Source: a virus
IMG/VR virus record: IMGVR_UViG_3300008459_000008
Location: 42,240-106,239 of that record
Length of the DNA stretch: 64,000 nucleotides
Reading direction: 5' to 3' (one strand)
Positions 1-64,000 of the stretch are shown here, in pieces. The position numbers were made by a program, and so were the translations under genes. The first letter of the stretch is position 1. Every line of letters begins with the position of its first letter. Under the pieces are notes generated by a model, which was not told the DNA's origin, made no database searches, and was given only the letters and a program-made list of their open reading frames with translations.

Positions 1-116
1 TAAAATTTTAGACATATAACAATTATATGTTGATATGATTAATTGTTATAAAAAACTAATTTTTACATTTTGTTTTTTGTGAAAACGATATATAAAAAAA
101 AAGAAAAAATTAAGTA

Positions 117-3100
117 ATGAAAAACATTTTATTATACCTTAGTTGTTTGTTAATTACATCCAACTTATTTTCTCAAGTAAAGATGGATGTTTGGAATAAA
201 AATCCAAACACATCTCGTACTATAGCAAAAATAAATCCATCCAAATTACCAGTGTCATTCGAATCGACTTTACCAGATGGTTCAACAGAAATTTATGATA
301 AATGGAACGTCTCTGACATTGAAGTAGAAACATCAACAAAGAAAAAATATACTTTCAAACCAAATGCTTATAAAGCAAGAAAAAATTTAAGTATTTTGAC
401 ATATACTGAAAATGGTTGGGAAGGTATGTATCAATCACCTGATGGTTCATCTTATTCAATGAATCCCACCAGTGTTACTAAAGATGATACAAGACCACAA
501 GGAACTCTAGGTGGTTGTGAAACGATGATTCCGGCAAATATTACGATAAACAAAATACCAGAGAGAACTCCACAAACATCAAATTTATTAACAAATACTC
601 AATATTATGACCCTGCTATAACAATAAATAAAAATTTAACAGTGTATGCAGAGGTGACAAATGACTTACACGTTTCACTAGGAAATAATTTAACAACAAC
701 ACAAAACTGGGTCACTAATTTGTTTCTTGCAGTTTCCAATATTTACGCTCAGGAAGGTCTGACAGTCACATTGAATAAAATTTATGTCTGGCAGTCTGTT
801 GATCCGTATGGTTATCAAACCACAACAACTTCGTCATGTATCCTAGGGGGTGGGTCCCTTTATGGATCAGCATTCTGTACCGGTTTTACTGATAATATTA
901 AAAATAATCTACCAGTCAATCCAAATAACACCACGACTAATGTGACATCTCATTTCAAACATCTATTACATGGTAGAGGTTCTTTAGGTGGTATAGCTTG
1001 GTTAGGAGGCAACTCTGATGGATACAATCCTGATACTTGGAATGTAGTCGGAACGAATTTATCAACCGCAGTGTCAGGTTTCACGAGCACGACAATCCCT
1101 TCACAAGCTACCACAGGTTATAACTGGCCAGTATATGTCACCGCACATGAGATGGGACACAATTGTGGTTCCTCACACACACAGTTTTGTAGGTGGAGAA
1201 ATGATCAAGGTGCCTATTTAGGTAGATTAGATAGCTGTTATAAAGGAGAAAATTACAATTCTACGGGATATTGTACTCAAGAAACTGTAGAACCTTGTCC
1301 TGCCAACTGTACTCAAACCACATATCTAACCACTAAACCAAATAATAATGGTACAATAATGAGTTACTGTCATTTGAATGGTTCTGTAAACTTGTCATCA
1401 AGATTTGGTAAATATCCAAGATTTGCTATGAGAAGTTCTGTGGATAGGACCCCATACATACTCAATCCAATCTCAACTTTACCAGAAGTCGCGTCCGCAA
1501 ATGTCACTTCTATAACATCTTTTACAGCTACTTGTGGAGGGAATGTGACATTTGGTGGTGGTTCAGGTGTAACCGCAAGAGGAGTATGTTGGGCCCCTTA
1601 CCCAACAGAGCCTACAACCGCCAACTCTAAAACCCTCGATGGTACAGGAACTGGATCATTCACTAGTGTTATGACTAATTTGACACCAGCGGTGACTCTT
1701 TATGTAAGAGCGTATGCAACTAATTCTGCCGGAACTTCATACGGAGGATTAAGACTTTTCACACCAGGTCCGCCAGTACCACCAGTTTTGACAACAGTGC
1801 CTATCAATACCGTAGGACAAACAACAGCAAAATCAGGTGGTACAATTTCAAGCGGTGGTGGGGGAACTATTACTAGAAAAGGTGTTGTTTGGAGTATATT
1901 CCCCATACCTGATAATACTACTATAAACTCGGAGATTGGTAATACGAATGATGGTACTGGAACTGCGAACTTTACAAGTTCAATAACAGGCCTTACTCTT
2001 GGTGTAACTTATTACGTGAGAGCATATGCAGAAAATGAGTATGGTGTCGGTTGGGGTAGTGAATTAACATTCACAACTAGTACTGCTACTACACCATCAT
2101 TAACAACCAATTCAGTTACTACATTCACAAATACAACAGCAACTATGGGTGGTAATGTAACTGCGTCCGGTGGAGCCTCAGTTTCAAGACGAGGTGTTTG
2201 TTATGCGACTACTCAAAATCCCACAATCGCTAATACTGTAGTAAATATAGGTACTGGTACTGGCACTTTTTCACAAAGTGTGACTGGATTGAGTCAAGGT
2301 GTAACCTATTATGTGAGAGCCTTTGCAGAAAACCAAGCTGGTCTTAATTATGGCACTCAAGTTAGTTTCAAAACATTGACTATCCCATCTGTGTCAACCA
2401 CCGCAGCTACTAATTTAGCAACAACATCATTTACTACAGGTGGTAATGTAACATCTGCCGGTGGTGGCAGTCTTACTGTTACTGCTAGAGGTGTTTGTTA
2501 TTCTACCTCAACTAGTCCGTCTCTGACTAATGGTACTGTGTTATCAATTGGAACCGGAACTGGCACATTCACAACAAACATCACTGCATTGACACAAGGC
2601 GTCACATACTATGTGAGAGCTTATGCAACTAATACTTATGGTACTGCTTATGGAAGTCAAATCACTGTCAAGACACTGACTGTACCAACAGTCACTACTA
2701 CGGCTTCAACAGCTCTGTCTAAGACAGGTTTCACAACTGGTGGTAATGTAACTTCAGCAGGAGGTGGTACCTTATCAGTCACTGAAAGGGGTATTGTTTA
2801 TTCAACAACGGTACAAGATCCAACTACATCCAATACAAAGGTTTTAGCAGCAACACCAACAGGTACGGGATCTTATACAATAAGTTTGACGGGTTTAACA
2901 CCTGGTACAATTTATTATGTTAGAGCTTATGCAATAAATTCAGTAGGTACTGGTTACGGTTCTCGTATAACAGTGACCACTCCAAGTGAACCAGTATTAT
3001 CAACAACTTCGATAACATCTATATCAACTACAACAGCATCATCTGGTGGAACAATTACATCAAGTTCGGGATCAACAGTTACTGCTAGGGGGGTTTGTTA

Positions 3101-4853
3101 TTCCACATCTCCAAATCCTACGACCGCAAACACAACCACAAGTAATGGGACTGGAACAGGTACATTTACAAGTAGTCTAACTGGACTATCTCCTTCTACT
3201 ACATATTATGTAAAGGCATACGCAATTAACACCACTGGTACGGGTTATGGTAATGAATTATCATTTACTACGACATCTTCTGGATCTTTTCCATCACTAA
3301 CAACTACTGCAGCAAGTGGTATATCTCAAACTACTGCATCTTCTGGTGGAAATGTGACTGCTGATGGTGGTTCAACGGTCACCGCAAGAGGAATTTGTTA
3401 CGCAACCACACAAAATCCAACCCTATCAAATACGGTAGTAAATAGTGGTTCGGGTACTGGTGTTTTTACAAGTTCATTATCTGGATTGACACCAAACACT
3501 ACTTATTATATCAGAGCCTTTGCTACAAATTCAAATGGAACAAATTTCGGAACACAAGTTTCTTTTACGACTTTATCCTCAATTACATTTCCCATTTTAA
3601 CAACAAATACAGTGACATCCATAACTTCAACATCAGCAACTTCTGGTGGTAATATTACAAGTGATGGTGGTGCTACTGTCACTGCAAGGGGGGTTTGTTA
3701 TGCCACAACACAAAATCCAACGACCTCAAATACAGTGATTACAAGTGGTTCAGGTACTGGAACATTTTCAGTGTCGATCACTGGTCTTACAAGTGGTGTA
3801 ACCTATTATGTTAGATCTTATGCTACTAATTCAGCGGGCACAAATTATGGAACCCAACAATCTTTTACAACTTTGGTCTTTCCTTCATTATCTACTACTT
3901 CCGCGACTAGTGTCACTTCTACAACTGCGACAACCGGAGGTAATGTAACTTCAGATGGTGGGGCTACAGTAACCGCTAGAGGTGTGTGTTATGCAACAAC
4001 ACAAACCCCAACCCTTTCAAATTCATTCACATCAAATGGTACCGGTGTGGGATCATTTACCAGTAGTTTAACTGGTCTAACTCAGAATACTACTTACTAT
4101 GTAAGAGCTTATGCGACTAATTCAGTTGGTACAAATTATGGTAGTCAAATCAGTTTTACGACTACTACTGGTGAGACTTTACCTACTGTAACGACTACCG
4201 CAGTGACTTCTGTGACTTCGAACAGTGCCTCTTCAGGTGGAAATGTTACAAGTTCTGGTTCACAATCTGTAACATCTAGAGGAGTAGTCTGGTCGACCTC
4301 AATAGATCCTACAGTGTCATTGACTACAAAAACTGTCAATGGTAGTGGAACAGGTACTTTCACTAGTTCAATAACATCACTATCAGCTTCTACTACTTAT
4401 TATGTAAGAGCTTATGCTACGAGTTCTGTTGGTACTGGTTATGGTAATAATGTTCAATTCACAACATCATCATCACCTACAGCATCTTGCACAGTGACTA
4501 CTTTTGCACCATACCAATTAAATGGTTTTTGGAGATTTAAATGGAATTTGAATTCGAATTGTAACAGCTACACTGTCACTGTAAGTAGATATAATTATAC
4601 GAGTTCTTCTGTCCAACCTCCAGTTGGAGCAACACCTGTTGCTACAGGTGCTAGATTGACCAACTATGTTCCCACGACCAATGAAATTTCTCAAGGATTT
4701 ATTGACCAACAAATGAATCCCCAACCTGCTACCACTGGATATTGGTACAGTTTTGATGTAAAATGTAATGCAACTTCTTGTAGTGGTTCAAACACTACTA
4801 GATCACCTTACTTCTATGTAGGTACTACTCCAGCATCGACAATCGGTAAATAA
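117..4853 (+). CDS. Secreted reprolysin/M12B-like zinc metalloprotease with 10 FN3-like repeats
   Basis: Signal peptide (MKNILLYLSCLLITSNLFS-Q); zinc motif HEMGHNCGSSH; Met-turn IMSYC; ten ~100-aa repeats with YYVRAYATN cores; Cys-containing C-terminal domain. Confidence 0.85.
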   Translation: MKNILLYLSCLLITSNLFSQVKMDVWNKNPNTSRTIAKINPSKLPVSFESTLPDGSTEIYDKWNVSDIEVETSTKKKYTFKPNAYKARKNLSILTYTENGWEGMYQSPDGSSYSMNPTSVTKDDTRPQGTLGGCETMIPANITINKIPERTPQTSNLLTNTQYYDPAITINKNLTVYAEVTNDLHVSLGNNLTTTQNWVTNLFLAVSNIYAQEGLTVTLNKIYVWQSVDPYGYQTTTTSSCILGGGSLYGSAFCTGFTDNIKNNLPVNPNNTTTNVTSHFKHLLHGRGSLGGIAWLGGNSDGYNPDTWNVVGTNLSTAVSGFTSTTIPSQATTGYNWPVYVTAHEMGHNCGSSHTQFCRWRNDQGAYLGRLDSCYKGENYNSTGYCTQETVEPCPANCTQTTYLTTKPNNNGTIMSYCHLNGSVNLSSRFGKYPRFAMRSSVDRTPYILNPISTLPEVASANVTSITSFTATCGGNVTFGGGSGVTARGVCWAPYPTEPTTANSKTLDGTGTGSFTSVMTNLTPAVTLYVRAYATNSAGTSYGGLRLFTPGPPVPPVLTTVPINTVGQTTAKSGGTISSGGGGTITRKGVVWSIFPIPDNTTINSEIGNTNDGTGTANFTSSITGLTLGVTYYVRAYAENEYGVGWGSELTFTTSTATTPSLTTNSVTTFTNTTATMGGNVTASGGASVSRRGVCYATTQNPTIANTVVNIGTGTGTFSQSVTGLSQGVTYYVRAFAENQAGLNYGTQVSFKTLTIPSVSTTAATNLATTSFTTGGNVTSAGGGSLTVTARGVCYSTSTSPSLTNGTVLSIGTGTGTFTTNITALTQGVTYYVRAYATNTYGTAYGSQITVKTLTVPTVTTTASTALSKTGFTTGGNVTSAGGGTLSVTERGIVYSTTVQDPTTSNTKVLAATPTGTGSYTISLTGLTPGTIYYVRAYAINSVGTGYGSRITVTTPSEPVLSTTSITSISTTTASSGGTITSSSGSTVTARGVCYSTSPNPTTANTTTSNGTGTGTFTSSLTGLSPSTTYYVKAYAINTTGTGYGNELSFTTTSSGSFPSLTTTAASGISQTTASSGGNVTADGGSTVTARGICYATTQNPTLSNTVVNSGSGTGVFTSSLSGLTPNTTYYIRAFATNSNGTNFGTQVSFTTLSSITFPILTTNTVTSITSTSATSGGNITSDGGATVTARGVCYATTQNPTTSNTVITSGSGTGTFSVSITGLTSGVTYYVRSYATNSAGTNYGTQQSFTTLVFPSLSTTSATSVTSTTATTGGNVTSDGGATVTARGVCYATTQTPTLSNSFTSNGTGVGSFTSSLTGLTQNTTYYVRAYATNSVGTNYGSQISFTTTTGETLPTVTTTAVTSVTSNSASSGGNVTSSGSQSVTSRGVVWSTSIDPTVSLTTKTVNGSGTGTFTSSITSLSASTTYYVRAYATSSVGTGYGNNVQFTTSSSPTASCTVTTFAPYQLNGFWRFKWNLNSNCNSYTVTVSRYNYTSSSVQPPVGATPVATGARLTNYVPTTNEISQGFIDQQMNPQPATTGYWYSFDVKCNATSCSGSNTTRSPYFYVGTTPASTIGK

Positions 4854-4909
4854 GGAATTATCCTCAAATAAAATTTGAATATATACAAAAAAAACATATC
4901 AAATACAAA

Positions 4910-7900
4910 ATGAAAAAGTTTCTGTTCTTTCTAACAAGTTTGATTTTAACGTTGAATTCGTTTGGTCAAGTGAAATTGAACGTTTGGGACAAAAATCCAA
5001 ATGTATCTAAAACAATCAATAATATAAAACCGAATAATTTACCAAAAACATTCGAGTCGTTGACACCGGATGGTGAAAAAACCATCTATGATAGATGGGA
5101 AGTTCCAGCTATAACAGTTGTGTCATCTAAAGGTAAGTCATACACAACAAAACCAGTGGCTTACAAATCAAGAAATGGATTTGGTGTCTTAACCTATTCC
5201 AAAAATGGGTGGCAGGGTTTACATTCTGGTAGGAGTGGTAAATTTTACTCAATGACACCTTCAAAGGTTAATGAGGACACATCGTCATTGAGATCAGTCG
5301 AAGAATATTGTGGAGGTGCAGGTTTACAACCAAGTAGCCAAAATATTGATCAAAAAAAAGACACAAAAAAGACTCCGTCGGTCGGTAGATTAACTAATAG
5401 TGATTTTTATAATCCATTAGTACCAATCAATAAAACTTGTAGTGTTTATGCAGAAATTGCTTTTGATCTACATACTGCGTTGGGTGGAAATCTAGCTACA
5501 ACTGAAGATTGGGTTACGAGACTTTTTCTAGGTATATCACAAATCTATTTGAATGAGGGTATAACAATATACTTGAATAAAGTTTATGTTTGGGAAGCGT
5601 TAGACCCATATGGATATACCACACAAACAGGTACACAGGATGTAGTTAGAAGTAATGTACTCAATCTATTCGGTGGAAAAATTTTAAATAATCTTCCAAC
5701 CAATCCAAATTCAAACTTTAAACATTTACTTACTAATGCTACTTATGGGGGAGTTGCTTACTACGGACCATTCACACCATCAGATGGATACACTCCCGCA
5801 AGCGATTTATTCGGTCCGACCAGTAGAGTAGGTCTATCTAGTATGAGTAACAAACTAGAGATAGCATCAACACCAACAGATTTAAGTGTTTACAACGATA
5901 GAAGATGGTGTTTACTTGTAGTTGCTCATGAGTTAGGTCATAATTTTGGTTCAAGACACACACAGTGGTGTGGTTGGAAAAGTGATGTTGGTACACTAAT
6001 TGGTAGACTAGACTCTTGTACAAATGGTGAAACTTCAAATCCACTAGGACCTAATTGTGGAGCAACTAGCTACCCATCATATAAACCGACCATAATGAGT
6101 TATTGTCAGTTCCATCAGAATGCTCCTGCTTTTTCACAATTTTTATCCAATGGTTTTGGAAAGTATCCTAGATTTAGTATAAGGACTGGATTAGCCAATT
6201 CATCAGACATACCTTATACAAATGCTTCGATACCAACACTTACCACAACCCCAATAGTTACCTATACCGCTACAACTGCTACATCGGGTGGTAACATCAC
6301 AAGTGATGGTGGTGCTAATGTAACCTCGAGAGGGGTGTGTTGGTCAACATCACCAAACCCGACAATATCGGGATCAAGAACTCTTGATGGTTCCTTTTCA
6401 GGGAGTTTTACTAGTAACATCACAGGTCTTTTAGGTGGAATAACTTATTACGTCAGAGCTTATGCAACCAATCAAGCCGGAACTGCTTATGGTAATGAAG
6501 TTAGTTTCACTACATCAGTACCCCTTGTACCAACACTATCGTCAACAACCGCCGCAACATCTATCACCAATAACAGCGCAACATCAGGTGGTAATGTGAG
6601 TGCAAATGGTGGTGGTTCAATTACCGCTAGGGGTGTTTGTTGGTCAACTTCAACAACCCCAACAATATCAAATTCGAGAACTAATGATGCTGTAGGTACA
6701 GGTACAGGCTCTTTCACAAGTAGTTTGACGGGTCTATCAGCTGGTACAACATACTATGTAAGATCTTACGCAACAAACAGTGCAGGAACGGGTTATGGAC
6801 CACAGATAACATTCTCAACATTTTCCGCATCTTCAATACTTATAAACACTACTGCTCTTACGGGATTAGCTCCCAAAAACGTGACGACGGGTGGAACAAT
6901 TACTTCAGACGGAGGTTCTGCAGTGACAGCAAGAGGGGTGTGTTGGTCAACAACAAGCCCACCAACTATATCGAATAGTAAGGTCAATACTGGAACAGGT
7001 ACAGGAACGTATACAAGTACGGTTAGTGGATTATCTCCATCTACGACATATTATTTGAGGTCATTTGCTACAAACTCTAGTGGTACAACATATGGTAATG
7101 AACTCTCCTTTACAACCACATCTGTTCCAACATTCATTAATGGTACTCCTAGTTATGTCTCACAAACATCTATAAAAACCAATTACACTATAAGTTTTCC
7201 AAATCAATCGTTTTCCAGCCATGCTTTGGGTGCTTCAACGACAAACCCACCGGATTCCTATAATCTGAATTCATCATCTTATACTTTTAATTCTGTATCA
7301 GGAACATACCAATCACTTCTCGGTAGAAAATCGACTTCACAAGGTCTTCAACCTTCAACGACATATTTTATTAGACCTATAGCAACAGACATATATGATA
7401 ATTTCTATTACGGACCAATAACACAAGCTACTACGCTTGCTCCTTCTCTACCTGTCTGTACTACGTATGTTGCAACTGAAGTTAGTACCCCGACTACAAA
7501 TGCATCGACCGCTAAATTGAGTGGTAAAGTTACATCAATAGGTGGGGCTATCACAGAAAGAGGTTTTTGTTATTCTACAACACAAAATCCAACCACATCA
7601 AATAGTAAAGTTACTACAACAACTTGTTCATCGGATGATGATTGTTTATTATCATTTACAAACACAGTGGCTAATTTTACTCCTGGTACTACCTACTATG
7701 TAAGATCCTACGCGATAAATCCAAGTGGTGTTGGTTATGGGAATCAAGTATCATTCACAACACCGATTTATGTCTATCAAGGACCACCAATAGTCGTTAT
7801 TGACTCAATCAGAAACATCTCAACTGTTGGTGCTAAACTTTATGGTCGAGTGACAAACAGAGGGGGTTCTGATTGTGTATTGAGTAGTGGATGTAGAGGT

Positions 7901-10900
7901 GTAGTTATAAGTGCAGTCACAAATAGTCCATCGAGTGGATGTGGAGTAGATGCAAACTTTGATCCTATATGTTGGTCATTTGTTGAAACTCCAAATGTTC
8001 AAAGTATAACAGGTGCTTTTGAAGTGGATTTCCAGGCAGGCAATCAATTGATGAAAGCAAATACAACTTATTATGTTAGGGCATACGCCACTAATTTTTT
8101 CGCAAATAACCAAAACAATTACGGATACTCCGCAACAAGTACATTTAAAACATTATTAACTGGAACAACACCCCTACTTTATACCAACACTACTGTGAGT
8201 ATCACAACCACGAGCGCAACAAGTGGTGGATTTATAACTTCACAGGGTGGTGCAAGTGTCACTCAAAAGGGAGTAGTGTGGTCTACATCTCCAAATCCAA
8301 CCACATCACTTTCTACAAAAACTTCTAATGGAACAGGCACTGCAGCTTATTCAAGTAATATGACAGGTCTCACACCTAATACTTTATACTATGTAAGAGC
8401 ATACGCTGTAAATAGTTTTGGAACATCTTATGGTCCTCAAGTACAATTCACTACAAATGCGAGTGCCGGACTAGCCACATTAACAACTACATCAGTCACA
8501 AATTTATCTACAACATCGGTGACATCAGGTGGTAACATTACAAACAGTGGTGGTACAAATGTTACTGCAAGAGGCGTATGTTACTCCACATCAACTAACC
8601 CAACAATAACTAACGGCACAGTTGTCGCGAGTGGTTCTGGTACAGGATCGTTCACAACAAATATCACTGGATTGATTCAAGGTAATACTTATTTTTTAAG
8701 GGCTTTTGCTACAAATACTTCCGGTACAAGTTATGGTAATCAAGTACAAATCACTACACTAACACTACCATCAATAACCACTACCGTCGCAAGTAATGTA
8801 ACCAGCACAACAGTAATTACTGGTGGTAATGTAACATCGGATGGTGGTTCGACTATTACGGAAAGAGGTGTCTGTTATGAAACAACACAGAACCCAACTA
8901 CAGGAAATTTTAAACTAGTATCAACTGGCACGACAGGTACGTTTACATCAAACATAACTGACTTGACACCAGGCACAACTTACTATGTAAGGGCATACGC
9001 TATAAATTCTGTAGGAACTCAATACGGAACTCAAATAAGTTTTACTACCACCGCAGCACAAACAGTACCCACTGTGACAACAACTAATCCAACATCTATC
9101 ACAACTAACACGGTAAGTAGTGGTGGTACTGTTAGTTCGGATGGTAATTCCACGGTTTCATCAAGAGGTGTTGTTTGGTCAACATCTTCGGGTCCAACAA
9201 TCAATCTTACAACTAAAACGGTTAATGGTAGTGGAACTGGTAGTTTCACAAGTTCAGTTGGAGGTCTTTTACCGGGTGTACTTTACTACATAAGAGCTTA
9301 TGCTACAAATTCAATTGGTACATCTTATGGTTCAGAATTCACATTCACCACTTTAACAACTACACCCACATTATCTTCTACCATTACAGCATCAAATATA
9401 ACTCAGACCTCAGCAATCTCAGGAGGAAACGTTACAAGTGATGGTGGGATAACAATTACTGAAAGGGGGGTATGTTGGTCAACATCAAGTAATCCGACTG
9501 TTAGTCTAAGTACAAAAACAATAGATGGATCTGGTGTTGGTAGTTTTGTTAGCGATCTCACAGGATTATCTGCGAGTACTACTTATTATGTTAGAGCTTA
9601 CGCTACTAATTCAAATGGTACTAGTTATGGAACACAAATATCATTTACTACTTTATCATCAACTACGGTTCCTACTGTCACAACCACAACCGCCTCATCA
9701 ATTACATTAACATCGGCCGTATCAGGTGGTAATGTGACTTCGGACGGAGGTACTGTTGTGACTGTGAGGGGGGTAGTTTGGTCTACATCTCCTTCACCGA
9801 CAGTATCTTTAACAACTAAAACTCAAGATGGTACAGGAATTGGTACGTTTACAAGCTCTATGACCGGTTTAACCGCGTCAACAATTTACTATTATAGAGC
9901 ATATGCGACTAACTCTCAAGGGACATCATATGGTAATCAACTATCATTTACCACCACTGCAAACTTACCTGTTGTGACAACAACAAACGTAAGTTCCGTC
10001 ACACTCACAGGTGCTGTTTCTGGTGGTAACGTAACATCAACTGGTGGAGCAACAGTCACAGCAAGAGGGGTATGTTGGTCAACATCACCTAATCCTACAA
10101 TATTGAACTCAAAGACAACTGATGGAAGTGGGACTGGTACATTTACAAGTACTATCTCTAATTTATCACAAAATACAACCTATTATGTCAGAGCATACGC
10201 AACTAACTCATCTGGTACCGCATATGGGACAGAATTACAATTCATCACATCAAACACATCTTTACCAACTGTTAATACAACATCTGTCACATCTATAGAT
10301 TTCACAAGTGCTATATCTGGAGGTAATGTGGTATCAGACGGTAATTCAACAGTGACATCGAGAGGTGTGGTGTGGTCTGAAACACAAAATCCAACCCTTA
10401 GTAATTCATTTACAGTAGATGATAATGGTACTGGTACATTTACAAGTAATCTCACAAATTTGACTGCCGGCGTCACATATTATGTAAGAGCGTATGCAAC
10501 AAATTCCTTAGGTACATCATATGGAAACCAAGTATCATTCGCAACAATACCTGGTCAAGCACCAGAGGTATCAACAAACATTATAAATAACGTCACATCC
10601 ACTAATGCTGAAGTTGTTTATAGTATAAACTCAATAGGTGGTGGAACATTATCATTAAAAGGTATTTGTTATTCTACATCTCCGAACCCCACAACATCTA
10701 ATCAGAAGGTAGAAGAAGTCTGTGCAATTGAGACCCCATGTGAGATCGGTCAATATACAATTACTTTCATAAATCCATTGTCTCCAAATGTGACTTATTA
10801 TGTAAGAGCCTACGCAACAAGTGAATTTGGAACCTCATATGGAGAAGAACTTTCCTTCACAACATTGATTAATTTCCCAACACTCACAACCACATCTATA

Positions 10901-12121
10901 TCTGAAATAACATCAACTACAGCTAGTAGTGGTGGTACTATAGTAGACGTGGGTGGTGGGTCTATAAGTGCGAAGGGAGTTTGTTGGTCAACTTCATCAA
11001 ATCCTACACTTAATAATTCATTCACAACTGATGGAAGTGGTCCGAATTTCTTCTCTAGTCAAATTACAGGATTATTACCTGGTGTGTTATACTATGTAAG
11101 ATCATACGCCACTAATCAAACTGGTACAAATTATGGAAATCAAGTTACGTTCACTACAATATCAGTGTCTGTACCTACACTAACAACAAATAGCGTCACT
11201 TCAATTACTAACTCATCTGCTATATCCGGTGGAAATATCACATCAGATGGGGGGTCTACTATAACAGCAAGGGGAGTTGTTTATTCCACATCACAAAATC
11301 CAACCTTATCAAATAATAGAACGTTTGACGGTTCGGGAATTGGTTCGTTTAGTTCTTCTATAACTGGTTTATCACCTGGTGTTACCTATTATGTTAGATC
11401 ATATGCGACCACATCGGGTGGTACAGGATACGGACAACAAAATATTTTTACAACTTCTGGTTCAATTCCAACTGTATCTACCACCACAATTACAAACATT
11501 AGCTCGTCAGGTGCGACGTCTGGTGGTAATGTAACATCGTCTGGCGGATCTTCAATCACTTCTAGAGGGGTTGTTTGGTCAACATCTCCAAATCCAACTG
11601 TATCTTTATCAACCAAGACATCAAATGGAACAGGAACAGGAATATTTACAAGTACAATAATCGGATTATCCCCATCAACACTTTATTATGTTAGATCTTA
11701 CGCTACAAACAGTACAGGTACTGCATATGGTACAGAGTTAACATTTACAACTTCATTGAGTGGTGGTGGAAGTTGTGCGATTGGTGGTCTAACAGTTACA
11801 AGAGTTAATAATGCTTGGAACTTTACATTTAACATAAATCCAAATTGTACAAGTTATACGGTGAACGTGTGTAGATATTCAAATACTAACCCAGCAATAC
11901 CACCAACTGCAGGTCAAACACCAGTAGCATGTGCGGTTAGAAATAACATGACTAGTTATGTACCAACTTCTTCGGAAATAAGCGCTGGTGTTATAACAAG
12001 AGTGATGAGTCCACCACCAGCCAATACCGGTGTGTGGTACAGTGTTGACGTAACTTGTAATGGTACTTGTACAGGTACCAAAACTACTAGGTCTGCATAT
12101 TTCTATAATCCAATCCCATAA
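4910..12121 (+). CDS. Secreted reprolysin/M12B-like zinc metalloprotease with 18 FN3-like repeats
   Basis: Signal peptide ending SFG-Q; HELGHNFGSRH; IMSYC; 18 repeats; paralog of 117..4853. Confidence 0.85.
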   Translation: MKKFLFFLTSLILTLNSFGQVKLNVWDKNPNVSKTINNIKPNNLPKTFESLTPDGEKTIYDRWEVPAITVVSSKGKSYTTKPVAYKSRNGFGVLTYSKNGWQGLHSGRSGKFYSMTPSKVNEDTSSLRSVEEYCGGAGLQPSSQNIDQKKDTKKTPSVGRLTNSDFYNPLVPINKTCSVYAEIAFDLHTALGGNLATTEDWVTRLFLGISQIYLNEGITIYLNKVYVWEALDPYGYTTQTGTQDVVRSNVLNLFGGKILNNLPTNPNSNFKHLLTNATYGGVAYYGPFTPSDGYTPASDLFGPTSRVGLSSMSNKLEIASTPTDLSVYNDRRWCLLVVAHELGHNFGSRHTQWCGWKSDVGTLIGRLDSCTNGETSNPLGPNCGATSYPSYKPTIMSYCQFHQNAPAFSQFLSNGFGKYPRFSIRTGLANSSDIPYTNASIPTLTTTPIVTYTATTATSGGNITSDGGANVTSRGVCWSTSPNPTISGSRTLDGSFSGSFTSNITGLLGGITYYVRAYATNQAGTAYGNEVSFTTSVPLVPTLSSTTAATSITNNSATSGGNVSANGGGSITARGVCWSTSTTPTISNSRTNDAVGTGTGSFTSSLTGLSAGTTYYVRSYATNSAGTGYGPQITFSTFSASSILINTTALTGLAPKNVTTGGTITSDGGSAVTARGVCWSTTSPPTISNSKVNTGTGTGTYTSTVSGLSPSTTYYLRSFATNSSGTTYGNELSFTTTSVPTFINGTPSYVSQTSIKTNYTISFPNQSFSSHALGASTTNPPDSYNLNSSSYTFNSVSGTYQSLLGRKSTSQGLQPSTTYFIRPIATDIYDNFYYGPITQATTLAPSLPVCTTYVATEVSTPTTNASTAKLSGKVTSIGGAITERGFCYSTTQNPTTSNSKVTTTTCSSDDDCLLSFTNTVANFTPGTTYYVRSYAINPSGVGYGNQVSFTTPIYVYQGPPIVVIDSIRNISTVGAKLYGRVTNRGGSDCVLSSGCRGVVISAVTNSPSSGCGVDANFDPICWSFVETPNVQSITGAFEVDFQAGNQLMKANTTYYVRAYATNFFANNQNNYGYSATSTFKTLLTGTTPLLYTNTTVSITTTSATSGGFITSQGGASVTQKGVVWSTSPNPTTSLSTKTSNGTGTAAYSSNMTGLTPNTLYYVRAYAVNSFGTSYGPQVQFTTNASAGLATLTTTSVTNLSTTSVTSGGNITNSGGTNVTARGVCYSTSTNPTITNGTVVASGSGTGSFTTNITGLIQGNTYFLRAFATNTSGTSYGNQVQITTLTLPSITTTVASNVTSTTVITGGNVTSDGGSTITERGVCYETTQNPTTGNFKLVSTGTTGTFTSNITDLTPGTTYYVRAYAINSVGTQYGTQISFTTTAAQTVPTVTTTNPTSITTNTVSSGGTVSSDGNSTVSSRGVVWSTSSGPTINLTTKTVNGSGTGSFTSSVGGLLPGVLYYIRAYATNSIGTSYGSEFTFTTLTTTPTLSSTITASNITQTSAISGGNVTSDGGITITERGVCWSTSSNPTVSLSTKTIDGSGVGSFVSDLTGLSASTTYYVRAYATNSNGTSYGTQISFTTLSSTTVPTVTTTTASSITLTSAVSGGNVTSDGGTVVTVRGVVWSTSPSPTVSLTTKTQDGTGIGTFTSSMTGLTASTIYYYRAYATNSQGTSYGNQLSFTTTANLPVVTTTNVSSVTLTGAVSGGNVTSTGGATVTARGVCWSTSPNPTILNSKTTDGSGTGTFTSTISNLSQNTTYYVRAYATNSSGTAYGTELQFITSNTSLPTVNTTSVTSIDFTSAISGGNVVSDGNSTVTSRGVVWSETQNPTLSNSFTVDDNGTGTFTSNLTNLTAGVTYYVRAYATNSLGTSYGNQVSFATIPGQAPEVSTNIINNVTSTNAEVVYSINSIGGGTLSLKGICYSTSPNPTTSNQKVEEVCAIETPCEIGQYTITFINPLSPNVTYYVRAYATSEFGTSYGEELSFTTLINFPTLTTTSISEITSTTASSGGTIVDVGGGSISAKGVCWSTSSNPTLNNSFTTDGSGPNFFSSQITGLLPGVLYYVRSYATNQTGTNYGNQVTFTTISVSVPTLTTNSVTSITNSSAISGGNITSDGGSTITARGVVYSTSQNPTLSNNRTFDGSGIGSFSSSITGLSPGVTYYVRSYATTSGGTGYGQQNIFTTSGSIPTVSTTTITNISSSGATSGGNVTSSGGSSITSRGVVWSTSPNPTVSLSTKTSNGTGTGIFTSTIIGLSPSTLYYVRSYATNSTGTAYGTELTFTTSLSGGGSCAIGGLTVTRVNNAWNFTFNINPNCTSYTVNVCRYSNTNPAIPPTAGQTPVACAVRNNMTSYVPTSSEISAGVITRVMSPPPANTGVWYSVDVTCNGTCTGTKTTRSAYFYNPIP

Positions 12122-12136
12122 AAAAACTAAAATTGA

Positions 12137-15100
12137 ATGAAAAAGTTTCTTCTACTAATTCTATTGACACTAACTTCCGTTCTGTCCTTTGGGCAGACGG
12201 AAGTTGATATTTGGAAAAAATCCAACAAAAAAATATTTTCTCAAAGAAAATTTACATTTCCAAAAACATTTGTTTCCAAATCACCATCAGGTAAACAATT
12301 GACTTACCAACGTGTGGAACATCCATATATCAAGATAGAAACATCTAGTGGTAAGAAATGGACAAAGAAACCAATTATTTATCAATCTACTTCAGATTTT
12401 GGTGTAATAACATATGACGGTAAAAATTGGAGTGGTATACATACAGAGGATGGATACAATGTAAGTAACTTGACGAAAGAAAAGGTTACTAATGTCAAAA
12501 TGGATGCTGAAAAATTCAGTTTTGGTGAAGGAGATGTTTTACTCGCGCCCACAAAATCAAATAAAAAGATAGGAAGGTCAATCCAAAACAATCCAAATTT
12601 TTATGATCCTTACATCAGAATTAATAAAACTTGTGGAGTTTATGTGGAAGTAACAAATGATTTATATAAATTTTGGGGTTCAGATACTGGTAGAGTAACA
12701 CAGTATGTTACAACTATACTAACAAATGTTATAGCTCTATATGACAGAGAGGGTATAAATGTCACATTGAATAAAATTTTTGTTTGGGACACACCTGATC
12801 CTTATGGAAACCCATTCGATAATACACAGTATCTAAATCAATTTACAGATAACATCAACAAAAATATACCAACTACACCAGAATCTCATTTTAAACACTT
12901 ATTACACAATAAGAATTTGGGTGGTATAGCTTGGATAAATGGTGAATCAGATGGATACATCACATCTGCAAATCTTGATCCATACTATACCTGTGCGGTC
13001 ACAGGAATTGGTTCAAATATAGTAGTTAATTCTAATGTCACTTATTCTTGGCCAGTAATGTGTTTCACACATGAAATGGGACACAATCTTGGTTCAAAAC
13101 ATACTCATTGGTGTGGATGGAAAAATGAATCCAATCAAGCCATAGGTAGAATTGACAGTTGTTACAGAGGAGAAAGCACAGATGGGCCAGATAATTGCAC
13201 GTCATCTACTTATACAGTAGTTAAATCAAACAACAGAGGCTCTGTAATGAGTTATTGTCATCTGAATGGTGCCATAAGTTTCACAACTGGATTTGGTAGA
13301 TTACCAAGATATTCAATAAGATCTAATCTAAATGATGCACCAGAGGTGCCATTTGACACACCACAAGTTCCAACAGTAACTATTGATACTGGTACTCAAA
13401 AAACAGCTACTTCTGTTTTAATGACTGGAAATATTGTAATGACTGGAGAAACTATAATTCAAGAAAGAGGTTTCGTGTGGACAAATTCACAAATCATAAT
13501 GCCTACATTGAATTTGACAACTAAAATTGCGGTCGGCTCAGGTAGTGGAACATTTCAATCACAAATTACAACATTAACTGCAGGAGGACGTTTTTGGTTT
13601 AGGGCATATGCGAAAAATGCTACTGGAGTTTACTATAGTGATACAGTAAGGGTACAATTGGTCTCAACGTCTGTACCAAGTCTGACGACAAATCCTGTAA
13701 CTCTAATTACAAATATATCGGCTCAAACTGGTGGCACATACATATCGATTGGTAATATTTCAATTCAAGAAAGAGGTATAGTGTACAGCACTTCCAATCA
13801 ACTTCCTACCGTAGATGACACTAAAGTGATCACACCATCACCAAATAACACAAACTTCGTTCAGAATTTGACGGGTCTAACTCCCAACACCACTTATTAC
13901 ATAAGGGCTTTTGCTAGAAATAGTCCGTCAATTTTTTCTTACGGAAATGTACAAACTTTTCAAACTTTACCAAATGAGTCGGTATCTTTTGGAGTACCTT
14001 TAGCTACCGTCAATAGTAGTACACAAATAACCCCTAGTGTTTTTATCACATCTACTGGTAATGGTGGGGTCATATCTGAAAGAGGTTTCTACATAGGAAC
14101 TACACCAAATCCTGAAAATAACATACTTAATAAAAGAGTTGCGGTTTTGGGACAAGCCACTACTATGGCATTAGCTATAATAAATCTAACACCCAATACA
14201 CTTTATTATATCAAAGGTTTTGCGACCACTCAATTTGGTACTTTTTATACACCCGAATTCACATCCACTACACTTAGGAGTATACTAGTGATGGATGAAG
14301 TTAGTGGAATAGAAGCTACTAAAGCTACGTTCAAATATACTATTGGTCCAACTACATCTATCATACCATCATCAGGTGTTTTGTTATCAACCAACATAAC
14401 ACCAACTAGAGCAAACAGTCAGTTCTTTTTTCAATCGACATATGTTGGACAAGGACAAGGCACAATTGTTGGACAAGACCTACTTCCAAATACGACTTAC
14501 TATGCTAGAGGGGTAATACCATTTACTTCTGGTGATTTCTTTTCAACTAATATACTACAGTTTCAAACTACGGGAGTTGTTGGTACTCCATCGGTTAGTA
14601 CTTTGGGATCACCCACAAAAACAAAAAATTCGATTGTAGTTAGAGGTGAAGTTGTGTCAACTGGATCATCACCTGTATTTAACAGGGGAATTTGTTATTC
14701 AACCGCACCAAATCCTACTATAAATAATTCAGTTATTGTATCAGGTCAGGGGATTGGTCAATATATTGTAACTATAAACAATTTAGTACCTAGTACAATA
14801 TATTATATTAGAGCGTATGCTACCAACAAGTCCGGCACTTCTTATGGTTCAGAAATTAATATTTCAACCAGTGGTGATATCCCAACAATCATAACAAACT
14901 CAATCAACAACATTTCATTAACCACTGCTAATGGAGGTGGTGAAATAACTCTTTCGGGTGGACGTGTTGTTACATCTAGGGGTGTAATTTGGTCAACCAA
15001 TCCCAATCCAACAATAAATTTGTCTACAAAAACAGTAGATGGTAGCGGAATTGGCATATTCACAAGTGCAATCACTGGATTGGTACAGAATACGAAATAT

Positions 15101-16153
15101 TATGTCAGAGCTTATGCCATAAATGATAATGGGGTTGGATATGGTAATGAAATTAATTTCACTACTTTGCCTAGTCCAACTACAGCAAATGTAATAACAA
15201 ATATTGTCACAAATATTTTACCAACATCAGCGACATCCGGTGGTAATGTTACTTATGATGGTGGAACACCTGTGGTATCCAAGGGGATTTGTTGGTCGAC
15301 TTCTCAGAACCCAACAATCGACCTTACCACAAAAACTATGGACGGTAGTGGATTGGGTCCCTTCGTTAGTCAGATATCCAACTTGACCCTCGGCAACACT
15401 TACTATGTAAGGGCTTACGCTGTTAATTCTACTGGAACTAGTTATGGTGTACAGTATTCATTTACAACTTCGTTAGGCATCCCAATCGTTTTGACTAATC
15501 CGGTAAGTGGGATTACAATAACATCAGCGAGTGTTGGAGGGAATGTAACTTCTTCTGGAAATGCACCTGTAACTCAGAGAGGAATTTGTTGGTCAATAAA
15601 TCAGAACCCAACAACAAGTGATAATATAGTACCAAGTGGAAACGGAACTGGAGTTTTTTCCGGAAATATATTAGGACTATCCTCCTCCACAACATATTTT
15701 ATCAGAGCTTATGCTACAAACTCTTTGGGAACTTCCTATGGATCACAGATTTCATTTACCACTTCACCACAATCTGGAGGTACTTGTCAAATATCTGGAC
15801 TAACATCCTATCTAAATCAAACGAACAAATGGGAATTTAATTACAATATAAATTTAAAATGTGCTACATATTCTGTAAATGTGTGTAGGTATAATTACAC
15901 AGATCCTAATAGTCAACCACCTTCAAATTTACAACCAACAAGTTGTGGAGTAAGAAATAGCATGAATGCTTATGTACCAACAATCCAAGAAACAAATAAT
16001 GGGTACATCCAAAAAGAAATGATACCTCAACCGACGGCTTCGACAAAATCTGGTTTTGGTGGATATTGGTACAGCATAGATGTCAGATGTTCATCACAAA
16101 ATTGTTTGGGATCAAATTTGACTAAATACTATTTTTATGTACCAGGTATGTAA
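12137..16153 (+). CDS. Secreted reprolysin/M12B-like zinc metalloprotease with 8 FN3-like repeats
   Basis: Signal peptide ending SFG-Q; HEMGHNLGSKH; VMSYC; 8 repeats; same C-terminal domain as the two upstream paralogs. Confidence 0.85.
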   Translation: MKKFLLLILLTLTSVLSFGQTEVDIWKKSNKKIFSQRKFTFPKTFVSKSPSGKQLTYQRVEHPYIKIETSSGKKWTKKPIIYQSTSDFGVITYDGKNWSGIHTEDGYNVSNLTKEKVTNVKMDAEKFSFGEGDVLLAPTKSNKKIGRSIQNNPNFYDPYIRINKTCGVYVEVTNDLYKFWGSDTGRVTQYVTTILTNVIALYDREGINVTLNKIFVWDTPDPYGNPFDNTQYLNQFTDNINKNIPTTPESHFKHLLHNKNLGGIAWINGESDGYITSANLDPYYTCAVTGIGSNIVVNSNVTYSWPVMCFTHEMGHNLGSKHTHWCGWKNESNQAIGRIDSCYRGESTDGPDNCTSSTYTVVKSNNRGSVMSYCHLNGAISFTTGFGRLPRYSIRSNLNDAPEVPFDTPQVPTVTIDTGTQKTATSVLMTGNIVMTGETIIQERGFVWTNSQIIMPTLNLTTKIAVGSGSGTFQSQITTLTAGGRFWFRAYAKNATGVYYSDTVRVQLVSTSVPSLTTNPVTLITNISAQTGGTYISIGNISIQERGIVYSTSNQLPTVDDTKVITPSPNNTNFVQNLTGLTPNTTYYIRAFARNSPSIFSYGNVQTFQTLPNESVSFGVPLATVNSSTQITPSVFITSTGNGGVISERGFYIGTTPNPENNILNKRVAVLGQATTMALAIINLTPNTLYYIKGFATTQFGTFYTPEFTSTTLRSILVMDEVSGIEATKATFKYTIGPTTSIIPSSGVLLSTNITPTRANSQFFFQSTYVGQGQGTIVGQDLLPNTTYYARGVIPFTSGDFFSTNILQFQTTGVVGTPSVSTLGSPTKTKNSIVVRGEVVSTGSSPVFNRGICYSTAPNPTINNSVIVSGQGIGQYIVTINNLVPSTIYYIRAYATNKSGTSYGSEINISTSGDIPTIITNSINNISLTTANGGGEITLSGGRVVTSRGVIWSTNPNPTINLSTKTVDGSGIGIFTSAITGLVQNTKYYVRAYAINDNGVGYGNEINFTTLPSPTTANVITNIVTNILPTSATSGGNVTYDGGTPVVSKGICWSTSQNPTIDLTTKTMDGSGLGPFVSQISNLTLGNTYYVRAYAVNSTGTSYGVQYSFTTSLGIPIVLTNPVSGITITSASVGGNVTSSGNAPVTQRGICWSINQNPTTSDNIVPSGNGTGVFSGNILGLSSSTTYFIRAYATNSLGTSYGSQISFTTSPQSGGTCQISGLTSYLNQTNKWEFNYNINLKCATYSVNVCRYNYTDPNSQPPSNLQPTSCGVRNSMNAYVPTIQETNNGYIQKEMIPQPTASTKSGFGGYWYSIDVRCSSQNCLGSNLTKYYFYVPGM

Positions 16154-16255
16154 TAAAAGTTATTTTATCAAAAGAATATATAAATAGATTAATAGGAATA
16201 AAAACCGAAATAATATATAATTAAACAAAAAGATTTAAAAAAATATAAATAAGTT

Positions 16256-16879
16256 ATGGCACTTCCACATTTTACCCAACTTCAAATGACCGGTTCACCT
16301 GGTGGACCTGGGTCTAGACCACAAGAACCAGTATATTTGAACCTGTTTGAGTGTACATTTGTCCTTCCAACAATTGTTGCAGCTCGTTATGGAACAGATG
16401 CTGGACCGGGTCTACTTTTACAACAAGCTACAAAAATAACTTTTGACGTAACTCCATCATTGGAATCAGTTGAACAGAAATTCAAATATTCTGGTAGAGC
16501 TTTTATGAAAACCCCAACAAAAACCACTACAGACTTAACTCTTGGATTCAATGTTAACGTTAATGATACTGGTAGTATGGAGACTTGGAACATTCTTAAA
16601 TCATGGTATGATTTAGTCTGGAACTCTCAAAACGGATATTTGCACTACAAAGCAGATATTGTTGGAACTATCATCGTTAACCAACATGATAAAAAGGGGG
16701 TTGTTTTAAGGAGATTAACCTTTCAGAACTGTCAAATCAAATCAATTGGTAATCCAGCCTTAACTTGGGATGGTGGTGAAATTTGGAATTTTGAATCAGC
16801 ATTTATAGCTGATTACTGGATTGATGAATACATCGATCAGAACTTCACAATTGTGCCGCCACTTGTATCAGGATATTAA
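16256..16879 (+). CDS. Tail tube protein (T4 gp19-like)
   Basis: 207 aa with a gp19-like pattern (NLFECTF...LKSWYDLVWN...IIVNQHDKKG...TFQNC...F.ADYW); preceded by TAATATATA; next to baseplate hub genes. Confidence 0.7.
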   Translation: MALPHFTQLQMTGSPGGPGSRPQEPVYLNLFECTFVLPTIVAARYGTDAGPGLLLQQATKITFDVTPSLESVEQKFKYSGRAFMKTPTKTTTDLTLGFNVNVNDTGSMETWNILKSWYDLVWNSQNGYLHYKADIVGTIIVNQHDKKGVVLRRLTFQNCQIKSIGNPALTWDGGEIWNFESAFIADYWIDEYIDQNFTIVPPLVSGY

Positions 16880-16881
16880 TG

Positions 16882-16910
16882 AAAAAAGGACCTTAAAAAG
16901 GTCCTTTTTT
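16882..16910. terminator. Bidirectional intrinsic terminator
   Basis: AAAAAAGGACCTT-AAA-AAGGTCCTTTTTT perfect inverted repeat between convergent genes. Confidence 0.8.
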
Positions 16911-17174
16911 ATTTAAATTGATTTCTTTTTTTCCCAATCTTTCCTCTTCTAATTGTTTTCTAGATTTTTCCTCCTCTTCAAATATTTCATTTACTATCTT
17001 AATATTTTCTTCAAACATCCAAAATGGCCACTCATCCATCGAGGGTTCATGTGTATTGAAATTTTTTTGTAAAAGTAATTTATTTTTTAATAAATTGGTC
17101 AAATGCGTTGTGAACAACGAAAATAGCTGACGGTCCGTTGGGAAATGACATAGGAGTGTGGATCTCAAGACCAC
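16893..17174 (-). CDS. Baseplate hub assembly protein (T4 gp51-like), probably reached by +1 frameshift from 17080..18024
   Basis: LTNLLKNKLLLQKNF...SMDEWPFWMFEENIKIV resembles gp51-type helices; overlaps the upstream gene by 95 nt and has only a weak GTG start. Confidence 0.55.
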   Translation of the reverse strand: MVLRSTLLCHFPTDRQLFSLFTTHLTNLLKNKLLLQKNFNTHEPSMDEWPFWMFEENIKIVNEIFEEEEKSRKQLEEERLGKKEINLNKKGPF

Positions 17175-18024
17175 ACTGACAATATTTTATTAATTTTTCG
17201 ATACCGAAAGTCATCATTTCTACTGCTGAATTCAAAAACTGAAAAGATACATCATCTATCTTTTGAAACTTCTCCAACTCAGACTTAATTTCTTCTTGAG
17301 TTATTGATGTTTTTCCAATCAATGTAAAAGGGATAATTTTGAGAAAAGAAAGATTAGGTTTTCTTTTTTGAATATTTTCACGAATGACATATTCGGTAAA
17401 AGCTTTTTGAATACCTATACTTGGAGGTATCAAGTAAAATATCCTATCATTTGTTAACTCGAACCTAAATGAAGATGTACGTGTGTCGAAATATTGTATC
17501 AACTTTTCATTGATGTCATATTTTTTGAAGTGATTACGTACTAATTCTATAGAATTTTCTTCACCACAAGAACACTTCGCATTAGTAGATAATATTGTCC
17601 CCTTCTGGAAAGTTAATTCTCTTATTAAAAAAATTAAGTAATACCTATCTGGATCCTTGATTTCAAGATATGAACTGATTGTACCATCAATATGTTTCAT
17701 TCGAACACAAGATGAAAGCATGTCATTCATTTTTTCTATAATATCATAATAATTATTATCATCAACCATAGAATATGATTGAATTTCTTTTACTTGAGCA
17801 GATCTGACTTGAATTATTGTTCCTTTCGGGTAAAAATAACCACACGGAAATTCTTGTACATCAAATGAAAAATAGTGTAAATCACTTGTTTTATTTGTGT
17901 TGAAATTATTTGTATATTGTGGGGATGGTGGGATATCTAGTTTTTCAACTTTTATATTGTTGTCAAGATTTTCTAAATGAATTCTAAGATAATCCTCTTC
18001 AGTCAAAACTTTTGAGTCAGACAT
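17080..18024 (-). CDS. Baseplate hub subunit/assembly chaperone (T4 gp26-like)
   Basis: DRYYLIFLIRELTF motif followed by CSCG and a C-terminal CQCG; adjacent to tail tube. Confidence 0.65.
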   Translation of the reverse strand: MSDSKVLTEEDYLRIHLENLDNNIKVEKLDIPPSPQYTNNFNTNKTSDLHYFSFDVQEFPCGYFYPKGTIIQVRSAQVKEIQSYSMVDDNNYYDIIEKMNDMLSSCVRMKHIDGTISSYLEIKDPDRYYLIFLIRELTFQKGTILSTNAKCSCGEENSIELVRNHFKKYDINEKLIQYFDTRTSSFRFELTNDRIFYLIPPSIGIQKAFTEYVIRENIQKRKPNLSFLKIIPFTLIGKTSITQEEIKSELEKFQKIDDVSFQFLNSAVEMMTFGIEKLIKYCQCGLEIHTPMSFPNGPSAIFVVHNAFDQFIKK

Positions 18025-18086
18025 ATGATATATTTACTTTTTTTTTATAGTAAATTATATATCAATAGTTCATGGGCTTCGTGAAA

Positions 18087-18779
18087 TTAACCAATGACTG
18101 TTATCCTAGCGTCGGTAAAAGTAGTATGTGATGAAACCAGTATTTGATTTGAATTTAAGATTTCAACATTCACAGTCACAAAATTATTAATTTGTCTTAC
18201 GGAATATACTATATCTTGTGTGTTCAAATTATGTGAGACGGTATAACCAGTCGGTGTGCAAACAAAAGTTTCTTTATACTTGGTGGGTACTGTAACATAA
18301 TTATATTCACCAGTTCCCGAGTAAGTACCATCAGATACAGTAGAAATTGTACCATTTATAAAATAAGCCTTACCGTCATTAACAAATGAACCAGAAGCAC
18401 CTACTGTCATATTACCCCATATCAAATATTCATAGTTTACAGGCACAGATATTGTTTCACCAGTGATGTTATATTTGACAGGTATGGCATTTGAACCGGT
18501 AAAAGATGTGAAAAATCCATACCAATTTGAAGTCATGCCAACAGACCAAGTCACACCATTACCTTCAGGTTTCAAAGCATAATATACAGCTGTATTACTT
18601 GAGGTATTTGGTATAGATACAACCATACCAGCTCTTCTTTTTTCCAGTGGTAAATCATACATCTCTTGTGTGTTTTCCAACCCACGCATTCCATCTATCC
18701 CCAACCTCGGGTCAATTACTGGATATTTATCCGTTTCATATACAGGAGTTATCAGTCCGGTTACAGGTATTTTATTCAT
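18087..18779 (-). CDS. Putative virion structural/fibre-associated protein
   Basis: RRAGMVV...YYAL N-terminal module shared with 20588..23386; C-terminal VSHNLNT module of a kind seen in phage tail proteins. Confidence 0.45.
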   Translation of the reverse strand: MNKIPVTGLITPVYETDKYPVIDPRLGIDGMRGLENTQEMYDLPLEKRRAGMVVSIPNTSSNTAVYYALKPEGNGVTWSVGMTSNWYGFFTSFTGSNAIPVKYNITGETISVPVNYEYLIWGNMTVGASGSFVNDGKAYFINGTISTVSDGTYSGTGEYNYVTVPTKYKETFVCTPTGYTVSHNLNTQDIVYSVRQINNFVTVNVEILNSNQILVSSHTTFTDARITVIG

Positions 18780-18780
18780 C

Positions 18781-20550
18781 TTAATTTGTAATATTTACAC
18801 TTAATGTACCAGAAATTTGGTTCAATGTTCTATATATTTTATACGTAGTATTTTGACTGTAAGAGTTTGTAATACTCAACGTACCAAAATTGTTACCAAA
18901 ACTATCCATAGATGTATAACTGTTTGTAGCTAAAACAACCGGTAATCCAAAATAACTAATTGACTTGAAATTATAATTAGAACTTTCCGGAAAAGCGATA
19001 TATTTATATCCTTGAGAACCACCTATATTATAAGAACCAAGTGAGTATGTTACCAATTGACTTGTCAAATTTGTCACACCACCAGCAGTCATAGTTGAAT
19101 ATGTAGATGATCCATAGTAAGATCTCCAAGTCCATTGGATCTCACCATACTTTCTTATAGTAGTATTATTTTTACGAAGTCCAGAGATTGAAAAAATTCT
19201 TTTATCTGGAACAATAGATGTTACTGACTGTGTATAAGAAAAAGTTCCCCCTAAATCAGTATAATTATAAGTCAAATTTGCTGTCATCGGAGCAGGCCAA
19301 ACATTAGTTGGACTAGATACTGGTGTCACGTCAGCTATAGTAACAGATGTGGCTCCAAAATCAGTTCCTTTATCGTAAGTCCAAGAAAATGTTAGGGTAC
19401 CAATCAATGTTCTACCCACATCAATAAATTTGTATTGATTGTCATTTGTTGAAGATATATTAGGATGAACAAAATTTAAAGAGGTAAAGTTTGCTAGTTT
19501 TTCCGGATAAAGTAAATCGGAAAACATATCCTGAAGACTAACATCATTAAATGATGAACCACGATCAATTCCACCGACAGTGTTTATTGTTGGAGTTTCA
19601 TCTTTGAAAAGTCCCGGTGTTTGATTTGGATTAGATTCAAAAAATAAAAAATATCCAGGATTTATATCCACCGCCGGATTCCAAGTCAAATAGTATAAGG
19701 GACCCGCAGTCGAACCAGTACCACCTCTAATATCACCTGAGGACAATTCGTTAAGACCGGTCAGCCCATATTTGTATATACTATTTGTACCTAAATAATC
19801 TATATTCAACTTCACTGATGATGTATTACCAAAAGCAAAATCAATCAAATATAAATGATTTACTGAATATGTAGATATAAATGGTGTAGAATTTGTTGCA
19901 TAATAAGAAAGACTTGTATCTGGACCCGTAGCCGAAACTCTAATAATTTCCGGTCCTGTTGAATCCAAGGATGATAGTCTATTTCCAATATAATAATACC
20001 CAACTACTTTTGTAGGAGCTTGGTAACCACCAACTGTTACGTTATCTTGATAAAGAATTCCCGAATTATATTGGAACACCCATTCTCTAAGATCCCCTGG
20101 TGATATTTGAGTTGTGGGATAGGTTGTATAAACTTTGACTGCGTAATCTAGACCATAACTATCTGGAACCAAATCCACAATATTATTACCCGCTGTAATA
20201 TCTTTAAGAGTTCCCTCACCATATTTGAATGGTTGGTTTGTCTTTGGGTCCTTCAAATCACCTTGTACAGACGGTGTGGATCCCCAAACTGTCTGATATG
20301 AAAGAAATTGTCCACTAGCAGCACTATCTTGTATACCAACTAAATCTGCAACTATCTGAACAGCTACTTGGTTTTGTACTGCTAGAGCAGGATCATTGGT
20401 TGGAATCTTACTACTCCAAACATTCGTTGAAGGTACGTTGAATAAATATCCATAGAATTCGTTACCAACACCAAAATTCTTTTGTACCTGAGATTTTCCA
20501 AGTAGGTTTTTAAATGCTATTTGCGATTGTCTATCAGAACTTAAAGGCAT
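18781..20550 (-). CDS. Putative virion structural/fibre-associated protein
   Basis: Beta-rich, S/T/G-rich; shares modules with 23403..24404 and 20588..23386; TATATA motif upstream. Confidence 0.45.
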   Translation of the reverse strand: MPLSSDRQSQIAFKNLLGKSQVQKNFGVGNEFYGYLFNVPSTNVWSSKIPTNDPALAVQNQVAVQIVADLVGIQDSAASGQFLSYQTVWGSTPSVQGDLKDPKTNQPFKYGEGTLKDITAGNNIVDLVPDSYGLDYAVKVYTTYPTTQISPGDLREWVFQYNSGILYQDNVTVGGYQAPTKVVGYYYIGNRLSSLDSTGPEIIRVSATGPDTSLSYYATNSTPFISTYSVNHLYLIDFAFGNTSSVKLNIDYLGTNSIYKYGLTGLNELSSGDIRGGTGSTAGPLYYLTWNPAVDINPGYFLFFESNPNQTPGLFKDETPTINTVGGIDRGSSFNDVSLQDMFSDLLYPEKLANFTSLNFVHPNISSTNDNQYKFIDVGRTLIGTLTFSWTYDKGTDFGATSVTIADVTPVSSPTNVWPAPMTANLTYNYTDLGGTFSYTQSVTSIVPDKRIFSISGLRKNNTTIRKYGEIQWTWRSYYGSSTYSTMTAGGVTNLTSQLVTYSLGSYNIGGSQGYKYIAFPESSNYNFKSISYFGLPVVLATNSYTSMDSFGNNFGTLSITNSYSQNTTYKIYRTLNQISGTLSVNITN

Positions 20551-20587
20551 CGTGTTTTATTTTGTTTGACTTAGTATATATATTTTT

Positions 20588-23386
20588 TTACACTGTCAGT
20601 CCAGTGCAAGTTATGTTCTGAATGTGTCCAGTCCAAGACGATGGAGCTGTAATTCTAAATAAAATATAACCTTCGGAATAACGTGTGCTCCTACCGGATC
20701 TGAAATCCACCTCAATTACTGATGGATTGACCAAACTCGGACTACCTCTGAATGCTCCACCACCATTGAATTGTTGATTATCAAAGGCTGGTTTTGATAA
20801 ATCTAACCATCCTGTAACAGCACCACCTATAAGTCCAGCTGGAGGATTAGCTCTGTTATTACTTTTTGGTAATTTTACTTCACACCAACACTCATTACCC
20901 TCCAATGTTGTATTTACCGGTACAAAAGTAGTATCTGTAAGTGTAAAACTAAATCTCAAAATAGCAAAAGTTGATGAAGCATCGACTTGAAAATATCTTG
21001 TAAATGTTCTATAATTTCCAAAAGATGTATCAGTTGTTCCAAATCCAACAGTTGTTGTATTACAAAAATCATATCTTACCGCAAGGCCAACACCTTTGTT
21101 TGGATTTGTTTCTGTAGTACCAGGATCACTATAATTAAACTTAGGGTAAACCAATTGACCATTCAATATTTGTAAAGCATTTGTATAGCCAGATGTTTGG
21201 TTCAAACTCGAAGCACTATTCCAAGCTAAGTTAGCTAATACACTTTGTATATTATCGGTAGAGAGATCATATTTACTTGATCCATTTCTTAATCTATAAT
21301 TTTCAGAAAGAAAACTCTCTGTCAATAATGATGAGGTTTCTGGATAATTATCTACAAAAACATTTGTTATTGTAGTAGATCCACTTGGATCCACACCCTG
21401 GACAGTCCTTAATACAGAAGTGGAAAATGAAACTGACTCATTTAGTCTTCTTACATTGGCATTCAGTGCATAATTCCAAGTGATTAAATGTGACGTACTA
21501 GGTGATGTAACACTTGGTATAACTTTATCATCAGGTGGTCCCATTACAGGGAGTGTAGTTGTAGTGGGTTTTGAATTTATACCATTGTTTCCACCAGGAA
21601 CCACGCTGGAAGAACTCAATGCGCTAGAAGAAGAATTATATGTGTTTCTTACATGGTTTTGTAGAGTAATTACATAATTTAAACCAAAGTTTTTCCAATA
21701 TTTAATACCTGATAAGGTTTTTGGATTACTTCCGACAACTGTATTGATTATTGGTAATGTAAACGTAGTTGCTGTTGTACTTGGATCTGCAACCCATGAA
21801 TAACTAGCCAGTGTTAAAGTTTGTGATGGTAATATATGTGATAAATCCAAGTAATTAAACCCTTGACGCAAATTCCCATCATCTCTTTTGATCAAAAACG
21901 AACCGGTTCGGTGCCAGAAAAACTCAAAAGGTACTCCAGATGGAAACTTTGATGAAGTAGCAGCGGATATAATTAAACCACTTTGAGCACCACCTGATGT
22001 AGTATTAATAGCTGATTTATTTGCTAAACTTTCATTTGATATAGTAACACCATTTAGTTTCAATACTAAAGATCCTGTAATGCCATTCCCAAAAGCATTT
22101 GTAGCATAAGCAGGTGTTGGATCACCAGGTCCTTCTTGAACACCAAAATTTAGTGTCCCCACATAATCCTTATAATAAGTATCACCAGTAGTAAGAGTTT
22201 GATTGAAAAAAGAATTTATTCCCTTTCTAAATCCACTTGGATTAAAATCCCCATTTATTCCAACGGTAGGTGAAGCTGATAGACCAGCGATTGAACTATC
22301 AAAAGATAATTTTCCACCCACAAAACTAGGACCACCCAAACTCCAAGAGTTTAAATCAGGTGCTGGTGGTGGTACAAGAGCTAATAAAATTTCATTAAAT
22401 CTATCAATAGGCACACCTATCGGAGTACTGTAGGTAAAATCAGTAAATAAACCATCCTCATACGTACCATCCTCAGCGGGTCCTATTGTCAGTGAAACGC
22501 TTCCACCCCCACCAAGATTATGAATTAAAAAATTATCAATGTTCCAACTCATATGATATTGGACATTTGGGACTAAATCTTGAGCACCTAGATCAATTAA
22601 TGAACCACCATTTAATTTTTTAATCGGATAGTATCCAAGACCGTCTATTTCCAATGTAGATGAACCTGAATTTGTAAATCCAAAATTAGCATAATAAACA
22701 CTATAGCTATATGCATCTAAGGCAACTAAGTCAGAAGAAGTTGTGAATGAATATGTCGTACCATCTGTGGATGTTGGTTGAATATATCTTATCTGTGAGA
22801 GATATTCCTTTTGCCAAAATCCACCCTCACTCCAAGTGCCAGAAAATTTATAAATTGCATTAGCAATGTTATCCACCCTAATCGTAGCTCCATTTGTAGG
22901 TGTTGTATAGACCCAATCACCTGATCCTGATAATGCTGAAGAATTCCATTCAGCAACTCTGTAGGATTGTGTAGCAAATCCAGCGAAACTCGGTGATGTG
23001 ATAAGGAACCTGTCACCATTGGTCATCCCAGTTGGAGGTGTATCCACAATTGATAAAGCTGATGGTAACCATTCTCCACTCACAGATATAGATTGGGGAG
23101 ATCCTGAGAAAACCACCCAGTTCAAATTGTCTGTAATAGAAGTACTCGATGAGTTATATACTAGTTGATATGTTCCATTTTTAGTTGGATCTGTTGTGTT
23201 ATTATAGACTGTACATAACATACCCCATTCCCTTCTTGCTTCGATTATTGCATCTCTTTTGTCAAGAGTATCATACATATGGTGACCACCTTGTATATCA
23301 ATTGCAAGAGCCGATGGAATTGGGTCATTCAAATCATTGGGCCTAACTGGGTTTGTTATTAGAGTTGCATTTTGTGGTTGTGCCAT
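20588..23386 (-). CDS. Putative virion structural/tail fibre protein
   Basis: 932 aa, beta-rich; GDRFLI...AEW...W.Y..P..G segment typical of tail-fibre modules; located in the structural cluster. Confidence 0.5.
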   Translation of the reverse strand: MAQPQNATLITNPVRPNDLNDPIPSALAIDIQGGHHMYDTLDKRDAIIEARREWGMLCTVYNNTTDPTKNGTYQLVYNSSSTSITDNLNWVVFSGSPQSISVSGEWLPSALSIVDTPPTGMTNGDRFLITSPSFAGFATQSYRVAEWNSSALSGSGDWVYTTPTNGATIRVDNIANAIYKFSGTWSEGGFWQKEYLSQIRYIQPTSTDGTTYSFTTSSDLVALDAYSYSVYYANFGFTNSGSSTLEIDGLGYYPIKKLNGGSLIDLGAQDLVPNVQYHMSWNIDNFLIHNLGGGGSVSLTIGPAEDGTYEDGLFTDFTYSTPIGVPIDRFNEILLALVPPPAPDLNSWSLGGPSFVGGKLSFDSSIAGLSASPTVGINGDFNPSGFRKGINSFFNQTLTTGDTYYKDYVGTLNFGVQEGPGDPTPAYATNAFGNGITGSLVLKLNGVTISNESLANKSAINTTSGGAQSGLIISAATSSKFPSGVPFEFFWHRTGSFLIKRDDGNLRQGFNYLDLSHILPSQTLTLASYSWVADPSTTATTFTLPIINTVVGSNPKTLSGIKYWKNFGLNYVITLQNHVRNTYNSSSSALSSSSVVPGGNNGINSKPTTTTLPVMGPPDDKVIPSVTSPSTSHLITWNYALNANVRRLNESVSFSTSVLRTVQGVDPSGSTTITNVFVDNYPETSSLLTESFLSENYRLRNGSSKYDLSTDNIQSVLANLAWNSASSLNQTSGYTNALQILNGQLVYPKFNYSDPGTTETNPNKGVGLAVRYDFCNTTTVGFGTTDTSFGNYRTFTRYFQVDASSTFAILRFSFTLTDTTFVPVNTTLEGNECWCEVKLPKSNNRANPPAGLIGGAVTGWLDLSKPAFDNQQFNGGGAFRGSPSLVNPSVIEVDFRSGRSTRYSEGYILFRITAPSSWTGHIQNITCTGLTV

Positions 23387-23402
23387 TTCTTATTATATTG
23401 AT

Positions 23403-24404
23403 TTAATAAAGATTCAATTCGGCTATAGGTGAAGCAGATGTTGAGAAAGTTACCCAAACATCATAATCATGTTCATAACCATAAATATTTTTATATTTAA
23501 AATTCGATTGAATTTTTTGAGCTATAGTGACAATACCAGTCGCAGTTCTAAACACAGGATTTCCAAAACTACTAGGCCAAGCCCAACAAAGATATTGTCC
23601 TTCACCATCAATGTTTGGAAATGATAATTTAATACCTTGGGTAGTGTTACCAGTAAAAGTGAGTGATCGATGTAAACCATTTCCTAAAACATCAGCACCA
23701 TCAAGTAACCTTATCTCAGCAGATGTTAGGTCTGACCTATTTAATCTCCTACCCCAATAAACTCTATGTCCATAGGAAACAGAAATCTCTGCAGATGTAG
23801 CAGGTTTTCCCTTATCATCTGTACATTTGAAAGTGTAAGAGTTAGTAACATTCAATATTGGTTTAATCGTCGGTGTTTTTTCACTTCCACCACCAGCAGG
23901 AACCGGTACTGTATATAATATAGTAGATGGTAAAGGTGCTGTCCTAGTGATTGTTCCAGTAGGTTGGAAATCGTAAGTACCTTTAGTAGCAGTCCATTCC
24001 AATTGATATGATACCAATTCATCAAAACCAGTATCGTATGGATAGTCTATTGGTGTATTTGGTTGTTTGTAATCCAAAGTGACTTGAGATGGTACAAATT
24101 TGAGACTAGCGGATGGATCAAAAACATCATGAAACAATTTATTGAAAATTGTGAAAAGTGACATACTAGCAAAATTCTGACCTTTTGGGACACCACCCAC
24201 TTTTAAATTTGAAGGGGTGTCGGTATAAACAAACTCAGAAAAACTTGCACCTTGAATATCATCATATAGAGTAAGGACTACATTCCGCATATCCTGAGCC
24301 GAAATTTCATTAAGTGTGTTATCTGGTAACACATCCATCATCTCGGATATACCTGAGAGTGTTACAGCATATGTAGCTGATCCATATAGTCCTAATTCTG
24401 CCAA
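23403..24404 (-). CDS. Putative virion structural protein
   Basis: LPDNTLNEISAQDMRN N-terminal motif; C-terminal half paralogous to 18781..20550; start moved to TTG at 24404, downstream of a TTTATATATAC motif. Confidence 0.45.
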   Translation of the reverse strand: MAELGLYGSATYAVTLSGISEMMDVLPDNTLNEISAQDMRNVVLTLYDDIQGASFSEFVYTDTPSNLKVGGVPKGQNFASMSLFTIFNKLFHDVFDPSASLKFVPSQVTLDYKQPNTPIDYPYDTGFDELVSYQLEWTATKGTYDFQPTGTITRTAPLPSTILYTVPVPAGGGSEKTPTIKPILNVTNSYTFKCTDDKGKPATSAEISVSYGHRVYWGRRLNRSDLTSAEIRLLDGADVLGNGLHRSLTFTGNTTQGIKLSFPNIDGEGQYLCWAWPSSFGNPVFRTATGIVTIAQKIQSNFKYKNIYGYEHDYDVWVTFSTSASPIAELNLY

Positions 24405-24479
24405 AACTTCAAATAATTTTAAGGTATATATAAAATTCCAAAGTCCCAAGAGTAATATGATATCATGATGTTACATGAC

Positions 24480-25202
24480 TTATACCTCCCAAATGTAATA
24501 ACCTTTATAAATTTCCTTCATCTTTACATTTGATGCATTGCCAACATCTAACATCGAATTTGGAATTAATGTGGTGATCATTTTGATCAACAAACCATCA
24601 TCCAATTTTGAATTTATATTTTCTTTTAATAAATCTGGTGAAACAATTGACTTAAGTAAAAAATCCATTTTTGTATCTAGAATTTGTCCATATAGTGAGT
24701 TTAATTCAACTTCTTTTTCCATAATCTCATCAGAAATCTTTTGTTGAATTTTATTTTTCAGTAATCCAATTTCTTCAATTGAAAAAATTATAGATTTTTT
24801 TATATTATCAAAATCCCTTATTTCATATAGGTGCAAATCTGGTTCTAAAATGTTGATGTGACCAAGACTTGTATTGTAATAGTCTGATAAAACTTTTTCG
24901 TGATCAATTCCACTTGGAGTTAAAGATATAAGTGATTCATTGAGACCGTTAGAAAATTGTTCAAACTTGAAAATTTTATCTCGTTCCATATTTTTACGAT
25001 GTTCAACAACGTCCTTCACTACAATTTGAATATTTTCTATATCACTAATTCCGATATTTTCCAAAAATCTACTCATATTTTTATTTATATAACGATATAT
25101 TTCACTAGGAGTGACATTATAAGACTTAATATATTCATCGATATGTTTATTTATTTTACCATAGTATTGATTGAGTTCCGATGAATTTGTAATTTTTCTC
25201 AT
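24480..25202 (-). CDS. Hypothetical protein with internal KFEQF..LNES motif
   Basis: Long ORF; start moved to ATG 25202, just downstream of AATATATATAC. Confidence 0.6.
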   Translation of the reverse strand: MRKITNSSELNQYYGKINKHIDEYIKSYNVTPSEIYRYINKNMSRFLENIGISDIENIQIVVKDVVEHRKNMERDKIFKFEQFSNGLNESLISLTPSGIDHEKVLSDYYNTSLGHINILEPDLHLYEIRDFDNIKKSIIFSIEEIGLLKNKIQQKISDEIMEKEVELNSLYGQILDTKMDFLLKSIVSPDLLKENINSKLDDGLLIKMITTLIPNSMLDVGNASNVKMKEIYKGYYIWEV

Positions 25203-25285
25203 ACCGTATATATATTTTTTTTCAAAACTGACTAAACTTTGATTTTTAAATTTCATATATAAAAAGAAACAAAAAAAAATATACT

Positions 25286-25465
25286 ATGAAAAAATTATTC
25301 GTAATGTTTGCAGTATCAGCTCTTCTAGTATCTTGTGGTGAAGCTACAAAGTCTGGAGAAGCGTGTGATTCTACAAAAGCTTGTTGCAAAGACTCTACAA
25401 AATGTGACACTACCAAGGTTTGTACTGATACTACTGCAGTTGACACTTCAAAAGTAAGTCATTAA
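25286..25465 (+). CDS. Small Cys-rich lipoprotein (59 aa; not in the ORF track)
   Basis: MKKLFVMFAVSALLVS-C lipobox, then GEATKSGEACDSTKACCKDSTKCDTTKVCTDTTAVDTSKVSH; A-rich leader; terminator downstream. Confidence 0.8.
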   Translation: MKKLFVMFAVSALLVSCGEATKSGEACDSTKACCKDSTKCDTTKVCTDTTAVDTSKVSH

Positions 25466-25533
25466 AATTTTAAGTTTACTTGTTTTTCTTAAAACAAGTT
25501 GGTGGAACAATGACCAAATCGGTCGACCTCTTG

Positions 25534-25569
25534 AGCCAGACGCAAATTGTGTCTGGCTTTTACTTTTTT
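25534..25569 (+). terminator. Intrinsic terminator
   Basis: AGCCAGACGCA-AAT-TGTGTCTGGCT followed by a T-rich tract. Confidence 0.75.
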
Positions 25570-25580
25570 ATATATACTGT

Positions 25581-26483
25581 ATGAATTTAAAAGAACTTAG
25601 AGCCTTTTATAACACAAAACCTGTTGAATTCGTAGTAAGAAGAAAACACGAATTGAATGAAGATAATTCATATGTACCAAGATTCAATCTAAGAGACACT
25701 ACACAGATTGTTGGTGTACCAATCAATGAACCAATAAAGCCAACACAAGAACTTTTAGTAAAGGCTATAAAATATGGTATGATTTTTCTTATCAACTATA
25801 AAGGTGAAGAAGATACTCACTTTGCTGGTCATGAACGTGTAATATATCCAATGGTATTGGGTAGATCATCAAAGGGTAAATTTTTGATAAGAGGATATCA
25901 CTTAAACGGTTGGTCAGTTTCTTCCAATAGACACGTAAATAAAATTTGGAGGATGTTTAGATTTGACAGAATTCTATCGATGACATTTACTGGTTCATTT
26001 TATAGATTACCACCACAAGGTTATAACATGAATGATAAAGGTATGAGAGGTGGGATTATTGCTAAAGCTGACTTCAATGAAATTAGAAAAAATCAACAAT
26101 CCCTTCTAAAAACACAAGAAATTCAAAATAAGGAAGAAATTACTCTAGCTGAAGAAAATAAAAGTATGGTTTCAATAAAAGTGAAACCAACAGAAACTAA
26201 GATTGATTTGAACAATCCACTAGATAACGCTTATGTTAATAATATGAAAGACATAGCTAATATTAGAATATCTTTTTTGAAGAGTTTATACGGAAATAGA
26301 TATATTGCTGTTGTTGGTGCACTTGGTCAACCAGGCAACACTGTTAAAGTTATGACTGATAAAGGATCTAATCTTGGCATCTATAAGGTTTTAGATTCGA
26401 TATCCGGTGACACTTTGAAAAAAATAAAACGTGTCAAAGGAAATACTATATTTGAAGTATTTTTATTTGATTCCAAAATTTAA
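25581..26483 (+). CDS. WYL-like domain protein
   Basis: INYKG...ERVIYPMVLG...LIRGY...WRMFRFDRI matches the WYL-domain pattern. Confidence 0.55.
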   Translation: MNLKELRAFYNTKPVEFVVRRKHELNEDNSYVPRFNLRDTTQIVGVPINEPIKPTQELLVKAIKYGMIFLINYKGEEDTHFAGHERVIYPMVLGRSSKGKFLIRGYHLNGWSVSSNRHVNKIWRMFRFDRILSMTFTGSFYRLPPQGYNMNDKGMRGGIIAKADFNEIRKNQQSLLKTQEIQNKEEITLAEENKSMVSIKVKPTETKIDLNNPLDNAYVNNMKDIANIRISFLKSLYGNRYIAVVGALGQPGNTVKVMTDKGSNLGIYKVLDSISGDTLKKIKRVKGNTIFEVFLFDSKI

Positions 26484-27431
26484 TATTTCCTCCACAATTT
26501 GATCTGTAGGATCTTTCCAATAAATATTTTTTTGTGTTCTAGGTAAATTAATAAGTGTATTTATATCTTGCATACTACCAACTTTTACACCTAACCCTTT
26601 CAAAGACTCAGCATTACAAATTTGTTCGTATTGGTTATTAATAGGTATTACTATCAATTCTTTATTCAAGAAAAGTGTTTCAGCACAAGTCTGAAAACCA
26701 CCAGCAGTGATGACACCCATACAGTTTTTCAAGCTTTCATCAAACAAAGATTTATCTATTGGTTTCAGAAAACAATTGCCATATCTGATTGGTCTTTTGA
26801 TGTCTGTAAAAATTTCAAATTTATATTGTATTGGTTTTAGAAACTTCAAAATGTTTGTACTGTTCCAATTTGACAAGTAAACAGTATAATGACCTCTATT
26901 TTCAACATTAAAATTATAAATATTGTCTCTCAAAATAGGAGTTTTAATAAAATTATCATACTCTTCAAAGTGAATTCCTATAGGATGTTTTACAGGTGCC
27001 ATCCATTTAAGTAAAAATTCCCCTAAAAAACTCCTGTCAGTTGGTCTCGGTGTGTTTTTTGACAAAAAAGAATATTGATTACTAATTCCAACAGATACTT
27101 TATCTTGAAATTCAGCGGCCCAAGCACTTATTGGTTCAAAATCACTAATAATTAAATCATATGATGAGATGTCCAACTTTACATCCCCCATCAACTGTAA
27201 TAATCTCAATTCTTTGAAAGTTTTCCAATAATCAATTTGACCTTCACCATCATAATAAAATGTAAGACCTTTGAAGTTGTATTTTATTGGAAATGGAAAA
27301 TTCACTTTAGAATTATTTCCTGAAGTTATTATATCAACCCTACAACCAGATTTGGATAGTCTCTGTACAATTTTCGAAGATCTTGTAATATGTCCATTAC
27401 CAGTAGATTGTACACCATATAAAATCTTCAT
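26463..27431 (-). CDS. GT-B glycosyltransferase (MJ1255/VC2487-like)
   Basis: MKILYGVQSTGNGHITRS, DLIISDFEPISAWAA, ITAGGFQT..E, P..NQYEQICNA. Confidence 0.85.
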   Translation of the reverse strand: MKILYGVQSTGNGHITRSSKIVQRLSKSGCRVDIITSGNNSKVNFPFPIKYNFKGLTFYYDGEGQIDYWKTFKELRLLQLMGDVKLDISSYDLIISDFEPISAWAAEFQDKVSVGISNQYSFLSKNTPRPTDRSFLGEFLLKWMAPVKHPIGIHFEEYDNFIKTPILRDNIYNFNVENRGHYTVYLSNWNSTNILKFLKPIQYKFEIFTDIKRPIRYGNCFLKPIDKSLFDESLKNCMGVITAGGFQTCAETLFLNKELIVIPINNQYEQICNAESLKGLGVKVGSMQDINTLINLPRTQKNIYWKDPTDQIVEEILNFGIK

Positions 27432-28156
27432 TTTACAAACTTTAATTCGATATTACCATCCAAATCTTCGATGATATAAGAACAACTTTCACAAAAATCA
27501 CCAGTGTTGTAATATTTACCCTCAATTATTTCTGGACTATGTGTGTGGCCTATCATAATTGAATCACATCCTTTTTCATTAATTGTTGCTTCTGATATTT
27601 TTTTATATTCTGATAAAAATTTTATGGCTGATTTAACCCTCGATTTCATATAGGCAGAAAATGACCAATATTCCAATTTGAATAATCGTCTGAACCAGTT
27701 ATAAACCTTATTGATTGAAATTGATAATTCATAAGAAACATCACCAAGCCAGTATAACCAAGGACTAATTCTCACAAAACCATCAAAACAATCACCATGT
27801 GTTAAAAAAATAACTTCTCCTTTCAAAGAAGTATACATGTATTCATTACAAATCAGTATCTTACCAAAGTGTACATCCTCTTCATCAATTACTGTTCTTA
27901 TATAGAAATCGTGGTTACCTACTATATACACGACATTGCAATCTTTTCTTGATAATCTCAAAACCTTCTGTATAACCGTTGAATGATCTTGATTCCAGTA
28001 AAATTTACGTTTCAAATAAGTCATATCGATAAAATCACCTATGATAAATAAATTATCAAAATCATATTCCTTTAAAATTTTTAATAATTTATCAGCTTGA
28101 GAATTTGGATTACCAAGATGAATATCACTAATGAAAAGTGTTTTAATTTTGTTCAT
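27428..28156 (-). CDS. Metallophosphoesterase, UDP-2,3-diacylglucosamine diphosphatase (LpxH)-like
   Basis: FISDIHLG, GDFID, GNHD, HGD.FD, GHTH, YYNTGD motifs; overlaps the glycosyltransferase start by 4 nt. Confidence 0.85.
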   Translation of the reverse strand: MNKIKTLFISDIHLGNPNSQADKLLKILKEYDFDNLFIIGDFIDMTYLKRKFYWNQDHSTVIQKVLRLSRKDCNVVYIVGNHDFYIRTVIDEEDVHFGKILICNEYMYTSLKGEVIFLTHGDCFDGFVRISPWLYWLGDVSYELSISINKVYNWFRRLFKLEYWSFSAYMKSRVKSAIKFLSEYKKISEATINEKGCDSIMIGHTHSPEIIEGKYYNTGDFCESCSYIIEDLDGNIELKFVK

Positions 28157-28200
28157 AACTTCGTCTATATACCTATATATAATTAGAAATTTGGAATTTT

Positions 28201-28695
28201 ATGAACGCTTATACCCAAGAGGAAATTGATAGGATTAATAAAGTCAAAGAAACTAATGATAAATTAGAAGAATATTTCCTTCAACGAAGAGAAGAATGGA
28301 ATAATAATCTTTCACCACTTTTTGATGTTATAAAAATGAGTTTAACTACCGAAAATTCTCAGAAAATTTTGGAAGTTCAATCACTTGCATTAAGCTATAG
28401 ACAAGCTTTGAACGAACAAATTTCATTCTTTTTAAATAAAAGAAGTAAAGAAGAAGTAAAAAATAAAAAAATCAGACAAGATAAGTTTGTTTTCTATGCA
28501 ACCGGATTTGGATTGAAAACAAACACTGGTGAAAAATCAATTTTGATAGATGCTCACCTTGCAGAAAATGATAGAAATATATTACTAATCGAAAACCATA
28601 TTGAGTTTTTGAGAAACAGTTCAAAAAATCTTGAAAGTCTTGGATATACTATCAAGAACATTATTGAATTGATGAATTATTTAGGAGGACGATAA
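28201..28695 (+). CDS. uvsY: Recombination mediator UvsY-like
   Basis: Helical 164-aa protein with C-terminal IDAHL...IEFL...LESLGYTIKNIIELMNYLG, like T4-family UvsY. Confidence 0.55.
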   Translation: MNAYTQEEIDRINKVKETNDKLEEYFLQRREEWNNNLSPLFDVIKMSLTTENSQKILEVQSLALSYRQALNEQISFFLNKRSKEEVKNKKIRQDKFVFYATGFGLKTNTGEKSILIDAHLAENDRNILLIENHIEFLRNSSKNLESLGYTIKNIIELMNYLGGR

Positions 28696-29823
28696 GTGTT
28701 CTAAGGCTTTTTCAACCAAATCTCTATAACCTTGATAATCATTATCATTGAGTATGTCATTTAACATAGCCTTCAACAACGTCCTTCTACTTTCAAAACC
28801 AGGATCATAAATGTCTCCACTGGTCGAGGTTAACTCTATACAATTCTTACCTGGTGCATTATGCAATTTACCGTTTTTTTCATTCAATAAAGCTAATGTA
28901 TCCACAAATGGATAAAAGGCAAAATTCCACTTAGTTAATTGAACATTTATGTGTGACAAATAAACCTTGTCATTGTAATTGAAAAATAGTGATTCCAAAC
29001 CATCTGAAACATTTTTATTTTTCATCACCCAACCTTTATCTTTTGCGTAATTTTTGAACTTTATCATATCACTGTCATTTGCACAATATATCCTATCCAT
29101 AAAATATTCAGCAGGACATCCATCTACCTTTTTATCAAGTTTCCATATAAGAGCTCTACCTAAAACTTTATTATCTTGATTTACATAAGCTAATAATTGA
29201 CATACTTCTGGATTCTCTTTATAAATTCCGAAGTATCTCTGACAAACTGTATACCTCATACAAGAAGCACCCAACTGACCTTTATCAGGATAAGCATAAT
29301 TCATAAAATCATAATAGTAAGGAATTTCATCACCACTTATCAATTTGAATTCATTAGAAACTACAACAAATTCTGATTTGTATAAATTTACAAAATCTTC
29401 ATAATCCTTCTGAGTTAATCCTTGAATATGATCTTCGACAAAAGACAAATCTAAATCTTCAATTACATTGGGGTCACTTAGTAATGCTTGAGCAAATCTA
29501 CCAATCCTAATTTGGCCTCTGCCTGAAACATCATAATATTTTGAATTATCTTCATCCCACTGCATGGGTGTTCTTTTAGCTCTTTGATCGGATAAAAATG
29601 AAACCATTTCTGGTTCATTTGTAACATCAATCCAGTTTTGTGGAAGGTCTTTTACAATATAATATTCTTCACCAAAAAGAACATATAATATTTCAGCTAC
29701 TTTACTTTTATCTCTTATCTTATTTAATCTTGATAAAAATTCAGGTGATGCATTCAAATCGTTTTCTAGTATCAAAGAAATGACTTGTTTTTCAAGAATA
29801 AACCCATCAAAATTATTTATCAT
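28681..29823 (-). CDS. Unknown conserved-domain protein (SCM/GRALIW/YPxxDT family, copy 1)
   Basis: LGASCMRY...GRALIW...MDRIY...YPFVDT; start moved to ATG 29823 (MINNFDGFILE). Confidence 0.7.
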   Translation of the reverse strand: MINNFDGFILEKQVISLILENDLNASPEFLSRLNKIRDKSKVAEILYVLFGEEYYIVKDLPQNWIDVTNEPEMVSFLSDQRAKRTPMQWDEDNSKYYDVSGRGQIRIGRFAQALLSDPNVIEDLDLSFVEDHIQGLTQKDYEDFVNLYKSEFVVVSNEFKLISGDEIPYYYDFMNYAYPDKGQLGASCMRYTVCQRYFGIYKENPEVCQLLAYVNQDNKVLGRALIWKLDKKVDGCPAEYFMDRIYCANDSDMIKFKNYAKDKGWVMKNKNVSDGLESLFFNYNDKVYLSHINVQLTKWNFAFYPFVDTLALLNEKNGKLHNAPGKNCIELTSTSGDIYDPGFESRRTLLKAMLNDILNDNDYQGYRDLVEKALEHLSSS

Positions 29824-29873
29824 AAGTTTATATATATTTTTTGTTATATTGAATAATATTCTTACATTTGTAT

Positions 29874-30803
29874 ATGGTAAAATCAATCTTTCTGATAGTT
29901 ATATTATTTGTCACCACAAATTCAAATTGTCAAACTTTTATCCAACCCAACAGCCACTGGCACCGTATGTGGGACTTCGTATCTTGTCCAGGTTTAGGGT
30001 ATGATCACCACAGGTATGTAGGAGACACTCTATTCAACAATAATTCCTATTCCAAAATAGAAAATAAACAATATTCTGTATACTTGGACCAAATGAATGG
30101 GACACAAAATTATTATATTCATCAAAAAAAATCAACTTACTTGAGACAAAGCTTTGACACAATTTTTATTTTTGATGAAGAGTATTCTGAGGATAGATTT
30201 GGGTGGTCTCAAAACCCAAGTGTTGGTGAATTATATTATCTTGGTAAGGTCAAAAATTTTATCTCTCAAAACGATATTAAAGTTTATTCGAGGGTAGATT
30301 CTATTTCAACCGAAATCATACAAGGGCAGGAAACTAAATGGATTTATTCAACTACGAATTTAGATTCTTTAGGCAATCCAATAAATTATTATACCACAAA
30401 ATTTAATTATATTATCAAATTAAACACTTTGATGGGTCCAATAACTGAATGGATAATTCCAAGTACAACTTCTCTTTCTTGTTTTGAGTCATCAATCACC
30501 ACCAAGATAAATTATTCTGGTCTAGATTGTAATGCTGGACTTGATTTTGATTGTGAGACTACAACTCATAGTCACGAAAATAAACTGAATGATATAAAAA
30601 TATATCCAAATCCGATTATTGATTATTTTACAATCACGAATTGCAAAAATAAAATTATTAGTTTGAGAAACACTGATGGTAAACAATTATCTAAGACAAC
30701 GATTATATCTGACAATCATAAGATAGATCTGAAATTTTATCCCAATGGAACGTATTTTATTTTTTTGGATGAAAAATTTTTACAAAGAATTGTAAAAATT
30801 TAA
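29874..30803 (+). CDS. T9SS type A sorting domain-containing secreted protein
   Basis: Signal peptide ending SNC-Q; C-terminal IKIYPNP...IDL..YPNGTYFI...RIVKI; TACATTTG at 29863-29870. Confidence 0.8.
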   Translation: MVKSIFLIVILFVTTNSNCQTFIQPNSHWHRMWDFVSCPGLGYDHHRYVGDTLFNNNSYSKIENKQYSVYLDQMNGTQNYYIHQKKSTYLRQSFDTIFIFDEEYSEDRFGWSQNPSVGELYYLGKVKNFISQNDIKVYSRVDSISTEIIQGQETKWIYSTTNLDSLGNPINYYTTKFNYIIKLNTLMGPITEWIIPSTTSLSCFESSITTKINYSGLDCNAGLDFDCETTTHSHENKLNDIKIYPNPIIDYFTITNCKNKIISLRNTDGKQLSKTTIISDNHKIDLKFYPNGTYFIFLDEKFLQRIVKI

Positions 30804-30833
30804 ACTTTGGTTATTCTACTTATTATAACTCTT

Positions 30834-30987
30834 GTCGATTGAAGTAGTGTAATATAGTTCTCGGAAACTAACGGAATATAAAAAGCACAGACCGCCTGAC
30901 CCTGGCAATAGATCTTACATCATGCTTGTAAGAACGGTAAAGTTGAGGTGAATGCCGTTAATCCTCAGAATTCAATTGAGCCCCGAC
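30834..30987 (+). ncRNA. Candidate structured non-coding RNA with pseudoknot
   Basis: GC-enriched intergenic segment closed by CGATTGAA/TTCAATTG; GAAA- and GCAA-capped hairpins; TCTTACA/TGTAAGA hairpin; ACGGTA/TGCCGT stem whose loop TGAGG pairs with downstream CCTCA; own promoter-like motif and terminator. Confidence 0.65.
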
Positions 30988-30992
30988 CCTCT

Positions 30993-31024
30993 AAAAAAGT
31001 CCGAATTTTTTCGGACTTTTTTTT
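30993..31024 (+). terminator. Intrinsic terminator of the candidate ncRNA
   Basis: AAAAAAGTCCGAA-TTTT-TTCGGACTTTTTTTT. Confidence 0.85.
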
Positions 31025-31044
31025 GTTTTAGTATAAAATTGTTA

Positions 31045-31052
31045 TATCTTTG
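31045..31052 (+). promoter_or_regulatory. Bacteroidota sigma-A-type -7 element
   Basis: TATCTTTG (TAnnTTTG) with TTTG ~20 nt upstream; 22 nt before ATG 31075. Confidence 0.7.
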
Positions 31053-31074
31053 TAACACTAAATCAAAATACAAT

Positions 31075-31950
31075 ATGTCAACATTCCTATTCTCTCGTGG
31101 TTATAAAAAGTATAACAAAGTAGATCTGTTCAAAAAAATTGATGCAGTTGAAATCTTTCGTGAAGGCAGCCAAATCATCACTAAATATTTCAATCGTGTA
31201 GTGAATAATACACCGGTTTCTGACCGTTATGAGGTATTTGACATTCGTTCCTTTATGAAATCTAAAATTGAATTGTTGGAGGCAAATTTCAACATCAGTT
31301 TCTATAATTTCCGTATGAAAGGAGGTATCCAAGAACTCATTCTTCTCTCAGATGAAGTAGAAATCGCTGGTTCTAATTACTATAAAGCTTTCTTTATTCT
31401 TAATTCATCAGACAAATCTCGTCGTCTCAATATGAACCTCGGTCTTTATCAAGCTGATAATGGTGTTTACCTTGTCAATTCCATTAAGAATTTTTCACTT
31501 ACTACCAAACACCTCAAGGGTATTACCGATAAAGCTGAAGTTGCTTCCACACACATTGATGTTGAAACTTTTGACGAACAAATCCAATCCATCCGTTCAT
31601 TGGTAGGGGAAAGAGTGATGATGTCCCAAGTTAGAAATATCATCATCGATAAAGACCAAAAGGTAAACCATAATAAGTTTGACGCACTTAAGAATGTGCT
31701 ACGTTGGAACTATTCTAAAAGTTTTACTAAAGAACAAATTGGTATAATTTTAACACCTAGTGAGAAATTAACTATCAATACATCTAATGACTTCTCTATT
31801 GATGCTTTCACTGTGTTTCTAGCTTATATGAACGTGTTCCGAAACCAAGATTCGTATGTTGTTAGGAAAGAAACTGAGAAGATTTTGAAAATCACACAGT
31901 GCTTCATTCGTGAAGAAAAGTTAGCACAGCTTTTGGATATGTTGGATTAA
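31075..31950 (+). CDS. DUF932-like protein
   Basis: VSDRYEV...ILNSSDKS...NLGLY...KH pattern; start moved to ATG 31075 because the upstream part of the ORF overlaps the ncRNA and terminator. Confidence 0.5.
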   Translation: MSTFLFSRGYKKYNKVDLFKKIDAVEIFREGSQIITKYFNRVVNNTPVSDRYEVFDIRSFMKSKIELLEANFNISFYNFRMKGGIQELILLSDEVEIAGSNYYKAFFILNSSDKSRRLNMNLGLYQADNGVYLVNSIKNFSLTTKHLKGITDKAEVASTHIDVETFDEQIQSIRSLVGERVMMSQVRNIIIDKDQKVNHNKFDALKNVLRWNYSKSFTKEQIGIILTPSEKLTINTSNDFSIDAFTVFLAYMNVFRNQDSYVVRKETEKILKITQCFIREEKLAQLLDMLD

Positions 31951-31955
31951 AATTG

Positions 31956-31963
31956 TACCTTTG
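31956..31963 (+). promoter_or_regulatory. Bacteroidota sigma-A-type -7 element
   Basis: TACCTTTG 8 nt before ATG 31972. Confidence 0.65.
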
Positions 31964-31971
31964 TAAGACTT

Positions 31972-33219
31972 ATGGCATACACAAGAAAAACATCTGATAT
32001 AATTACCTCACACGATTTGGATTATATCCTTCATCAAATGAAGGATAAATCTGAAGTTGCTAGACTACTTATTAAGCAAAGACACCCGATTGAAAATTTA
32101 GTTGATGATCACATTAATTATATTTCGATATCAAGTTCTGATTGTACTAAAATTTCTTACTTAACATCAGAGAGAATTGATGCCCTATTATCCAATGGTG
32201 AAGATCTTTGGACATCTAGTAAAAGATTTCATATCAAACCAGGTGCCTTTATTGGTAAAATATTTAAAAATATCCCACCACGCGAGGTAGAATTATTTTC
32301 TACTTTATTCAGAAATATTCAAACTAAAATAGAAATGGAATTCCGTGTGGTGAGTGGATCGTATATTTACCCCTACTATCATCATTCATCCTACCTAAAT
32401 GAAAATGGTTCATTAGGTGCCTCTTGTATGAAGTATGACCAATGTCAAGACTACTTAGACTTATATACACTGAATTCCAATACGGTTAGTCTTTTAGTTC
32501 TGTTGAATAATAGAAATAAACTCATAGGCAGAGCCTTACTCTGGTCAATTGGAGACACTAAAATTATGGATAGAATTTATACAGTCAATGATGAAAACTA
32601 TCAATACCACTTTAAAAAGTGGGCTGATGATAACGGTTATTGGTATAAAAAAGAACAAAGATGGAATAACACACTTTATTTCGAGCAGAAGGGAAAAGTA
32701 GACTATAAAGAACTTGAAATACAACTTAAGAATTTTGATTTTGAATATTACCCATATATGGATACTTTCAAATTTGTCGATTTGAAGAATGGTGTATTAT
32801 ACAACTATCAGCCAAATGGTGTAAAATTCAATACTATTTCCTCAGCAGAAGGTAAAGTTCAATCAGATAGTATTTATTCAATGTGTGAAAAAACAAAAAC
32901 TTTCCATTCAAGTGATTATATTAATTATGTACCAAATAGAGGAATAAGAGTTTGTGCTGATTTGACTGTTTATTCGGATATCTATGACATTTATATTCTG
33001 AGAGAAGATGCTAGATATGATCAAGATTTGGGTGATTGGATTTATCAAGATGACGATTTAAACAATGATATTTTAATTGAAAAGAAAAAATCTGAAGTTA
33101 AGTCAAACTCACGTTGGGTAGATTTATCAAACGTTCCAATTGAATATCATCTGATTTCGGAGGAAGACAACGAAGAGGTTCCTCCTCCACCACCACAAGA
33201 GGAATATTCACCCTTTTAA
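31972..33219 (+). CDS. Unknown conserved-domain protein (SCM/GRALLW/YPYMDT family, copy 2)
   Basis: LGASCMKY...GRALLW...MDRIY...YPYMDTF. Confidence 0.7.
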   Translation: MAYTRKTSDIITSHDLDYILHQMKDKSEVARLLIKQRHPIENLVDDHINYISISSSDCTKISYLTSERIDALLSNGEDLWTSSKRFHIKPGAFIGKIFKNIPPREVELFSTLFRNIQTKIEMEFRVVSGSYIYPYYHHSSYLNENGSLGASCMKYDQCQDYLDLYTLNSNTVSLLVLLNNRNKLIGRALLWSIGDTKIMDRIYTVNDENYQYHFKKWADDNGYWYKKEQRWNNTLYFEQKGKVDYKELEIQLKNFDFEYYPYMDTFKFVDLKNGVLYNYQPNGVKFNTISSAEGKVQSDSIYSMCEKTKTFHSSDYINYVPNRGIRVCADLTVYSDIYDIYILREDARYDQDLGDWIYQDDDLNNDILIEKKKSEVKSNSRWVDLSNVPIEYHLISEEDNEEVPPPPPQEEYSPF

Positions 33220-33227
33220 ACAAAATT

Positions 33228-33262
33228 AAAATCCCTCATATAAATTTGATATGAGGGATTTT
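33228..33262 (+). promoter_or_regulatory. 14-bp hairpin/terminator sequestering the start codon of 33251
   Basis: AAAATCCCTCATAT-AAATTTG-ATATGAGGGATTTT; the ATG lies in the 3' arm. Confidence 0.6.
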
Positions 33263-33979
33263 GTTTTAAATAAGTTGGAAGTTTTCAATGATTCAAAATT
33301 CATATTTGATCCAAAGTGGCATAAATACACTTACGATGGTAAACAGTTTGAATCTGTAACTAAATTTATACAGAGATTTCATAAACCATTTGATCAAGAT
33401 TATTGGTCAAAGAAGAAGGCTGAGAAAACAGGTGTTGAACAATCGGAAATTCTAGAACAGTGGAAAATAATAAATGAAAGGGCTAATTTCATAGGAACAT
33501 CAACACATAATTGGATAGAAAACTATTTCAATAAAATACATCAAGATATACCAAGTGACTTAGATGTCGTTGATAGAATAAACAAATTCAATCTAATTTA
33601 TGCTAAACATTTATACAAATTGGAACCAATTAAATTCGAACAGCGAGTATTTTCCGTAGATTGGGGATTAGCTGGGACATTTGACGCATTGTTTGTTTAT
33701 AAAGATAAATTAGTAATTTTAGATTGGAAAACCAATAAAAATTTTGCCACCTCAAATTCTTATGGTGAGAAATTACTAGAACCATTTCAGGATTATGATA
33801 AATGTCATCTTAACGAATATTCAATCCAAATATCAATGTATAGTCTCATTCTAAGTAAAATTGGATTAGATGTAAAGGTTGGATATATTCTATACATCGG
33901 ACCAGAGGGAGATCCACAAATTCATAAATGTCATGATTTTAAGGATTTACTTGAAGAATATCTCAAAAATCAAGCATAA
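33251..33979 (+). CDS. PD-(D/E)XK family exonuclease
   Basis: SVT, GT..H..IE, E...LAGTFD, ILDWKTNK, Y..Q...Y motifs. Confidence 0.8.
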   Translation: MRDFVLNKLEVFNDSKFIFDPKWHKYTYDGKQFESVTKFIQRFHKPFDQDYWSKKKAEKTGVEQSEILEQWKIINERANFIGTSTHNWIENYFNKIHQDIPSDLDVVDRINKFNLIYAKHLYKLEPIKFEQRVFSVDWGLAGTFDALFVYKDKLVILDWKTNKNFATSNSYGEKLLEPFQDYDKCHLNEYSIQISMYSLILSKIGLDVKVGYILYIGPEGDPQIHKCHDFKDLLEEYLKNQA

Positions 33980-35220
33980 ATTCCAGCGGCCCCCAAAACT
34001 TGAACCCAATCATTATTAGACCTCAATATATTAAATGTGAATGCGGTTACAGTTGTTGGTAACGTAGTCGGTGGTGTCCCACCTATCCATCTGATTACTT
34101 TTGGTACACCATCTATCTCAAAACCTATTATTGTAAAATTCGTAATACCTTGATCTACAAAAACAGTAATATTTATAGCTCTTGAGTCGACAAGTGGTAA
34201 ATTAATAATATTAAGGGTGAAATCATTAGATGGTGACGATACGTAAAACACTGAACCAAGATTGAAATCAAAATTAACCGTAGCGTTTGTAACAAGGATT
34301 GAGTCAACCAAGACAGTTGTTATATTCTGTAATGTTGTATCACCTTGTAAAATTGCATAATTTAACGTAGGGGTGTCGATACTAGGAGATTTTATTATTG
34401 GTTGATCGAGAGATCCGAATATTTTTACATCACCAAGTATAGAAAATGTTAATCCATCGTAAGTTAAATCATCTTGACCAATTAGTCCATTTTCGGTTCC
34501 ATCGCTAAGTACAAATTTATTTTGACCAAAGTTATTTATAATGTAACTAGGACCAGTCGAACCTTGAGGACCATCATTTCCAGCCGGACCAGAAGGACCA
34601 GTCACACCAGGACCAAAATTTACCTGTTTCCACTCACCACCAATTCTAACATTCAGAGTTGGTTGTCCCAAATTATTCGGATTCCAATTCACACCATCTG
34701 AAAAGGCTATACAACCATCATTATCAACAGGTTCGATGGTATTATATGGTAAAATAACACCACCTTGGTAAAATTTATAATCAAATTCTACACCGGATTG
34801 TGTTCCACTTGTCCAATCAAATGATTTAAAAGACAAGGAACTTTTTTCAAGATCTTCCATAATGAAAGATATTTGTGCTCTTTCATTATACACAACTTCT
34901 TCATTTTGGTATGGAGTTGCTGGGGCTGAAGATGGACCATCCCAATCCCAAGCTCTGAAGAGATAATTAGGACCCCCCTCATTTACGTGATTAGTAAATC
35001 TTATGGTATATGGACCATCTATATACAGGTGGTGACTATTGAATTTTACTTCTTTTGTAGTATTCCATCTGTCCAAATTATCTATAACAAGAGGTTTGTT
35101 TTGTAATTGAACATAATCTCTGAGTTGGGATGTAGCGAGACCTTCTAGGTAAGTCAAATTACCATCCATTTCCTCTATCGAAAGTTTACTACCTTTGAGT
35201 GTTCTTGTTATAAGTGGCAT
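33970..35220 (-). CDS. Tail fibre-like protein with a short collagen-like segment
   Basis: N-terminal R..KG..L...EMDGN; GPGVTGPSGPAGNDGPQGSTGP repeat; beta-rich C-terminal domain. Confidence 0.6.
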   Translation of the reverse strand: MPLITRTLKGSKLSIEEMDGNLTYLEGLATSQLRDYVQLQNKPLVIDNLDRWNTTKEVKFNSHHLYIDGPYTIRFTNHVNEGGPNYLFRAWDWDGPSSAPATPYQNEEVVYNERAQISFIMEDLEKSSLSFKSFDWTSGTQSGVEFDYKFYQGGVILPYNTIEPVDNDGCIAFSDGVNWNPNNLGQPTLNVRIGGEWKQVNFGPGVTGPSGPAGNDGPQGSTGPSYIINNFGQNKFVLSDGTENGLIGQDDLTYDGLTFSILGDVKIFGSLDQPIIKSPSIDTPTLNYAILQGDTTLQNITTVLVDSILVTNATVNFDFNLGSVFYVSSPSNDFTLNIINLPLVDSRAINITVFVDQGITNFTIIGFEIDGVPKVIRWIGGTPPTTLPTTVTAFTFNILRSNNDWVQVLGAAGIYA

Positions 35221-35236
35221 CTATAAAACTTCTTTT

Positions 35237-35968
35237 TTATTCGAAATATTCATCAATATAGTTTGGTTCAGTGTAATTATTACTTGAATATTCAATAAAG
35301 TAATATTCACGTAGTATATCTATTGATGTTGAATATCTATCTATCAAACTTATATTTTGGTTATCTACTGTATGAAAAGATGCGGTTCCTGGATAAACTC
35401 CAACCCAATAATTCGAAAAAGTAGGAGTAATTCTATTTTCTTTACTCCAAGTATACTCTTTGACACATTGAAATAATTTATCACCATAGTAAACGATAGA
35501 ATCTTTTTTGTATACCAAAGTCATAAGTGGACTTGAGATAAATTTAGGTATAGCAACTCTTAGATACTCGGGATAAAATGTAATTACATCAAGAATATCC
35601 GATGTGGTGGATGTGTTATATTGTTTGATATCACCTAAATATTTAGTTGATGTCAAATCAAAAAATTGGGTCCCAAGTGTATAAACACCTTTGGATAAAA
35701 ATAAAGATTGTAAATTTTTATTAGCTTGTGATTCTGTGAAATTTGATATTTTTTTGAAAGTTGTTTTCTTTAGATCATCAATAGATTTGTAGGTTCTTGT
35801 GTCGATTTTGAATTTGGTGTACATCACATCTTGTAACATTCCAGATTTACCATATTCAATTACCTCATCTATCAAATCATAATAATTTTGTAAGTAAGAT
35901 TCTCCCTTACTCACAATTTTAATGATTCTTTCATATAATTTTTCAATATCTTTTCTATATTGATTCAC
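35237..35968 (-). CDS. Hypothetical protein with a CBM5/12-like segment
   Basis: YKKDSIVYYGDKLFQCVKEYTW...P....YW. Confidence 0.45.
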   Translation of the reverse strand: MNQYRKDIEKLYERIIKIVSKGESYLQNYYDLIDEVIEYGKSGMLQDVMYTKFKIDTRTYKSIDDLKKTTFKKISNFTESQANKNLQSLFLSKGVYTLGTQFFDLTSTKYLGDIKQYNTSTTSDILDVITFYPEYLRVAIPKFISSPLMTLVYKKDSIVYYGDKLFQCVKEYTWSKENRITPTFSNYWVGVYPGTASFHTVDNQNISLIDRYSTSIDILREYYFIEYSSNNYTEPNYIDEYFE

Positions 35969-35989
35969 AAAAACTAATTATTTTTTTGT

Positions 35990-36316
35990 TTATTTGGTCT
36001 CATCTGTCTCAACATCCCCTACTATCTCATCTTTTGTTTTTTTGATTGTAGGATTTCCATCTTTATCTAAAAAGAAATAGTTATTTCCTTCTATTTTTTC
36101 TATTGGTTTTATACCAATAACCTCAGAAGCTGGTTTTTTGTCTGGACTTGACTTTTCATCATCACTTAATCCATTCCAATCTTCGATAGTTTTACCCTTT
36201 CTGAGATAAATTACTGTGTTACCAATTTCAAATTTTTTTTCTTGTTTTTTATCCTCAAAAAATAAATTTTCGTTAGTTATAAATTCCAAATAACTTACTA
36301 TCTTTTGAAATCTCAT
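35990..36316 (-). CDS. Hypothetical protein with capsid-targeting-like N-terminus
   Basis: MRFQKIVSYLEFITNE; TAATATATA upstream. Confidence 0.6.
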   Translation of the reverse strand: MRFQKIVSYLEFITNENLFFEDKKQEKKFEIGNTVIYLRKGKTIEDWNGLSDDEKSSPDKKPASEVIGIKPIEKIEGNNYFFLDKDGNPTIKKTKDEIVGDVETDETK

Positions 36317-36390
36317 AGAGATAAATTTTATTTTATATATTAAAAATCAATTTTATAAACTTGAAACAAACGTTTCCATATAAAACTATT

Positions 36391-36936
36391 ATGAATTGGA
36401 ACGAATATAAAGAATTATCAGAAAAAACTCTATCTACTGAATTCCACTGCGGTAAACAAGTAGAAAATTTATTACATGGAGTTATTGGTGTACTAACTGA
36501 ATTAGAAGAATTGATCGGTTGGAATGATGAAATCAATAAAAAAGAAGAAGTCGCGGATATTTTTTGGTATATCGCTCTTTTGGATAGAGAATTGGATTTA
36601 AATCTTGAAATAAAAAAGTTCGATAAAGGTATCTATCAATTGACAAATGAAACTTTGATAATGCAATCATTTAAAACAACTTGTTTACTATTAGATTATC
36701 TTAAGAAGAAAATTTATTACAACAAACAAATATCAATTGAAGATTTTTCAACACAAACTTTAAACCTTTTTGAGACAGTCTGTCTTTTTTGTGAAGCTAA
36801 TTCAATAGAAATAGAACATATTTTGGATACTAATATATCAAAATTAAAAGCCAGATACGGTGATAAATTTTCAACAGACAAAGCCATCAACAGGAATTTA
36901 GATTTAGAACGGACTATACTTGAACATAGTAAATAA
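36391..36936 (+). CDS. MazG-like NTP pyrophosphohydrolase
   Basis: G...E..EL...KEEVADIFWY...NISKLKARY; start moved to ATG 36391. Confidence 0.75.
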   Translation: MNWNEYKELSEKTLSTEFHCGKQVENLLHGVIGVLTELEELIGWNDEINKKEEVADIFWYIALLDRELDLNLEIKKFDKGIYQLTNETLIMQSFKTTCLLLDYLKKKIYYNKQISIEDFSTQTLNLFETVCLFCEANSIEIEHILDTNISKLKARYGDKFSTDKAINRNLDLERTILEHSK

Positions 36937-36980
36937 ACATACTAAATTCATTAGACTATAATAAAAAATAAAAACAATTA

Positions 36981-38141
36981 ATGAAAAAAACGTACAGATT
37001 AGCAATCTCACAGATTGTAAAAAATGAAGCCCACGTAATTGAAAGAATGTTGAATTCAATAAAAACTATCATAGATTGTGCTGTATTTGTTGACACAGGT
37101 TCTACCGATGGTACACAAGATGTCATTAAAAATTGGGGTGAGAAAAATAATATACCTGTCTTTGTATATGATAGACCATTCGATAATTTTGAAAATTCAC
37201 GAAATTATGCAATGCAAATGGTTAAAGATAAATCGGATTATGCATTCTGGTTGGATGCTGATGAAACAATAGATATAGATCCTAATTTCGATAAACACAA
37301 ATTAGATAAAGACCTTTATATGTTTAATACTTATATCGGTAATATGAAATATACTAGGAACGAATGTTGGAACACAAATAAAGCATTTAGATGGTACGGA
37401 CCAGTACATGAATTTATTGTTTGTGATGATAGAGATATTACATCAGGTCTCATGGATGGTATCACAGTGAGAGTTAAAATGGATGGTGGATCTTGGAAAG
37501 GCAATATTCCAGATAAGTATAAAAAGCACTCTATGATTTTAGAGGACTATATCGATAATAAAGATAGAAACGCTAGATGGGTATTCTACACAGCACAATC
37601 TTATCACGATTCTGCTACTATACCAGATAACAAATTTGAAAATGATGAGCGTCTTAGAAGGTCATTGAAATACTATAAAGAGAGAGTAAGCAGGACCGAT
37701 GGATATGAGGAAGAAAGATTTTATTCACAATTCCGTATTGGTACAATAATGAGAGCTCTAGAAGAACCTTGGTACATTGTTCAACAAGAGTTATTGAAAT
37801 CTTATAGTATGGACACATTAAGAGCAGAACCAATAAAAGTTATTGTTGACCATTACTTAAGTGTTGGTGAGTGGAATTTAGCCTATCTTTATTCAACCTT
37901 TGCTATTAACAGTTTACACGGTAAAAATCCATACCCAACTAGACTACTTTTCGTTGATGAGTCTCTATACGTTTGGAGGTTCTTAGAAGTCCACGCAGCT
38001 GCTTGTTTTTATACAAATCGTAAAGATGAAGGTAAGAAAGCGTATCAAGAACTTCTTGAAAAAATCAAAACACATCCTCAATATTTCACTCAAGAGGATA
38101 TCAATAAAATTCAACAAAATGCACCTTTTTTCGCTAACTAA
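36981..38141 (+). CDS. Glycosyltransferase family 2 with TPR-like C-terminus
   Basis: IVKNEAHVIERML, VDTGSTDGT, WLDADE, GPVHE motifs. Confidence 0.85.
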   Translation: MKKTYRLAISQIVKNEAHVIERMLNSIKTIIDCAVFVDTGSTDGTQDVIKNWGEKNNIPVFVYDRPFDNFENSRNYAMQMVKDKSDYAFWLDADETIDIDPNFDKHKLDKDLYMFNTYIGNMKYTRNECWNTNKAFRWYGPVHEFIVCDDRDITSGLMDGITVRVKMDGGSWKGNIPDKYKKHSMILEDYIDNKDRNARWVFYTAQSYHDSATIPDNKFENDERLRRSLKYYKERVSRTDGYEEERFYSQFRIGTIMRALEEPWYIVQQELLKSYSMDTLRAEPIKVIVDHYLSVGEWNLAYLYSTFAINSLHGKNPYPTRLLFVDESLYVWRFLEVHAAACFYTNRKDEGKKAYQELLEKIKTHPQYFTQEDINKIQQNAPFFAN

Positions 38142-38143
38142 TC

Positions 38144-38695
38144 ATGTCGAAATTGGTGAGTTTGATTGGAGCACCTGCTAGTGGTAAGTCAACTTTAGCT
38201 AGTTCGGTTCACACCGAACTTAAAAAAATGGGGAAGAACTCCATATTCATAAGTGAAGTAGCAACAGACTACATTGCAGAATATGGAGTTCCCAATACCC
38301 CGCAAGACCAAATAGTCATATTTTATAAACAATGGAATCGTGAGAAGATGTTCATAGGTTCCAAAGACTACATTATTTGTGATTCTTCTGGTATACTCAA
38401 TTACTTTTATTTCAGGGGTTTATTTGACCATAAGTTATCTAATAAGGATATTGCTATTATAAACCATTTACAAAAAGAAATTCTCAAAACCATTAATCAG
38501 TGGGATTTTCTTTTTTACATACCACCAATTCTTGATAATGTTGAAGATGGTATAAGATATCAAGATAAAAATCAAATATTATCACTTGATAGAAAAATTA
38601 AATCTTATTTAGAGCTTGAAAATATACATCATTACGATTTGAGTGATGTATCATTACAAAAAAGGACTGATTATATAATTGATAGAATAGTTTAG
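38144..38695 (+). CDS. P-loop nucleotide kinase/ATPase (AAA_28, NadR-like)
   Basis: GAPASGKST, E.A..Y, IICDS, EDGIRY. Confidence 0.7.
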   Translation: MSKLVSLIGAPASGKSTLASSVHTELKKMGKNSIFISEVATDYIAEYGVPNTPQDQIVIFYKQWNREKMFIGSKDYIICDSSGILNYFYFRGLFDHKLSNKDIAIINHLQKEILKTINQWDFLFYIPPILDNVEDGIRYQDKNQILSLDRKIKSYLELENIHHYDLSDVSLQKRTDYIIDRIV

Positions 38696-38696
38696 A

Positions 38697-39293
38697 TTAT
38701 TTACTCAACAACCTTACTAAATCTTCAGTGATTTTAGAAATCATTTTTCTACCATCAACCTCAATCATGGGTATATTCTTAATCCAAGAATATTTATCAT
38801 TACCATCTACTTGAATATTTTCAATTAATCTGATAACATCTTTATTATTCTTATACTTTGTTATGTAATAAGATTTTAAATCTGATACAAATTGACCAAG
38901 ATCTACACCTTTTTTGTAATTATACTTAACCATTTGTAATTCATTCTCTTGTTTTTCAATCATCAAATACCAGATTGAAGACTTAGAAACTTTAACATTT
39001 TCTAGAAAATTATAAGCTTTAGACGCCTTAATTCCTTTAGGTAGTTTTGCTATTTTACCAATAAATTCGACACTTGATTCCAAAATATTTAGAGGATTAT
39101 CTACCAATTCACCTTTTTCCGGTTTCATGTAATCCGTGCTCATACCGTTCTGAACTCTGTTCGGTTTCTCAGTGGGTAAATTTGGAACGTACGGTGGTTC
39201 ACTTTGAGGCATCACTGGTAGTTGCGCATCATCCTCTTTTTTGAGTTTCGACTTTTTAGAAAGTTCAGAAAATTTTTCAAACGATTTTAGCAT
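38697..39293 (-). CDS. Hypothetical protein with capsid-targeting-like N-terminus
   Basis: MLKSFEKFSE; TAATATATA upstream. Confidence 0.6.
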   Translation of the reverse strand: MLKSFEKFSELSKKSKLKKEDDAQLPVMPQSEPPYVPNLPTEKPNRVQNGMSTDYMKPEKGELVDNPLNILESSVEFIGKIAKLPKGIKASKAYNFLENVKVSKSSIWYLMIEKQENELQMVKYNYKKGVDLGQFVSDLKSYYITKYKNNKDVIRLIENIQVDGNDKYSWIKNIPMIEVDGRKMISKITEDLVRLLSK

Positions 39294-39340
39294 TTATTGA
39301 AATATTTTTTTTATATATTAATTTTAGATAATCAAATTAT

Positions 39341-39595
39341 TTAGTTTTTGTGTTTGTAGTAATATTTGTCTACGTTATAATTTTTAAAATTTTTAATTAT
39401 ATTAACATTGTCAAATAATATGGCTACAAGCCTTTGCAATTTGGATAAGAAATGAAACATTCTATCATTTTCAAATAATTTGGGACTTAGAGTTCTATTC
39501 AATATGTCTTTTTCATAATCCACAAACTTATTATCATCATCGTGACGATGTTTTAATTGGTAGAGTTCATCTAAGTGTTGTTCTTTATAATACAT
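39341..39595 (-). CDS. Small hypothetical protein, probably baseplate-associated
   Basis: Directly downstream of and co-oriented with the baseplate wedge gene. Confidence 0.5.
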   Translation of the reverse strand: MYYKEQHLDELYQLKHRHDDDNKFVDYEKDILNRTLSPKLFENDRMFHFLSKLQRLVAILFDNVNIIKNFKNYNVDKYYYKHKN

Positions 39596-39599
39596 ATAA

Positions 39600-41324
39600 T
39601 CAAATAGTTTGTCTATACTTTACGTCTATAGTACCTTTCTTTATTATATTTATTGATTTGAGACTACCATCATCAATGTGGTTGGAAAAATAAGTGTTAT
39701 TTCTATCATACCAACCTCCTCTGATCACAGGTATCTCGTTAGGTTCAAAGACTATATCCCCCAATAATGGGTCCAAACCAGTATAAATCATAGGATTATA
39801 ATCAAGATCTACATTCACAGTTTCGGTTCCAGAAAAAGTATTGTTATTATTGCTAGCTCTATTCTGTTGTTGAAGTAGGGCTTGTTTATGAAAATCTTCA
39901 TTTTTTTTCGAAATAAAACTTATTTCTACAGAATGGATTTCTTTAATTGTGGATATTTGACTGACCAAATCACTTTTTGGTATACGGTCCAATCTATTGA
40001 AATTCAAAAAATACTCTGATACTTTGTCATATATTTGTGATGTTACAGCATCATCCATAGCATCAGTATAAGTCATAATGAATACATTCATTATATAAAG
40101 TGAAATTTTAGGTGAGGTGATAACATATCTTTTTGTCAATTGTATATTTCCAGCAATCCTCAAATATTGATCTATTTTGGATTTTTCATCATCATCTAAC
40201 TCAAAAGCACCGAGGTCAACACTGAAGTAGTCTGCATTTGTACTTTTAAATAATTTGATATTTGGTGTTGCGACAATATAAATTACTCCACCATCATCTG
40301 TATAAGCATTCACATGAGAAAATACACCCAACCTCTTGATTTGATAAGCATATTGTTGTGGAAGTCCTATCACAAAATTATTACTCACTATTGGTAGTAT
40401 ATTCTTTGTGAAATCTAATTTTTCTCTATCAGCTCCAAAATTGATATCTGATACTATTGTGAGGTCAAAAACTCTTGTTGGATCAATTGTATTACCTTGA
40501 CCATCTTGAGGTAGGTCATTGAATGTCCAATCATTCGGTGTTCTACGAAATATTGAACCACTAGAACCATCACTAGTCAAGTAATTGATTTCGATTGGTG
40601 CACCAAGTGTTGGTACCGCTCCAAATCCACTATTCCCAAAAATAACATCTATACCACCATTAAATCCAGTTCTGACAACACAGGCTTGTTCATCCGGTAA
40701 AAGATCATATAGATGTTTTTTTACAGTCCAAAATTCACCATTCACAGTGACTTCATAGTTAAAGTTTTCAACATCTCTTTGATTGTTTCTAAGGTTTACT
40801 TGGAAAGTTTGGTTTTCATTACCATCACTTGTAAATGTTGTTTTCTCCCATTTTCCTTGAATGATGGGTATAAAAAATTGTGTTGAAGAATTAATCTTGA
40901 AGGTTTGTACATCTGTTCCAAAATTCAAACTATATTCCAAACCATTTGTTTTATTTTTCAAAGCAGCCTTATTAAAAAAAGTAATTCTTCCACCAGGTAT
41001 ATCACTTTCAACATCAGATGATGTCTTTACAGTGAATTTAATAGTACCGGTCGCACTTATGTTTCTACTCGGTAAATGCCCCACATAAATTGCAGCATTT
41101 CTAATTACTCTAGCATTTGCAGAATTAGCCTCAGATAAATCGAATTGTCTTATCGAATTCTTTAAGTATAATATTGATAATTGATATAAATTTTCTACCA
41201 CCAATAGAATTTGTCCATATGGACTAGCAGCGGAAAATAAAATACCAGCTTTTGAATATTCTTGTTTTAAATAAAGCTCGATTTCAGCTTTTACTTTATC
41301 AAAACTTATTTCGGTTAAGTTCAT
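39600..41324 (-). CDS. Baseplate wedge subunit (T4 gp6-like)
   Basis: N-terminal EISFDKVKAEI..YL, A...G..P.R..SA, IFGNSGFG..P, YL.SDG..G, GADRE motifs. Confidence 0.75.
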   Translation of the reverse strand: MNLTEISFDKVKAEIELYLKQEYSKAGILFSAASPYGQILLVVENLYQLSILYLKNSIRQFDLSEANSANARVIRNAAIYVGHLPSRNISATGTIKFTVKTSSDVESDIPGGRITFFNKAALKNKTNGLEYSLNFGTDVQTFKINSSTQFFIPIIQGKWEKTTFTSDGNENQTFQVNLRNNQRDVENFNYEVTVNGEFWTVKKHLYDLLPDEQACVVRTGFNGGIDVIFGNSGFGAVPTLGAPIEINYLTSDGSSGSIFRRTPNDWTFNDLPQDGQGNTIDPTRVFDLTIVSDINFGADREKLDFTKNILPIVSNNFVIGLPQQYAYQIKRLGVFSHVNAYTDDGGVIYIVATPNIKLFKSTNADYFSVDLGAFELDDDEKSKIDQYLRIAGNIQLTKRYVITSPKISLYIMNVFIMTYTDAMDDAVTSQIYDKVSEYFLNFNRLDRIPKSDLVSQISTIKEIHSVEISFISKKNEDFHKQALLQQQNRASNNNNTFSGTETVNVDLDYNPMIYTGLDPLLGDIVFEPNEIPVIRGGWYDRNNTYFSNHIDDGSLKSINIIKKGTIDVKYRQTI

Positions 41325-41419
41325 TTTGTAAAATAATTTGTATTTTATATATTAATTATATAATTATCTGTAATGTTTTTATGGGTTTATATTTATATAT
41401 ACTAAAATTGGTAATATTA

Positions 41420-42145
41420 ATGAATTTTGAACACATTTTTGGTTTACTCGCCGATCATAGTTTACAAGGTATAATTTTTGCTCTTGGTGCGATAATTTTT
41501 TGGATAATTGACTCGACATTTGGTCTTCCTAAAATTTTAAGTAGGATTTTTTACTCTATAATTGAGGTAGTTATCAAAAGAAAAGTCACTGATGATGGAA
41601 TTGAACCACATATGAAACACATAAGTGAATCTGACATCAATAACCACGATATATTTAACTACCTTAATTTTTGGATCTATTCAAAAATACCAACACTAGA
41701 ATTTTCTTCTGAATTCAGAACTGTTGTTTTTAGAAAATATTTGACTATATACCTAAAAAAACATAAAGAGTGTTTCAGAAAATTTATCGAAGATAAAAGA
41801 TTTACTGAAATGGATGATACTCAATTGTGGAACTGCTTACTTTCATTGATTAATGAAATAATTTTTGATTATGAAACTGAGATGACTGCCAGTGGAATAC
41901 CTAGAATTATCATAGAAAAAATGAAAGCTAGAAACAATGATAGGATATCACTAACGATAGATCTAATAGAGGGTATATGTAACAGTTCTTTTTATAACTC
42001 AGAAAAAAATTATCTTAAAGTATATTCTATACTGAATATTTATTTAGCCATTTTAGAAAATACAATAGCAGGTTCAGTAAAAGTTTGTGATTCAATAAAT
42101 GGACAATTAAAAGGTATGTCTATGGATGGTAAAACAGAGAATTAA
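41420..42145 (+). CDS. Hypothetical membrane protein
   Basis: N-terminal hydrophobic helix (GIIFALGAIIFWII); start moved to ATG 41420. Confidence 0.55.
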   Translation: MNFEHIFGLLADHSLQGIIFALGAIIFWIIDSTFGLPKILSRIFYSIIEVVIKRKVTDDGIEPHMKHISESDINNHDIFNYLNFWIYSKIPTLEFSSEFRTVVFRKYLTIYLKKHKECFRKFIEDKRFTEMDDTQLWNCLLSLINEIIFDYETEMTASGIPRIIIEKMKARNNDRISLTIDLIEGICNSSFYNSEKNYLKVYSILNIYLAILENTIAGSVKVCDSINGQLKGMSMDGKTEN

Positions 42146-42675
42146 TACATCAAATCGTAAACCATTTGAGGTTCAAACTCATGGTCAGTTAAACAAAGAT
42201 CATAATCACAAAATTCATTGAAATCTTTTTCATCAGATTCCACTCTCCTTATTATTGAATCATTATAATCCCTTCTCTCAGATAACCTTTGTGTTCTGAT
42301 TTCTTTATCTATATTGAGATAAACTACAAAACACTTATTTCTATCCTCCATACTTATCTGTTTTAATTCTTCAGTTGTCATTATAAAAACTTGGTTATTA
42401 TCCCAATTTTCTTTTGTTATTCCATAATACCAATTGACTCCGTTTATTACAAAACATTCCGATGTTTTAATTTTACCTTGTTGATGTAACAAACTATAAA
42501 GATTATGATCTATAAAATCATAATCCTCACCATCAATTTCATTAGTTCTTTTTGGTCTGGTGGTAAATTTTGGTACATATTTTAGACCAAAATTTGTCAA
42601 TTCTCGTCTGAGATAATCTTTACCACTCCCAGATTTTCCCAAAATTATAATTTTTTCTTGTTTTTCACTCATCAA
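42142..42675 (-). CDS. gmk: Guanylate kinase-like
   Basis: GKSGSGKD, TTRPKR..EIDGEDYDF, WYYG motifs. Confidence 0.85.
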   Translation of the reverse strand: MMSEKQEKIIILGKSGSGKDYLRRELTNFGLKYVPKFTTRPKRTNEIDGEDYDFIDHNLYSLLHQQGKIKTSECFVINGVNWYYGITKENWDNNQVFIMTTEELKQISMEDRNKCFVVYLNIDKEIRTQRLSERRDYNDSIIRRVESDEKDFNEFCDYDLCLTDHEFEPQMVYDLMY

Positions 42676-42696
42676 ATATTTATATTGATAAGTTTA

Positions 42697-43254
42697 TTAT
42701 TGTTTAACTTTGGTGACTTGTGATAATTTTTCTTTATCAAACTGATCGAAACTCATCACCTTAGACTTTTGTACACTACCTTGATTGGAAGTATAATCTT
42801 GTTTCTGTGAGAAAATATTTTTTAAACCCCTCAAAATTTTATTTTTTCTCCTTTTATTTGTACCTCTCCTATCAGATAGGGGCGCTGGCAATTTTTGAAA
42901 AACTTTTTTCTTACCACCAGGATTATAAGGGACACTTATATCACCTGATCCAACTGTACCACCACCAGCGGTAAAAGAAGAACCACTTGTTGAACCTGCA
43001 TATGCCGAAGGTTGAGCAGAAACCACTGAACCCATACCACCAATCGATGCATTTGCGTATCCTACACCACCCCCACCAACACCAATACTAGCAGCAGCCG
43101 CTGCGCCACCTGGTCCATCTTCCAGTATAGAATTAACATAAAATTCTTCCTCTAAGAGTATAAGTTCGGATAATTTATCCACGTTCAATCCCTCATTCAA
43201 TAGAGTACCACGTAATTCAAATAGATCTTCCAAACTCATTTTATTTTTATTCAT
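42697..43254 (-). CDS. Gly/Ala-rich hypothetical protein, possibly a head internal protein
   Basis: ILE-DGPGGAAAA Gly-rich linker, basic tail, C-terminal VMSFDQF motif. Confidence 0.55.
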   Translation of the reverse strand: MNKNKMSLEDLFELRGTLLNEGLNVDKLSELILLEEEFYVNSILEDGPGGAAAAASIGVGGGGVGYANASIGGMGSVVSAQPSAYAGSTSGSSFTAGGGTVGSGDISVPYNPGGKKKVFQKLPAPLSDRRGTNKRRKNKILRGLKNIFSQKQDYTSNQGSVQKSKVMSFDQFDKEKLSQVTKVKQ

Positions 43255-43307
43255 ACAATATATATCTTTTTTTTAGGACGAAAAATATCTATTCGATATA
43301 TAATTCA

Positions 43308-43907
43308 ATGGACTTTTTCTTGAAATTAGAATTCAATCGTTTGATAAAAGAATTAGATTTTATTGATTCGGATCTGGTTTATAAATCAACCTTGTTGAAG
43401 GTAGCTGATGAACACTTCATCAAAAATGTAAATGATGTCCTAGAAACTTTTCCCCAACTTAAACAGATAGTAGATGATAGGACAAATCAAAGATACAATT
43501 TGATTAATGATGATCCTATTATCATCACACCAATAGACGAGGTAGATGAGACCGAAATTGTCTTTGAGACAAAAGACCAAAGATTAAAAACATTATATAG
43601 ACAAATAGCCAGATCTACACACCCAGATGTGGCATCTCAATCAAATCTACAAGAAGTTTATCTGGAAGCTCAGAAGGCTTATGATTCCAACGACCTAGTT
43701 CAAATAATGTCAATTTGTGAAAAACTAAAAATAGATTATGAGATCACAAATGAAGAATTTCAACTTATTAAAGATGAAATAAACACAAAAAAACAACGTA
43801 TAAAATTCTTAGAATCAACATATACATGGAAATGGTATCAAGTTTCCAGTACCGAGGAAAAAAATAAAATTATTTTGAACTATTTAGAGACTCAAGTATC
43901 TAAATAA
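43308..43907 (+). CDS. J-domain (DnaJ-like) protein
   Basis: LKTLYRQIARSTHPD...AQKAY: helix II plus HPD motif. Confidence 0.7.
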   Translation: MDFFLKLEFNRLIKELDFIDSDLVYKSTLLKVADEHFIKNVNDVLETFPQLKQIVDDRTNQRYNLINDDPIIITPIDEVDETEIVFETKDQRLKTLYRQIARSTHPDVASQSNLQEVYLEAQKAYDSNDLVQIMSICEKLKIDYEITNEEFQLIKDEINTKKQRIKFLESTYTWKWYQVSSTEEKNKIILNYLETQVSK

Positions 43908-44532
43908 TATTAATCGTTACTTTACGATCATTCAATAAATTTTGAAAATCATCCTTCCTGAAGTATTTCTGATAAACATCAGTTTCACTTTCTTGATTTT
44001 GTAAAAACCATTCGTTTCCATTCGTAGTAGAGTAAATGTAATTTTGTCCACCATCCTCTACTTCAATTACCTTTGATGATAATTTATCATAGAATTTTTT
44101 AATATCACCATTTACTTTGAACATCCTAAGAGTTTCCCATTTTGAAAGACTATCATTCCAAGATTGAAACAGAATAAAATCCGGATTTTCTAATTCACTA
44201 GAATCAACTTTATGGATCAACATAAATCTACAAGGTTTATTAAGAAATGTTTCAAAATCTTCACTATTAGTAACATTTGATTTTCTAAAACCCATACTAG
44301 ATAGTCTTTGAATAAAATCCGAATTTGAAGTTAAGGTATCTAAATTCAATTTGTCTTGGAATTCTTTTTTTGATAAATCAAATATATTGAAGAAGTTTAC
44401 CTCCTCTGCTCCAATAGATTTCATTATACTATCATAAAATAAACCCAAAGATTCATTGATGTCTATCTCAATTAATCTAATGTCAATTTGTATGGATTCT
44501 TGGAATGATCTATATTGTTTAACGAATTTCAT
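43900..44532 (-). CDS. Hypothetical protein with capsid-targeting-like N-terminus
   Basis: MKFVKQYRSFQES. Confidence 0.6.
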   Translation of the reverse strand: MKFVKQYRSFQESIQIDIRLIEIDINESLGLFYDSIMKSIGAEEVNFFNIFDLSKKEFQDKLNLDTLTSNSDFIQRLSSMGFRKSNVTNSEDFETFLNKPCRFMLIHKVDSSELENPDFILFQSWNDSLSKWETLRMFKVNGDIKKFYDKLSSKVIEVEDGGQNYIYSTTNGNEWFLQNQESETDVYQKYFRKDDFQNLLNDRKVTINII

Positions 44533-44591
44533 CTTGAACTATAAAATACTAACAGAATTTTAATATATATTAAAAATAGAAAACATTTTGA

Positions 44592-46022
44592 ATGAAGTGG
44601 TTACGTCCATATGAAATATTTTTAGAGCAACAAAATCAATTTTTACCACAAAGTCAAATTGAAATCAAATCACCCATCAAATACAATCCAAAAAATTTGA
44701 TTGGAGAAATTTGTGTCGGAATGTTATTATTGAATAATAATTTTTTGGATGATTTATTAGATAGGGGTCTCAAAGCTAGATATTCTGAAAACTCACAAGT
44801 TTTTTTGAATGATTTGAAAACCATGTTAATCAATAAAAACAGATTACAACTTGGAAAATTTGATGGTGGGACCTGTGTTCAAGACGATGATACATCAAAA
44901 TTTACTAACATTTTTGATAATATTGATTTTGAAATAGAAAAAGATTGGAATGTATTAATTGACTCAAGGATTACATCAAGAAACATTTGTGATAAAATAC
45001 TACAAGAGGAAAAACTGACACCAGAAATGGTAAAGTGTGTATATTGGGTTGGTATCACTGATGATAAATTGTATCCAGAAGACCTTGTAATTGAGCTTCA
45101 AAATGGTAAACAACTTGGCATAGTACTTAATAAAGGGTTATCTACACAAAAAACCTCTTCATTCAATACCTTTGGGGATGAAATTTTAGGAGTTGATTTG
45201 GACCAACTGTACAAAGAAGAGTATAGTAGTAAATGGGATAAATTAATTCAGAATTGGGTTAAAATTACATATGAAAATGCAAATAAAAATATTCAAATTC
45301 ATATTGAAAAATTTATAGATCCACAAAGAATAGATAGTTTGGGGTACTTCGAATATTTCGATTTAAAACACAAAGACATCAGGTTTAAAAACATTGGTGA
45401 ACACATCAAAGAATTCAACAAAAACATATTAACATTTTCCGATTTACTGAATGAAGTTTGGAAGAATAAGGAAACTTGTTTTATAGATCCCAAAAGAGTT
45501 CAAAAGGACTGGATGGAGAAAAAAATATTTATTTTAAATTCCAGAATTTTGGAGCATTTATTTACCGAATCGTTATTAAAAAATTATTCTGGTCAAATTA
45601 CCAAACAGGAGGACGGTCTAAAGAAAACTGATGGTGACATCAAAATGAGAATTATGAAAGTAATAGTTCAAAAAATGGGGTGTCTTGAAAGACCATTATA
45701 TTTTTTCTCCAATAAAGGTAATAATATGGATTTTATACCAAGTAGAGATTTGTTCCGTAGGACATATGATGATTTCGAAGTTTTATTTAATTATCATGTT
45801 AAGATGGTTGTTGATAATTCTGAAGATGATGATGTAAATGATTTCAAGATAAACGTTTTTGTAAATCTTGATGGGAAAAAATTACTAGACCTAATAATCT
45901 CAATTGATTTTACTGGAGGTGAAATGTCTAGTAGATTATCATCAAAGTTTAAATTCATTCCCGTGGCAGATTTTAATTTGATTTTAACCAATAAAATGAG
46001 GGAAACAATAAATGAGGATTAA
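44592..46022 (+). CDS. Hypothetical protein with capsid-targeting-like N-terminus
   Basis: MKWLRPYEIFLE; divergent from 44532 around a shared TAATATATATTA palindrome. Confidence 0.6.
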   Translation: MKWLRPYEIFLEQQNQFLPQSQIEIKSPIKYNPKNLIGEICVGMLLLNNNFLDDLLDRGLKARYSENSQVFLNDLKTMLINKNRLQLGKFDGGTCVQDDDTSKFTNIFDNIDFEIEKDWNVLIDSRITSRNICDKILQEEKLTPEMVKCVYWVGITDDKLYPEDLVIELQNGKQLGIVLNKGLSTQKTSSFNTFGDEILGVDLDQLYKEEYSSKWDKLIQNWVKITYENANKNIQIHIEKFIDPQRIDSLGYFEYFDLKHKDIRFKNIGEHIKEFNKNILTFSDLLNEVWKNKETCFIDPKRVQKDWMEKKIFILNSRILEHLFTESLLKNYSGQITKQEDGLKKTDGDIKMRIMKVIVQKMGCLERPLYFFSNKGNNMDFIPSRDLFRRTYDDFEVLFNYHVKMVVDNSEDDDVNDFKINVFVNLDGKKLLDLIISIDFTGGEMSSRLSSKFKFIPVADFNLILTNKMRETINED

Positions 46023-46323
46023 AAAATTCAACGAGATGTTGAAAGATAGATTTGATTATGATAAGATAATCAAATTAATGAAGACATATGGTTGGGGATT
46101 GGGTGTGGTGACTTCAATTGATGAATTTGAAGAAAATACGGAGTATTTTTTAAATCCTCAAAATGAGGATGATTATATTGAACAATTTCACATTTTTTTG
46201 ACTGACAAATCATCGAATAGATTAAGAGGACAATTCAGAAATGATCATAGTCTAAGGTTGGGTAAATGGAAATTGGGTATCCAAGTAGATAAACCCACAT
46301 CTATTTACAATAAATTAACTTGA
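46012..46323 (+). CDS. Hypothetical protein with capsid-targeting-like N-terminus
   Basis: MRIKKFNE. Confidence 0.6.
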   Translation: MRIKKFNEMLKDRFDYDKIIKLMKTYGWGLGVVTSIDEFEENTEYFLNPQNEDDYIEQFHIFLTDKSSNRLRGQFRNDHSLRLGKWKLGIQVDKPTSIYNKLT

Positions 46324-47766
46324 ACCAGCAGCTCCTTGTATTGCTTGGGATACGGCATTAACATATTTCAAAATATAATTTTGTTTGTAAAACTCCACAC
46401 CCTCTTCAGTTATATTTTGAATGATCGTTCCATCAGGTAATTCAATATCATAAATAAAACCATCATCAGATTCAGTTTCCACCTCAACTTCAACTTGTGG
46501 TAGTTTTTCGAATTGGTCAGCTATGGATTCAAAATCGAAACTTTCAAAATCCAAATCTTCTCCTAGTCCTAATAGTGATGCTTTCGCTAGGTCAGTTGCA
46601 TCTTGTGATGGTTTCCTTCTGTAAGCCACAACCCTATTTGATGGTCCTCCCTCAAACCCAACTATGAATGTATCCAATAAACCTTGTATCTCATCAACAT
46701 CTTCTTCTTCGAAAGCATAACAAGGATATTCTCTTTCAGAATTTGATGGGTAGAAATCGCCTCTTAAACTACCAGGAAAAAAAGGTTGTGGTATTTCAAT
46801 TCCAACTATACTTATTTTACCTTTCATTTGAGGATGTAATAACCAAGTCTTATATAAGTGACCCAATTTCTTTAATTGTTTTGTAGCTTTTCTAAAAATG
46901 CCTGGCTTCCTTTTATTCAAAAAATCTTGTATCCATTTTAACAATTTTAAGATCAATTCGTTGAATTTTTTGATAGGTATGAAAAAAGCACGTAAACCAA
47001 CTATGATAGGATTAAAAATAGTAGAAATAACTTTTAATTTTTCTTTTGCAATAAAAGTTGGCATTATATCAAATATTCTAAAATAAGGATTTAAATCTTG
47101 TATTGATTTGATTATGTTCAAATAACATTCTATAATTTTCATCGTTTGTGTGATGGCATTGGCCACGTTCCAAGGTGGGGCTACAATAATTTGTATAATA
47201 CCAGCTATGCCTGAAGCTGTGGTCACAATTGCGGTAATTAATCTTTTAACAATATCAATAAAACCTGTAAAAATAGCTAATAATGAATCTTTAATTGCTT
47301 TTAATTGTTCTCTGGCATATTTTTTCCACTCTTCAATTTTTTGATCGTATATCTTTTTATATTCTTTAATTTTTCGCCTACGCTCCTCTCTTCTTTTAGC
47401 TCTTCTTTTGTCCCGTTCTTCCCTTCTTTTTTGTTTTTCAGCTTCAGATATAGCCTCTTGTTGTTCTTTTGGTAAAGCTTTGAATTCTTCTTTTTCTCTT
47501 CTCTTTTTTTCCTTCTCTTCATCTTTTGCCTCTATCTCCTTTTCAGAATCAAATATTAAATCTGCTTGGTCTTTTGTGATCTCTGGATTTTTTTGTCTTA
47601 ACATTTGTTTAGCAGCGTCTTTCAAACTAGGAAAAAAACTTGCTGTGCCTCCTTTTAAATCAATTGGCAATGGGGGTATAGCATCGAAATTTATACCCGA
47701 TGTAGCTAGATCTTGTCTGAGACCTTCTAATTGTTTTTGAAATTTATCATAGGTTACTGATGCCAT
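46315..47766 (-). CDS. Hypothetical protein with charged coiled coil and hydrophobic helices
   Basis: K/E/R-rich helix followed by long amphipathic/hydrophobic segments; TAATATATA upstream. Confidence 0.6.
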   Translation of the reverse strand: MASVTYDKFQKQLEGLRQDLATSGINFDAIPPLPIDLKGGTASFFPSLKDAAKQMLRQKNPEITKDQADLIFDSEKEIEAKDEEKEKKRREKEEFKALPKEQQEAISEAEKQKRREERDKRRAKRREERRRKIKEYKKIYDQKIEEWKKYAREQLKAIKDSLLAIFTGFIDIVKRLITAIVTTASGIAGIIQIIVAPPWNVANAITQTMKIIECYLNIIKSIQDLNPYFRIFDIMPTFIAKEKLKVISTIFNPIIVGLRAFFIPIKKFNELILKLLKWIQDFLNKRKPGIFRKATKQLKKLGHLYKTWLLHPQMKGKISIVGIEIPQPFFPGSLRGDFYPSNSEREYPCYAFEEEDVDEIQGLLDTFIVGFEGGPSNRVVAYRRKPSQDATDLAKASLLGLGEDLDFESFDFESIADQFEKLPQVEVEVETESDDGFIYDIELPDGTIIQNITEEGVEFYKQNYILKYVNAVSQAIQGAAGSS

Positions 47767-47843
47767 GATTTATATATTATAAATTACTTATTTCTCAATA
47801 ACTTTTGAAATAGGTCTAATATAATAAAAAAACAAAATGGATT

Positions 47844-48086
47844 ATGGGAAAAAAAGCAAAAGAACACAGAAAAAAAGTCGCTAAACGAAATAGGATAATT
47901 CAACAAGAACGTAAAAGATTTGAAAAACAATCACAAGAATTGTTCAACCAAATTTATAATGAACAAATGGGTTCTACAAAACCACTAGAAAGTTCATTCA
48001 ACTTTCCAAATATGAATGGACCCCTTATTGTTCCTCAAACAGAACCAATCATCAACTCGACAATACTGAACGGCCCGCAAATATAA
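47844..48086 (+). CDS. Small basic hypothetical protein
   Basis: MGKKAKEHRKKVAKRN; A-rich leader. Confidence 0.6.
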   Translation: MGKKAKEHRKKVAKRNRIIQQERKRFEKQSQELFNQIYNEQMGSTKPLESSFNFPNMNGPLIVPQTEPIINSTILNGPQI

Positions 48087-48304
48087 ATCCAAGTACCCAA
48101 AATAATAAGTTGGGTTTTGATTTATTTGTTATTACAGAATTTATTTTTGATTCTATAATTTTTCTAATAAAAAAACAATATTCGTGATCATTTTTTTTCA
48201 GAACTAATAGTTTGTTCATCTCTAAAATAGAATTAATATCTTTCCTTTCCATATTCATTTTTAAATTAAAACTATTTCTATATATAATTTTTTTTTCAAT
48301 TTTT

Positions 48305-49384
48305 ATGATCAAGCAAAATAAAATCAATATCAACATAAATAAAGACGACCAGAATATAAATGATTTTCTATTAGTTTGGTCTGAAATTGGATTCAGACCG
48401 TCCAAAATTGTAATTTACAAAAATTTTGAAGCGAATAATTTTTTGAATTATATAAATCCAATCATAATTGAAAAAGCTATTCAAAAAGATATAATACCAT
48501 TCGATGCTGTTGATATGGTAAATGAAAGGAATTTTTGTAAGATAGGAGATAATATTTGGATTAGTTTTGCTACTTATGATGTTTTGAATGAAGAATCTTT
48601 CATAGGAGAAGTTGTATTCTATTATGATTTGAAATCTGATGTGGAAGTACAATCACATATAGAATTAATCTGTGAGTTTGAGGTAAAGGATGATTTAAAA
48701 AACAACCCTACTTCAAATCTTTATACTGTTTTTGTAGGACAATCTGGTTTTGAATTGGAACCGGTATCCATAGATAATGATAAATATGAAAATTACGATT
48801 TATTCTATAATGATCAAGTTTTAAAAAAAGTAGATAAATTATCAAAAAAAATAACAAAATCAAAGAAAGGACTATCAGTAATTTTTGGTGAAAGAGGAAC
48901 TGGCAAAACATCTCTAATTAAATATATTTGTAATAAAATCACGTCCAAAGATTTTATATTCATACCTACTACTTTATTTGATTCAAGTATTAATAATTCA
49001 GAATTTAGAAATTTTATAAAAAAATATAAAAATTCAGTAATAGTTTTAGATGATTGTGAGATATATTTCAGTGATCTTTATTCGAAATCTAATATATTTA
49101 CAAACAACCTCTTACAATTAGTCGATGGTTTGGATTCTGACGAATTATGTTTGAATTTAATTCTTGTTTTGAATTGTGATAATGAAAACGATATAGACTC
49201 ACATTTGATGGAATCAAATAATTTGTTAGATGTAATTCACATAGATTACTTGAAAAAGGAAAAAATATCTGAGTTATCAAAACATTTGGAAAAGAAAACA
49301 AAATTCAAATCTCCAACCAAATTGATAGATGTTCTCAAAAATAAACCCACATCTGGAAATAATTCTGATTTAGGATTTAATTGA
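48305..49384 (+). CDS. AAA+ ATPase
   Basis: Walker A GERGTGKT, Walker B IVLDDCE, NLLQLVDGL; start moved to ATG 48305. Confidence 0.8.
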   Translation: MIKQNKINININKDDQNINDFLLVWSEIGFRPSKIVIYKNFEANNFLNYINPIIIEKAIQKDIIPFDAVDMVNERNFCKIGDNIWISFATYDVLNEESFIGEVVFYYDLKSDVEVQSHIELICEFEVKDDLKNNPTSNLYTVFVGQSGFELEPVSIDNDKYENYDLFYNDQVLKKVDKLSKKITKSKKGLSVIFGERGTGKTSLIKYICNKITSKDFIFIPTTLFDSSINNSEFRNFIKKYKNSVIVLDDCEIYFSDLYSKSNIFTNNLLQLVDGLDSDELCLNLILVLNCDNENDIDSHLMESNNLLDVIHIDYLKKEKISELSKHLEKKTKFKSPTKLIDVLKNKPTSGNNSDLGFN

Positions 49385-49385
49385 A

Positions 49386-49718
49386 ATGAAAAATTGGACC
49401 AACGACGACTTTTTAGAATATTTAATGACTTCTGATTATGAGGATAATCTATCACCAGAAGATTACAAAACTCTGTTATCAAAATTTAGAACTTTTTACC
49501 GTATTGTGTCTTCAAGATCAACTAATATAGAAATAGAAAAAAAGAAATTCAATTTTGAGATCGAACAATTAAATACAAAATATACACAAGATTTACAACA
49601 TCTAAATGACCAAATTCAACTGATTACAATCAAATATCAATCTCTGGTTACTAGAAAACTTTCTTTCAAAGAAAGATTGTTAGGTAAAATATCATTGAAT
49701 AAAAATGAAGAAATTTAA
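49386..49718 (+). CDS. Hypothetical coiled-coil protein
   Basis: ORF immediately after the AAA gene. Confidence 0.6.
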   Translation: MKNWTNDDFLEYLMTSDYEDNLSPEDYKTLLSKFRTFYRIVSSRSTNIEIEKKKFNFEIEQLNTKYTQDLQHLNDQIQLITIKYQSLVTRKLSFKERLLGKISLNKNEEI

Positions 49719-49792
49719 CCAAAATTCTCCAAAATTTCAAAAAAAGGGGGGAATGGTGGGTTCGATATATAATTAAAAATAAATTTCTGATC

Positions 49793-50023
49793 ATGGAAAA
49801 AGAAAATATGGATTACTCTGATAAGTACGATTACTTATTAAAAGTATTGACCGAAGTGATTGAAATTGATGGAAAAAAAACAACTCTCAAAGATGATTTT
49901 GATAAGTTTTTTATAAAGTCAAATAAAACTGCTGGCGTAAGAATTAGGAAAGTTATGCAAATCCTCAGAAGATCGGCAGAGGAAATCCGAAATGATGTAC
50001 AGAACTACAAAAGAAATTTCTGA
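49793..50023 (+). CDS. Histone H1-like (Hc1-type) small protein
   Basis: DFDKFF.K.NKTAGVRIRK.MQ.LR..A.EIR..VQ matches the Bacteroidota Hc1-like family pattern. Confidence 0.7.
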   Translation: MEKENMDYSDKYDYLLKVLTEVIEIDGKKTTLKDDFDKFFIKSNKTAGVRIRKVMQILRRSAEEIRNDVQNYKRNF

Positions 50024-50028
50024 AAATT

Positions 50029-50058
50029 AAAACTTCACTTTTAGTGGAGTTTTTTTTT
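50029..50058 (+). terminator. Intrinsic terminator
   Basis: AAAACTTCACT-TTT-AGTGGAGTTTTTTTTT; the T tract runs into a TATATA motif. Confidence 0.75.
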
Positions 50059-50088
50059 ATATATACAACAAATACTTTTATATGAAAA

Positions 50089-50709
50089 ATGAACAAATTT
50101 AGTAAAATTTCGGGTCAGAAAGTTAGTGATTTACCCAAATTGATTAAATCACCTGAAGAGATGGAAATCGAACAATTAAAATTTGGTCTACTCAAATTAA
50201 TGGATAGTTGTTTGACTATTAGGTCATATGGATCAGCTAGAAGAAATATTCTGGAAGATACAGTGAAAATAGCAGGTAAAGAAATGTTTATTGAGGCTCT
50301 GATTGATTTTATGGCTGATAAATCATACAAAGAACAAATTGTACTTTTGGAATCAATGAAATCTGACACAAAAGATTGGAAATCGATTGATAATAAAATC
50401 AATGAAGTAAACGAAAAAATTCAAAATGTTAGAAATTTGACTGTAAATAAAAATCAAGTAAAGAAAATCAAAATGTTTTTGGAAACATATGGTGAAGATG
50501 AAAGGTTTGAAACACTATTGGAAAACTATGTTGCAAAATTAGATGATGGTAAAATGGCTTATTCAAGCTCTTTACTAGTGAGAGAAATGATGAGAAATAC
50601 TAAATTTTCTATTTACCCTAAAAAACAACTTGAAAATATTGCTAGGCAATACTTGATTAGGGCTACTCAACTTGGATATAACCCAAATGGAACAGACATT
50701 AACATTTGA
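50089..50709 (+). CDS. Hypothetical protein
   Basis: 206-aa ORF starting MNKFSKI; TATATAC upstream. Confidence 0.6.
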   Translation: MNKFSKISGQKVSDLPKLIKSPEEMEIEQLKFGLLKLMDSCLTIRSYGSARRNILEDTVKIAGKEMFIEALIDFMADKSYKEQIVLLESMKSDTKDWKSIDNKINEVNEKIQNVRNLTVNKNQVKKIKMFLETYGEDERFETLLENYVAKLDDGKMAYSSSLLVREMMRNTKFSIYPKKQLENIARQYLIRATQLGYNPNGTDINI

Positions 50710-51430
50710 AGAAACCCTAATTAGTAGAATATCAAAGATGACTATCTTTGATCAATTTGCTCAAACTATTTTTGTAGACCACAATCATGGAGTAATTGAG
50801 GTTGAAAATTCATTCAGAGAAATGAATACAATCAAATTTATCAGAACTGAAATTGCATATGAATTAAAAGGTCATAGAGTAATATCGAAGAAAATGAAAT
50901 TTAATGACATCGTAATTTCAGACTTGATGGAGGGGTCAACAATATCAGTTGATAAATCAATTTGTAAATGTGTTTCTTCGGATTTGAACAAATTGTTCAT
51001 TCAAGAATTAAATCGTTTTGAAAAAACAGAACAACATAAATTTAGATTATTTGACCAAAATTTTATTCAAAAGATTTTTATACCTAATAAAAATGTAGAT
51101 TTAATTCAAAAATTTTTAGAGGTTAGTAATGGTATGAGTTGGGCAATAATACCATATAAGTTGTCGAATATTTTTTACCAATCAGAAAAATTGGAATTGA
51201 ATAAGGACGAAAATGAAAAATTGATTTATCATCTAGGAAAAATAGAAAACACCAATATCTATATCAACCCAGATGATCAATCCGGAAAAATTTTCTTTGG
51301 TAATTTTGATTCTATGATAATTTTGGCAAAAAATGATATGAATATCTTTGACAACGATCAAGGAAGAAATTATAATTTCGAGTATTTATTCATTGAACAG
51401 TCACCGATAAAGTCGTTAGATGTCATTTAA
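50687..51430 (+). CDS. Degenerate major-capsid-protein (gp23-like) paralog
   Basis: WAIIPYKLSNIF...YHLGKIENTNIYINP...IFFG resembles the gp23 A-domain segment; only ~247 aa. Confidence 0.4.
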   Translation: MEQTLTFEETLISRISKMTIFDQFAQTIFVDHNHGVIEVENSFREMNTIKFIRTEIAYELKGHRVISKKMKFNDIVISDLMEGSTISVDKSICKCVSSDLNKLFIQELNRFEKTEQHKFRLFDQNFIQKIFIPNKNVDLIQKFLEVSNGMSWAIIPYKLSNIFYQSEKLELNKDENEKLIYHLGKIENTNIYINPDDQSGKIFFGNFDSMIILAKNDMNIFDNDQGRNYNFEYLFIEQSPIKSLDVI

Positions 51431-52297
51431 TAGTTCATCCAAAGCAGAATTTCTTAGATTACTGACTGTTTCGAATATCCTATAAGGATACGATCTTGTA
51501 AACCCTAAGTCATTTTCAATCTGAACATTTAACCTACCAGAGCTAATTTCTTTTGATTTAACAGTATAGACCTTGTTGTGGGTTAATCCACTATAATAAT
51601 CTGTTGTCTCTATCAATTTAACAGATTCTCCTTCTTCAATCGTTTTCATTTTCCTTTCAATTTCATACTGAATGAATTTGGTGATATTTTCAACATTAAT
51701 TTTTCTGAAGTCATAATCTTGTTTTGATAAAGATGTAAACATAAATCCCACCAAATCATTAGTTAATTCTATTTCTTTTCTAACACTATTATCAATTGGA
51801 TAAAGTGGCGTACGATAATAATCTGAAATTCTTGAACTATCTTCTATTTCAATTTCATTCTGAATACAAAAATTAGCAATTATAGCAGCAGAATTAACAA
51901 AATTGTCATTGTATCTCACACCACCTCTTCGGCGTCTATTACCGGAGTATAAATCCCATCTTTGGGAATTGATAAATTTTTCAAATGAGACTTTACCTTT
52001 GGATTTCAAAATTTTCTTGACCGACTCATCTGTCGCATTTTTTATGAGAACTTCTTTAAAGTCCTTCAACTTAATTTTTTTGTTATAAAAAACTTGTTGA
52101 TTGATTTTTTCTGTGTGTCTGATGAAATCTATGAAAATAAGATAACTTATTAATCCATAATTTCTTCCTTCGGAATACATCTGACGTAATTTATCATTAT
52201 CAGTTTCTTTAGAATAGTCATCAAGTATTTTGAATTCCTTTTTCAAGGTTTCCAATTTATCGATATTATTCTGAATTATCTCCGAGGTCAGTTTCAT
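51416..52297 (-). CDS. Hypothetical protein with C-terminal SH3-like barrel
   Basis: LTHNKVYTV...IENDLG....YP..IF..., ending LRNSALDELL. Confidence 0.55.
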   Translation of the reverse strand: MKLTSEIIQNNIDKLETLKKEFKILDDYSKETDNDKLRQMYSEGRNYGLISYLIFIDFIRHTEKINQQVFYNKKIKLKDFKEVLIKNATDESVKKILKSKGKVSFEKFINSQRWDLYSGNRRRRGGVRYNDNFVNSAAIIANFCIQNEIEIEDSSRISDYYRTPLYPIDNSVRKEIELTNDLVGFMFTSLSKQDYDFRKINVENITKFIQYEIERKMKTIEEGESVKLIETTDYYSGLTHNKVYTVKSKEISSGRLNVQIENDLGFTRSYPYRIFETVSNLRNSALDELLNDI

Positions 52298-52302
52298 AAG
52301 TA

Positions 52303-52310
52303 CAAATATA
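52303..52310 (-). promoter_or_regulatory. Bacteroidota sigma-A-type -7 element
   Basis: TATATTTG on the minus strand, 5 nt before ATG 52297. Confidence 0.6.
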
Positions 52311-52361
52311 ATAAAAACTTCTAAAATAATATATACAATATTATAAATAAAATTTTAAATT

Positions 52362-52700
52362 ATGCAAAAATTTACTAGAATTGATGAAGCGAAACGATTT
52401 ATGCCAGATCCGAGTTTATTAAAACGATATGCTTCATTCATAATGCCTCTTTATATAAATGGTAATCTAAAATTGGACGAAGCTTTGTTAGATGAATATC
52501 TTGAAATGTTCAAAAAAACAAATAAATACCAAACTTCAAACGTCGTTTGTGATGCGGAAATCGAGGCAGTAAAAAACATTCTAGAAAATCCAACCACAAT
52601 AAATGGTTTTAACCAATTGAAAAAAGAAATTGAAGATGGTTGTCCCAAACTTCAATTATTTTTGAAAAAATTTGTCCAAAATAAGGATACATTCAAATGA
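52362..52700 (+). CDS. Hypothetical protein
   Basis: MQKFTRIDEA; TAATATATAC upstream; coupled to the amidoligase gene by an ATGA overlap. Confidence 0.6.
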   Translation: MQKFTRIDEAKRFMPDPSLLKRYASFIMPLYINGNLKLDEALLDEYLEMFKKTNKYQTSNVVCDAEIEAVKNILENPTTINGFNQLKKEIEDGCPKLQLFLKKFVQNKDTFK

Positions 52701-54085
52701 GAAAATACTCTGAAAAGTTTTTAAATGATACTGAGTTTTTAAAATTTGCTCGTATAGGATTTGAATTTGAATTCTATATGAAAGATTTATCTTTTTATAA
52801 AACTCTGGAATTGCTAAATCAATATTTATCACCAGTTAAAGTTTGGGGGTTTAGGAAATATCACTCAGATATGACACCAGATTCGAAAAATTTCAAAATT
52901 GAACCAGATTTATCAGGTGGTGCTAACATGGTTGAATTAGTAACTGGTCCACTTGATTATTTTGAGGCTAAATTTCATCTCAATAAACTTCTGAAATTCA
53001 TTCAGACCTATGGATACACTAATGATAAATGCTCAATCCATTTTAACGTTTCTTTTAATCAAGAATCCGATAAAAATTTGAATGATTTGAATGTATTAAA
53101 GTTGATTTTGACTATGGATGAGGATGAAATTTATTATGTATATCCAATGAGGAAAAATAATGTATATGCTAAAAGTGTCAAAAACATTATTCCTTACAAA
53201 GATTATGATTTCAATAATGTTCCTATAGAAATTATCAAAAACAATTTGATGTTGCCAGATGACAAGTATTATGGTATAAATTTTCTCCATGTTAATAATC
53301 CAAGAGAAACACAAAGACTAGAATTTAGATATATCGGTGGTAAGGACTATGAGAAAAACATAGGGGATATAAGTTATTTTTTAGATTTGTTTATCAAAAA
53401 TGTTTACAATTCAATCGATGCTGGTTTTAATACTGAGGATATCGAAAAAATCGAAACATACTTAGAAGATAATATTACTAATTTTAAGAATTTTTCAAAG
53501 TATGATAATTTCCTAATAGAATTTCCAACAATTACTCTACAAGTTGACCAAACCTATGATTATAACACCATAAATGCTTATTATGATAGAATGTATACAA
53601 AACTATTTGAAATAGTTCACTGTATAGACTCTTTAGGAGATTGTATAATAAATTTCGTTACCGAAACACAAAGATTTGAATTAATTGATGCTCAGTTCAA
53701 AGCAATTAAAAATATAAAAGGTATAGATTTTATTAATTGTACTACCACAGAGGCCATTTTTCAAGAGTGTGGAATCATTAACTCTAATCTAACTAATTGT
53801 CAAGCAATAAAATCAAGTATATGGGGCTCTGAATTGACAAGTTCTAAGGTGTTGAACTCATCAGTGGAATCCTCCGAATTACATAACTGTTATTTTATGG
53901 GTGGGTATATGAATGGTGATATGATTGGTGGTGTGTTGAGAAGTGGTAAACTTGGACCATACGCAAATGTTAGTTCAGAGACTAAAATAATTTCGGAAAC
54001 CGATAATTTCTTCGATACATCATTTGACGAAGATAGACCTTCAGGTGGAAAAAAGATGTTAGATTTGAAATCTTTTAAGAAATAA
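52697..54085 (+). CDS. Putative amidoligase (COOH-NH2 ligase, Amidoligase_2-like)
   Basis: GFEFEF, D.S...ELVT, CSIHFN, KYYGINF, LEFRYIGG; repetitive beta-helix-like C-terminus. Confidence 0.7.
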   Translation: MRKYSEKFLNDTEFLKFARIGFEFEFYMKDLSFYKTLELLNQYLSPVKVWGFRKYHSDMTPDSKNFKIEPDLSGGANMVELVTGPLDYFEAKFHLNKLLKFIQTYGYTNDKCSIHFNVSFNQESDKNLNDLNVLKLILTMDEDEIYYVYPMRKNNVYAKSVKNIIPYKDYDFNNVPIEIIKNNLMLPDDKYYGINFLHVNNPRETQRLEFRYIGGKDYEKNIGDISYFLDLFIKNVYNSIDAGFNTEDIEKIETYLEDNITNFKNFSKYDNFLIEFPTITLQVDQTYDYNTINAYYDRMYTKLFEIVHCIDSLGDCIINFVTETQRFELIDAQFKAIKNIKGIDFINCTTTEAIFQECGIINSNLTNCQAIKSSIWGSELTSSKVLNSSVESSELHNCYFMGGYMNGDMIGGVLRSGKLGPYANVSSETKIISETDNFFDTSFDEDRPSGGKKMLDLKSFKK

Positions 54086-55790
54086 ATTGATTGAATTTCA
54101 AGACAAAATTCTCATTTGTATCTTGTCCTAACAATTCTACACCTTTAGTATCATATTCAATTGGTCCACCTTGATTAGCTATGTCAATCTTCTCCTTGAG
54201 ATTGTTCACAAAGTCTTTAGCTAACATTTTCAAAACATTCACATACTTATCAGTATTGAAAGCCATTTCCAAGGCTGGTTTATTATATTTCAAAAAATTC
54301 AGACCAGATATATTGGTAATGGATGGGTGACCACCAGAATTTCTTATAATTAATTCCCAAGCTGGTACTTTGATATTACTCAAAAATCCTTTTTGTTCAT
54401 CACTCAAGTCACCGTGTAGTGTGTCCATTGACGATTTCAACTTAGGTTCACTAATATCAACACTCACTATTTTACCGTCTTTCTTTGTGTATAAACAATC
54501 TTTGTAGAAAGCCTCCAAGTCACTAAATCTGAAACCAACACCCTCATAATCTTCACCTTCAGCTTTAGCCATAGCCTTCCAGTCTTGTGAAGTTTCAAAT
54601 TCATTTTTGATTGATTCCAAAGAAACAAAAAACTTCTTCAACGTTGGTTCATATTTAGCTAAAACTTCTTTAGCAATTTCACCAAGATTGATTGATTTTA
54701 ATTTCTTTTCTTTGAATGGATTGCAAGACACTTGGAGTAAACCCATTGGCCAAGCTATACAATTGAAATCAGCTTCTGGGTTGTTTTTAAATACCACATA
54801 TCTGTCATAGGATCCAGGTTTAATCATTGAACCACCACCATATTGAGTTACAATTTTATAATCTTCATCAAAATTAACACCTTTACCAATTTGTGAACCA
54901 GCAGCTAACATCTTCTTATGTCTCCAATTACTGGGATCAAATTCTGATACATCACCAGTCTCAGGATCTTCAATAAAACTATAATTTTTCATTCTATCGA
55001 TATAGGCATTCAAATTATCAGTAATTTCTTGTGGTGTAGCTAACCTACCAAGTTTATCTGTGGTTTTACCGTTATTGATATAATGTTTCAAATTACTAAA
55101 CATTGAATATAAACTAGGTGAGGAATCCAAGACTAAGCACTCTAGGATATTTCTATTGTTATGAGTTCTTTTACCATCTAAAGACTTACAGGAAATTCGT
55201 TTATTTTTGTAAGCTAATAGTAGTCTATTAACCACAAATCCCATCATAAATCTATTCTTGACACCTGATACATCTTTTGATACTGAGAAAATTGAATTCT
55301 GAACATCCTCAGGTTTGATGTTATGTGTCAAAAAGTTAGCTGAGTCAACCGTTTTGATAAGTTCGATATCTTGTGGAGTAAAAATGTCAGAATAGGCAAT
55401 TTCACCAGAAATAATTTCAACATTGGACCTAGCAGATTTGAAATATGTAGATTCAGTATCTTCTGCACCAACTTGTTTATCGTGGTGATCAGACTGAATT
55501 TGGAACATTGGTTTTCCGTGTGCAAAATCAACCAGTACACATAAGTTTTCGGGTTGATGGTGTTTGATTGCGTACTCTAATCCACCGTATTGAATGATGT
55601 GACAATCCACACACTCAATTTGATAGTAAGTTTTTAGAAAACCTTTCATGGCTAGTGCTGATGTCACACCATCCAAGTCTTTGTGAAAATAAATTTCACA
55701 AGTTTTATGTAATTTAGCAAATTTAGCTATATTTCTTAAACCAACTTCCTCGTTAGTCTTGCTCCAGTTATTGAATTTTGAAATTTCCAT
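54075..55790 (-). CDS. DHH family phosphoesterase
   Basis: H.DLDG, LVD, DHH and C-terminal GGH motifs; KFNNW..NEE at the N-terminus and LKFNQF at the C-terminus. Confidence 0.75.
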   Translation of the reverse strand: MEISKFNNWSKTNEEVGLRNIAKFAKLHKTCEIYFHKDLDGVTSALAMKGFLKTYYQIECVDCHIIQYGGLEYAIKHHQPENLCVLVDFAHGKPMFQIQSDHHDKQVGAEDTESTYFKSARSNVEIISGEIAYSDIFTPQDIELIKTVDSANFLTHNIKPEDVQNSIFSVSKDVSGVKNRFMMGFVVNRLLLAYKNKRISCKSLDGKRTHNNRNILECLVLDSSPSLYSMFSNLKHYINNGKTTDKLGRLATPQEITDNLNAYIDRMKNYSFIEDPETGDVSEFDPSNWRHKKMLAAGSQIGKGVNFDEDYKIVTQYGGGSMIKPGSYDRYVVFKNNPEADFNCIAWPMGLLQVSCNPFKEKKLKSINLGEIAKEVLAKYEPTLKKFFVSLESIKNEFETSQDWKAMAKAEGEDYEGVGFRFSDLEAFYKDCLYTKKDGKIVSVDISEPKLKSSMDTLHGDLSDEQKGFLSNIKVPAWELIIRNSGGHPSITNISGLNFLKYNKPALEMAFNTDKYVNVLKMLAKDFVNNLKEKIDIANQGGPIEYDTKGVELLGQDTNENFVLKFNQFIS

Positions 55791-55812
55791 AAACTATATA
55801 TTAATTCATGGA
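55786..55812 (-). promoter_or_regulatory. Start-codon-sequestering hairpin with TAATATATA loop
   Basis: Minus strand TCCATGAAT-TAATATATA-GTTTATGGA; the ATG lies in the 3' arm. Confidence 0.55.
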
Positions 55813-55880
55813 CTCATTTATTTAAATGGTTATTTGTCACATTATTTTAGTTTAATATATAATAATAAATATTCTTTATT

Positions 55881-56105
55881 ATGAATTTGGGTGGTCCGAA
55901 AATATATGTATTAGCAACTGGTGAAGTTTATCAAAAGTTAAAAGATAAAAAGATTATAGTAGGTTTGAAAGGTATTGATATGACTAATACCTATGGAATT
56001 GGCGGACCATTAGACCATTGCGCGACAACTCGTTTTGTGGGTACAGATGAGTGGCAATGTTTTGACACATTAGAAGAAGCTAGGGAAGCTGCTTCTAAGT
56101 TGTAG
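55881..56105 (+). CDS. Hypothetical protein
   Basis: 74-aa ORF with TAATATATA upstream. Confidence 0.5.
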   Translation: MNLGGPKIYVLATGEVYQKLKDKKIIVGLKGIDMTNTYGIGGPLDHCATTRFVGTDEWQCFDTLEEAREAASKL

Positions 56106-58068
56106 ATTTTAACATTATAATCTGAGCCAAGAAGTTTTTATCAGAAATAAGATTACTTAATTGAGCATCTACAAGTTCAAACATTAGTTCAACTGTGGAA
56201 TTTGATAGGGGTTCAATTTTATATTTATCAATAAATTGATTAACTAAGGATTGGTTATCATTAAGATGTTGTGGTCTATTCTTCCTTCTTGGTTTACCAA
56301 ATTCATTTCTCTCAGATTCTTTATATGAGAAATAGATTAACATTTTCATTAATTCTCCAATAGTTTCATTTGTATTGTCCCCAAAGAATCTTCTAAGGTC
56401 ACTTCTAAATCCACCCCTTAATGATACAATGTCTTTGAATCTATTTATTTGTGTATCAGCAAAATTAAACTCTTTTAATTTAGTAAGTAAGTCTTCTTGT
56501 GTAATTTTTTCAACCTTAGACATATACTCATCTAAATCAACATAAAAAGAGTCACCTAATTTGTTGATATCATAGTCCTGTTCATCTGCTTCTTGTTCTG
56601 TTACCATAGATCCATCTTCTAATTTGTAAACTAAAAGTGTTCCATTTCTGAATAGATATTCATTAGCAAATGGACTTTTGAACACACAAGCAGATAAACA
56701 TATCTTATTTTTATATTCAATAAAGTATTCATCAGCTAAACCCCTTGTCATAAAGTTATCAGGTACCCAAGTTTGATCCTCAGAACTATAATATACTTCC
56801 ATAGCATCATTTGCATATACCCAATCACCTAAGTAATCAGAGTTTACCGCATCTTCTTCTAAATAATAGTTACTGTCATATTCAGAATAAACTACATCAG
56901 CTTCATTACTTACATACTCGTCTTTGTATTCCAAGTAATAAGCATCATCTGAATGTATATAAGACTGCAAATCTTCAGCAAAAACAGCGTATTCTTCATC
57001 AATATATTCACCAAGGTATTCCGAATAGATGCCAGTTTGTGCTTCTTCATAATCACCACCAGTGCTTTCTAATCTAATCCAATCTTGATTGTTATCATCA
57101 AATTCATTTGAATCAGTGCTTAATACTTTCAAATCTCTGTTTAGATATTTGAATGTATCCATATAAGGATAGTACTGGAAATTAGATTTATCCAAAGTAA
57201 CTTGCTTATGTTGATAACTATCTCCATAAACCATATAACCTTTATCTTTACCCCACTGCTTGAAAAGATTAACATCTTCATCATTATTAGCATAAGGTCT
57301 ATCTAAATAAGTTGAACCGTTATCTAATTTCCAAATAAGCGCTCTACCAATGATTTTATCAGGATCTGTTCCTTTCATAATAACCATAGATACCTGGTTT
57401 GTGTTTTCTGTATAAATGTTTAGATATCTCTGACATCTATCATAACGCATACAAGAATTAGCTAAGTGGTACTGAGGGTCTTCATAATTATTTTCATCAT
57501 ACCACTTTCTAATATCTTCCCCTTGAACTACCTCGAACTTATCTTTTTTAGTTGTTTGGAAATCTCTATAAGCTTTGAACTTATCAACAAAAGCATTTAT
57601 ATCATTTTGATCTATCTTAATTAGGGCATCAGTTGTTTTCTGAAGGACTTTTGTAACAAACCTACCAATTTGAAGTTCGGTTCTTTGTTGATTCCAAACA
57701 GCGTTAGTTTGACTGTTTTTTAATCTGTACATTTTATTCAAGTAGTCTTCTGGTAATTGTCCTTTTAATTGACCTTGGTTTTTAGATTCAGGATCTCCTG
57801 CTTCTTTATCTAACATTCTTAAGACACGATTGACTTGGATAAATGTAACCTTATCATTACCAGTACCTAAATCAACATAAGTCATATCTGTTTTATACTC
57901 ATCACTTTGTTCAGCGTAGTATAAAACCTTAGCTACTTTATCACCCTTATTGGATAAAGCATATAAAGTGTCTTTAAAAGCTTTTGAATAGTAAAGTGGT
58001 GCGTCTAATTTCAAATATTCCTCTAGTAATAACTCTAGAAAATCACTGTATTTACTTGCAAATTTCAT
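56095..58068 (-). CDS. Unknown conserved-domain protein (SCM/GRALIW/YPYMDT family, copy 3) with acidic Tyr-rich repeats
   Basis: LANSCMRY...GRALIW...LDRPY...YPYMDTF; AVYSEY-like repeats; start moved to ATG 58068 (MKFASKYSDFLE). Confidence 0.7.
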   Translation of the reverse strand: MKFASKYSDFLELLLEEYLKLDAPLYYSKAFKDTLYALSNKGDKVAKVLYYAEQSDEYKTDMTYVDLGTGNDKVTFIQVNRVLRMLDKEAGDPESKNQGQLKGQLPEDYLNKMYRLKNSQTNAVWNQQRTELQIGRFVTKVLQKTTDALIKIDQNDINAFVDKFKAYRDFQTTKKDKFEVVQGEDIRKWYDENNYEDPQYHLANSCMRYDRCQRYLNIYTENTNQVSMVIMKGTDPDKIIGRALIWKLDNGSTYLDRPYANNDEDVNLFKQWGKDKGYMVYGDSYQHKQVTLDKSNFQYYPYMDTFKYLNRDLKVLSTDSNEFDDNNQDWIRLESTGGDYEEAQTGIYSEYLGEYIDEEYAVFAEDLQSYIHSDDAYYLEYKDEYVSNEADVVYSEYDSNYYLEEDAVNSDYLGDWVYANDAMEVYYSSEDQTWVPDNFMTRGLADEYFIEYKNKICLSACVFKSPFANEYLFRNGTLLVYKLEDGSMVTEQEADEQDYDINKLGDSFYVDLDEYMSKVEKITQEDLLTKLKEFNFADTQINRFKDIVSLRGGFRSDLRRFFGDNTNETIGELMKMLIYFSYKESERNEFGKPRRKNRPQHLNDNQSLVNQFIDKYKIEPLSNSTVELMFELVDAQLSNLISDKNFLAQIIMLKSTT

Positions 58069-58080
58069 ATTATTATATAT

Positions 58081-58107
58081 AAAAAAAATAGGGGTTAAAA
58101 TAACCCC
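58081..58107 (-). terminator. Intrinsic terminator
   Basis: Minus strand GGGGTTA-TTT-TAACCCC then TATTTTTTTT, after 58114..60366. Confidence 0.7.
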
Positions 58108-58113
58108 CACTTT

Positions 58114-60366
58114 TTATTCGAGTATTAAAACTTTTTCACATTCAAACTCGTTTCTTCTAATTAAAAATTTATTTTTTTCTAAAGTATTTAATTTCTTACC
58201 GTTTAAATCATAATATCTAAATTCAGATTTACTTGGTTCAAATCCCATTTCATTTACAACATAAATCGGATTACTAATTGTATTATTTGAAACAATTCTA
58301 TAATAACTTATTCCCTTATAAGGATTTGTATCAAACCAAACATTATTTTCAGTCTGACCAACCACTTCCCATACTCCGTTGATATATTTTTGAATTTTAA
58401 CTTGACCCCAATCACTTAAAGTCCATTCCAATCTATTTTGTGAACCAAATGTTTTACCTTTGAATGAAATGATATTTAAAGGAAGAGGAATATCTAAACT
58501 ACCAAACATCGTAAAGTTATCAACTCTTGAAGTGCCAGCAGTTTGAATAGTACCACCCAATAAAGCATCTGTGGATGTATTTGTGACTCTGAAATAAACC
58601 GCAGGTTGGTCATTTATTTCAGTTACACCAGTCAAATCAAAAGAAATTGTGGATTCAGATTGATTGGATGTTGAAGACCAAGAATAAGCAGTATTGGATG
58701 TATTATTAAATGGAACGGAGTAATTTGATATATCTGTGAAATCTACACCATTTATACTCCATTGTAATTTGAAATTCTTTGGACCAGTTCCACTGGATGT
58801 TTGGTCGAAAGTTAATTTGATGATAGTAGTATATTGAGTATTAACTTGAAATTGAAAATAATCTCCTACTCCCCAATGAGTTGAACCGATGGATTTAGTA
58901 CTACCATTACCAACTAATGACGACCATACTGTTGATGATGAATTGTGAAATCCACTAATAGATGTATTTGTTGTTTGTTCACCTAGATCTGCTTGAGAAT
59001 TTGTCACTGTTGGTGTTTGACCAGTACCAGAAAAACTCAAAGCCTCAAATGACCATCTTGATACAGGATCATCAACCATCAAATCCTTTGAAATACTTAC
59101 AGCGGCATTGAAATTACCATCACCGTTTTGTATAGCAGTTATTGTAGTAATTCCTATACCTACTATATGAATATTCCCATTAACTATTGTAGCCACATTC
59201 ACATCAGAACTCGTATAAGTTACTGGTAGACCAGAACTTGAATATCCCTCTGGTAGAAAATCCAAATCATAAATTGACTTATAAGGTAAATCATCAAAAG
59301 TTATAGTTTGATTTGCCTTAGATACGAAATTACCTGAAGAAGGTGTTGTAATATTAACATTAGACGCGCCAGTTGAACTTAAAACAATATTCACATTATT
59401 GTAGTTTCCTGACACGTTTGCGGTTGATGACAACCTAATTCTAAGTGTGCCGGAAGCAGATCCACTTGACTGTGTGAAAGTTGCGGTATTACCATAATTA
59501 TTACCATCACTTGAAACCTCAAACCCAATTGGTGCAGTTGCTGTAATATTAGCATTGAGATTTGATCCAGATATAGAAAAACTTTGGATTGATGATGGTG
59601 TCCCATATGTAGTTGTGAATGGTTGTGTAGTTGCAGATCCAGTAATGACTGGTGATGGATACGTAGCAGTAACAGAAATATCATCAATTCCGATTGCTTG
59701 TGAATTAGATCCATTAGCCGCCCCAACAGTTAATTGCCATCTAAGATAGATTGAAGAGTTTTGAGGAATATTCAGACTACTAATATTAAAAGCTGATTTT
59801 TGAATTATTCCACAATTTGTAGAGTTTGGATTACCTGTTGGATTGAAACTATAAGTAGAAGAACCTGTTGGTAACAAAGATGATGAAATGTCACCTGATG
59901 TAAAGGCAGTCCAAGTGGAACCGTTTGTAGAATAAAAGAATTGTACAGAGGCCGCGGTTGATTGTATTCTATATCTTTCTAGATTATAGGAGATTGATAA
60001 AGAAATAATATTTTTTGTATTAGTATTCCTATACATCCCCATAAGACTAAAAGGACCAGTCAGGCTTGTAGAAGACATAGCGCCAGGACATCTTTCACTA
60101 CTTGAAGAACCAAAGTTGTATGTACCACCAGTTGTCGGTGAACCAGAAGAGGATTGTACATTTACAGATCTTGTACCACCTGAAAAAGTTGGTGTTGTAC
60201 TTCTTTGAACTCTCCAGTTTGTAGATAATGCATTCGAAGTCAAAGTAGACATCGAATTAAAATTTTCAACCACGGGAGTTGAATTAGCAAGGTTTATCTG
60301 TGAATAACTTTGCGTGAACAAAAGACTTAAAATGAATGTGAAAATAGATTTTAACAAGTTTTTCAT
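58114..60366 (-). CDS. Secreted multi-domain beta-sandwich protein with Ig-like domain and T9SS-like C-terminus
   Basis: Signal peptide ending SYS-Q; ANQTITF...SSGLPVTYTSSD Ig-like segment; PLPLNIISFKG...LEW...YYRI; terminal YYDLNGK...KVLILE. Confidence 0.7.
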   Translation of the reverse strand: MKNLLKSIFTFILSLLFTQSYSQINLANSTPVVENFNSMSTLTSNALSTNWRVQRSTTPTFSGGTRSVNVQSSSGSPTTGGTYNFGSSSSERCPGAMSSTSLTGPFSLMGMYRNTNTKNIISLSISYNLERYRIQSTAASVQFFYSTNGSTWTAFTSGDISSSLLPTGSSTYSFNPTGNPNSTNCGIIQKSAFNISSLNIPQNSSIYLRWQLTVGAANGSNSQAIGIDDISVTATYPSPVITGSATTQPFTTTYGTPSSIQSFSISGSNLNANITATAPIGFEVSSDGNNYGNTATFTQSSGSASGTLRIRLSSTANVSGNYNNVNIVLSSTGASNVNITTPSSGNFVSKANQTITFDDLPYKSIYDLDFLPEGYSSSGLPVTYTSSDVNVATIVNGNIHIVGIGITTITAIQNGDGNFNAAVSISKDLMVDDPVSRWSFEALSFSGTGQTPTVTNSQADLGEQTTNTSISGFHNSSSTVWSSLVGNGSTKSIGSTHWGVGDYFQFQVNTQYTTIIKLTFDQTSSGTGPKNFKLQWSINGVDFTDISNYSVPFNNTSNTAYSWSSTSNQSESTISFDLTGVTEINDQPAVYFRVTNTSTDALLGGTIQTAGTSRVDNFTMFGSLDIPLPLNIISFKGKTFGSQNRLEWTLSDWGQVKIQKYINGVWEVVGQTENNVWFDTNPYKGISYYRIVSNNTISNPIYVVNEMGFEPSKSEFRYYDLNGKKLNTLEKNKFLIRRNEFECEKVLILE

Positions 60367-60451
60367 ATGATTATTTTTATGTTTTTATTTTATATATCAA
60401 AATAAAAACATAAGTTTAATCTTACAAAAATATTAAAATAATACAATTTTA

Positions 60452-60916
60452 TTAATTTTTTTGATTAAATGGGTCATTCTTTAGACTATCAACTATTTTT
60501 CTGATCCTTTCTTTCATGGTATTGCCATATTCTTTAGGTAATTTTTTTTGAAAAATAATTTCATATTCGTGGCAAAGTAGATCCCTTTCCTTTTGATTTA
60601 GTTGTTGAGCCACTTCATCAAGTCTCAATTTATAGGATTCTCTTACAATTGTTGATGCTAAAAGATTAATAGATGGGGCACCAACAGTCCTCAAAGGTAT
60701 GTTGATAATACCATCATCGGATTTTGGGATGGTATCAGCAGAAATCAAAATTTTATCACAATAATCACTCACAAGCACGAAAGATGTAGCATCAGATTCT
60801 TTGATCAAATCAATCGCAGCTTGAATTTTCAAAGAAAACGTTTCATCGACTATAACTTTAAACTGAGCATTTGAGATATTTACTAGAAAGATAAAGGGTA
60901 GAAATAATTTTTTCAT
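60452..60916 (-). CDS. Secreted hypothetical protein
   Basis: Start moved to ATG 60916 (MKKLFLPFIFLVNISNA-Q). Confidence 0.6.
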   Translation of the reverse strand: MKKLFLPFIFLVNISNAQFKVIVDETFSLKIQAAIDLIKESDATSFVLVSDYCDKILISADTIPKSDDGIINIPLRTVGAPSINLLASTIVRESYKLRLDEVAQQLNQKERDLLCHEYEIIFQKKLPKEYGNTMKERIRKIVDSLKNDPFNQKN

Positions 60917-60949
60917 AATAAGTTTATGTATAAATCTAGGATAAGTCCA

Positions 60950-60957
60950 CAAATGTA
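60950..60957 (-). promoter_or_regulatory. Bacteroidota sigma-A-type -7 element
   Basis: TACATTTG on the minus strand, with TTTG upstream. Confidence 0.55.
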
Positions 60958-60992
60958 AAAATATTATTTTGATATACAAATAAATATCAAAA

Positions 60993-61154
60993 TTAATTAC
61001 AATGAAAAAGGTCACCATCGGTGACCTTTTTATCTTTTTTTCGACAATATTTCTTTTTTGAAACAACAACCCTCGTTGTGAAACGAGCATCATTACCCGT
61101 ATCCCTAATCAAAAGGTCTCGTTTTATTTTTTTGAAATTAATTGTCTGTTTCAT
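60993..61154 (-). CDS. ArfA-like alternative ribosome-rescue peptide (53 aa)
   Basis: MKQTINFKKIKRDLLIRDTGNDARFTTRVVVSKKKYCRKKDKKVTDGDLFHCN; D..F..RV...KK.Y.RK.K core; terminator inside the CDS. Confidence 0.6.
   Translation of the reverse strand: MKQTINFKKIKRDLLIRDTGNDARFTTRVVVSKKKYCRKKDKKVTDGDLFHCN
61005..61031 (-). terminator. Intrinsic terminator inside the ArfA-like CDS
   Basis: AAAAAGGTCACC-GAT-GGTGACCTTTTT; the U-tract ends 9 nt before the TAA. Confidence 0.75.
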
Positions 61155-61323
61155 TTTTTGATTTGTTAATTTTCTGCCCCACTTTTTCGAAAGAATCCTC
61201 AAGAATGTAGAGGCACAACATAGTTGTGACCATATCAGTAACACCAAGAAGATAGTACATAAAAGCCCCAATCAGCCATACAAAGTGACCGTAAATTTTA
61301 ATAAAGTTTAGTATATTTTTCAT
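61138..61323 (-). CDS. Small membrane protein
   Basis: Two hydrophobic segments; overlaps the ArfA-like start by 17 nt. Confidence 0.55.
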   Translation of the reverse strand: MKNILNFIKIYGHFVWLIGAFMYYLLGVTDMVTTMLCLYILEDSFEKVGQKINKSKNETDN

Positions 61324-61327
61324 AATA

Positions 61328-61335
61328 CAAATATA
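61328..61335 (-). promoter_or_regulatory. Bacteroidota sigma-A-type -7 element
   Basis: TATATTTG on the minus strand, with TTTG ~20 nt upstream; 4 nt before ATG 61323. Confidence 0.65.
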
Positions 61336-61365
61336 CGACTTTTTTTGATAATGGTTACAAAAAAT

Positions 61366-61839
61366 TTAATATTTCCATTCAATTTTTTGAAGAGACTTAA
61401 ATGGTTTTTTAGTAACTCTTTCTAAAATGGCTATTCCATAACAACCTTTGACTACTCTTTTCTCTTCGTCGAGAACTTGTTTTGTTTCAATCATTAAAAA
61501 GTAATTTTCAGTCCTTTTCATAGGCTGATATCTTAACATATAATCATCCTTTGTTATTAGTTTTTTTGTTAAAACGTGTCTATTTAAAGTGATCAAAGAA
61601 ACTTTCAAGGTATCTCCTAAATCTTTTGATTGAAATAAAAACGCTAATTTGGTTTTGTAACTAACATCGTTTAATTTGACGTAAGTCGTTTGACCAGATT
61701 TTACTTGAAAAACTACTTTGTCATATAAAACATAAGGGATTATATCAATACTATCCAATTTATTAGATAGTAAATCAAAACACTGTGAGTATAAGGTGTT
61801 TGTAATTAAAAATAATGTTAAAAATAAAAAAACCCTCAT
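61366..61839 (-). CDS. Secreted hypothetical protein
   Basis: Signal peptide MRVFLFLTLFLITNTLYS-QC. Confidence 0.65.
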   Translation of the reverse strand: MRVFLFLTLFLITNTLYSQCFDLLSNKLDSIDIIPYVLYDKVVFQVKSGQTTYVKLNDVSYKTKLAFLFQSKDLGDTLKVSLITLNRHVLTKKLITKDDYMLRYQPMKRTENYFLMIETKQVLDEEKRVVKGCYGIAILERVTKKPFKSLQKIEWKY

Positions 61840-61864
61840 AATCTATTTATTAAATTATGAGGGT
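61826..61864 (-). terminator. Terminator after the tRNA; its 3' arm contains the ATG of 61366..61839
   Basis: Minus strand ACCCTCATAAT-TTAATAAATAG-ATTATGAGGGT-TTTTTT. Confidence 0.7.
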
Positions 61865-61878
61865 GGGATTTTGGTGTG

Positions 61879-61984
61879 TGGGCCCTGTTGGATTCGAACC
61901 AACTACCTGCGGTTTATTTCTTCCAAGTGAATAAATACTATTCAAAAATGAGACCGCTGCTCTGACCGATTGAGCTAAGAGCCC
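61879..61984 (-). tRNA. tRNA(CAU), probably Ile2, with a 32-nt insert/intron in the anticodon loop
   Basis: GGGCTCT/AGGGCCC acceptor stem with A73; D-arm AGCTCAATCGGTCAGAGC; anticodon stem GCGGT/ACCGC; CT-CAT then 32 extra nt (61916-61947) then AA; T-arm GTTGG-TTCGAAT-CCAAC; no adjacent encoded CCA. Confidence 0.85.
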
Positions 61985-62020
61985 TTTATTTTGTTATATT
62001 TAAAATTAAATGATTGTTTC

Positions 62021-62059
62021 GAACTTGCGTTTTTAATACATAAAAATAAATGCGAGTTC
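62021..62059 (+). promoter_or_regulatory. Hairpin occluding the translation start region of the GIY-YIG gene, with a late-promoter-like loop
   Basis: GAACTTGCGTTT...AAATGCGAGTTC ends 1 nt before the ATG; the loop contains TAATACATA. Confidence 0.6.
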
Positions 62060-62060
62060 A

Positions 62061-62702
62061 ATGTTTTATACTGTTTACAAAATTACAAACAAAATAAATA
62101 ATAAAATTTATATTGGTGTTCATAAAACAAAGAATTTGGATGATAATTATATGGGATCCGGTAATAAAATTAAATTAGCAATAAAAAAATACGGAGTTGA
62201 AAATTTTGTCAAAGAATATCTCGCAATATTTGATAATCCTGAAGATATGTTTGATATGGAATCCAAAATTGTGAACGAAGAATTTATTTCTAATAAAGAA
62301 ACTTATAATATGACTATTGGTGGAAATGGATCCTGGGATTATGTAAATAATAACTTATCGATGGAAGAAAAAATAAATCACGGCAAGTGGTTGAGTGATA
62401 ATTATGCATCAAAGGGAGGTTCTTGGAAGAATTATGAAAAAAGAATTAAGGTTTGGAGTGTAGTTCCACTCGAGATTAGGCAGGAAAATGCCAGAAAAAT
62501 GGGTTACAAATTTGGTGGACAAAACAAATTCGAAAAAATAGAAATAGACAAAAGATTGGGATTGATTAAGGATATTGATCTGACAGAATTTGGTTGGGTC
62601 AAAAAGGTTGCAGATATTCTTCAAATATCACATACACAAGCCAAAAGATTTATAAAGAAGTATTATAAGGGGGAATATTATCAACGCAAAAGTCCAAGTT
62701 GA
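62061..62702 (+). CDS. Free-standing GIY-YIG homing endonuclease (Seg-like)
   Basis: YTVYKITNKINNKIYIGVH...YMGSG...AIKKYG.ENF...E...YNM..GG; C-terminal HTH-like segment; inserted antisense between two tRNA genes. Confidence 0.85.
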   Translation: MFYTVYKITNKINNKIYIGVHKTKNLDDNYMGSGNKIKLAIKKYGVENFVKEYLAIFDNPEDMFDMESKIVNEEFISNKETYNMTIGGNGSWDYVNNNLSMEEKINHGKWLSDNYASKGGSWKNYEKRIKVWSVVPLEIRQENARKMGYKFGGQNKFEKIEIDKRLGLIKDIDLTEFGWVKKVADILQISHTQAKRFIKKYYKGEYYQRKSPS

Positions 62703-62709
62703 TATTGTG

Positions 62710-62785
62710 TCGGCAAGATGGGGATCGAACCCATATGCACCTATTACCCTTTCGACACTTTATAAGAGTGAGGGGATACTCGCCG
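62710..62785 (-). tRNA. Atypical tRNA-like RNA with UAU anticodon and no canonical D-arm
   Basis: Acceptor CGGCGAG/CTTGCCG with A73; U8-A9; anticodon hairpin CACT-CTTATAA-AGTG; T-arm ATGGG-TTCGATC-CCCAT; only 6 nt in place of the D-arm and a 21-nt 3' connector. Confidence 0.7.
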
Positions 62786-62800
62786 AAGTGATTTGTTATA

Positions 62801-62808
62801 CAAAGATA
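62801..62808 (-). promoter_or_regulatory. Bacteroidota sigma-A-type -7 element driving the tRNA-like gene
   Basis: TATCTTTG on the minus strand, with TTTG ~20 nt upstream; 15 nt before the RNA. Confidence 0.7.
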
Positions 62809-62837
62809 ATACAAAAATGTTTAGTTACAAAGAAAAA

Positions 62838-63587
62838 TTAACTTTTTCTCCTACCAAAACTATCTACACTCCCATCGTGTTTAAAAGAACCATCCATATT
62901 ATACATAGTTCCAAAGTGATAACCCTTATCATCAAATAGATCCCATGATACATCATTTCCAATTTTTCTATATCCATACATTAGAGTTCTGTACTCATTT
63001 GTTTTTTTACCAACTAGCAAAGCCCTTTTGTTTCTGGAATAATCATTAATTTCGTATTTTAGTAAGTCATAGTTATTACTCTCGTTTATAGGACTTGAGT
63101 TAACCCAATCAGTAAAACCATCCCAACCATCTATAAACCAGTTAATACTTTTTAAAAAAATATCATTATCTTTCATTGGATATCTTACCTCAAATGCTTT
63201 CCTTGGAGTATTACCACTTACTGGAACCCCATCAGATTTTATGAAAAAGTAATCATCTTCATACTTTGTTACTGTTACATCAAATCTCATTTCGTTGGGA
63301 TATTCCAATTTCCAATTTACCCTACACATTATATCTTTTGGGTCTAATCTACCAAGTGAGTAAACACTCCTATATTTTAATTCAACACCAGTAAGTTCCG
63401 GTTTAAAATATTTGAGTAATAATCTTTCTATTTTTGGGTAATCACTTTCAGTAAGTGCTGATGGACCAGGATATTTAGCCAAATCATCTAATAGGTTCCA
63501 AGTATCACCTGGATCAAACTCTTGAAATGACTGACCTTCAAGGTAATCTTCAATATGAGATTCGTTAAATCTTTTCAAGTATTTCAT
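62838..63587 (-). CDS. Hypothetical protein with capsid-targeting-like N-terminus
   Basis: MKYLKRFNES plus internal INES; TAATATATAG upstream. Confidence 0.65.
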   Translation of the reverse strand: MKYLKRFNESHIEDYLEGQSFQEFDPGDTWNLLDDLAKYPGPSALTESDYPKIERLLLKYFKPELTGVELKYRSVYSLGRLDPKDIMCRVNWKLEYPNEMRFDVTVTKYEDDYFFIKSDGVPVSGNTPRKAFEVRYPMKDNDIFLKSINWFIDGWDGFTDWVNSSPINESNNYDLLKYEINDYSRNKRALLVGKKTNEYRTLMYGYRKIGNDVSWDLFDDKGYHFGTMYNMDGSFKHDGSVDSFGRRKS

Positions 63588-63599
63588 AGATACTATATA

Positions 63600-63821
63600 T
63601 TAAGTATCTAAAATAGTATCTATTTTCTCATCCCTAACCACAGATTGAGCTAAAACAGCACCATCTTCAAGTAAAGTATTTAAGTATAACCTTGAATCGT
63701 GTTCACCATTTATAAACCACCTTTGACAACCCATAACACCCGTTTCAGTAAGGACTTCATATTCCTTACCTTGAATCAAAGAATGATTATACCTTTTATT
63801 ACTCACACAAACTACTTTCAT
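63600..63821 (-). CDS. Small SH3-like barrel protein
   Basis: MKVVCV...LIQGKEYEV..., ending VRDEKIDTIL. Confidence 0.55.
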   Translation of the reverse strand: MKVVCVSNKRYNHSLIQGKEYEVLTETGVMGCQRWFINGEHDSRLYLNTLLEDGAVLAQSVVRDEKIDTILDT

Positions 63822-64000
63822 ATAGTAATTGATTTAAGATTTCTTCTCTACGTTCATAAAGTGGTTTAAACAACTTCATAGGATAATGTCCAATTCTTTT
63901 TTCATCATGGAAAACCAAACACCATTTATCATTGTCATAAGAGTCTAATTCATATACTTTACCAATAGTAAAAGGTGTTACTCTGTCTTCATCTAATGGA
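63799..64000 (-). CDS. Small SH3-like barrel protein (5' end outside the window)
   Basis: Open frame ...PFTIGKVYELDSY...HYPMKLFKPLYERREEILNQLLYESSLCE*. Confidence 0.55.
   Translation of the reverse strand, partial: PLDEDRVTPFTIGKVYELDSYDNDKWCLVFHDEKRIGHYPMKLFKPLYERREEILNQLLYESSLCE

What the first reader, a model, noticed from the sequence alone, without database searches (positions are those of the whole stretch)
62710..62808. tRNA-like RNA with rearranged architecture: UAU anticodon, no D-arm, D-loop-like segment 3' of the anticodon arm
Seen on the minus strand: CGGCGAG-TA-TCCCCT-CACT-CTTATAA-AGTG-TCGAAAGGGTAATAGGTGCAT-ATGGG-TTCGATC-CCCAT-CTTGCCG-A. The acceptor stem, U8-A9, a 7-nt C-U-UAU-A-A loop and the T-arm are canonical. 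The D-arm is replaced by 6 nt whose CCCT can pair with AGGG after the anticodon hairpin, extending that helix. A single-stranded AATAGGT with a D-loop-like GG precedes the T-arm. Length stays tRNA-sized (76 nt) and it has its own promoter, so it does not look like decay. Known: UAU anticodons are rare in bacteria. Inference: a topologically rewired tRNA that could keep an L-shape while evading tRNA-targeting defences, or a decoy for them.
Basis: partly seen in the sequence, partly recalled or inferred. Interest (0 to 1): 0.85.

Follow-up and report, generated by a model that had tools for sequence, protein, structure and literature searches.

The report
Rewired non-cloverleaf phage isoleucine tRNA
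This 76-base phage gene is not a broken tRNA: it belongs to a conserved, unannotated class of phage tRNAs in which the two strands of the D-stem lie on either side of the anticodon arm, a layout that is not the textbook cloverleaf but keeps every nucleotide needed for the L-shape.

Summary
Window 62710-62785 (minus strand) has a perfect acceptor stem, T-arm and UAU anticodon hairpin, and no D-arm in the usual place. ARAGORN finds nothing and Rfam tRNA scores 26.3 bits, below its cut-off of 29.

It is not a singleton or decay. I found the same layout, almost always unannotated, in:
- crAss-like phages (UAU, GAU);
- 77 Streptomyces phages (GAU);
- 263 Felix O1-like and other enterobacterial phage records (Arg UCU);
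- a relative of this phage (L013).

In 17 members the 3-bp helix enclosing the anticodon arm is always Watson-Crick, in five different sequence versions. A14, G18-G19 and A21 are kept, and the 15-48 tertiary pair covaries. RNAalifold predicts the fold from a structure-blind alignment. A model built without the window sequence scores it 78 bits.

Close relatives carry a canonical tRNA-Ile(UAU) in the same slot. Here the rewired gene abuts a SegB-like homing endonuclease.

Most likely it is a working AUA decoder, but charging and decoding are untested, as is defence evasion. Earlier follow-ups in this scan reported the same class on other DNA. I re-derived it independently and found no paper describing it.

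The parts
62801..62831 (-). Bacteroidota-type promoter (TTTG, 19 nt, TAnnTTTG) of the tRNA operon
   Evidence: Exact motif match; 9 matches in the window against 2.8 expected. It is identical in relative L005 and conserved in L006/L007, where it precedes a canonical tRNA-Ile(UAU).
62786..62800 (-). Short 5' leader, presumably removed by RNase P
   Evidence: Lies between the -7 box and the first acceptor base. Homology to the relatives ends exactly at 62786. Processing is inferred.
62710..62785 (-). Rewired tRNA-Ile(UAU) gene, 76 nt, no encoded CCA
   Evidence: Leave-one-out covariance model R2 gives 78.2 bits, E 4e-18, full length, and is the only hit in the window. It is also the only hit of R1 in the 106-kb record.
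62779..62785 (-). Acceptor stem 5' strand; pairs with 62711-62717, and 62710 is discriminator A73
   Evidence: 7 of 7 pairs here. All 7 pairs show double compensatory changes across the family.
62773..62776 (-). Strand equivalent to canonical 22-25 (the 3' strand of the D-stem), placed directly after U8 A9
   Evidence: CCC pairs with GGG at 62747-62749. The helix is Watson-Crick in 17 of 17 members, in five versions, and RNAalifold predicts it de novo.
62755..62771 (-). Anticodon arm; anticodon UAU at 62762-62764, with U33, A37 and A38 present
   Evidence: The stem covaries with the crAss-like and Streptomyces-phage members. The U-U at 27-43 is conserved in the Ile class.
62750..62754 (-). 5-nt linker from the anticodon stem back to the D-stem (roles of 44/45 inferred)
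   Evidence: Length varies by class: 4, 5 or 8 nt. The last four bases, GAAA, are invariant in the seven Ile-class members that have a 5-nt linker; L013 has a different 4-nt linker.
62746..62749 (-). Strand equivalent to canonical 10-13 (the 5' strand of the D-stem), placed after the anticodon arm
   Evidence: G10-C25 equivalent in 16 of 17 members, A-U in L013. All three pairs show compensatory changes.
62735..62745 (-). D-loop equivalent (A14 A15 .. G18 G19 .. A21) followed directly by U48
   Evidence: A14 and A21 are present in 17 of 17 members, and GG sits at 18-19 in 15 of 17. The 15-48 pair is A-U in 16 and G-C in L013.
62718..62734 (-). T-arm
   Evidence: 5 pairs and a 7-nt TTCGATC loop.
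62061..62702 (+). SegB-like GIY-YIG homing endonuclease gene, convergent, ending 7 nt from the tRNA 3' end
   Evidence: Weak Pfam GIY-YIG and SegE hits. About 70% DNA identity to Seg-like genes of T4-like phages. All homologues inspected lie inside phage tRNA arrays. It is absent from relatives L005-L007 and L013.
61879..61984 (-). Second gene of the operon: tRNA(CAU) with a 32-nt insert in the anticodon loop
   Evidence: Rfam gives 57.9 bits with a 36-nt insertion. ARAGORN reports an intron at (36,32). It is uninterrupted in L005, L006 and L013.
61832..61864 (-). Intrinsic terminator closing the operon
   Evidence: The only terminator-like site in 61300-63000.

Best explanation
The element is a gene for an isoleucine tRNA with anticodon UAU, built on a non-cloverleaf chain topology shared by hundreds of phage genomes. 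The chain runs in this order: acceptor 5' strand, U8 A9, the strand that normally forms D-stem positions 22-25, nucleotide 26, the whole anticodon arm, a short linker, the strand that normally forms positions 10-13, the D-loop (A14, R15, G18 G19, A21), Y48, the T-arm, the acceptor 3' strand, and A73. The D-stem therefore still forms, but it encloses the anticodon arm instead of the D-loop. Shown here: membership of this conserved class, and a covariation-supported secondary structure. Inferred from the known tRNA-Phe tertiary structure: all core contacts can still form, namely U8-A14-A21, 15-48, G18/G19 with the T-loop, and the D-stem stacked on the anticodon stem. The breaks and joins fall between nucleotides that are neighbours in the L-shape (43 next to 10, 9 next to 22, 21 next to 48). 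Also inferred: the RNA is transcribed from the operon promoter, trimmed by RNase P and 3' nucleases, given CCA, charged by IleRS, and reads AUA, which makes up 39.5% of this phage's Ile codons. The allele probably arrived together with the adjacent SegB-like homing endonuclease, replacing the canonical tRNA-Ile(UAU) that close relatives carry in the same slot.
For: (1) Homologues with the same layout. BLAST of the element hits two Bacteroidota-type phages across its unusual middle. BLAST of one of those hits finds 77 Streptomyces phages and a cultured Bacteroides crAss-like phage. A Felix O1 element of the same layout with anticodon UCU occurs in 263 phage records and in none of 5,426 E. coli genomes.
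(2) Helix covariation. The helix around the anticodon arm is Watson-Crick in 17 of 17 members, as CCC/GGG, CTC/GAG, ACC/GGT, CGC/GCG and CGT/ACG. Pair counts are 95-98% paired, against 37-53% when partners are slid, with 0 of 500 shuffles reaching the observed value. This holds on the structure-blind MAFFT alignment too.
(3) RNAalifold on a MAFFT alignment returns exactly this structure.
(4) Tertiary-core nucleotides are kept. The 15-48 pair switches from A-U to G-C in L013. A20, the ArgRS identity base (from memory of the identity literature), is present in all Arg-class members and is U in the Ile class. A73 is present in all Ile-class members.
(5) Model R2, built from six members without the window sequence, scores it 78.2 bits. 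Canonical tRNAs score 27 or less.
(6) Allelic series. L005-L007 hold a canonical tRNA-Ile(UAU) (61-65 bits) behind the same promoter. L013 holds another rewired UAU gene, 4 nt upstream of a tRNA(CAU) that differs by one base from L006's.
(7) Non-redundancy. In Felix O1, tikkala and bajarodcaudo virus the rewired gene supplies an anticodon that no canonical gene in the array supplies, and in tikkala it fills a 90-nt gap between two tRNAs.
(8) ATA occurs at 27 per 1000 codons.
Against: - No expression, processing, charging or decoding data exist for any member.
- Bacterial RNase P, the CCA-adding enzyme, IleRS, EF-Tu and the ribosome have never been shown to accept such a chain order.
- The window allele itself was found nowhere else, so its own state rests on matching the family consensus.
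- The D-like helix is only 3 bp, and its five variants come from few lineages.
- Two crAss-like members have a U-U mismatch in the T-stem, and tikkala has two U-U mismatches in the acceptor stem.
- An unmodified UAU anticodon could misread AUG.
- The neighbouring tRNA(CAU) looks disabled by an insert, so this cassette may tolerate defective genes.
- An earlier later-check in this scan put the 'working tRNA' reading of a related Tyr class at about one in three.
Confidence: 0.6

Rival explanations
1. A conserved tRNA mimic that is not used in translation. It folds like a tRNA and is processed like one, but acts as a decoy or sponge for a tRNA-binding factor such as a host anticodon nuclease, a modification enzyme, or a Ro60/Y-RNA type partner.
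For: - Conservation and covariation prove selection on the fold, not on decoding.
- Phage tRNAs are known to counter tRNA-cleaving defences (PMC10264068, PMC11464382, PMC11555353; listed).
- YrlA shows that re-threaded tRNA mimics exist in bacteria.
- Felix O1 carries a Ro60-like 'RNA-binding protein' gene beside its tRNA array.
Against: - Free 5' and 3' acceptor ends and a standard 7-nt anticodon loop are kept.
- Anticodons are isotype-specific and complement the phage's canonical set.
- Isotype-specific identity bases track the anticodon: A20 with UCU, A73 with Ile.
- A canonical tRNA of the same anticodon occupies the same slot in close relatives.
- No TROVE/Ro60 gene is found in the 106-kb record, although the record is only about 42% complete.
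Confidence: 0.2
2. In this particular phage the gene is a dead or dying copy that hitch-hiked in with the homing endonuclease by co-conversion. The class may be functional, but this allele is not.
For: - It lies 7 nt from a selfish endonuclease gene.
- The other tRNA in the cassette carries a 32-nt insert.
- The allele is unique in all collections searched.
- Its D-loop is one base shorter than in the other Ile-class members.
- Degenerate tRNAs do occur in phage tRNA arrays, for example 35-bit partial hits in L027/L028.
Against: - All four helices are fully paired apart from the class-wide U-U at 27-43.
- Every family-invariant base is present.
- It scores 78 bits under a model that never saw it.
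- The promoter is intact.
- Random decay would not spare 19 pairs and about 25 invariant bases.
Confidence: 0.1
3. The rearranged gene order matters mainly at the DNA level. It is a tRNA allele, working or not, whose sequence escapes cleavage by tRNA-gene-targeting homing endonucleases, and it spreads for that reason.
For: - T4 SegB recognises the T-arm motif plus downstream sequence of tRNA genes and drives inheritance of its tRNA region (PMC2330249).
- The endonuclease-free relative L005 has the canonical allele.
- Five rewired genes seen here abut endonuclease genes: the window, Felix O1, Roth37, Kamaji and Morttis.
- The window T-loop departs from the SegB core motif at one base.
Against: - The SegB-type site covers the T-arm and acceptor 3' strand, which are the parts that are not rearranged.
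- Most rewired genes have no adjacent endonuclease: tikkala, the Streptomyces phages, KB57, phi92 and SHEFM2K.
- None of 13 loci with homologues of this endonuclease holds a rewired tRNA.
- This idea does not explain conservation of the RNA tertiary core.
Confidence: 0.07

Closest known systems
Canonical bacterial and phage tRNA-Ile(UAU), e.g. the allele in relatives L005 (922-994) and L006 (2210-2282); Rfam RF00005
   Same: Same anticodon loop core, acceptor stem of 7 pairs, A73, T-arm, U8, A14, R15-Y48, G18 G19, A21 and overall length. It sits in the same operon position upstream of tRNA(CAU).
   Different: The segment 10-21 (D-stem 5' strand plus D-loop) lies after the anticodon arm instead of before it, and variable-loop positions 46-47 are absent. 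The secondary structure is therefore a three-way junction with a nested helix, not a four-arm cloverleaf. It falls below Rfam's cut-off and is invisible to ARAGORN.
Metazoan mitochondrial D-armless tRNAs (tRNA-Ser(AGY) type)
   Same: No hairpin between the acceptor stem and the anticodon arm; tRNA-sized.
   Different: Those tRNAs have lost the D-loop and its contacts with the T-loop, and work with specialised mitochondrial factors. Here the D-stem and D-loop are all present but re-threaded. ARAGORN's mitochondrial mode does not call it, even at lowered thresholds.
YrlA Y RNAs (Rfam RF02553; PMC4201824; bioRxiv 10.1101/312249)
   Same: A bacterial or phage RNA that keeps the tRNA tertiary core with a changed chain order.
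   Different: YrlA is permuted as a whole molecule: it has a closed acceptor loop, no CCA end, no anticodon loop and a Ro60-binding stem. The window RNA has free acceptor ends and a standard anticodon loop. Rfam gives no YrlA hit, and the record has no TROVE gene.
Circularly permuted tRNA genes of Cyanidioschyzon merolae and some archaea (PMC3728597, PMC4033280)
   Same: The gene order of tRNA segments differs from the mature cloverleaf order.
   Different: Those genes place the 3' half before the 5' half and are processed through a circular intermediate into an ordinary tRNA. Here both acceptor strands are at the ends and no splicing motif is present, so the mature RNA itself would be non-cloverleaf.
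T4 SegB and the phage tRNA-cluster homing endonucleases (PMC2330249)
   Same: A GIY-YIG gene sits inside a phage tRNA cluster and is absent from close relatives. The flanking tRNA alleles differ between endonuclease-plus and endonuclease-minus genomes.
   Different: Here the endonuclease gene is antisense to the tRNAs, and its C-terminal domain finds no match. Its cleavage site is unknown.

Membership tests
Canonical tRNA (Rfam RF00005) | Score at or above the curated gathering cut-off (29 bits) | tested here: not met
   26.3 bits. Canonical phage tRNAs in the loci examined score 42-72 bits.
Canonical tRNA (Rfam RF00005) | D-arm hairpin between positions 9 and 26 | tested here: not met
   Only 5 nt separate A9 from the anticodon stem. 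cmscan deletes the D-arm.
Canonical tRNA (Rfam RF00005) | Acceptor stem, T-arm with TTCRA loop, and 7-nt anticodon loop with U33 and a purine at 37 | tested here: met
Canonical tRNA (Rfam RF00005) | Aminoacylation and use by the ribosome | not testable with these tools
   Requires bench work.
   The window parses the same way as 16 other members, segment by segment.
   100% paired. 3 of 3 pairs show double changes on A3 and A5, and 2 of 3 on the structure-blind A2. RNAalifold predicts the helix.
   The window has A14, A15-U48, GG at 18-19 and A21.
   R2 gives 78.2 bits, E 4e-18, full length.
   All members seen are in phage records. The Arg subclass is absent from 5,426 E. coli genomes. Exact patterns of the window allele are absent from 185,579 species genomes. 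No model-based scan of bacterial genomes was possible.
Mitochondrial D-armless tRNA | D-replacement loop without D-loop/T-loop contacts; detected by ARAGORN -mt | tested here: not met
   Not called at default or lowered thresholds. D-loop nucleotides are present.
YrlA / Y RNA | Closed acceptor loop, no anticodon loop, a Ro60-binding stem, and a Ro60 gene nearby | tested here: not met
   Open acceptor ends and a standard anticodon loop. No Rfam Y-RNA hit. No TROVE domain in the record, though the record is incomplete.
tmRNA tRNA-like domain | G3-U70, no anticodon arm, a tag reading frame | tested here: not met
   G3-C70, an anticodon arm is present, and the RNA is only 76 nt.

The most novel reading that the evidence does not exclude
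The RNA is a fully working AUA-decoding tRNA that is charged by IleRS and used by a bacterial ribosome although it is not a cloverleaf. The rewiring is adaptive: it lets phages keep a needed decoder while escaping a nuclease that recognises ordinary tRNAs or tRNA genes, either a host anticodon or tRNA nuclease or a tRNA-targeting homing endonuclease like the one next door. That would explain why the class appears only in phages and often travels with endonuclease genes.
Probability: 0.25. Interest if true: 0.95.

Novelty: new variant of a known kind. Interest (0 to 1): 0.85.

Why it matters
Textbooks and current reviews treat the cloverleaf as universal for bacterial-type translation. Here a conserved alternative threading of the same three-dimensional core is present in hundreds of phage genomes infecting Bacteroidota, Actinomycetota and Enterobacteria, and annotation pipelines miss or mislabel it. 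Consequences if it works:
- Phage tRNA repertoires and codon-usage analyses are systematically incomplete.
- RNase P, the CCA-adding enzyme, synthetases, EF-Tu and the ribosome must accept a different backbone path. That is directly testable in Felix O1/Salmonella and in a cultured crAss-like phage.
- It offers a natural scaffold for orthogonal tRNA design.

This window adds two things:
- A UAU member in a jumbo phage.
- A natural allelic series in closely related genomes: canonical, rewired, and rewired plus homing endonuclease.

That series is the cleanest available argument that the two architectures are interchangeable.

Tried and rejected
- My first reading was a rearranged tRNA pseudogene beside a homing endonuclease. 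I dropped it once homologues with covariation appeared.
- Exact and degenerate DNA patterns of the window allele found nothing in viral contigs or genome contigs. The acceptor stem resembles E. coli tRNA-Pro from memory, but no genome carries this stem combination.
- Single-protein search for related loci with both neighbouring proteins failed. A profile of homologues succeeded.
- Single-sequence folding is uninformative.
- The first structural alignments (A2, A3) misplace the Ile-class anticodon 3' strand, so I used an Ile-only model and my own parse instead.
- Loci with homologues of the endonuclease hold only canonical tRNAs, so the endonuclease link is not general.
- Internal inversion and a long variable arm were considered by eye and do not give a cloverleaf.
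- Eight literature searches found no description of this layout. The library holds open-access papers only.

Full report
**What is there.** The window is the last 64 kb of a 106-kb IMG/VR virus record, estimated 42% complete. It has about 30% G+C, a T4-like baseplate gene, and an excess of the Bacteroidota promoter motif TTTG-N19-TAnnTTTG (9 matches against 2.8 expected).
- a 7-bp acceptor stem with A73;
- U8 A9;
- five pyrimidines;
- a hairpin whose 7-nt loop is CU-UAU-AA;
- twenty nucleotides with no hairpin of their own;
- a perfect T-arm.

ARAGORN calls nothing in any mode. Rfam tRNA reaches 26.3 bits against a cut-off of 29, by deleting the D-arm. The single-sequence fold is no better than shuffles (z = -0.85).

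**Surroundings.** A promoter motif at 62831-62801 sits 15 nt upstream. A GIY-YIG gene (62061-62702, plus strand) ends 7 nt from the element's 3' end. Its relatives are Seg-like genes, and every one inspected lies inside a phage tRNA array. T4 SegB cuts tRNA genes at the T-arm/3'-end region and drives inheritance of its tRNA cluster (PMC2330249). Next comes a tRNA(CAU) at 61879-61984 with a 32-nt insert in its anticodon loop, then the only terminator in the region.

**Relatives of this phage.** The flanking 249-aa protein has homologues at 67-95% identity, and a profile of them retrieved nine metagenome loci.
- In L005 (95.6% DNA identity in the flank, identical promoter), homology stops exactly at window 62786, the base before the element. 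L006/L007 behave the same way.
- In L007, homology resumes exactly after the tRNA(CAU).
- In that slot L005-L007 hold a canonical tRNA-Ile(UAU) (61-65 bits). A 4-nt spacer and an uninterrupted tRNA(CAU) follow, with no endonuclease between them.

At this stage I read the window element as a damaged allele carried in by the endonuclease.

**The turn.** Notes from earlier follow-ups in this scan claimed a phage-only class of tRNAs with the anticodon arm nested in the D-stem, naming Felix O1-like phages among others. I treated this as a lead and tested it.
- Felix O1 (NC_005282) has an unannotated 79-nt element at 25951-26029 with the same layout and anticodon UCU. It scores 31.7 bits in Rfam.
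- BLAST finds that element in 263 phage records of several families, mostly unannotated or labelled 'tRNA-OTHER'. It finds it in none of 5,426 complete E. coli genomes.
- BLAST of the window element itself hits bajarodcaudo virus 1 and crAss-like phage cr130_1 across its unusual middle part.
- BLAST of the former hits 77 Streptomyces phages and the cultured crAss-like Kehishuvirus tikkala.
- A covariance model also picked up an 83-nt version in L013, a relative of the window phage.

**Anatomy of the class.** Seventeen members parse identically. The order is:
1. acceptor 5' strand;
2. U8 A9;
3. one base, then three bases that pair with three bases lying after the anticodon arm;
4. one base (the role of 26);
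5. a 5-bp anticodon arm;
6. a linker of 4, 5 or 8 nt;
7. the three pairing bases plus one;
8. A, R, two bases, GG, two to five bases (longer in L013), A;
9. one pyrimidine;
10. T-arm, acceptor 3' strand, discriminator.

In canonical numbering this is 1-9, 22-43, linker, 10-21, 48-76.

The evidence for this fold:
- The enclosing helix is Watson-Crick in 17 of 17 members, in five versions: CCC/GGG, CTC/GAG, ACC/GGT, CGC/GCG and CGT/ACG.
- A14 and A21 are invariant, and GG sits at 18-19 in 15 of 17.
- The 15-48 pair is A-U in sixteen members and G-C in L013.
- All UCU members have A after GG (position 20), while Ile members have U there. All Ile members have A73.
- Pair counting gives 95.3% paired on the model-fitted alignment, 97.9% on the structure-blind MAFFT alignment and 97.4% on the Ile-only alignment. 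Slid partners give 37-53%, and no shuffle of 500 reaches the observed percentage paired or covariation score.
- RNAalifold, given only a MAFFT alignment of seven Ile-class sequences, returns exactly this structure.

**Membership of the window element.** A model built from six Ile-class members without the window sequence scores it 78.2 bits (E about 4e-18) over its full length. It is the only hit in the window. The Arg class scores 40-49 bits and canonical tRNAs 27 or less. The window copy has every family-invariant base and fully paired helices.

**Why the L-shape can survive (inference from the known tRNA-Phe structure).** In a canonical tRNA the D-stem stacks on the anticodon stem. Nucleotide 43 is then followed in the stacked strand by 44 (opposite 26) and then 10. 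A9 lies in the groove beside 23-12, next to 22. A21 lies on the layer adjacent to the 15-48 pair. The three new joins (43 to linker to 10, 9 to 22, 21 to 48) therefore connect nucleotides that are already neighbours. The three lost joins (9-10, 21-22, 45-48) are dispensable if the helices form. All conserved tertiary partners are retained.

**Function.** Evidence that these are decoders rather than relics or mimics:
- The anticodon loops are standard.
- Isotype-specific bases track the anticodon.
- In Felix O1, tikkala and bajarodcaudo virus the rewired gene supplies an anticodon absent from the canonical set of the same array.
- In tikkala it fills a 90-nt gap between two tRNAs.
- In the window phage's own clade, canonical and rewired UAU genes replace each other precisely. 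L013 and L006 share a tRNA(CAU) differing by one base and the same spacer, but have different architectures upstream.
- ATA makes up 39.5% of Ile codons here.

None of this shows charging or decoding. I put the working-tRNA reading at about 0.6. A non-translational mimic stays open at about 0.2. A dead copy in this particular phage is at about 0.1.

**The endonuclease.** The window allele, the endonuclease and the interrupted tRNA(CAU) form one block that replaces the canonical pair of L005. This is what co-conversion during homing would produce. Five rewired genes seen here abut endonuclease genes, but most do not. Loci with homologues of this endonuclease hold only canonical tRNAs. The link is therefore suggestive, not general.

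**Novelty.** Eight full-text searches found no description of this layout. The nearest in print are YrlA tRNA mimics, mitochondrial D-armless tRNAs, and permuted tRNA genes that mature into normal tRNAs. All differ in defining features. The same class has been reported several times by earlier follow-ups of this scan on other DNA. This report re-derives it independently. It adds a UAU member from a jumbo phage and the canonical/rewired allelic series.

**Limits.**
- Collection scans use exact patterns only.
- No model-based scan of bacterial genomes was possible.
- The host assignment to Bacteroidota is inferred from promoter motifs and from the crAss-like relatives of the RNA.

Noticed in passing
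window 61879-61984 (-): A tRNA(CAU), Ile2-like by eye, carries a 32-nt insert in its anticodon loop. The orthologous genes in L005, L006 and L013 are uninterrupted. The insert is too short for a group I intron, and bacteria lack a tRNA splicing endonuclease.
   Followed up: partly
window 62061-62702 (+): The SegB-like GIY-YIG gene is antisense to the tRNA operon. No separate promoter motif for the downstream tRNA(CAU) was found, so the operon transcript probably runs antisense through the endonuclease gene.
   Followed up: partly
L007 3074-3631 (-): In relatives L006/L007 a different selfish gene, a 185-aa HNH endonuclease, sits just downstream of the tRNA(CAU) and overlaps its 3' end. This small tRNA operon is therefore a repeated landing site for homing endonucleases.
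   Followed up: no
L032 1447-1493 (+): In crAss-like phage cr130_1 the 5' two-thirds of a canonical tRNA (acceptor strand, D-arm, anticodon arm) lies 4 nt upstream of the start of the rewired tRNA-Ile(UAU). It looks like the remnant of a displaced resident gene.
   Followed up: no
L015 1773-1852 (+): Acinetobacter phage Morttis has an unannotated UCU element immediately upstream of its SegB-like endonuclease. A 5-bp helix (CCCAC/GTGGG) encloses a 6-bp anticodon stem, so this is a more divergent version of the same rewiring. It scores only 24 bits with R1.
   Followed up: partly
L043 145-222 (+): In Streptomyces phage Yaboi the rewired Arg(UCU) gene is annotated as tRNA-Val(aac). In several enterobacterial phages the same gene is labelled tRNA-OTHER or is overlapped by a 'hypothetical protein' or HNH coding sequence.
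   Followed up: partly
L033-L035 598-674 (+): In Streptomyces BE-cluster phages the rewired tRNA-Ile(GAU) sits alone between a small nucleotidyltransferase gene and an FtsK-like translocase gene.
   Followed up: no
L013 1110-1192 (+): This rewired UAU gene has a D-loop region of 18 nt, against 10-12 nt in the others. The extra 8 nt or so follow the GG and are unexplained.
   Followed up: no
L021 and L023 1-296 (+): Two IMG/VR phage contigs with homologues of the endonuclease carry a partial tmRNA next to their tRNA array, matched by the permuted and beta-proteobacterial tmRNA models.
   Followed up: no
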